A stretch of DNA of 14,967 nucleotides. Source: a virus. The translations under genes and the position numbers were made by a program. The notes under the pieces were generated by a model, which searched no databases, was not told the origin of the DNA, and was given only the letters and a program-made list of their open reading frames with translations. Where the stretch lies: the UHGV virus genome UHGV-1809322, one strand, 5' to 3'. This document shows, piece after piece, positions 1-14,967 of this stretch (position 1 is the first letter of the stretch; each line of letters starts with the position of its first letter).

Positions 1-5380: not shown

Positions 5381-6910
5381 TTACTTGGGGTTCTGAATTT
5401 GTGTATACGTTGCTCTTGAGATAAACGGCGCATTATCACCAATTGACGTGATTAATACCGTCGGTATGCCATTTTTCAACTCATCTTCTTTACCCAGCGT
5501 CCAGGTAATTACAGCCGTGTTGTTTGCGATTGGGATCGCATTCACGCCAGGGAGTTTAGGTATATTCGTTAGCAACTCATTGGCTTCAATTTCCGCCTGA
5601 GTCTTCACAGTAGTCCATTTACCTGAAACTTCGTCCACTCGTTCTTTTATGTCAGCCAATGCAGGAAATGCCTGCTCTGTTAATTTGCCTGCTGCGTCTT
5701 TTACATAGGGTATATCGGCAAGACAACTAACATTTCTGGCAGAAATACACCCCACCGTTTCCGCTGCAGTGCTTAAAGTGGGATTACCTTTTACAATCTC
5801 ATTCACCGAATTTTGCGCATCCTGAATGAGTACGTTGCCTGAGGACTTGAGGAATGCGTCAGTTATTGCCTGCTCATCACCACCAGCTGCAGCAACAGCA
5901 ACTCCGCCTACAGCGCCCGCAATGGCGGCTTTCTTGACGACCTCTGTGATTGTGCCTGTCGGCATACCATTAACAATAGAACCGCCTTGTTGTTGCACCG
6001 CCGCAAGAACACCTGCACGTATAGCGGCATTTATGTCACCGGTCATTCGCAGGGTTTTCCATGATGCAATGGCTGCCGCGCCAGCCGGTCCTCCATAAAA
6101 CGCGGCTGCAGACGTAGCAGCCATATCCAGGACGTGACTTTCCTGAGTTGCTTTGAAAAAATTATCTTCAGTATTATGAAGTGGTGCCACTGTAGTGGAC
6201 CAGATCGCATCAATTATTTTACCTTCACGGGCCTGATTCTCGGCTTTCTTCAATAACTCATACTGTGCACTCAATTCATTCCCAGCAAAGTGCGCAATAG
6301 CTGTACCAGCTTCAGTAATATCGTTAAAACTTCTTTGAGCTTGATTGCTAATGTCTTTCCACGCTTTGTCGTAAGTGCTGGCAATATCATCGAACGCTTT
6401 TACAAACGTTCTCGTTGCATTATCGACTGTTTTCTTAACCACTTCGATTTGGCGGCTTGTTTCGCCAACAACTATTTTAGACACGGCACCAACTGTGTCT
6501 TTAAATGGGTCCGTGCCACTATTAGAACCAAATACCTGATCCCAAGTAGGTAAATTGGGCAGATTCGGTAGATTGGGTAAGTTAGGTAAATTAGGTAGAT
6601 TAGGTAAGTTGGGCAGATTGGGTAATTTAGGGAGATTTGGTAGTTGAGGAAGACCAGGAATATCCGGGAGACCCAAAAGGCCAAATTTTTGCATCTGCTG
6701 CAGATGCATTCGCTCAGAGATATTGCTTTCTGTAGTCTGTGTTGGTTGTGGCTGCTGAGGTAGTGAAGCAGAGGAATAGGCATAACCTGGTGAGCATATG
6801 ATTGTTATATTTGGAATCATCACTGTTTTTGCATCCTCTGCAAATGATAATCCCGGCCCCAGCGCAAGAGCGATTGCACTTAACTGCATAAACCTGTTGG
6901 TACTTTTCAT
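5381..6910 (-). CDS. Secreted repeat-containing protein (509 aa): signal peptide, (Leu-Pro-Asn)n proline-rich tandem repeat linker, large C-terminal domain with Gly/Ala-rich hydrophobic segments
   Basis: SD GGGGAGGG ~9 nt upstream of the ATG. Signal peptide MKSTNRFMQLSAIALALGPGLSFA followed by EDAK. Repeat GLPDIPGLPQLPNLPKLPNLPNLPNLPNLPNLPNLPNLPNLPT. Hydrophobic Gly/Ala-rich stretches (ATSAAAFYGGPAGAAAIASW; KKAAIAGAVGGVAVAAAGG). Confidence 0.75.
   Translation of the reverse strand: MKSTNRFMQLSAIALALGPGLSFAEDAKTVMIPNITIICSPGYAYSSASLPQQPQPTQTTESNISERMHLQQMQKFGLLGLPDIPGLPQLPNLPKLPNLPNLPNLPNLPNLPNLPNLPNLPTWDQVFGSNSGTDPFKDTVGAVSKIVVGETSRQIEVVKKTVDNATRTFVKAFDDIASTYDKAWKDISNQAQRSFNDITEAGTAIAHFAGNELSAQYELLKKAENQAREGKIIDAIWSTTVAPLHNTEDNFFKATQESHVLDMAATSAAAFYGGPAGAAAIASWKTLRMTGDINAAIRAGVLAAVQQQGGSIVNGMPTGTITEVVKKAAIAGAVGGVAVAAAGGDEQAITDAFLKSSGNVLIQDAQNSVNEIVKGNPTLSTAAETVGCISARNVSCLADIPYVKDAAGKLTEQAFPALADIKERVDEVSGKWTTVKTQAEIEANELLTNIPKLPGVNAIPIANNTAVITWTLGKEDELKNGIPTVLITSIGDNAPFISRATYTQIQNPK
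6549..6647 (-). repeat. Imperfect 9-bp tandem repeat array (~11 units, GGYARRTTN on the + strand) encoding the (LPN)n tract of the 509-aa protein
   Basis: Consecutive units ggtaaattg, ggcagattc, ggtagattg, ggtaagtta, ggtaaatta, ggtagatta, ggtaagttg, ggcagattg, ggtaattta, gggagattt, ggtagttga. Most unit-to-unit differences are synonymous in the minus-strand frame. Confidence 0.9.
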
Positions 6911-7024
6911 GATAGCAATCCCTCCCCAACCCCGAATTCGAATGGTTTCTGCGGAGAAAATTTATAGCCGCATAAATAATAATTACGTCAGGGTATTTTC
7001 CATTCCATAATAAAAAACTCTTAT

Positions 7025-7054
7025 AAACACTAAGCGATTCAGACTTTAGTGTTT
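7025..7054. promoter_or_regulatory. 9-bp perfect inverted repeat (AAACACTAA-N12-TTAGTGTTT) in the divergent intergenic region; candidate operator
   Basis: Lies between the divergently oriented 509-aa gene (-) and the first structural-operon gene (+). ATTCAGAC occurs twice nearby (7037-7045 region and 7069-7077 region). Confidence 0.35.
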
Positions 7055-7126
7055 GCTTCACGCTCTCAATTCAGACCGGTGCATTTGCGTTAGCCTCAGT
7101 CAAAATTCACTGCTGGATCACACGTT

Positions 7127-7411
7127 ATGCCCTTCATCGGAATACAAGGCTCTCTGTGCTCAGGCCATGGAGGCTTCCCTCCCCGGCCCGCTCTTTCTGG
7201 TGCCCCTCTGGTAACCATCAACGGAATTCCCGCCCTGGTAAATGGCAACCCCTTCGCCGTACACAGTGACGGTGACAGCGCCCACGGTGGCGTAGCTATC
7301 TCATCGCGCCCCTGGTGCACAATAAACGGGATTGGCGTGGTCTGTACCGGGGATCTCGTGTCGTGTGGTTCTGTCGTCATAACTGGCGATCCACTGGTCA
7401 CCATTTCATGA
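7127..7411 (+). CDS. PAAR-like repeat protein (94 aa); putative spike-tip (sharpening cone) protein of a contractile tail or injection apparatus
   Basis: Small protein with the repeated pattern typical of PAAR domains: C.GHGG, PLVTINGIPAL, GDSAHGG, TINGIGVVCTGDLVSCGSVVITGDPLVTI. SD is weak. Confidence 0.5.
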   Translation: MPFIGIQGSLCSGHGGFPPRPALSGAPLVTINGIPALVNGNPFAVHSDGDSAHGGVAISSRPWCTINGIGVVCTGDLVSCGSVVITGDPLVTIS

Positions 7412-7426
7412 GTTTACGAGGCCACT

Positions 7427-8182
7427 ATGCTCGATCAGCAATACCAAATTGACGCGTTTTACGCATTACGGGCCGCTGGTGGGTTAAAAACCCCGGAGTC
7501 CATTACGCTGTATCAGTCATCTATCACTCAGATCAACCGGCTGGTGGATGCAACAGCGGCACTCACACCAGATTCAATCCGATACCCCGCCGCTATACGC
7601 CCACTGGTATCCCGCCTTGATGCCATATCTGAAGACCTGCTGGATTCAGTAAAGCAAATTAAAGAGGTGATAAAACTGCTACAGGACCAGTCTGACCCGT
7701 CGGCCCTGCTAACCATTCAGATCGGCTGGGAGGTGTATTGCCGGTTCAACGAACTGACCGCTAACCCCGCAATTGTTGCGTTCATCGCGGATACAGAACT
7801 CCCGCAATCCATACTGACGACACTCACCAGTTTGTCCACGGCAGACCTGAATGCGTCCTTTGCGGTCCTGAACAACACAGTAATAGCGGGTGAGGGTACG
7901 CCACTGTTTGAGGTTCCTGCCGATGTGCTTGATGCTGCAGTGGACGCAATAACCGAATTTGAAGGCGATGTTCAGTCATACCAGGAATTGCTGGTGGCCG
8001 TAGAACGGGAGAAACAGGCGGCATTGACCAGCATTCAGATAGCAATGAGCTATTTCCAGAACGGCGTCACAGTGAGCATCCTCGATACCCTCTCACACGG
8101 CACATTTGTAGCGCCAGCTGTTGCCTGCATCGTACCTCAGACCGTGCTTGATGCGCTCGCTGCAGGGACCGTAACGGCGTAA
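7427..8182 (+). CDS. Hypothetical protein (251 aa), predicted largely helical; structural-module protein of unknown function
   Basis: Start 16 bp after the PAAR-like stop, with a GAGG SD. Ala/Leu/Thr-rich composition. No recognisable catalytic motif. Confidence 0.55.
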   Translation: MLDQQYQIDAFYALRAAGGLKTPESITLYQSSITQINRLVDATAALTPDSIRYPAAIRPLVSRLDAISEDLLDSVKQIKEVIKLLQDQSDPSALLTIQIGWEVYCRFNELTANPAIVAFIADTELPQSILTTLTSLSTADLNASFAVLNNTVIAGEGTPLFEVPADVLDAAVDAITEFEGDVQSYQELLVAVEREKQAALTSIQIAMSYFQNGVTVSILDTLSHGTFVAPAVACIVPQTVLDALAAGTVTA

Positions 8183-8272
8183 CGCCATAACTCCCAGCGG
8201 TGCACTTTCTCTATTCTGCTCGCGTCTTGTGCGTTGAGCGATAACGCGAGTTTGAATAGAAAAGAGGCCATC

Positions 8273-10087
8273 ATGTCAGATATTACCCCATATATGGATC
8301 AGGTCGCGGATATTCGCCAACGCGCCGCCCGCGTGCTCGCGTTTGCCAGCATTCCGCAATTCAAAGAAGGTGCATTCATCAAGGATCGAAAAGCCTGGGC
8401 TAAATCGATCGGCGAAGCCACTCACATGGACCCCCTTTTTGAATCCTACGGTCCAATTGTTTCCACCATTGTTGGTACCGCGTGGGCAAGCGCCCTGGCG
8501 GATTACGCTAACGAACGAGGTGAAATGCCGCGCGACGAACTGCTCGCCGCAGCGCATAAGGCCACGGAAAACCTGCTTCTGGAAGGCGCAAGTAAGTACA
8601 AAAACCAGAGCGTGCAGCTGCTGCTTGAAAGCGCGCAGAAAGATCTGAACGAAAACAAATTCCTGTTTGAGTCTGCGGATTCAGCCAACATTCCGGATCT
8701 GACCACCAGCCAGGGCATTATGCAGCTGGCTACGTTTGTGGCCATGATCCTGCCCGTTGCGCTCGGCGCACAGACCAGCGATGCGTGTACATTCGTACCG
8801 TGTGAGAAAGACCAGAACAAAATCTTCGAAATCATCAATATCGCCGGTAACTCATTCGGTGACCTGACCGCCGGTCAGGAAATTGATATGACCACCTCTG
8901 GTTATTACTCCCAGATGGCCCGTGTTCGCCTGTTCGCTGCAGATCAGCAGCCGAAGGGGACCAAACAGCGTCTGACATTCAAAGTTGAGGAAAGTGAGGG
9001 CGTTAAAGCGCCAATTCGCCCGAAACGTACCGTTCTGTACATCAACCGCAAGCCGACTGACCCGGACACAGGCAATAACGTGCTACTGCACAGTTTTGTG
9101 CATGTTGATAAAGACACGGGCGAAGAAAGCTCCATCACCCTCACCTGCCAGATCAACTATGACACAGGTGAGATCGCAGTTAACCCGTCCAACCCGTTCC
9201 CGGAAGGTTATGAGCTTGGCGTCGGTTACGAGCTGGACGTTGAAAAAGCACCGTCCCTTATCCCGACGATCAACCACAAAATGAAGGACTACCTGATTTA
9301 TCCTTCATTCTACGCGCTGGCAGCTGAACACACGCTGATTGCAGAACTGGAAATGCGCCGTGAGTTCAACTTTGAGTTGAGTTCCCTGTCATACCGTAGC
9401 CTGCGTGATTACATCTCGCACGAAATCGACATGATGCGCCTGTCCATCATGATCTGGCGTTGCATTCACGGTAGTAGCTATGATGTCGCCCTGCCGGATA
9501 GCCAGTTGTTTGAAAGCTGGTCTGGCCTACTGCGCAGTAAATTCAACCGGATTTCCGCCGACATGATTGACCGCACCCGGACCACCGGCGTAACTGGCAT
9601 GTACGCAGGTTCTGAAGCGTCGAATTTCATCAAGGCATTGCCGCCGACACTGTTCCAGCCAGCCCCGAATTACCGCCAGACGCCATATGTCCATTTCACG
9701 GGCACGCTCTTCGGTGTCTACAAAGTATTTGAGGTGCCACAGCCAATCTGTACGTCGCTGACGAAAAACCTCAAGAAAAACGGTGCTGAATTCAAGACCA
9801 ACAACATCCTCTGCTATGGCCGTGGTGATGGTATCGCTCAGGCGGGCTTTATTGCCGGTGATGCCATTCCGTTGATCCCGCTGGTACACGACACCACCCC
9901 GCAACTGCGCAACCGTACCACCATGTTCGGCAGCGCATTGAACATGATTCACCCACGCCGTGGTGAAGACTATTTCGAAATGCTGGAACTGACGTTCGAC
10001 AAAGCAGGCGCACTGGATCCCCGAAGCGGGAAATACATTGAACCTGCTCCGACCCCGGAACCTGAAGAAGTCACTCAGGCACCGTAA
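8273..10087 (+). CDS. Large hypothetical virion-module protein (~604 aa)
   Basis: Track ORF begins at a TTG at 8234. The ATG at 8273 is preceded by AAAAGAGG at optimal spacing and is the more plausible start (MSDITPYMDQ…). Long uninterrupted ORF with a Pro/Glu-rich C-terminal tail (EPAPTPEPEEVTQAP). Confidence 0.65.
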   Translation: MSDITPYMDQVADIRQRAARVLAFASIPQFKEGAFIKDRKAWAKSIGEATHMDPLFESYGPIVSTIVGTAWASALADYANERGEMPRDELLAAAHKATENLLLEGASKYKNQSVQLLLESAQKDLNENKFLFESADSANIPDLTTSQGIMQLATFVAMILPVALGAQTSDACTFVPCEKDQNKIFEIINIAGNSFGDLTAGQEIDMTTSGYYSQMARVRLFAADQQPKGTKQRLTFKVEESEGVKAPIRPKRTVLYINRKPTDPDTGNNVLLHSFVHVDKDTGEESSITLTCQINYDTGEIAVNPSNPFPEGYELGVGYELDVEKAPSLIPTINHKMKDYLIYPSFYALAAEHTLIAELEMRREFNFELSSLSYRSLRDYISHEIDMMRLSIMIWRCIHGSSYDVALPDSQLFESWSGLLRSKFNRISADMIDRTRTTGVTGMYAGSEASNFIKALPPTLFQPAPNYRQTPYVHFTGTLFGVYKVFEVPQPICTSLTKNLKKNGAEFKTNNILCYGRGDGIAQAGFIAGDAIPLIPLVHDTTPQLRNRTTMFGSALNMIHPRRGEDYFEMLELTFDKAGALDPRSGKYIEPAPTPEPEEVTQAP

Positions 10088-10107
10088 TTCAGCGAAATAT
10101 TCACAGC

Positions 10108-10126
10108 GCCCCGGCAAGGTCGGGGC
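10108..10126 (+). promoter_or_regulatory. GC-rich stem-loop (GCCCCG-gcaaggt-CGGGGC) just upstream of the SD of the next gene
   Basis: 6-bp all-GC stem with a 7-nt loop in the 50-bp intergenic gap, immediately 5' of the AGGAG SD for the gene starting at 10138. No U-tract, so not a classical terminator. Confidence 0.3.
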
Positions 10127-10137
10127 CAGGAGAAATC

Positions 10138-11910
10138 ATGGAAATTCCGTTTAGTCAGTCAAATGTGAGTAATGTGTCAATTGCTCGTGTTAACGCCGAA
10201 AACACCACGATCCTGAATGCGGGCGGTAACAGTTCTGTATTTGCGGGTATTGTCGTGTGTAACAGTGGCACACCGTATGAAGTGCTGGAAATTAACAGTA
10301 CCAATTTGTATACCAAACTGGGTGTACCAGCGCATCCCACCGATGGTTATTGCGCTGAACCTATGCGCCATCTGGAAGAGGCAGTCACGGGTGGCAAGGG
10401 CTATGTTGTGCGAGTCACCGCAGCCGATGCTAAATTCCCGCTTCTGAAATGGTCGATGCCTGCGGCGTCTGAACCGGCCCAGCCGCAGAATCCGACGGCT
10501 GAAGGCGCTACCGAGGGTACCAGTGAAAATGCAGCAGAAACACCAATCGTTGAAACGCCGAAGCTGAAAAATTCCGGCAAAAAGACAACTGGTGGCGCGT
10601 TACTGAAAGCGGGATCTGATACTGAAACTGCAGGTCCAATCCCCTACGCTATTAACACGAGCGCACTGGAATACGGCGCTGATGTATCAGCTAATTTCAG
10701 CGAAAACGACATCGTAATGCTGTATGTCATTGACGGTAATCCGTCGACGACACGTAACGTTCGATTCACGCCGGACGCATTCAACGATAAGCGCCTGGTT
10801 CTGACACTGACGGAAACCAGTGCGCTTGGTGTAGTCACCACCCTCGATAGCTATACGGTATCTCTGTATACCGACGTAACCGATGATCACGGCTCCCCGG
10901 CCTGGATTGAAACGCAACTGGAGAGTAAATCCCGTTATCTGCGTGCCGTAGCGAAACCTAACCCGACGGGCGATTACGCTGATGCCACGGTCCGCCTGGT
11001 GGCAGATAAGGGCGCCACATTCTTTGTGGGTGGCACGAACGGTGATCAGAACAACATTCCTGCCGAAAATTATGGGCGGGCACTGAAGGCGCTTCGTAAT
11101 ACACAGGCATATTACTCTGCAATGCTGGGACTGGGCTGTTACAGCCGTGCGGTGCTCAATGAGTTGAGTGAAATTGCGCGCAACCGTCGTATTGACGCGT
11201 TTTTCGACATTGATCCACGCCTTTCGTATGCTGAAGCCCTGGAAAAGAGTGATGAATACAACTTCATGGATCATGAACACATCGCTTTCTATCACTTCCC
11301 GTACACCTACCGCGACAAAACATCAAAAGCGACAACGGTCGCCGGTTTGTCAGGCACCGCATTCAGAGCTAAGGCTGCTGGCGTTCAAAAAATCCCGAGC
11401 ATCGGCGGTTGGCATTACTCCCCGGCAGGTGAAGAGCGCGCCGTTATCAATCGCGACAATATGAAGTGCGCGTCCTGGGCGGGTGAACCCGACTACGACA
11501 TGATGTACATCAAACGCATCAATAAAGTCGCGACGTCCCGCACTGGCGTGATGACGATTGACGACTCGCTGACGGCCTATCGTCGCGAGAACAGCCTGCG
11601 CCTACAGCACGTCAACTCTACGATGAACGCCATCGCGCGCGACCTGTACACCCTGTGGGGTTCAATTAAACATGACCCTGACAACGAGGTGCTAAACAAT
11701 CTCACGCGCGATACTCCCCGAGTCTTCGATAGCTACGTCGCCAGTAAAGCCCTCGTGCCTCCAACTGAGGACACAGCTGGTAATACTGACCCGTACATCA
11801 TTTCCTACGAACAAAACACCGATGATATGTGGACCGTCACATACAGTTGCTGCGTGACCGGTACAGCCCGCCGCATCGCTGGTATTCCGATCCTGTTGAG
11901 AAAAGGATAA
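10138..11910 (+). CDS. Putative contractile tail sheath protein (590 aa); assignment tentative
   Basis: Strong SD (CAGGAGAAATC-ATG). The N-terminal region (…NVSIARVNAENTTILNAGGNSSVFAGIVVCNSGTPYEVLEINSTNLY…) resembles the small-residue pattern I recall at sheath N-termini. Size is in the sheath range. It sits in an operon with a PAAR-like gene. Confidence 0.45.
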   Translation: MEIPFSQSNVSNVSIARVNAENTTILNAGGNSSVFAGIVVCNSGTPYEVLEINSTNLYTKLGVPAHPTDGYCAEPMRHLEEAVTGGKGYVVRVTAADAKFPLLKWSMPAASEPAQPQNPTAEGATEGTSENAAETPIVETPKLKNSGKKTTGGALLKAGSDTETAGPIPYAINTSALEYGADVSANFSENDIVMLYVIDGNPSTTRNVRFTPDAFNDKRLVLTLTETSALGVVTTLDSYTVSLYTDVTDDHGSPAWIETQLESKSRYLRAVAKPNPTGDYADATVRLVADKGATFFVGGTNGDQNNIPAENYGRALKALRNTQAYYSAMLGLGCYSRAVLNELSEIARNRRIDAFFDIDPRLSYAEALEKSDEYNFMDHEHIAFYHFPYTYRDKTSKATTVAGLSGTAFRAKAAGVQKIPSIGGWHYSPAGEERAVINRDNMKCASWAGEPDYDMMYIKRINKVATSRTGVMTIDDSLTAYRRENSLRLQHVNSTMNAIARDLYTLWGSIKHDPDNEVLNNLTRDTPRVFDSYVASKALVPPTEDTAGNTDPYIISYEQNTDDMWTVTYSCCVTGTARRIAGIPILLRKG

Positions 11911-11914
11911 TCCG

Positions 11915-12691
11915 ATGAACAAGTTTGAAACCGGCGCTTTTCAGGCGCGCGCGCAAATGCTGGTGGAGGGAGCACTTCCAAAGGGGGAAATAACACCCCC
12001 TCCGCAGCCAGTAGTCCCCCTGCCGCGTACCCTGATCACTGAAGCTGATGCAGATAACGCACTGCTGAATATGTTGCTTGAGGCTGTAGCCAAGAAATCC
12101 AGCCAGGACGGACGTGGCGAAGCAGCAGCTGCCGTTCTGGAGTGGGCGGAATCGGGTGACGCGACATGGGATTCATTCGATTCAATAGCGTTCGGCATTG
12201 CGCTGGAGATGGAAGGCTTTGATCTGGACGAAGTGGGCGAGGATGACATCACAGAAGATGTTATCAGCACTTACAACGATGTCCTCGCTGACATGGCTGA
12301 CGCTGCAGTCTTCTTTGGTGCCTCCAGTAGCGATGTCGCAACAATGATTGACGAAGAGGACGACGATGCCGCCGCCAGCGTCATGAACAGCATCGGTGAC
12401 ATTGATGACGATGAAGCCGAAGACCTGATCACCACCTTTACTGTGGGAGACGATATCTATGAGTCTATCCGGAAAACAGAAACAGACGATAGTCAGATGC
12501 TTCTTGAAGCTACTAAAAAAGTTGTTCGAAACGGGAAAGTCAAACTGATCAAAAAACGTATTCGCCCGAAAAAACTCAACAGCGCCCAGCGTTCCGCACT
12601 GAAAAAGGCACGTCGCAAAGCCAATACCAGTGCAGCGAAAGTAAAGCGTAAAAAGTCGATGAAACTACGCAGAAAACGTTTCGGCGGCTAA
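11915..12691 (+). CDS. Bipolar protein (258 aa): strongly acidic central region and polybasic C-terminal tail; candidate scaffold, internal or DNA-binding virion protein
   Basis: Acidic runs (EEDDDAAAS…DIDDDEAEDL) followed by a C-terminal ~45 aa rich in Lys/Arg (KKRIRPKKLNSAQRSALKKARRKANTSAAKVKRKKSMKLRRKRFGG). Start is 4 bp after the preceding stop. Confidence 0.65.
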   Translation: MNKFETGAFQARAQMLVEGALPKGEITPPPQPVVPLPRTLITEADADNALLNMLLEAVAKKSSQDGRGEAAAAVLEWAESGDATWDSFDSIAFGIALEMEGFDLDEVGEDDITEDVISTYNDVLADMADAAVFFGASSSDVATMIDEEDDDAAASVMNSIGDIDDDEAEDLITTFTVGDDIYESIRKTETDDSQMLLEATKKVVRNGKVKLIKKRIRPKKLNSAQRSALKKARRKANTSAAKVKRKKSMKLRRKRFGG

Positions 12692-12697
12692 TGCATC

Positions 12698-12722
12698 TGC
12701 CACCAGTCTGAGGCTGGTGGCA
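12698..12722 (+). promoter_or_regulatory. Intergenic stem-loop (GCCACCAG-N7-CTGGTGGC) after the 258-aa gene; possible partial terminator, mRNA processing or stability element
   Basis: 8-9 bp perfect stem with a 7-nt loop, 7 bp after the stop codon, with no following T-run. The right arm contains a Chi octamer (GCTGGTGG). Confidence 0.3.
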
Positions 12723-12741
12723 ATTCAACGGGCGGATAGAT

Positions 12742-13317
12742 ATGGCGCAATACGGTGCGGTTTTCCCGGACGGGATTAGTGATTATCTGAAGTTGTACAT
12801 CACATCAGAAGATCTCTGCGTTGTCGGCTATATCGGCGAGGGTGCCTCGGCGCAACTGACAGCCAACTGGACCTCCCCTTATGAGGGGGATTCCGTCGGT
12901 TCAGTCGCGGGTGAAACATTTTCAAATCTGGTGCAGTCCATCACAAACCGGACGAGTGTTTCCCGACTGAACTCACTGATGGTGTGGCAAGGCTCGCAGC
13001 CGTTTGAATTTACCCTACCCGTTTATTTTCACGCTATTCATGACGCCAACATCGAAGTAAATGCGGCTATTGCGGCCCTGTGTGCGATGCAGGCTCCCCA
13101 ACTGAACGACACTATGCCATTGGGCCGGCGCCCTTATGTATGCACGCTCGACATAGGACGCAGATTCAAAATTGTTGATGTGGTTATCCAGAGTGTTGGT
13201 TTCGAACTGGATGCGCCACGTACTTCAGACGGTTACTACACGCATAACAACGTGAACCTGCAATGCAGTGCAATGGCCGTAACAAACCGTTCCGAAATGA
13301 AAAATTTATTTTTGTAA
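12742..13317 (+). CDS. Hypothetical structural-module protein (191 aa)
   Basis: Co-directional ORF in the operon, weak SD (GGAT). No recognisable motif. Confidence 0.55.
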   Translation: MAQYGAVFPDGISDYLKLYITSEDLCVVGYIGEGASAQLTANWTSPYEGDSVGSVAGETFSNLVQSITNRTSVSRLNSLMVWQGSQPFEFTLPVYFHAIHDANIEVNAAIAALCAMQAPQLNDTMPLGRRPYVCTLDIGRRFKIVDVVIQSVGFELDAPRTSDGYYTHNNVNLQCSAMAVTNRSEMKNLFL

Positions 13318-13329
13318 TGAGAGGTCACG

Positions 13330-14967: not shown

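Follow-up and report, generated by a model that had tools for sequence, protein, structure and literature searches.

The 509-aa protein and its cassette

The window, by which we mean the whole stretch of DNA analysed (14,967 nucleotides), has as its surroundings a ~96-kb P1-like phage-plasmid of E. coli. The local order is a gene for a 509-aa protein, a gene for a 197-aa partner, an isrK-like RNA, a C4 RNA, a 162-aa ORF, and an anti-repressor. The first two genes constitute a low-GC, co-inherited accessory cassette, and the larger of them contains, on its coding strand, a tandem array of proline-rich tripeptide units (Table 1).

Table 1. Coordinates of the array and of the cassette features around it
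Feature	Coordinates	Strand	Residues	Basis or remark
509-aa ORF containing the array	5381..6910	-		Exported protein, uncharacterised family
Sec-type signal peptide, MKSTNRFMQLSAIALALGPGLSFA then EDAK	6839..6910	-	1-24	Read directly from the translation
Conserved N-terminal motif PNITIICSPGY	6782..6814	-	33-43	Alignment; common to Enterobacterales members
Three degenerate units, LPD IPG LPQ, upstream of the core array	6644..6670	-	81-89	
Core array of eleven 9-bp units, LPN LPK (LPN)x8 LPT	6545..6643	-	90-122	Tandem Repeats Finder and codon-register listing
Conserved C-terminal region	5384..6505	-	~136-509	Alignment, AlphaFold2 model
Downstream partner gene (197 aa), predicted Tse1/Tae1-like papain-fold peptidoglycan amidase fold	4758..5351	-		Signal-peptide-like N-terminus

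The 509-aa protein belongs to a family that has no Pfam match and comprises at least 554 clusters (50% identity), and searches of Pfam, NCBIfam, PHROGs, and PADLOC returned no real family for it. Its C-terminal region combines helical repeats of the 11-residue type with Ala/Gly-rich helices and with an alpha/beta part in which two cysteines (C388 and C396) are conserved. The AlphaFold2 model is poor overall (mean pLDDT 57.6); the Ala/Gly-rich helices are its most confident part (pLDDT 80 to 92), and residues 16 to 118 adopt no regular structure (pLDDT <50). A Foldseek comparison of this model with the PDB gave no match (best E = 2.5), and a PDB profile search gave insignificant ones only (a designed helical bundle, apolipophorin-III, and an LLP homolog; E = 0.07 to 0.3). 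Two family members, P0031 and P0090, are fused to OmpA-type peptidoglycan-binding domains. An envelope role for the protein is likely, as judged from its signal peptide, the conserved Cys pair, the OmpA-type fusions in relatives, and an exported partner with a Tse1/Tae1 fold.

The structural model of that partner matches the Tse1 fold (Foldseek probability 1.0, E = 5e-5, TM 0.68 to 0.76). The corresponding profile match is weak (E = 0.03 to 0.05) and aligns the partner segment GHGHVALV, with its invariant His136, to the Tse1 segment YGHVAVV, which we take to hold the catalytic His91; a near-invariant Cys58 begins a predicted helix. Tae1/Tse1 amidases are delivered by type VI systems without a signal peptide, whereas all 11 partner homologues begin with a signal-peptide-like hydrophobic segment that is followed by an invariant Cys. 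The window holds no type VI genes, and among the loci compared a vgrG lies nearby only in Acinetobacter. A literature search on Sec-exported Tae1-like proteins in prophages yielded nothing relevant.

With the 509-aa protein as single query, searches of species-representative genomes and IMG/VR found no close relatives; a profile search of the genome collection recovered only distant homologues (rhizobia, Variovorax, and Bacteroidota), and one of IMG/VR recovered none. An exact 23-nt flank pattern had 0 matches in JGI metagenomes and 0 in IMG/VR, and megablast and tblastn found no homologue of the gene in the phage collection. Neither the gene nor the element occurs in 5,426 complete E. coli genomes, in which only the Dam region was matched, at 75%. 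A full-text literature search found no paper on LPN repeats.

Synonymous divergence among the repeat units

Tandem Repeats Finder placed the array at 6547-6643 with a period of 9, 10.8 copies, and 70% matches, and the periods of 18 and 27 that it also reported are the same array. The preliminary description of this DNA had proposed about eleven 9-bp units encoding a tripeptide repeat. The repeat is real, and the codon register on the minus strand, a strand that the description had left unnamed, gives exactly eleven in-frame units; the coordinates proposed for it, 6549-6647, cover the same object and lie ~4 nt out of that register. With the degenerate units upstream, the full tract amounts to 14 consecutive phi-P-x triplets (aa 81 to 122), a run of 42 residues with Pro at every third one. 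Eight consecutive units read exactly LPN, and Asn fills the third position of 9 of the 14. The LPD unit in the upstream part is the counterpart of a conserved GLPD anchor that is present in homologues too. We rejected assignment of the tract to leucine-rich repeats, given the absence of the LxxLxLxxN pattern, and to collagen-like (Gly-X-Y)n repeats, given that the 11 core units contain no glycine.

Measured against the consensus CTACCTAAT, the eleven core units carry 16 synonymous and 2 non-synonymous differences, and a binomial expectation of 30% synonymous among random single-base changes makes this imbalance highly improbable (P = 2.8e-7). We therefore regard the peptide repeat as being under purifying selection. 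Extending the comparison to all 14 units gives 19 synonymous and 9 non-synonymous differences (P = 3e-5). Apart from the K and T units, the per-position table confines the differences to unit positions 1, 3, 6, and 9, and a hand count from it gives transitions for 13 of the 18 unit differences. These counts uphold two earlier proposals, namely that the units differ mainly at synonymous positions and that selection acts on the protein-level repeat: the conserved thing is the peptide repeat, not the DNA repeat. The further proposal that exact DNA identity is avoided gains no support, since ordinary synonymous drift after an old expansion suffices.

Mean pairwise identity between units is 0.769, against 0.758 +/- 0.029 expected under independent synonymous codon choice for L-P-N. 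We dropped the reading that this agreement with the random-codon expectation reflects complete saturation of the synonymous sites, because the codon set is non-random and transitions are in excess; of nine Leu codons, seven are TTA or CTA, the rarest Leu codons of the window (P = 3e-5). The non-random codons and the excess of transitions fit a history in which one unit was duplicated and its copies then underwent neutral synonymous drift under protein constraint. No additional selection beyond that protein-level constraint is needed to explain the unit differences.

Copy number in the lineage and the linker in the family

Exact look-ups of the 509-aa protein and of three neighbouring genes yielded 16 independent records, all of which carry an identical 129-nt block. 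Seven belong to haplotype 1, six to haplotype 2, and three are disrupted by an insertion sequence; haplotype 2 departs from haplotype 1 at 14 sites, every one of them elsewhere in the gene, and each complete gene copy encodes 509 aa. The element interrupting the gene in the three disrupted records is IS1203, and the gene must therefore be dispensable for plasmid maintenance. Divergence among the 16 records does not exceed 0.9%, and because they sample a young, low-diversity lineage, their invariance is weak evidence of long-term stability. The units themselves are poor substrates for slippage, as exact in-register matches extend to 11 nt at most, and to 8 nt between adjacent units. A contingency locus would be expected to show near-perfect DNA units and copy-number differences among close relatives; here the units are 70% alike, and the 16 records do not differ. 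The idea that copy number is a mutational hotspot thus fails for the present-day lineage, in which both haplotypes share the same block and slippage substrates are poor. The length polymorphism anticipated between related elements is likewise absent within the lineage, and at a deeper level it is present, the linker being hypervariable across the family.

The nearest homologues (P0001 and P0002, 73% identical) lack the array, and what lies between their GLPD and LP[ST]W anchors is either short or unrelated in sequence; linkers in the closest relatives span 22 to 46 residues of quite different sequence. In the sequences compared, no part of the family varies more than the linker, and the alignments show the array as a lineage-specific expansion that grew from an LPx seed flanked by two conserved anchors, GLPD and LPTW. 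No run of at least three phi-P-x units occurs in 181 of the 191 family members scanned, so the tract is not needed for the core function. Some distant members do have arrays with Pro at every third residue, located at this N-terminal position and likewise encoded by degenerate codons (P0044, 11 units; P0095, 10; P0173, 14), and LPN/LPD/LPK-type motifs recur in the linkers of the distant homologues P0034, P0029, P0044, and P0095. Two of nine near-identical proteins of the Raoultella lineage lack a "PI" unit, and the P0001 gene, of which one DNA copy was read, has a perfect 6-bp CCAATTCCAATT repeat exactly at the site of this indel.

Possible roles of the tract

The reading that we favour, to which we would assign about even chances, is that the array is a stiff polyproline-II-type stalk in an exported, cassette-encoded envelope protein, with its copy number fixed and its peptide held by selection. 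The array arose in this lineage when an LPx seed between GLPD and LPTW expanded; purifying selection has since maintained the peptide while its synonymous sites drifted. Copy number is now fixed, and the DNA copies have become too dissimilar for slippage. With Pro at every third residue, we infer that the tract would adopt an extended left-handed polyproline-II helix of three residues per turn, although the low pLDDT is just as compatible with a flexible, disordered linker. In such a helix Leu, Pro, and Asn would each occupy one edge, and the resulting stalk, semi-rigid and amphipathic, would measure ~10 nm for 11 units and ~13 nm for 14, at 3.1 A per residue. On our assumption that it is a spacer between two anchored ends, it would keep the short PNITIICSPGY module and the Ala/Gly-rich C-terminal domain a fixed distance apart in the periplasm, a task comparable to that of the TonB spacer or of streptococcal XPZ. 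That array length tunes the reach of the C-terminal domain, as the preliminary description suggested, is plausible.

With a copy number that is fixed rather than variable, the LPN tract is a fairly ordinary proline-rich linker. The chief competitor to the stalk is a passive, flexible, low-complexity sequence, the tolerated by-product of an old replication-slippage expansion, whose length and rigidity have no specific function. The homologous linkers are hypervariable in length and sequence and mostly lack periodic proline, residues 16 to 118 are modelled with a pLDDT <50, and the gene is dispensable, all of which would suit such a sequence. An unconstrained linker, however, should gather amino-acid changes, and here 16 of 18 unit differences are synonymous, with eight straight LPN units; in distant members, too, periodic Pro arrays recur independently at this position. 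We accordingly judge the passive linker unlikely, if by some way the most serious of the alternatives. The tract could instead serve as a multivalent docking surface, its repeated LPxLP motifs and leucine stripe binding the co-encoded amidase, peptidoglycan, an outer-membrane protein, or another copy of itself. In its favour are the strict conservation of all three unit residues, the related motifs in distant homologue linkers, and the co-inheritance with an exported partner. Yet in Acinetobacter and a metagenome contig the amidase is paired instead with a Cys-rich protein that is unrelated and lacks such an array, most family members lack the array, and none of the tools that we used predicted a binding partner, and docking strikes us as rather improbable.

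Two further readings place function or change in the DNA. A contingency-type locus, at which frequent copy-number changes from one related element to another tune the protein, would account for the expansion relative to the nearest homologues and for the in-frame indel at a perfect 6-bp repeat among the Raoultella proteins, but the identical block in all records of both haplotypes largely refutes it for this lineage; the units are too dissimilar, with at most 8 nt of exact match between neighbours, and on/off switching is impossible because the unit length is a multiple of three. We consider it very unlikely. An array with regular periods of 9 and 18 bp, carried on a plasmid-borne element, might also call to mind a DNA-level element within the gene, such as the iterons, partition sites, or other protein-binding 9-mers of a plasmid-prophage. 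Unit differences at synonymous positions, a DNA identity no higher than coding constraint gives, and the occurrence of the cassette without the array in a Raoultella chromosome and on other replicons leave this reading with practically no credit.

Position offers a more speculative view of the cassette as a whole. In P1 the order is simC-simB-simA-c4 RNA-icd-ant (PMC10695390). The two-gene cassette occupies the same position as sim, and both consist of non-essential accessory genes for exported proteins, export in the cassette being read from sequence. No sequence likeness to sim was detected, neither cassette protein matching any P1 family in PHROGs. Enterobacter kobei phage-plasmids carry the cassette at a different site, and it also occurs outside phages. 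P1 Sim is located in the periplasm. By analogy with the position of sim, placement upstream of c4-icd-ant suggests that the 509-aa protein may act in superinfection exclusion. The 509-aa protein and the Tae1-like amidase might even constitute, at the P1 sim position, a hitherto undescribed type of envelope module in temperate elements, in which the (LPN)n stalk determines how far across the periplasm a membrane-active Ala/Gly-rich domain, or the amidase, can act; we think this improbable, somewhat more so than docking. Such a module could block DNA entry by superinfecting phages, for example, or remodel the wall, and array length would be a functional ruler matched to envelope geometry. Wider interest lies in the surroundings, where the array marks an uncharacterised family without a Pfam model, found here with an exported Tae1-fold amidase at the P1 superimmunity position, and should the pair prove to be an exclusion or envelope-remodelling system, stalk length becomes a testable design parameter.

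Known proline-rich repeats provide useful comparisons for the favoured stalk. The sole family match of the repeat was to NCBIfam NF038253, the XPZ segment of streptococcal beta/BAC (residues 82 to 140 against profile positions 869 to 923, E = 1.7e-5), and since it scored 22.9 bits against a cut-off of 1700, we regard the likeness as compositional rather than homologous. XPZ, the proline-rich repeat region of the group B streptococcal beta protein (Bac), resembles the LPN tract in being a stretch of tens of residues, within an exported bacterial protein, in which exactly every third one is Pro, and going by the title of Areschoug et al. 2002 (J Bacteriol 184:6376) it takes up the polyproline II structure. 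Its third position alternates between positive and negative charge, and it belongs to a wall-anchored Gram-positive protein; the LPN tract, in contrast, is uncharged, has a hydrophobic stripe, and lies in a Gram-negative Sec-exported protein. The (Glu-Pro)n(Lys-Pro)n spacer of TonB, a second proline-rich segment of a Gram-negative envelope protein, is rigid and extended, differs in length among species, and is believed to bridge ~10 nm of periplasm from its anchored end to a functional C-terminal domain. It is charged, has a dipeptide period, and follows an N-terminal inner-membrane anchor, whereas the 509-aa protein has a period of three and an N-terminus that looks like a cleavable signal peptide, and the two proteins have no sequence relationship.

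Pertactin of Bordetella, also an exported Gram-negative protein with a tripeptide proline repeat, has copy numbers in its region 2, (Pro-Gln-Pro)n, and in its region 1, (GGxxP)n, that are polymorphic between circulating strains, the classic instance of the length polymorphism that the preliminary description anticipated, whereas the LPN array is invariant in 16 records and its DNA units are degenerate. The LPN array is a worked example of a peptide repeat that is under strong purifying selection and whose DNA copies have drifted apart, which makes it stable, not hypermutable, and it cautions against taking every coding tandem repeat for a contingency locus. The same family supplies the contrast, in that the sole indel seen among near-identical proteins falls at a perfect 6-bp repeat.

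Composition and codon use of the repeat array

Tandem Repeats Finder reported a sole array in the window (6547-6643; period 9, 10.8 copies, 70% matches, with periods 18 and 27 also scoring), which lies inside the longest open reading frame (ORF) of the region, encoding a 509-aa protein. Read in frame on the minus strand, core units 1 to 6 are CTACCAAAT, CTCCCTAAA, TTACCCAAT, CTGCCCAAC, TTACCTAAT, and CTACCTAAT, and units 7 to 11 are TTACCTAAC, TTACCCAAT, CTACCGAAT, CTGCCCAAT, and TTACCTACT. With the looser units ahead of this core, the full tract comprises 14 hydrophobic-Pro-any (phi-P-x) triplets at aa 81-122. The preliminary description concerned the same object, offset by 4 nt and with its strand unstated, and its 9-bp tandem repeat encoding a tripeptide stands, with 11 in-frame units.

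Features of the region, in window coordinates
Feature	Position	Strand	Remarks
Fused Dcm-Dam DNA methyltransferase	82-2316	+	runs off window start
162-aa ORF, then anti-repressor	3084-4372	-	after the C4/isrK RNAs
C4 antisense RNA	4418-4505	-	Rfam gathering-score match
isrK-like RNA	4530-4605	-	Rfam gathering-score match; directly downstream of cassette
197-aa partner gene	4758-5351	-	signal-peptide-like N terminus
509-aa gene	5381-6910	-	contains the array
LPN core array	6545-6643	-	in frame; LPN LPK (LPN)8 LPT
Looser units ahead of core array	tract reaches 6670	-	LPD IPG LPQ
PAAR-motif protein, 94 aa	7127-7411	+	opens tail-gene block, divergent from repeat-bearing gene

The units differ mainly at synonymous positions, as had been claimed. 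Measured against a consensus unit of CTACCTAAT, the 11 core units carry 16 synonymous and 2 nonsynonymous differences (binomial P = 2.8e-7, under a null in which 30% of random single-base changes in the consensus unit are synonymous), an imbalance that confirms the accompanying claim of selection at the protein level; adding the three flanking units gives 19 synonymous versus 9 nonsynonymous (P = 3e-5). With the K and T units set aside, variation is confined to unit positions 1, 3, 6, and 9, and transitions account for 13 of the 18 differences among units (hand count from a per-position table). Compared in pairs, the nine LPN units are on average 0.769 identical, and the expectation when Leu, Pro, and Asn codons are drawn independently from window codon usage is 0.758 +/- 0.029. 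At the level of pairwise identity, the DNA repeat is a mere shadow of the peptide repeat. The further suggestion that DNA identity is actively avoided finds no support, since drift under a peptide constraint needs no such selection.

The codons of the LPN units do differ from a random draw. TTA and CTA, the least used Leu codons across the window's genes at a combined 14%, supply seven of the nine Leu positions (P = 3e-5); the rest of the 509-aa gene has them at 8 of 27 Leu codons. The excess could have been inherited from the ancestral unit, or it could slow the translation of the linker. The simplest history would be that one unit, YTA-CCY-AAT, was duplicated and then drifted synonymously while the peptide was constrained.

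Copy number in the lineage and linkers across the family

Eight contigs encode the exact 509-aa protein. Because length variants are invisible to an exact protein look-up, we searched instead with three neighboring proteins, of 197, 94 (PAAR), and 251 aa, and read the size of the adjoining gene, which gave 16 distinct records drawn from NCBI and Logan assemblies and from ENA metagenome assemblies. Seven of these carry haplotype 1, identical to the window gene; six carry haplotype 2, with 14 substitutions and no gaps (99.085% identical); and three match the window gene exactly over nt 1-731 and then run into an insertion sequence. The 129-nt repeat block is identical in 16 of 16 records, all complete copies encode 509 aa, and the comparison of copy number across these records and two haplotypes yielded no length variant. 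The same records vary elsewhere, as seen in the lengths of neighboring proteins (603 or 604, 267 or 278, and 785 or 872 aa). Inside the array, exact matches in register extend to 11 nt at most, and to only 8 nt between adjacent units. Because the block is identical throughout and exact matches are this short, the LPN array is stable and its copy number fixed within a young lineage (divergence at most 0.9%), and the proposal of a present-day hotspot for length change is not supported.

Thirteen of the 14 sites that separate the haplotypes are synonymous. All 14 fall within gene nt 618-1149 (window 5762-6293), leaving the first 617 nt and last 380 nt without a difference, a clustering that suggests a recombination tract together with strong purifying selection on the Ala/Gly-rich core. 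In three independent records (loci L037/L047, L038/L048, L049, and L026), the gene is broken after nt 731 (window ~6180) by an IS3-family element with 100% identity to Escherichia coli IS1203 copies. The sequence beyond the insertion was read in one record (L026); there the gene picks up again at nt 1405 (window ~5506), having lost nt 732-1404. The 509-aa gene is dispensable for maintenance of the element.

Full-length homologs, 50-73% identical, occur in Raoultella, Klebsiella, Buttiauxella, and Enterobacter, and those of rhizobia, Ralstonia, Variovorax, and others match over only the C-terminal ~70% of the protein. An exhaustive profile search defined a large family (proteins P0001-P0054 and P0089-P0225) that numbers 554 clusters at 50% identity; for 295 of these, E does not exceed 1e-30. 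No Pfam family was found for the core of any member. Many members carry tandem 11-residue repeats with weak apolipoprotein-type matches (in P0052, DTGKAIEKGTQ stands six times in tandem), and others have further Cys-containing C-terminal extensions.

The Enterobacterales members have in common a signal peptide, the conserved motif PNITIICSPGY, and a conserved domain of about 370 aa, with a linker that is hypervariable in both length and sequence. Between the anchors, the window protein reads GLPD-IPGLPQLPNLPK(LPN)8-LPTW, homolog P0002 reads GLPDIDILPDLGKGFSQLPSW, and homolog P0001 has a different Pro-Ile/Pro-Leu tract ending in NLPTW. Because these linkers differ so sharply, the LPN array is a lineage-specific expansion. 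At least three consecutive phi-P-x units occur in only 10 of the 191 family proteins scanned, and long Pro-every-third arrays stand at the same N-terminal position in the distant members P0044 (11 units, its DNA also degenerate at synonymous sites), P0095 (10), and P0173 (14). Close relatives in the family show a single indel, in a Raoultella cluster where one "PI" dipeptide unit is missing from two of nine near-identical proteins (variants P0070 and P0071); the site is a perfect CCAATTCCAATT repeat in the gene of P0001 (L052 6001-7548; one DNA copy read). In this family, the one such indel thus falls on a perfect DNA repeat, and the degenerate LPN repeat shows none.

Proposed working of the repeat

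What is established for the repeat is that its peptide is under purifying selection, that it expanded in this lineage within a hypervariable linker, that its copy number is fixed, and that the protein bearing it is exported. The AlphaFold2 model of the 509-aa protein is poor (mean pLDDT 57.6), confident only in Ala/Gly-rich helices (aa ~270-350) and the C-terminal part and without predicted structure at residues 16-118, and a Foldseek search of it against the PDB found nothing. Proline at every third residue would favor a polyproline-II helix with three residues per turn, in which Leu, Pro, and Asn would each line one edge; with a rise of 3.1 A per residue, its length would be about 10 nm for the 11 core units and about 13 nm for all 14. 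Distances between envelope layers in E. coli are comparable with about 10-13 nm.

The closest precedents are the TonB spacer and XPZ, a region of the streptococcal beta protein described as proline-rich and repetitive. XPZ, for which the title of Areschoug 2002 states a polyproline II structure, was the only family match of the repeat; the LPN tract has the defining periodicity of XPZ-type regions but lacks their charge pattern and homology to them (22.9 bits versus a cut-off of 1700), and it differs from the TonB spacer in periodicity. It is best described as a variant of the periodic proline-rich spacer. Collagen-like and leucine-rich repeat readings were rejected, and the literature covered by our full-text search holds no mention of an LPN repeat.

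From the Pro-every-third periodicity and the XPZ and TonB precedents, we therefore favor, at about even probability, a semirigid stalk holding the N-terminal PNITIICSPGY module apart from the C-terminal domain; that the array sets the reach of this domain, as previously proposed, is plausible. We consider it unlikely that the tract is a flexible linker with no function, and quite doubtful that it presents a multivalent LPxLP docking surface. A hypervariable contingency locus is highly improbable, since the array lacks both properties that define such a locus, with units only 70% alike and a block identical in 16 records, and a DNA-level element embedded in the gene is scarcely conceivable. The semirigid stalk remains our preferred reading.

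The cassette and its element

A more interesting lead than the repeat is the cassette that contains it, which joins an uncharacterized envelope family to a predicted signal-peptide-bearing Tae1-fold amidase, in the sim position of a P1-like phage-plasmid. The window is part of an element of ~96 kb whose tail and head genes are of P1 type; phrog_1036 (tail sheath) and phrog_1114 (PmgG-like protein) were matched in PHROGs. Across the tail genes, Enterobacter kobei plasmids of 95-109 kb are about 74% identical to it in DNA sequence. E. coli is the host, because a 99%-identical copy of a neighboring protein, on a 96,177-bp contig, is named E. coli and the IS1203 copies match those of E. coli exactly. 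The fused Dcm-Dam methyltransferase occurs in 785-aa or 872-aa versions in different records.

A gap of 30 nt separates the 509-aa gene from the 197-aa gene downstream, and the GC content of this two-gene cassette (window ~4500-7100) is 43-48% versus 52-54% in the flanking tail genes. The two genes are also found together in a Raoultella chromosome, flanked by metabolic genes; on a plasmid-like contig that also encodes ParA and UmuC; and at another position in an E. kobei phage-plasmid, with a partner of 54% identity. The pair behaves like a "moron," a mobile accessory cassette. The isrK-like RNA, C4 RNA, 162-aa ORF, and anti-repressor constitute a P1 immI-type operon. Because simC-simB-simA lie just upstream of c4 in P1 (table, PMC10695390), the cassette is a positional analog of the P1 superimmunity genes, to which it has no detectable homology.

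Modeled with AlphaFold2 (pLDDT 75.9), the 197-aa partner matches Tse1/Tae1, a peptidoglycan amidase effector of type VI secretion (Foldseek probability 1.0, E = 5e-5, target TM-score 0.68-0.76), and a sequence profile aligns its invariant GHGHVALV (His136) with the Tse1 segment YGHVAVV, which holds the catalytic His91. The partner is thus a predicted Tae1-fold amidase, and it is unusual for a phage-plasmid to encode such a fold behind a Sec-type signal. Two members of the 509-aa family (P0031 and P0090) carry an OmpA-type peptidoglycan-binding domain at the C terminus, and the combined clues from element, cassette, partner, and OmpA domain place the 509-aa protein in the cell envelope. In Acinetobacter baumannii and one metagenome contig (L056 2212-4639 and L057 2153-4588), the gene ahead of the same Tae1-like protein encodes an unrelated exported protein (about 610 aa) with Cys-rich "GPxGPGPC" repeats and C-terminal "NPGQIxGG" repeats; in Acinetobacter, a vgrG gene follows the pair at a distance of 1.6 kb.

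Follow-up and report, generated by a model that had tools for sequence, protein, structure and literature searches.

The closest described counterpart of the gene analysed here is upfC of bacteriophage P1. According to cryo-EM, the P1 spike consists of trimeric gp5 and monomeric UpfC and resembles the T4 assembly of gp5 and gp5.4 (PMC12810830; also bioRxiv 2025.07.21.665459). UpfB of P1 forms a novel 'tripod', composed of three trimers anchored at the spike tip (PMC12810830). UpfC was matched to T4 gp5.4 with HHpred by Gonzales et al. 2022; in the same study, deletion of upfC left plaquing unaffected and UpfC was not detected in the virion proteome (PMC9024508). Both upfC and upfB were non-essential in a genome-wide CRISPRi screen in P1 (PMC10695390). 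In T4, the apex of gp5.4 holds a metal through three histidines and one cysteine, and the H14A substitution abolishes spike binding; assembly proceeds without the protein, and both fitness and the injection of DNA into deep-rough LPS mutants depend on it (PMC12407873). The T4 spike protein gp5 has a lysozyme domain, which P1-type gp5 does not contain (PMC12810830). Further counterparts are the PAAR proteins of type VI secretion systems (T6SS), such as VCA0105 and c1882 (PDB IDs: 4JIV, 4JIW).

The locus considered here lies within 14,967 nucleotides of UHGV virus genome UHGV-1809322 (hereafter, the window; Table 1), which are part of a P1-like phage-plasmid of E. coli. The gene of interest encodes a 94-aa protein and very probably specifies the spike tip of a P1-like myovirus living as a phage-plasmid in E. 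coli, the divergently oriented genes for secreted proteins being unrelated accessory cargo.

Table 1. Features of the window discussed in the text, with coordinates, strand and supporting observations
Feature	Coordinates	Strand	Basis or remark
Inserted 4.3-kb segment, not part of the spike apparatus	2770..7073		Replaces 292 bp of the E. kobei relative
Antirepressor-like gene	3084-3887	-	Within inserted segment
162-aa gene	3884-4372	-	Within inserted segment
197-aa Sec-exported protein, modelled Tse1/Tae1-type peptidoglycan amidase fold; very probable accessory cargo	4758..5351	-	Within inserted segment
509-aa Sec-exported protein with PNL hexapeptide repeats; very probable accessory cargo	5381..6910	-	No Pfam family
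Divergent intergenic region	6911..7126		blastn breakpoints, alignments
Predicted PAAR spike-tip protein, P1 UpfC orthologue by sequence, 94 aa	7127..7411	+	PF05488, PHROG 281, 9vyi_A, dN/dS
UpfB homologue, 251 aa	7427..8182	+	BLASTP to P1 UpfB, PHROG 1559
Major capsid protein, P1 gp23 homologue, 604 aa	8273..10087	+	45% identity, PHROG 1014
Tail sheath, P1 gp22-like	10138..11910	+	PHROG 1036 'tail sheath' at 6e-118
PHROG 1053 protein, PmgG-like, tail tube, PmgC-like and second tube-like proteins	11915..14950	+	PHROG 1053, 1114, 1120, 1851, 1842

Family assignment and predicted metal site of the PAAR protein

The first-pass annotation had proposed a PAAR-like spike-tip protein from the repetitive Gly/His/Cys pattern of the translation and had named a profile search as the means of checking it. 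The ORF is present exactly as described there, starts with ATG and contains 16 glycines, 3 histidines and 5 cysteines, and the proposed identity is upheld by profiles, by full-length identity to a deposited chain and by the conservation of the predicted metal ligands. The Pfam family PF05488 (PAAR_motif) matches narrowly above its gathering score (28.4 bits versus 27, E 1.9e-6), and PHROG 281, annotated as PAAR motif, matches over residues 1-93 at 1.1e-26. Among PDB sequences, the top match is 9vyi chain A, named 'UpfC' (residues 3-94, E 1.7e-32), followed at lower significance by the T6SS PAAR protein 4jiv_D (1.6e-8) and T4 gp5.4 (4KU0 and 5IV5, approximately 2e-4; 1.7e-4). A profile built from nine P1-family sequences reaches T4 gp5.4 over its full length at 1e-10. 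The NCBIfam model T6SS_PAAR_dom aligns with residues 8-93 at 48.7 bits against a cut-off of 124, which counts against a PAAR protein of the T6SS type, not against a PAAR protein as such.

In a tblastn search of phage genomes, the best matches all belong to P1-family phages, with identities of 60% to Cronobacter phage JK004, 56-57% to UpfC of P1, P7 and their relatives, and 50% to D6. The 56% identity to UpfC of P1 itself extends over the full length, and the window protein is accordingly classed, by sequence, as a single-domain PAAR protein orthologous to P1 UpfC. A word-indexed protein search returned five PAAR relatives, and the NCBI record of the exact sequence already bears the name 'PAAR domain-containing protein [Escherichia coli]'. 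Since the AlphaFold2 model, calculated with a 5-sequence alignment, was unusable (pLDDT 42), the fold is taken from sequence identity to solved structures; given its full-length relationship to 9vyi_A, the protein would adopt the conical arrangement of three β-hairpins.

The putative metal site is reflected by the conservation pattern. In the alignment of nine P1-family proteins, which are 50-71% identical, 25 positions are invariant, including all of the metal ligands; His14, His46, His53, Cys73 and Cys80 belong to this set. His14, His46, His53 and Cys80 line up with His/Cys positions of T4 gp5.4 and VCA0105, and these three histidines and one cysteine are the predicted metal ligands. Another feature of the family, the PAAR motif itself, corresponds to Pro35-Ala-Leu-Val in the window protein, as judged from the alignment with VCA0105. 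The second motif is degenerate, with Gly70-Val-Val-Cys opposite PAAR of VCA0105.

Comparison with the known systems places the protein closest to P1 UpfC (P1_gp066), with which it shares the length of 94 aa, the invariant His, Cys and Gly positions and the presence of UpfB downstream. With T4 gp5.4 it shares, by homology, the single-domain PAAR cone of about 95 aa, the aligned three-His-one-Cys site and a predicted position as a monomer on a trimeric β-helical spike; the similarity is much weaker than that to P1 UpfC (E 1.7e-4 with the single sequence). T6SS PAAR proteins also belong to PF05488, and their motifs GFPP.P, IPA..GD and CG align with the window protein (E 1.6e-8). The window protein differs from them in that it occurs in a phage virion context, scores below the NCBIfam T6SS equivalog cut-off, has a degenerate second motif (GVVC) and lacks an effector extension.

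Structural gene array, spike and tripod

The PAAR gene is the first of nine co-directional ORFs, separated by short gaps, that extend from 7127 to 14950, as expected from its earlier placement at the head of a plus-strand structural operon. The product of the gene that follows it is 28% identical to P1 UpfB (BLASTP, E 2e-24) and matches PHROG 1559 at 1.4e-40. A upfB gene lies directly downstream of the PAAR gene in all relatives examined, i.e., P1, D6, JK004, the E. kobei plasmid and an IMG/VR contig. The capsid protein matches P1 gp23 with E 4e-180 and PHROG 1014 with 5e-153. Its mechanically called ORF begins with TTG at 8234 and would encode 617 aa; ATG at 8273 gives 604 aa and is preceded by a good ribosome-binding site, and gene calls in sister contigs give 603-604 aa, so the latter is the likely start. 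The PHROG matches in the distal part of the array (11915-14950) all have E 4e-52 or better, and this part is collinear with the E. kobei plasmid.

The nearest public DNA belongs to two plasmids of Enterobacter kobei, which show approximately 74% identity and, starting with the PAAR gene, an unchanged order of genes. A megablast search of the window against phages gave one match of 150 bp, and a search against complete E. coli genomes gave none; an IMG/VR scan returned only one P1-like relative. As in P1, the genome is of the P1 family and combines a gp5 spike, a gp23 capsid and a gp22 sheath. The arrangement differs in that P1 upfC is divergent from uhr-hrdC-dmt and replication and partition genes lie between upfB and gene 23, whereas in the window the capsid gene follows upfB directly and an inserted accessory segment adjoins the PAAR gene on its upstream side.

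A gene for a Dmt-type double methyltransferase is located at 82-2316, and its length varies among copies that are 97-98% identical (L003 2788-5145, 785 aa; L004 2572-5190, 872 aa). Positions 424-657 and 925-1047 of the window, within this gene, do not align to L003. These differences suggest a variable central region, which might possibly affect specificity. Sister contigs L005 (11380-11838) and L006 (10756-11214) carry a Tad2-like gene (PF11195, anti-Thoeris) just downstream of the tube genes, about 1.4 kb past the right end of the window.

As noted in the first-pass annotation, the window contains no recognisable VgrG/gpV-like spike: 0 of the 15 main ORFs match such a family. A spike gene was sought in the surrounding genome, as had been proposed, and was found on the sister contig L003, a 96-kb E. 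coli contig with 98% identity to the window and the very same PAAR protein. The ORF at L003 242-1108 (288 aa) has 49% identity to P1 gp5 and 65% identity to the E. kobei 'phage baseplate assembly protein V', and is preceded by a gp6-like hub fragment. When placed via L003, the gp5 homologue ends about 2 kb left of the first base of the window, approximately 9 kb upstream of the PAAR gene. Gene 5 of P1 is likewise located about 9 kb from upfC. The lack of a spike in the window is thus an effect of the window edge, beyond which the gp5 homologue lies.

The C-terminal β-helix of the L003 gp5 homologue contains no histidine, and no HxH motif was found at its C-terminus. This fits the observation that spikes without HxH need a separate tip protein (PMC12407873). 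The spike partner is longer than that of P1 (288 versus 210 aa), the additional length consisting of β-helix repeats of the TGMNT, TGLNT and TGINT type. With these repeats, the needle would be longer than that of P1. To our knowledge, an UpfB-like tripod has not been reported for T4.

By analogy with the solved P1 and T4 structures, a single copy of the PAAR protein would fold as a small cone whose apex is held by a metal ion. The cone would bind the blunt end of the trimeric gp5 β-helix and sharpen the membrane-piercing end of the tail, and the tip may carry three trimers of UpfB (the 'tripod'). Judging from the genetics of P1 and T4, the protein is probably dispensable for plaque formation in the laboratory, yet aids penetration on some hosts.

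The divergent segment and its relation to the spike

The PAAR gene faces the start of the 509-aa gene across 216 bp. In a blastn comparison with the E. kobei plasmid (L002), positions 2330-2769 of the window match L002 4001-4437 and positions 7074-7487 match L002 4730-5133. Because homology stops at 2769 and resumes at 7074, the 4.3 kb in between (2770-7073) replace 292 bp of the relative. Only about 7074-7126 of the intergenic region is common to both elements, the remainder belonging to the inserted segment. The genes upstream of upfC vary among the relatives: P1 and JK004 have uhr-hrdC-dmt there, D6 has partition genes, and the E. kobei plasmid has a 53-aa gene with dmt. PADLOC, applied to six proteins (the PAAR protein, the UpfB homologue and the products of the four genes in the inserted segment), gave no defence-system match.

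The 'perfect palindrome' previously noted between the divergent genes corresponds to an inverted repeat at 7025-7054, AAACACTAA-N12-TTAGTGTTT. The divergent layout and the repeat itself are real; its arms are separated by 12 nucleotides, so that it is an interrupted repeat, and it is only mildly unusual. It is part of the inserted segment, at a distance of 20 bp from the junction. An arm of at least 9 bp occurred in 31 of 2000 shuffles of the intergenic region (1.6%) and in 15 of 137 window tiles of the same size (11%), and the z-score of the RNA fold is -1.5. The repeat was found only in near-identical copies and is absent upstream of the PAAR gene in the E. kobei plasmid, JK004, D6 and P1; its right arm is not kept in the sole diverged copy of the intergenic region (L016, see below). 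A role as a conserved operator was rejected as unsupported, given this restricted distribution, the unconserved right arm, the fold score and the weak rarity among shuffles and tiles.

Other regulatory elements were not detected: a scan of 6800-8300 gave neither a sigma-70-like promoter nor a terminator, the window contains no match to the P1 C1 operator consensus, and none of the relevant intergenic regions has a P1-type late-promoter box (as derived from LP23 and LP26). Upstream of its PAAR gene, the E. kobei plasmid contains a GC-rich hairpin followed by a T run (L002 4682-4704, AAAGCCACC-TTTTG-GGTGGCTTT-TTTC), which resembles an intrinsic terminator. Its position corresponds to the site of the 4.3-kb insertion in the window.

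The two secreted proteins of the segment were characterised further. The AlphaFold2 model of the 197-aa protein (pLDDT 78, pTM 0.79) agrees in Foldseek with a Tse1/Tae1-type fold (E 2e-5, target-normalised TM 0.73-0.77), and its weak PDB sequence matches are to Tse1 only, with the histidine motif GHVALVIPG opposite GHVAVVISG. According to the model, the protein has the fold of a Tse1/Tae1-type peptidoglycan amidase. In the 509-aa protein, PNL hexapeptide repeats, about eight in number, occupy roughly residues 82-120, and the C-terminal part forms a conserved domain of some 360 aa; neither this domain nor the rest of the protein matches a Pfam family. N-terminal Sec-type signal peptides can be read from the sequences of both proteins and are conserved in their homologues.

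Tse1 is a substrate delivered by the T6SS. The 197-aa protein differs from Tse1/Tae1 of Pseudomonas aeruginosa in its Sec signal peptide and in being encoded on plasmids and phage-plasmids; no Tsi1-like immunity gene was recognised for it, and no T6SS genes are present in the window. A search for Sec-exported Tae1 homologues returned nothing pertinent, and a scan of genome contigs for the 197-aa family gave three loci. Elsewhere, the Tae1-like amidase occurs by itself or has one of several large secreted proteins as its partner. Members of the 509-aa family are widely distributed among proteobacteria, on chromosomes as well as on plasmids, where genes for PsiA, H-NS, Hha or SRAP are frequent in the same region. 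In A. baumannii (L018/L019; 5212-7639, 9209-14005), the partner of a Tae1-like homologue is an unrelated secreted protein of 606 aa, rich in Cys, and the pair is located 1.6 kb upstream of a VgrG-DUF4123 effector island.

A further copy of the junction was observed on a 367-kb chromosomal contig (L016; JACW01000005.1, GCA_000568175.1). Here, the PAAR gene (5021-5191, minus strand) is cut to its first 56 codons, which are 62% identical to those of the window, and is joined to intergenic DNA of 81% identity and to a cassette encoding 515 and 197 aa, beside a fragment of a tyrosine recombinase. Its simplest reading is that of a remnant of a window-type phage-plasmid, descended from an element of this kind.

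The juxtaposition raises the alternative of a functional coupling between the PAAR tip and the divergent module, with the amidase and/or the 509-aa protein serving as cargo or accessories of the spike or being co-regulated with it from the shared intergenic region. The recurrence of the same PAAR/cassette junction in the L016 remnant is in favour of such a link, but single-fragment descent explains this case. The homologous pair of the E. kobei plasmid, with 489 and 195 aa, adjoins the gp26 baseplate operon, which extends from gp26 to gp5, and a tyrosine recombinase; in that plasmid, however, the pair is about 19 kb from the PAAR gene, and the segment is missing at the position that it occupies in the window. 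The proximity of the A. baumannii pair to a VgrG-DUF4123 island also favours coupling, yet tblastn gave no PAAR, VgrG or gp5 homologue in at least eight contexts of the cassette (7-20 kb around eight other contexts of one or both genes), and the amidase is found elsewhere alone or with an unrelated large protein. Finally, T6SS PAAR proteins that carry effectors offer an analogy; against it, the window protein is a minimal 94-aa domain with no extension, and there is no adaptor gene nearby. P1, D6 and JK004 carry other genes upstream of upfC, and the partner bound to the tip in P1 is UpfB. Moreover, the signal peptides imply that both proteins leave the cytoplasm, apart from the virions that assemble there. 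Coupling is thus considered very improbable.

Recruitment of effectors, which the first-pass annotation had thought worth examining because of the neighbouring secreted and hydrolase-like proteins, was rejected on the grounds of insertion, distribution, export and PAAR architecture: the closest relative lacks the cargo segment at this site and has the secreted-protein genes elsewhere; these genes lie on the other strand, encode Sec-exported proteins and occur in at least eight contexts in which tblastn gave no PAAR, VgrG or gp5 homologue, and the PAAR protein has neither extension nor adaptor. A looser tie of the Tae1-fold amidase and its 509-aa partner to the puncturing device, e.g., as a co-regulated peptidoglycan-cutting accessory acting beside the PAAR-gp5 spike, is a long shot. 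If true, it would account for the location of the cassette, which heads a spike or baseplate operon in two P1-like elements and is close to a VgrG island in Acinetobacter.

Integrity of the gene and meaning of the locus

The reading as a spike-tip protein of a P1-like phage-plasmid, with the secreted proteins as unrelated cargo, was weighed against two further alternatives. One of them holds that the PAAR ORF is a decaying or non-functional remnant, drifting as the tip is non-essential in P1. Neither the deletion of upfC nor its CRISPRi knock-down in P1 caused a plaque defect (PMC9024508; PMC10695390), and L016 holds a truncated copy of 56 codons. The window gene is nevertheless full length, and the identical 94-aa protein is encoded on 15 public contigs. 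In comparison with the orthologues of the E. kobei plasmid and phage D6, dN/dS is approximately 0.1 (with dS saturated), which points to purifying selection. [quoted passage not shown] Decay is hence highly improbable.

Least credible is the view that the gene encodes a bacterial T6SS PAAR protein, resident on a mobile element by chance, whose partner is a host VgrG instead of a phage spike: the matches to 4jiv and 4jiw and the alignment with T6SS_PAAR_dom over residues 8-93 are outweighed by the score far below the cut-off of that model, by best matches that all are P1-family phage proteins, by the position of the gene as the first in an array of capsid, sheath and tube genes, by the element's own gp5 spike (seen on the sister contig L003) and by the lack of T6SS genes in the window. 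An effector-carrying T6SS PAAR protein was ruled out separately, as Pfam detects only the PAAR domain in the protein and no DUF4123, DUF1795 or DUF2169 in its neighbours.

The PAAR assignment is therefore correct, ordinary and already annotated, and it adds little beyond the confirmation of a routine annotation. It places the element in the P1 family, for which cryo-EM has already resolved the UpfC tip, the UpfB tripod and the gp5 spike. For curators, the 251-aa gene can be named as an UpfB-like tripod protein, the capsid start set to 8273 and the missing spike regarded as a window-edge effect. The only part of wider interest is the neighbouring cassette with the predicted Tse1/Tae1-fold amidase, which travels on plasmids and phage-plasmids. 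With a Sec-exported version of a type VI toxin, one has to ask how its producer survives and what purpose the enzyme serves.

Follow-up and report, generated by a model that had tools for sequence, protein, structure and literature searches.

The closest described systems to the locus examined here are those of phage P1. The major capsid protein of P1 is the product of gene 23 (PDB 9ukm/9vl4), a gene that initiates with TTG, specifies 567 aa according to its CDS coordinates, is followed by gene 22 (sheath), gene 21, pmgG and bplB, and is separated from upfB by a module carrying oriR, repA and parAB. The virion lacks the first 124 residues of gp23, which the prohead protease removes (PMC12810830). 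According to PMC10695390, a P1 late promoter comprises a 9-bp inverted repeat to which Lpa binds, and LP23, the late promoter annotated before gene 23, reads AAGTGACTT-N4-TAAAAT. In the immI operon of P1, c4 antisense RNA is paired with targets in the order a1/b1 and a2/b2, with b2 lying over the Shine-Dalgarno (SD) sequence of the first open reading frame (ORF), icd, which encodes 73 aa and overlaps the antirepressor gene ant1 by 4 nt. A third comparison is provided by the C5-cytosine/Dam-type DNA methyltransferase fusions of P1-like plasmids, for example that of Escherichia albertii p2RM10705 (QTA05241.1), in which a C5-cytosine methylase domain precedes a D12-class N6-adenine domain.

Genomic Context and ORF Assignment

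The window, meaning the whole 14,967-nt stretch of virus genome UHGV-1809322 that was analysed, is best explained as belonging to a divergent P1-like phage or phage-plasmid that occurs in Escherichia coli draft assemblies. PHROG profiles and tblastn identify the P1 gene order in the structural block, which consists of genes for an upfC-like PAAR protein (7127-7411) and an upfB-like protein (7427-8182), the gene 23 homologue, the gene 22 sheath (10138-11910, PHROG sheath match), gene 21 (11915-12691, phrog_1053), pmgG (12742-13317, PmgG-like PHROG match) and the bplB tail tube (13330-13830, tail tube PHROG match). The order downstream of gene 23 is thus that of P1; however, the gene 23 homologue directly follows upfB in the window, where P1 has the oriR/repA/parAB module between the two. 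At the protein level, identity to P1 reaches only about 44%. Pfam searches gave no match for the capsid protein, the sheath or the 159-aa ORF described below, and the capsid and sheath families were recovered with PHROGs where Pfam was silent.

Megablast searches of positions 7400-12700 against deposited phages and of positions 3000-10200 against 5,426 complete E. coli genomes returned no match. Among complete replicons, two Enterobacter kobei plasmids come closest, with approximately 74% DNA identity, and the only plasmid DNA matches are to E. kobei (74-75% identical) and, over a short methyltransferase stretch, to E. albertii. Identical or near-identical sequence is carried by E. coli draft assemblies and gut metagenome scaffolds, including a metagenome scaffold (L021) that is collinear with the window over its full length, with differences at 40 positions.

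The list of ORFs for the window was generated by a mechanical rule in which the first ATG, GTG or TTG following a stop codon is taken as the start. Because three start-type codons (ATG, GTG and TTG) are set against three stop codons, this rule should place the start too far upstream in about one gene in two, and such overshoot is unremarkable. In this window the list over-extends two genes and invents a start for a third. We consider it highly probable that the corrections proposed for all three are right together, and initiation in vivo presumably takes place at the corrected starts. The mechanism is ordinary SD-led initiation, and nothing in it departs from known biology. The corrections are also not novel, as identical DNA has already been annotated publicly with these starts; they matter for clean annotation only and leave knowledge of the workings of P1-like phages unchanged.

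The immI-Type Operon and the Start of Its First ORF

A c4 antisense RNA gene is located on the minus strand at 4418..4505, matching Rfam family RF01695 over its full length (71 bits against a gathering score of 45, E=1.8e-12). Upstream of it on the same strand lies a leader (4530..4618) that contains a1 and b1 decoy targets complementary to c4 (a1 at 4580-4574 and b1 at 4566-4557), together with a terminator-like hairpin; this leader matches RF01394 (isrK) with 62.4 bits (gathering score 50) and RF03163 (c4-a1b1) with 35.3 bits, which is below the gathering score. Downstream of c4 on the minus strand are target a2 (UUGCAAC, 4408..4414), a perfect 7-nt complement of c4 nt 60-66 (GUUGCAA), and target b2 (UCACAGAAG, 4376..4384), a perfect 9-nt complement of c4 loop nt 45-53. 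Both c4 targets are found again upstream of c4, as in P1. The loop itself reads CUUCUGUGA and is fully complementary to UCACAGAAG (4384-4376), a target that extends into the SD sequence of the 159-aa ORF; the spacing between a2 and b2 is 23 nt, compared with 22 nt in P1. In P1 and five relatives, loop and b2 differ in sequence yet stay complementary, a pattern of co-variation, with 10-12 nt separating the end of b2 from the ATG in every case; in a sixth copy (L004) no perfect b2 match was found. The loop and target sequences of the window also differ from those of P1, implying a different immunity specificity.

The first gene of this operon is the 159-aa ORF (3884..4363, minus strand), and it is followed by an antirepressor gene (3084..3887, minus strand) identified by phrog_129 and phrog_1726 and by 52% identity to P1 Ant1 over 125 aa. 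The antirepressor of the window is 267 aa in length and shares only part of P1 Ant1. As with icd and ant1 in P1, the antirepressor ATG overlaps the stop codon of the preceding ORF by 4 nt (ATGA, 3887-3884), an arrangement consistent with translational coupling. The 159-aa product has no Pfam or PHROG family match and bears no similarity to the shorter Icd of P1; a BLASTP comparison of the two yielded E=0.26 over 10 residues. Because c4, the order and spacing of the a/b targets and the antirepressor overlap all match P1, the 159-aa ORF occupies the icd position of an immI-type operon with a product unlike Icd.

The ORF list begins this gene three codons further upstream, at ATG 4372 (4370..4372), giving a 162-aa form with the N-terminus MPVMATT. 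The original prediction preferred ATG 4363 for its better SD spacing, and the spacing, the homologues and the related copies all agree with this choice. On the minus strand the order is AGAAGAGG-ATG-CCTGTC-ATG-GCA, in which the SD core GAGG (4373..4376, minus strand) stands 9 nt before ATG 4363 and touches ATG 4372 with a spacer of 0 nt. SD-led initiation is sterically disfavoured when the start codon follows GAGG without a spacer. The calculated duplex with the anti-SD sequence is -5.8 kcal/mol for ATG 4363 and -5.2 kcal/mol, at zero spacer, for ATG 4372, and an SD sequence located 5-10 nt upstream is present for ATG 4363 (GAGG, 9 nt) and lacking for ATG 4372.

Homologues of this protein are 159 aa long in 18 of 19 cases, the remaining one being shorter at 133 aa, and all 13 that were aligned begin MAT(T/I)PTQ, although these start annotations are gene-caller output and alone are not independent of reasoning from SD sequences. 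The exact 159-aa protein is present at NCBI (HIH8281336.1), and the 162-aa form was not found in a collection of 15 billion proteins. Annotation pipelines do not always agree on this gene, however, as NCBI lists some of its paralogues in a form longer by 13 residues (172 aa). Independent evidence comes from the DNA of relatives, in which the upstream ATG of this gene is missing and the upstream frame of the capsid gene discussed below is closed. Seven related copies (single copies from E. coli and E. kobei, four from the same Enterobacter cloacae contig, and P1 icd, added for geometry) have the spacer ACTGCC(A/T)(T/C)(C/T), without an ATG, where the window has ATGCCTGTC. Spacers of 9 nt follow GGAG or GAGG in the relatives, and one of 8 nt follows the GAGG of P1 icd. 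ATG 4372 would thus have arisen by a lineage-specific substitution inside the spacer between SD and start.

Translation from ATG 4372, or from both ATG codons, is very unlikely in the light of these comparisons. In its favour, ATG 4372 is an in-frame, canonical start codon just three codons upstream of ATG 4363, and b2 ends 3 nt before it, so that c4 would mask this codon too. The 0-nt spacer, the lack of the upstream ATG in seven of seven related copies and the near-uniform length of the homologues nevertheless favour ATG 4363 as the start.

With its start at ATG 4363, the first ORF of the operon would acquire a ribosome-binding site of the kind that c4 masks. The c4 RNA (4505-4418) would pair with b2 (4384-4376) and cover this site, and by analogy with c4, icd and ant of P1, the pairing would control the 159-aa ORF and the downstream antirepressor gene that overlaps it by 4 nt. 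Repression of the 159-aa ORF by c4 is suggested by this analogy.

The material that adjoins the start question is the more interesting part of the region, as it comprises an immI-type module with a first gene other than icd that is multiplied in related replicons. Four copies of the module (a1/b1 leader, c4 and 159-aa ORF) are found on one 95-kb E. cloacae contig, and their c4 loop and target pairs differ. We tentatively propose, while allowing that the proposal may well be wrong, that the 159-aa ORF is an uncharacterised replacement for Icd heading a c4-controlled antirepressor operon, and that the module is multicopy in replicons of this phage-plasmid lineage, with several heteroimmune antisense-RNA circuits per element. 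If this is true, one element would carry several heteroimmune antisense-RNA immunity circuits side by side.

The Major Capsid Protein Gene

The gene 23 homologue (8273..10087, plus strand) encodes a major capsid protein of 604 aa, longer than its P1 counterpart, and initiates with ATG where P1 uses TTG. Its assignment is based on a match to phrog_1014 (E=5e-153) and on homology to P1 gp23 over the full length (44% identity, E=1e-159), with tblastn giving 44% identity across 97% of the query. The ORF list instead opens a 617-codon frame at TTG 8234 (8234..8236, plus strand), which is in frame with ATG 8273-8275 and separated from it by 13 codons, and a second in-frame TTG is located at 8252. 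The view that ATG 8273 is the better start than TTG 8234 is borne out by SD energy and spacing, by the N-termini of homologues and by closed upstream frames; only the spacing given in the original prediction, about 6 nt, needs amending, as the spacer (CCATC) is 5 nt long.

The SD region of ATG 8273 is AAAAGAGG (8260..8267, plus strand), with the core GAGG at 8264-8267. Duplexes with the 3′ end of 16S rRNA were calculated as -5.8 kcal/mol for ATG 8273, -2.5 kcal/mol for TTG 8252 and +0.9 kcal/mol for TTG 8234, and a purine-rich complement of the anti-SD sequence 5-10 nt upstream is found for ATG 8273 (GAGG, 5 nt) and for neither TTG. The gene 23 homologue would therefore be translated from ATG 8273 by way of the GAGG five bases upstream, with the predicted N-terminus MSDITPY.

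Protein comparisons place the N-terminus at the same position. The phrog_1014 match begins at residue 15 of the 617-aa form, and in a phmmer alignment with 9ukm_A (E=9e-160) residues 1-590 of the 604-aa protein correspond to residues 1-563, such that residue 1 pairs with residue 1 and the capsid protein, when read from ATG 8273, aligns from its first residue onward with the solved P1 Gp23. The TTG start in the P1 record likewise aligns exactly with ATG 8273 (MSNLREYQNRIADI compared with MSDITPYMDQVADI). All 39 homologues, which range from 29 to 98% identical and whose starts are again gene-caller output, begin at or near the residue aligned with ATG 8273, mostly with MS(D/K/N), and the 13-residue extension is present in none of them. 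The exact 604-aa product is deposited at NCBI as HIH8281340.1.

Conservation of the upstream codons had been suggested as a check on this start, and the DNA of relatives answers it in the same direction as the absent extension, in that the upstream frame is closed or the start codon is missing. A TAA closes the frame 1-6 codons before the ATG in L016, L017, L002 and L018 (all 85% identical) and in L015 (55% identical), and the codon equivalent to TTG 8234 is TTT in L017. The block between TTG and ATG also differs among relatives by indels that are not multiples of three, and GAGG or GGGG is found at the place equivalent to the SD sequence. Because of the TAA closures, the TTT codon and the non-triplet indels, the block upstream of ATG 8273 is conserved as non-coding DNA. 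For the 98%-identical L013, the sequence preceding the capsid gene is the same as in the window and hence says nothing about the choice of start.

A capsid protein made wholly or partly from TTG 8234 or TTG 8252, with an N-terminus longer by 13 or 7 residues, is a highly improbable reading. It draws on the 31 open codons that precede ATG 8273 both in the window and in L013, and on the precedent of TTG initiation in the gene family, as P1 gene 23 starts with this codon. Nor is an open frame peculiar to the window: P1 itself has 19 open codons before gene 23, with a TTG in frame among them. Initiation at either TTG would have to proceed without an SD sequence and would yield an extension that is missing from every homologue, and the relatives with TAA closures and the TTT codon could not encode it from the same position. 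If the candidate late promoter described below is real, the mRNA would also have its 5′ end some 10 nt away from TTG 8234. Peptides of an extended product would include MSDNASLNRKEAI or SDNASLNRKEAI. The N-terminal region of the window protein aligns with the N-terminal region of P1 Gp23, a scaffold-like segment of about 120 residues that is cleaved in P1, and because the prohead protease removes the gp23 N-terminus there, N-terminal proteomics of virions would be blind to the start of the capsid protein.

A Candidate Late Promoter Upstream of the Capsid Gene

Between the upfB-like gene and the capsid gene lies an element resembling P1 late promoters, GGTGCACTT-N4-TATTCT (8199..8217, plus strand). 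Its geometry and its place before gene 23 match LP23 of P1; both have an Lpa-box-like 9-mer, N4 and a TAnnnT hexamer at a similar upstream distance, with GGTGCACTT as the box in the window and AAGTGACTT in P1. The element is matched exactly in the loci of six relatives. Enrichment of the motif in the window is not above chance, with two matches at up to two mismatches and an equal result in 63 of 200 shuffles. By its position, its conservation in relatives and the analogy with P1, the element at 8199-8217 is probably an Lpa-type late promoter. TTG 8234 and TTG 8252 would then fall in the untranslated leader of the transcript, upstream of ATG 8273.

A conserved hairpin in the 5′ untranslated region that includes TTG 8234 (GCGTT...AACGC) was also considered. 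RNAalifold predicts 7 pairs without a compensatory change, and the single-sequence fold of the region is no better than those of shuffled sequences (z=+0.63); no structural claim is made for it.

The DNA Methyltransferase Gene at the Contig End

The window begins inside a gene encoding a fusion of a C5-cytosine and an N6-adenine DNA methyltransferase. Frame 1 runs without a stop from nt 1 to 2313 and ends with a stop codon at 2314-2316, and its translation contains a C5-cytosine methylase domain (PF00145) followed by a D12-class domain (PF02086, E=4e-47, covering profile positions 1-253 of 253), with the motif DPPY visible. The scaffold L021 carries the intact gene of 872 aa, starting 303 nt to the left of the window, and so confirms that the ORF is open to the window edge and that the GTG at position 82, listed as its start, is no start at all. 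The ORF (16..2316, plus strand; codons 107-872) represents the last 766 codons of the 872-codon C5/Dam fusion, cut by the contig end, and its real ATG lies 303 nt past that end.

The first 15 nt of the window, ACGCTCTTCCGATCT (1..15), account for 13 of the 40 differences from L021, and we take them to be the tail of an Illumina TruSeq adapter. Because nt 1-15 are adapter and diverge from the collinear L021, the open frame starts with five artefactual codons, and phage sequence begins at nt 16. The methyltransferase is thereby recognised as a fragment, cut by the contig end and with adapter sequence attached.

The motif ENVPGV, which corresponds to motif VI of C5-methyltransferases, is encoded at nt 67-84, and the GTG at 82..84 (plus strand) is codon 129 of the full gene and specifies the second valine of ENVPGV in ENVPGVLS. 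That this GTG is a genuine internal start for a shorter isoform is extremely improbable. It is the first start-type codon of the open frame within the window and follows a weak GGGAA 12 nt upstream (-4.2 kcal/mol), but the 872-aa gene runs uninterrupted through this conserved motif, its SD spacing of 12-13 nt is poor, and a product starting there would lack the motif I and PCQ regions (GSVCSGIEA and GGTPCQ), which are encoded in the 101 residues upstream on L021.

The E. albertii homologue has the same domain order and is 68% identical to the window protein around motif VI, with this identity extending across and upstream of GTG 82, and 51% identical over the C-terminal 380 aa. It differs in carrying a Hint/LAGLIDADG intein, and the variable region of the window protein (residues 147-393) is much longer than that of the E. 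albertii homologue. The E. kobei relatives encode only a 299-aa Dam part.

The immI Module and Its Homologues

The minus strand of the window at 3084-4618 is a complete P1-type immI module, comprising an a1/b1 leader that also matches the Rfam isrK family, a c4 antisense RNA (4505-4418), the a2/b2 targets, and an antirepressor gene overlapping the 159-aa open reading frame (ORF) that precedes it. This first ORF of the operon (3884-4363) occupies the position of P1 icd, however its product is unrelated to P1 Icd.

Start annotation in public databases is not uniform among paralogues of the 159-aa gene. Three 172-aa E. coli proteins in NCBI (P0065, P0074 and P0076) carry 13 additional N-terminal residues, MMMVVQLLSETAT/A, that appear, from leader comparison, to result from reading through both the leader and its GGAG Shine-Dalgarno motif. 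As with the ORFs of the window, the 172-aa forms are probably over-extensions in public annotation. In the Enterobacter kobei 2024CK-00368 plasmid (L003), ATC replaces ATG as the start of the 159-aa homologue (3001-3003), which may represent a lost start codon or a sequencing error; the PGAP annotation of this locus consists of a truncated 84-aa ORF alone.

The module, consisting of an isrK-like leader, c4 and the 159-aa ORF, is present four times on a 95,253 bp Enterobacter cloacae phage-plasmid contig from IMG/VR (L008 to L011). The c4 loop/target pairs differ among the four copies, and two of these loci contain an additional c4 copy. Protein clusters also place several paralogues of the 159-aa protein in E. 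coli assemblies. These multiple differing c4 modules raise the possibility that one element may carry several heteroimmune circuits. In E. coli assembly GCA_054791515.1 (L004, 9864-10000), the b2 position yielded no perfect complement of at least 6 nt to the c4 b′ loop; the closest match there, identified by eye, is one base off, possibly through an indel of 1 nt. The same locus has an intact a2 complement, and its c4 target may be weakened.

Of the 40 positions that differ between the window and L021, a collinear 15-kb metagenome scaffold, 27 are concentrated within 240 bp of the 159-aa ORF (4058-4298), suggesting either that paralogous copies have undergone gene conversion or that the assembly is chimeric. 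Untrimmed adapter makes up the left end of the contig: positions 1-15 read ACGCTCTTCCGATCT, which is the Illumina TruSeq adapter tail, and L021 reads GATTTAGCAAATGCC at the same position, differing at 13 of 15 bases although the scaffold is otherwise collinear.

Flanking Genes and Late-Promoter-Like Elements

The interval between the methyltransferase and PAAR genes is made up of the immI module and two minus-strand genes (4758-6910) encoding proteins of 197 and 509 aa, both apparently secreted and neither with a family match. The 509-aa gene contains a tandem repeat (6547-6643) of approximately 11 copies of a 9-bp unit encoding (LPN)n. No DNA-level alignment of this interval to the E. kobei relatives was found; the immI-type module of the E. 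kobei plasmids, unlike that of the window, is located elsewhere on the plasmid.

The homologous C5/Dam methyltransferase of Escherichia albertii plasmid p2RM10705 (L012, 1615-4656) is 1,013 aa in length because a Hint and LAGLIDADG intein is inserted in its C5 domain. This intein is absent from the methyltransferase of the window, which instead contains a stretch of approximately 245 aa (residues 147-393) that the E. albertii protein lacks.

Over 7427-8275 of the window, the upfB homologue is adjacent to the start of the capsid gene, whereas in P1 these genes are separated by ppfA, mlp, upfA and the oriR-repA-parAB plasmid maintenance module. Two plus-strand elements resemble the Lpa-dependent late promoters of P1: upstream of the capsid gene is GGTGCACTT-N4-TATTCT (8199-8217), and its copy with one mismatch, GGTGCATTT-N4-TAGCCT (7078-7096), is found approximately 30 nt ahead of the PAAR gene. 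The number of such motifs within the window is not above chance; the 8199-8217 element is conserved in all close relatives.

What the first reader, a model, noticed from the sequence alone, without database searches (positions are those of the whole stretch)
11915..12691. Protein with acidic core and ~45-residue polybasic C-terminal tail in the structural operon
Extreme charge segregation (Asp/Glu-rich centre, Lys/Arg-rich tail) is unusual. Possible roles are a scaffolding protein, an internal or ejected DNA-binding protein, or a nucleic-acid chaperone packaged in the virion. It is followed by a stable intergenic hairpin (12698-12722) that may set the stoichiometry of downstream genes.
Basis: partly seen in the sequence, partly recalled or inferred. 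Interest (0 to 1): 0.45.

Follow-up and report, generated by a model that had tools for sequence, protein, structure and literature searches.

The report
Protease-cut head protein releasing basic peptide
This gene is the counterpart of the classical but uncharacterised phage P1 gene 21, and its sequence suggests a protein that enters the immature phage head and is cut there by the head-maturation protease, freeing a 60-residue strongly basic peptide from an acidic carrier domain. That would move a gene long annotated as a tail gene to the head.

Summary
ORF 11915-12691 encodes 258 aa in which residues 41-198 have net charge -40 and residues 199-258 have net charge +27 with no acidic residue (0 of 20,000 shuffles as segregated). 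The 11-bp hairpin at 12698-12722 is present.

The protein is the orthologue of phage P1 gp21 (PHROG 1053). This family has at least 636 clusters at 50% identity, no curated domain and no structural relative. P1 annotates gp21 as "baseplate or tail tube", yet it is missing from the P1 virion proteome and from the list of proteins modelled by cryo-EM.

New finding: the family carries short conserved motifs, hydrophobic-hydrophobic-Glu|Ser/Ala/Gly. They sit in its disordered N-terminus and exactly at the acid/base boundary (LVE18|G, LLE56|A, LLE198|A). This is the same motif as the experimentally mapped maturation cut of the P1 capsid protein (AMLE120|S).

Where a lineage's capsid site has Asp, or Ala, instead of Glu, the gp21 motifs change the same way (36 site pairs, none discordant). 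Tail proteins lack the motif.

Best reading: a precursor inside the prohead, processed by the prohead protease, that releases a polybasic peptide. Cleavage, location in the head and the peptide's role are inferred, not shown. I call it a new variant of a known kind (processed head core or internal proteins).

The parts
11915..12691 (+). CDS of 258 aa plus stop. Orthologue of phage P1 gene 21 (PHROG 1053 family).
   Evidence: PHROG 1053 at E = 4e-59. 43% identity to P1 gp21 over residues 60-241. Gene order MCP-sheath-gp21-PmgG-BplB is conserved in more than 100 loci.
11915..11968 (+). Predicted N-terminal propeptide, residues 1-18 (MNKFETGAFQARAQMLVE). It holds the family motif N-x-F-x-x-G-x-F and ends at the predicted cleavage site LVE18|G19.
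   Evidence: E18 is at least 90% conserved in an otherwise variable N-terminus. AF2 pLDDT is below 50 at residues 19-22. M1-N2-K3-G7-F9 are shared with the DarB N-terminus, whose capsid-targeting signal maps to residues 6-10. The targeting role is inferred.
11969..12082 (+). Linker, residues 19-56. Pro-rich and low-confidence at first, then the start of the helical domain. It ends at the second conserved motif, LLE56|A57.
   Evidence: Family consensus 'LILEA' at this column. D-type lineages have ILD|A or ILD|D here. The site lies inside a predicted helix, so its use is less certain.
12083..12508 (+). Acidic helical domain, residues 57-198 (net -36, 15.2 kDa). It ends at the predicted cleavage site LLE198|A199.
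12497..12511 (+). C-site motif M-L-L-E198|A199 at the acid/base boundary, 3-4 residues before the basic module.
   Evidence: A hydrophobic-x-E/D-S/A/G/T/N motif lies within 14 residues upstream of the basic module in 111 of 127 family representatives. The residue before the cut matches the residue in the same genome's capsid-protein maturation site in 36 of 36 distinct site pairs (32 E/E, 2 A/A, 1 A/S, 1 D/D). pLDDT is below 50 over residues 189-200.
12509..12688 (+). Polybasic module, residues 199-258 (net +27, 6.9 kDa, pI 12). Beta-hairpin 200-213 plus two helices 223-235 and 239-256. Predicted mature peptide.
12698..12722 (+). Intergenic hairpin: 11-bp stem, 3-nt loop, no U-tract. It starts 6 nt after the stop codon.
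   Evidence: -18.7 kcal/mol. Positionally conserved in 35 of 59 distinct related loci with 24 distinct stems, against 63 of 1,180 control windows. Function not tested.
10108..10126 (+). Second GC-rich hairpin (8-bp stem) between the capsid and sheath genes. Together the two hairpins bracket the sheath-gp21 pair.
   Evidence: Fold of 10088-10137: GCCCCGGC-aag-GUCGGGGC; the whole stretch folds at -15.8 kcal/mol.
8234..10087 (+). Major capsid protein (P1 gp23-like). Its N-terminal propeptide carries the reference protease motifs: LFE|S, LLE|G, LLLE|SA (aligned to P1 E120|S121) and LFE|SA.
   Evidence: PHROG 1014 at E = 5e-153. Alignment to the P1 gp23 cleavage site. Motif density is 1.53 per 100 aa in the first 170 residues, against 0.06 in the mature part.
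10138..11910 (+). Tail sheath gene (P1 gp22-like), immediately upstream with a 4-nt spacer.
   Evidence: PHROG 1036 at E = 6e-118. The sheath-then-gp21 adjacency is kept even in the rearranged Psychrobacter locus L119.

Best explanation
The gene encodes a precursor protein that works inside the immature phage head (prohead).

Shown:
- It is the orthologue of phage P1 gp21.
- It has four parts: a short N-terminal segment; a variable, partly disordered linker; an acidic helical domain; and a conserved 60-residue polybasic mini-domain.
- It carries two to three conserved copies of the motif hydrophobic-hydrophobic-Glu|Ser/Ala/Gly. One copy lies exactly at the acid/base junction.
- This is the motif at which the P1 major capsid protein is known to be cut during head maturation.
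- The residue before the cut changes in step (Glu, Asp, or Ala/Ser) in the capsid protein and in this protein across phage lineages.

Inferred:
1. The full-length protein (net -12) is made late together with the capsid and sheath proteins. Its acidic domain masks the basic module, which keeps the protein soluble and off nucleic acid.
2. The protein is taken into the assembling prohead, possibly through its N-terminal segment, which resembles the DarB capsid-targeting signal.
3. The prohead protease (the P1 Pro orthologue) cuts after E18, probably after E56, and after E198.
4. The acidic fragments leave, or are displaced as DNA enters, as happens to T4 core-protein fragments.
5. The basic peptide (residues 199-258, net +27) stays behind, bound to the packaged DNA or to the inner capsid wall. 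It may enter the host with the DNA.

Whether its main task is charge neutralisation or condensation of DNA, or anchoring a scaffold-like acidic domain to the shell until cleavage, is not decided by the data.
For: Homology and context:
- Family and synteny.
- The P1 capsid protein is cut at AMLE120|S121, determined by Edman sequencing (Gonzales 2022, PMC9024508). I located that site in the sequence.

Conservation of the motifs:
- E18, E198 and A199 are at least 90% conserved, although they sit in the least ordered parts of the AF2 model (pLDDT below 50 at residues 19-22 and 189-200).
- A C-site motif lies within 14 residues upstream of the basic module (3-4 residues before it in the window protein) in 111 of 127 representatives.

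Co-variation with the capsid site:
- Of 36 distinct capsid-site/gp21-site pairs, 32 are E/E, 2 are A/A (L018, L097), 1 is A/S (L114) and 1 is D/D (L104/L105). None is discordant. The implied 2x2 exact p (E vs non-E) is 1/C(36,4) = about 1.7e-5, worked out by hand from these counts; the only Fisher test actually run (before the register fix) gave p = 0.02.
- The neighbouring positions track as well: AMFE|SA with AMFE|AP, GVFE|SA with PVFE|AT, LIAE|NA with LITE|GV.

Co-variation within the protein:
- Members with E at the C-site have 2.23 upstream E-motifs and 0.52 D-motifs per protein.
- Members with D at the C-site have 0.33 E-motifs and 2.83 D-motifs.

Specificity control, motif density per 100 aa:
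- Capsid propeptide 1.53 and gp21 family 1.21.
- Mature capsid protein, sheath, PmgG, BplB, PmgC and Tub 0.05-0.29.
- In the Ala-type lineages the E-motif falls to 0 and the Ala-motif rises to 1.76 (capsid propeptide) and 1.01 (gp21) only in those two proteins.

Other P1 head proteins fit the motif:
- DarA has DLLE68|A69 exactly where its cryo-EM model begins.
- P1 Pro has 8 copies, and its homologues average 5.2, several recurring at the same places in the alignment consensus and in the homologues I read.

Module behaviour:
- Where the basic module is internal or duplicated, motifs flank it on both sides, for example DLTE|NSKVVVRNG...KRRIGE|S.

Precedent:
- T4 gp21 protease cuts core and internal proteins at L/I-x-E| (PMC9026906).

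Fit with the absence of P1 gp21 from virion data:
- All four good tryptic peptides of P1 gp21 lie in, or span, the predicted removed or cleaved parts.
- The basic peptide yields only fragments of 7 aa or fewer.

Gene neighbourhood:
- In Psychrobacter locus L119 the gene is followed by an Hdf-like head-internal protein gene.
Against: - No direct evidence of cleavage or of head location exists for any family member.
- The P1 record annotates gene 21 as 'baseplate or tail tube'. From my own knowledge this comes from electron microscopy of amber mutants. I could not read the primary papers.
- The gene sits between the sheath gene and the tube-initiator genes. In SP-15-like phages it lies in the neck and tail-completion block.
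- The motif is only 3-4 residues long.
- The non-Glu classes probably represent only two or three independent evolutionary events, so the exact p-value overstates independence.
- I could not retrieve the protease genes of the Asp- and Ala-type lineages to see whether they changed too.
- Site 2 (E56|A57) lies inside a confidently predicted helix.
- The similarity of the N-terminus to the DarB signal rests on five residues.
- If gene 21 is truly essential in P1 and its mutants make normal heads, a pure scaffold role is unlikely.
Confidence: 0.6

Rival explanations
1. Tail morphogenesis factor, as the P1 record says. The protein would be a non-virion assembly chaperone or catalyst needed to build the baseplate or start the tail tube. 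For example, its basic module might transiently occupy the acidic lumen of tube-like rings, or its acidic domain might hold sheath or tube subunits.
For: - P1 gene 21 is annotated 'baseplate or tail tube'.
- The gene lies directly after the sheath gene (4-nt spacer) and before PmgG and BplB in more than 100 loci. The sheath-gp21 adjacency survives rearrangement in L119.
- Absence from the virion proteome and cryo-EM model fits a chaperone.
Against: - It does not explain why the protein carries the capsid maturation motif at conserved, disordered positions, nor why those motifs switch from Glu to Asp or Ala together with the capsid site while all real tail proteins lack the motif.
- No tube, baseplate or known chaperone fold was found.
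- It is not between the tube and tape-measure genes, and there is no frameshift pair. PmgB already fills the chaperone position.
- The amber phenotype could be polarity on pmgG and bplB, which lie downstream in the same operon and whose loss gives exactly a no-tail phenotype. This is my inference.
Confidence: 0.15
2. A true scaffolding protein of the P22 gp8 type. The acidic helical body would form the internal scaffold, and the basic C-terminal helix hairpin would be the coat-binding domain. Protease cleavage at E198 would then simply detach the scaffold from the shell, and the basic peptide would have no role with DNA.
For: - Helical acidic body plus a basic C-terminal helix-turn-helix, which from my own knowledge resembles the P22 scaffold's coat-binding domain.
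- No separate scaffold has been identified in P1 (PMC9024508; PMC12810830).
- Protease motifs as in the best explanation.
- The gene lies in the same hairpin-bracketed, presumably highly expressed unit as the sheath gene.
Against: - P1-like capsid proteins already carry a roughly 120-residue cleaved N-terminal scaffolding domain, and Pro has a coiled-coil tail.
- The module is duplicated in tandem in some members. That suits multivalent nucleic-acid binding better than a single coat-docking domain.
- The P1 annotation (baseplate or tail tube) does not place the gene-21 amber defect in the head (I could not read the primary EM description).
- No sequence or fold similarity to any known scaffold.
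Confidence: 0.25
3. A cytoplasmic nucleic-acid-binding protein that never enters the capsid, for example an RNA chaperone, a translational regulator of the late operon, or a DNA-end binder. On this view the motif similarity is a coincidence of composition.
For: - A conserved RNA hairpin lies immediately downstream.
Against: - No hit to any RNA- or DNA-binding family, even at E = 10.
- It does not explain motif conservation, motif position or co-variation with the capsid site.
- The hairpin is absent from many lineages that keep the protein.
Confidence: 0.05
4. A decoy or timing substrate of the prohead protease. The protein would enter the prohead mainly to occupy the protease and delay capsid cleavage, or to buffer charge, and both fragments would be discarded.
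For: The same motif evidence as the best explanation. Absence from virions.
Against: The strongest sequence conservation lies in the basic module itself, with invariant G207, Q225, L229, K231, A232 and R245. That is unexpected for a disposable decoy. Modules flanked on both sides by sites suggest that the peptide is the product.
Confidence: 0.07

Closest known systems
Phage P1 gp21 (gene 21, YP_006524; PHROG 1053)
   Same: Orthologue: 43% identity over residues 60-241. Same acidic-core and basic-tail architecture, the same three motif positions, and the same place in the operon between the sheath gene and pmgG.
   Different: This protein lacks the Pro/Ala-rich repeat linker of P1 gp21 and is 13 residues shorter. 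The window phage is only distantly related to P1 at the DNA level: megablast finds no hit. The function of P1 gp21 is itself unknown beyond the annotation 'baseplate or tail tube'.
T4 prohead core and internal proteins processed by gp21 protease (gp22, gp67, gp68, IPI-III, Alt)
   Same: A short L/I-x-E| type motif. An N-terminal propeptide or targeting sequence is removed. Acidic core proteins are cut into fragments that leave the head, while basic internal proteins stay with the DNA (PMC9026906). The motif class and the predicted processing logic match.
   Different: No sequence or fold similarity. In T4 the acidic scaffold and the basic internal proteins are separate gene products. Here an acidic domain and a basic peptide are joined in one precursor and separated by a cleavage site. 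The T4 proteins are encoded next to the protease and capsid genes. This gene follows the sheath gene.
Adenovirus core-protein precursors pVII and pre-Mu (pX), cut by the adenoviral protease (my own knowledge)
   Same: A strongly basic, DNA-condensing peptide is released inside the capsid from a precursor by the maturation protease.
   Different: Unrelated virus, protease class and sequences. The analogy is functional only. DNA binding by the phage peptide is untested.
P22 scaffolding protein gp8 (C-terminal basic helix-loop-helix coat-binding domain; my own knowledge)
   Same: A helical, acidic protein with a small basic helix hairpin at the C-terminus. Absent from mature virions.
   Different: P22 gp8 is not proteolysed; it is recycled. 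No homology. The module here also has a beta-hairpin and far higher charge (+27 in 60 residues).
P1 Dar proteins (DarA, DarB): head-internal proteins with N-terminal targeting or processing
   Same: DarA has the same motif (DLLE68|A69) at its processed end. The DarB capsid-targeting residues 6-10 (MGVFR) resemble the gp21-family N-terminal G-x-F motif.
   Different: No homology outside these few residues. The Dar proteins are large, are detected in virions and have anti-restriction functions. The Dar proteins are not among the essential genes reported by Gonzales et al..

Membership tests
P1 gp21 / PHROG 1053 family | Significant full-length sequence similarity to family members | tested here: met
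   PHROG 1053 at E = 4e-59 over residues 50-255. tblastn to P1 gp21 gives 43% identity, E = 5e-12. A profile search finds 636 representatives at E <= 1e-3.
P1 gp21 / PHROG 1053 family | Architecture: variable N-terminus, acidic helical domain, then a conserved basic module K-V-V-R-x-G-K-V...Q-K-x-A-L-K-K-A-R | tested here: met
   Alignments A1 and A2. Charge partition is conserved in all homologues checked.
P1 gp21 / PHROG 1053 family | Position in the late operon: capsid - sheath - gp21 - PmgG - BplB | tested here: met
   This order is seen in the window and in more than 100 related loci.
Prohead-protease-processed head core or internal proteins (T4 gp22/IP type) | Carries the recognition motif of the cognate prohead protease at accessible positions | tested here: met
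   LVE18|G and LLE198|A lie in segments with pLDDT below 50. The motif equals the P1 gp23 site AMLE|S. Density is 1.21 per 100 aa, against 0.05-0.29 in tail proteins.
Prohead-protease-processed head core or internal proteins (T4 gp22/IP type) | The motif co-evolves with the protease's other substrates | tested here: met
   36 of 36 distinct capsid-site/gp21-site pairs are concordant, including the D/D, A/A and A/S classes. Within-protein co-variation is shown.
Prohead-protease-processed head core or internal proteins (T4 gp22/IP type) | Physically present in proheads and actually cleaved during maturation | not testable with these tools
   Needs prohead biochemistry or mass spectrometry. The published P1 proteome was tryptic and was done on mature virions only.
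Prohead-protease-processed head core or internal proteins (T4 gp22/IP type) | N-terminal capsid-targeting sequence | tested here: inconclusive
   There is a conserved N-terminal N-x-F-x-x-G-x-F motif. M1, N2, K3, G7 and F9 are shared with DarB, whose signal maps to residues 6-10. That is too few residues for a test.
Phage scaffolding proteins (P22 gp8 type) | Sequence or fold homology to a known scaffolding protein | tested here: not met
Phage scaffolding proteins (P22 gp8 type) | Required for correct procapsid assembly | not testable with these tools
   The P1 annotation places the gene 21 defect in the tail rather than the head. I could not read the primary data.
Tail tube or baseplate structural proteins (the P1 record's annotation) | Tube-like or baseplate fold, or family match | tested here: not met
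Tail tube or baseplate structural proteins (the P1 record's annotation) | Present in the assembled tail | tested here: not met
   From the literature only: P1 gp21 is absent from the virion proteome table (gene 56 is missing between 55 and 57) and from the list of proteins modelled by cryo-EM.
Tail assembly chaperones (lambda gpG/GT, P2 gpE/E+E' type) | Located between the tube and tape-measure genes, with a programmed frameshift product | tested here: not met
   The gene lies between the sheath gene and PmgG. The PmgB-like gene occupies the position before the tape measure in related loci. No overlapping frameshift ORF is listed.
Rho-independent terminators (for the hairpin 12698-12722) | GC-rich stem followed by a U-tract | tested here: not met
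   The stem is present, but it is followed by AATTCAAC. It was not found by the terminator scan. Only 2 of 35 related hairpins have a T-rich tail.

The most novel reading that the evidence does not exclude
The 60-residue polybasic module would be a so far unseen component of the mature virion in P1-like phages, and in SP-15-like Bacillus and Listeria phages. On this reading the maturation protease excises it from an acidic pro-domain, it stays bound to the packaged DNA, and it is delivered with the DNA. That would make it a phage counterpart of the adenovirus Mu and protein VII peptides. P1 gene 21 would then have been assigned to the tail for forty years because its amber mutations are polar on the downstream tube genes. 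In addition, the P1-like prohead proteases would fall into Glu-, Asp- and Ala/Ser-specific classes whose substrates have co-evolved with them.
Probability: 0.35. Interest if true: 0.75.

Novelty: new variant of a known kind. Interest (0 to 1): 0.6.

Why it matters
P1 is a classical model phage, and its virion has recently been described by proteomics and by near-complete cryo-EM. Gene 21 has still been left without a role.

If this reading is right, several things follow:
- A conserved, probably abundant late protein moves from the tail to the head.
- P1-like heads contain, or at least use, a processed acidic-plus-basic precursor that standard tryptic proteomics and icosahedral reconstruction could not detect.
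- A family of more than 600 sequence clusters, spread across Proteobacteria, Desulfovibrionaceae, a Phycisphaeraceae (Planctomycetota) MAG and, through SP-15-like phages, Bacillus and Listeria hosts, gains a first functional hypothesis.

The co-variation between the capsid cleavage site and other substrates is also a general, purely computational way to list the substrates of a prohead protease. P1 is already proposed as a protein-delivery vehicle through capsid-targeting signals, so a second natural cargo with defined processing sites would be of practical use.

Tried and rejected
Searches that found nothing:
- Pfam and NCBIfam on the whole protein, on the module alone and on multi-module homologues gave no family, even at E = 10.
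- A PDB sequence-profile search gave only chance hits.
- Foldseek against viral models found only the SP-15 homologue.
- The composition-only resemblance to basic ribosomal proteins I dropped, because no family hit supports it.

Context and synteny:
- Megablast of the operon against phage genomes found no match, so the window is not a close P1 relative.
- BLASTP between the genes downstream of the family member in P1-like and in SP-15-like phages showed no similarity. I therefore could not show a conserved downstream partner.
- tblastn with two distant family members (P0126, P0170) found no further cultured phages.

Literature:
- Lobocka 2004 and Walker & Walker 1983 are not held, so the exact gene 21 mutant phenotype is unverified.
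- No virion proteomics exists in the SP-15 paper or in the Xanthomonas phage paper (PMC13478112) that also mentions ABMM1 and JK004.

Ideas revised or abandoned:
- I first thought that absence from the P1 proteome merely reflected poor tryptic peptides. In fact P1 gp21 has four good tryptic peptides. Absence is informative for the intact protein, but not for the basic peptide.
- My first automatic scoring of the C-site had register errors. I redid it on an alignment column.
- Alignment A3 was too divergent for a collection scan.
- I tried to recover the protease genes of the Asp- and Ala-type lineages. Every Pro homologue I retrieved was Glu-type.
- The terminator reading of the hairpin is rejected for this window because there is no U-tract.
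Full report
**1. The observation**

The window is a late morphogenetic operon of a P1-like phage or phage-plasmid. On the + strand it encodes:
- a PAAR-like protein (7127-7411);
- a PHROG 1559 protein (7427-8182);
- the major capsid protein (8234-10087, PHROG 1014, P1 gp23-like);
- the tail sheath (10138-11910);
- the ORF in question (11915-12691);
- then PmgG-, BplB-, PmgC- and Tub-like tail and neck proteins.

The ORF encodes 258 residues. Residues 41-198 contain 45 Asp/Glu against 5 Lys/Arg (net -40). Residues 199-258 contain 27 Lys/Arg and no acidic residue (net +27). A charge-segregation statistic is 66, against 16.2 +/- 4.2 in 20,000 shuffles, and no shuffle reaches it.

The hairpin at 12698-12722 has an 11-bp stem and a 3-nt loop, at -18.7 kcal/mol. 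Both parts of the observation are confirmed.

**2. What the protein is related to**

The protein matches PHROG 1053 ('unknown function') at E = 4e-59. It is 43% identical to phage P1 gp21, which the P1 record annotates as 'baseplate or tail tube'. There is no Pfam or NCBIfam match and no match to any solved structure by sequence.

A profile search of 1.84 billion cluster representatives finds 636 family members. Related loci come from:
- Enterobacterales, Vibrio, Shewanella, Pseudoalteromonas and Psychrobacter;
- Desulfovibrionaceae and a Phycisphaeraceae MAG;
- more distantly, Bacillus phages SP-15 and HSE3 and Listeria phage LIS04.

In more than 100 P1-like loci the gene order is capsid - sheath - gp21 - PmgG - BplB. 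In the SP-15 group the gene instead follows the gp13-like neck gene. In a rearranged Psychrobacter locus it still follows the sheath gene and is itself followed by an Hdf-like head-internal gene.

**3. Anatomy**

The basic module is the most conserved part of the family. Its consensus is LEA-KKVVRNGKVKLIKKR-R-KR-L--AQK-ALKKARRKANTSAAK--RKKSMK-R-KR-G, with G207, Q225, L229, K231, A232 and R245 invariant. The acidic part is conserved mainly in composition, plus W77, G135 and D149.

AlphaFold2 with the family alignment gives a mean pLDDT of 81.9:
- a helical acidic domain (43-190, pLDDT 85-96);
- a beta-hairpin (200-213);
- two helices (223-235 and 239-256, pLDDT 93-95);
- two segments below pLDDT 50, at 19-22 and 189-200.

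**4. What is known for P1 gp21**

- The P1 virion proteome (Gonzales et al. 2022, PMC9024508) lists genes 54, 55, 57 and 58 but not 56 (gp21).
- The 2026 cryo-EM study that modelled nearly all P1 virion proteins does not mention gp21 (PMC12810830).
- Both papers state that no separate scaffolding protein is known in P1. They attribute scaffolding to the roughly 120-residue N-terminal domain of gp23, which is removed at E120|S121.
- I could not obtain Walker & Walker 1983 or Lobocka 2004. The 'baseplate or tail tube' phenotype therefore rests on the GenBank note alone.

**5. The key result: protease motifs**

The experimentally mapped P1 capsid site reads A-M-L-E|S-V. P1 gp21 has:
- Q-L-M-E|S-A near its N-terminus;
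- M-I-L-E|A-A at the start of the acidic domain;
- M-L-T-E|A-F four residues before the basic module.

The window protein has M-L-V-E18|G-A, M-L-L-E56|A-V and M-L-L-E198|A-T at the same places.

E18, E198 and A199 are at least 90% conserved in alignment A1. The first and third sites coincide with the two lowest-confidence segments of the model. A conserved short motif in a disordered segment is what a protease site looks like. In 111 of 127 family representatives where the module could be located, such a motif lies within 14 residues upstream of it.

**6. Co-variation**

For each distinct locus I aligned the capsid protein's N-terminal part and read the column of P1 E120. I then read the column of window E198 in the gp21 homologue. 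Of 36 distinct site pairs:
- 32 are Glu/Glu;
- two are Ala/Ala (L018: LMLA|SA with LMLA|AV; L097, Pseudoalteromonas: MMLA|SA with MMLA|AT);
- one is Ala/Ser (L114, Vibrio sonorensis: MMLA|AV with LILS|AT);
- one is Asp/Asp (L104/L105, Vibrio owensii: AILD|SA with LVLD|AT).

None is discordant. A 2x2 exact test on these counts would give p = 1/C(36,4) = about 1.7e-5; I worked this out by hand and did not re-run the test (the Fisher test, before the register fix, gave p = 0.02). The non-Glu cases probably represent only two or three independent events.

The neighbouring positions also track each other (AMFE|SA with AMFE|AP; GVFE|SA with PVFE|AT; LIAE|NA with LITE|GV). The upstream motifs of the same proteins switch in the same way.

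Across 114 family representatives, those with Glu at the C-site average 2.23 upstream Glu-motifs and 0.52 Asp-motifs. Those with Asp at the C-site average 0.33 and 2.83.

**7. Negative control**

Density of hydrophobic-hydrophobic-Glu-[Ser/Ala/Gly] per 100 residues:

| Protein | Density |
|---|---|
| Capsid propeptide (first 170 residues) | 1.53 |
| gp21 family | 1.21 |
| Mature capsid protein | 0.06 |
| Sheath | 0.05 |
| PmgG | 0.05 |
| BplB | 0.05 |
| Tub | 0.12 |
| PmgC | 0.29 |

In the Ala-type lineages the Glu-motif falls to zero and the Ala-motif rises to 1.76 and 1.01, only in the capsid propeptide and gp21.

**8. Other P1 head proteins fit the motif**

- DarA has D-L-L-E68|A69 exactly where its cryo-EM model begins. 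The authors inferred removal of residues 1-69.
- P1 Pro has eight copies. 120 Pro homologues average 5.2 copies, several recurring at the same places in the alignment consensus and in the seven homologues I read, as expected for autoprocessing.
- The T4 prohead protease cuts at L/I-x-E|. It was first seen at a Glu-Ala bond in the scaffold protein gp22. It chops core proteins into fragments that leave the head, and removes N-terminal propeptides from proteins that stay (PMC9026906).
- From my own knowledge, the Ala|Ser class resembles the herpesvirus assemblin consensus. Assemblin belongs to the same protease superfamily.

**9. The module as a product**

Where the basic module is internal rather than C-terminal, motifs flank it on both sides:
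- P0056 (SP-15 group): ...DLTE|NSKVVVRNG...KRRIGE|S...
- P0194: MILE|SG...LIGE|G and VDE|T...KIGE|S
- P0170: a second module preceded by VVE|A.

So the C-terminus of the module is set either by the stop codon or by another cleavage motif. This suggests that the excised basic peptide is the functional product.

**10. Proposed mechanism**

The steps from here on are inferred. The full-length protein has a net charge of -12, so the acidic domain over-compensates the basic module. It is made from the same hairpin-bracketed mRNA segment as the sheath protein.

It enters the assembling prohead, possibly through its N-terminal segment. Window MNKFETGAF and DarB MNKLSMGVF share M1, N2, K3, G7 and F9, and the DarB capsid-targeting signal maps to residues 6-10. 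This is weak evidence.

The protease then cuts after E18, perhaps after E56, and after E198. The products are:

| Fragment | Net charge | Mass |
|---|---|---|
| 1-18 | 0 | about 2.1 kDa |
| 19-56 | -3 | about 4.0 kDa |
| 57-198 | -36 | 15.2 kDa |
| 199-258 | +27 | 6.9 kDa |

The acidic pieces leave or are displaced by incoming DNA. The basic peptide stays on the DNA or on the inner shell.

This model explains why P1 gp21 was not seen in virions. Its four usable tryptic peptides lie in, or span, the removed or cut regions, and the basic peptide gives only fragments of 7 residues or fewer.

It does not explain the 'tail' annotation. My suggestion is that amber mutations in gene 21 are polar on pmgG and bplB. 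These genes lie downstream in the operon, were not defined genetically, and in the case of pmgG give a no-tail phenotype when lost. This suggestion is untested.

**11. The hairpin**

A GC-rich hairpin begins within about 10 nt of the stop codon in 35 of 59 distinct related downstream regions. It has 24 different stem sequences. The control rate is 63 of 1,180 random windows (examples). This pattern of compensatory change supports selection for the RNA structure.

The hairpin is confined to the enterobacterial-type lineages. It is absent from the Vibrio, Desulfovibrio and SP-15 groups. Only two of the 35 have a T-rich tail, and the window's has none, so it is not a canonical terminator.

A similar hairpin follows the capsid gene at 10108-10126. 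A role in differential mRNA stability or partial termination is plausible but unshown. The major tube protein, needed in about 312 copies in P1, is encoded downstream, which argues against simple strong attenuation.

**12. Verdict**

The protein is not a known enzyme or a tail structural fold. It is a member of the uncharacterised P1 gp21 family.

The comparative evidence points to a prohead-internal, protease-processed precursor that releases a polybasic peptide. I give about 0.6 to the whole account, and somewhat more to the bare claim that it is a protease substrate. This is a new variant of a known kind of system. The claim is directly testable by non-tryptic mass spectrometry and by a non-polar deletion in P1.

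Noticed in passing
L018, L097, L114 (Ala/Ser type); L104/L105 (Asp type); all other loci (Glu type): P1-like phages fall into at least three classes by the residue before the capsid maturation cut: Glu, Asp, or Ala/Ser. All motif copies in the capsid propeptide and in gp21 switch together. From my own knowledge, the Ala|Ser class looks like the herpesvirus assemblin consensus.
   Followed up: partly
L122:5015-6034 (P1 pro) and homologues P0202-P0321, L123-L202: P1 Pro carries 8 copies of the cleavage motif, and its homologues average 5.2. Several copies recur at the same places in the consensus and in the homologues I read (HPAMMLE|SA, AMFE|S). This suggests autoprocessing of a protease fused to a coiled-coil tail. 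Pfam does not recognise P1 Pro as Peptidase_S77, whereas the SP-15-group protease is recognised.
   Followed up: partly
window and related loci: mature capsid protein, sheath, PmgG, BplB, Tub: The cleavage motif is about 10- to 30-fold rarer in the mature capsid protein and most tail proteins (0.05-0.12 per 100 aa; PmgC 0.29, about 5-fold) than in the capsid propeptide and gp21 (1.53 and 1.21). I did not compare these values with a composition-based expectation.
   Followed up: partly
window 10108-10126: A second GC-rich hairpin with an 8-bp stem and no U-tract lies between the capsid and sheath genes. With the hairpin after gp21 it brackets the sheath-gp21 pair.
   Followed up: partly
P0170, P0171, P0194 (family representatives); P0056 / SP15_037: Some family members carry two basic modules in one polypeptide, or an internal module followed by a further acidic region. 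Cleavage motifs flank these modules, which is a polyprotein-like arrangement.
   Followed up: partly
P0151, P0164, P0126 (family representatives): The N-terminal disordered regions of some members contain four to six tandem copies of the motif (for example ILD|NA, VLD|NA, VLD|NA, VLD|DA, VLD|AA). This recalls the redundant cleavage sites described for giant-phage propeptides.
   Followed up: no
window 5381-6910 (- strand), tandem repeat at 6547-6643: A 509-aa protein with an apparent signal sequence contains a run of about ten P-N-L tripeptide repeats, encoded by a 9-bp tandem repeat. A 197-aa protein with an N-terminal hydrophobic segment is encoded just downstream of it on the - strand (4758-5351). 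Neither has a useful family match, and both lie between the regulatory genes and the structural operon.
   Followed up: no
window 82-2316 (+): A 744-aa double DNA methyltransferase combines C5-cytosine-like and Dam-like parts, as in P1 Dmt. The PHROG 116 match starts at profile position 337, so the N-terminal part may lie outside the window or be truncated. Unlike the corresponding region of P1 (from my own knowledge), no tRNA genes are found anywhere in the window.
   Followed up: partly
window 7127-7411 (+) and 7427-8182 (+): A PAAR-motif protein of 94 aa (from my own knowledge, possibly the counterpart of the P1 spike-tip protein UpfC) and a 251-aa acidic protein of unknown function (PHROG 1559) sit directly upstream of the capsid gene. 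The 251-aa gene is detected in only some lineages (about 17 of the 122 sources scanned).
   Followed up: no
L119 (Psychrobacter MAG) 1643-2545: A 300-aa family member has an extra basic C-terminal extension after the module. It sits in a rearranged cluster: sheath - gp21-like - Hdf-like - ... - baseplate - tube.
   Followed up: partly
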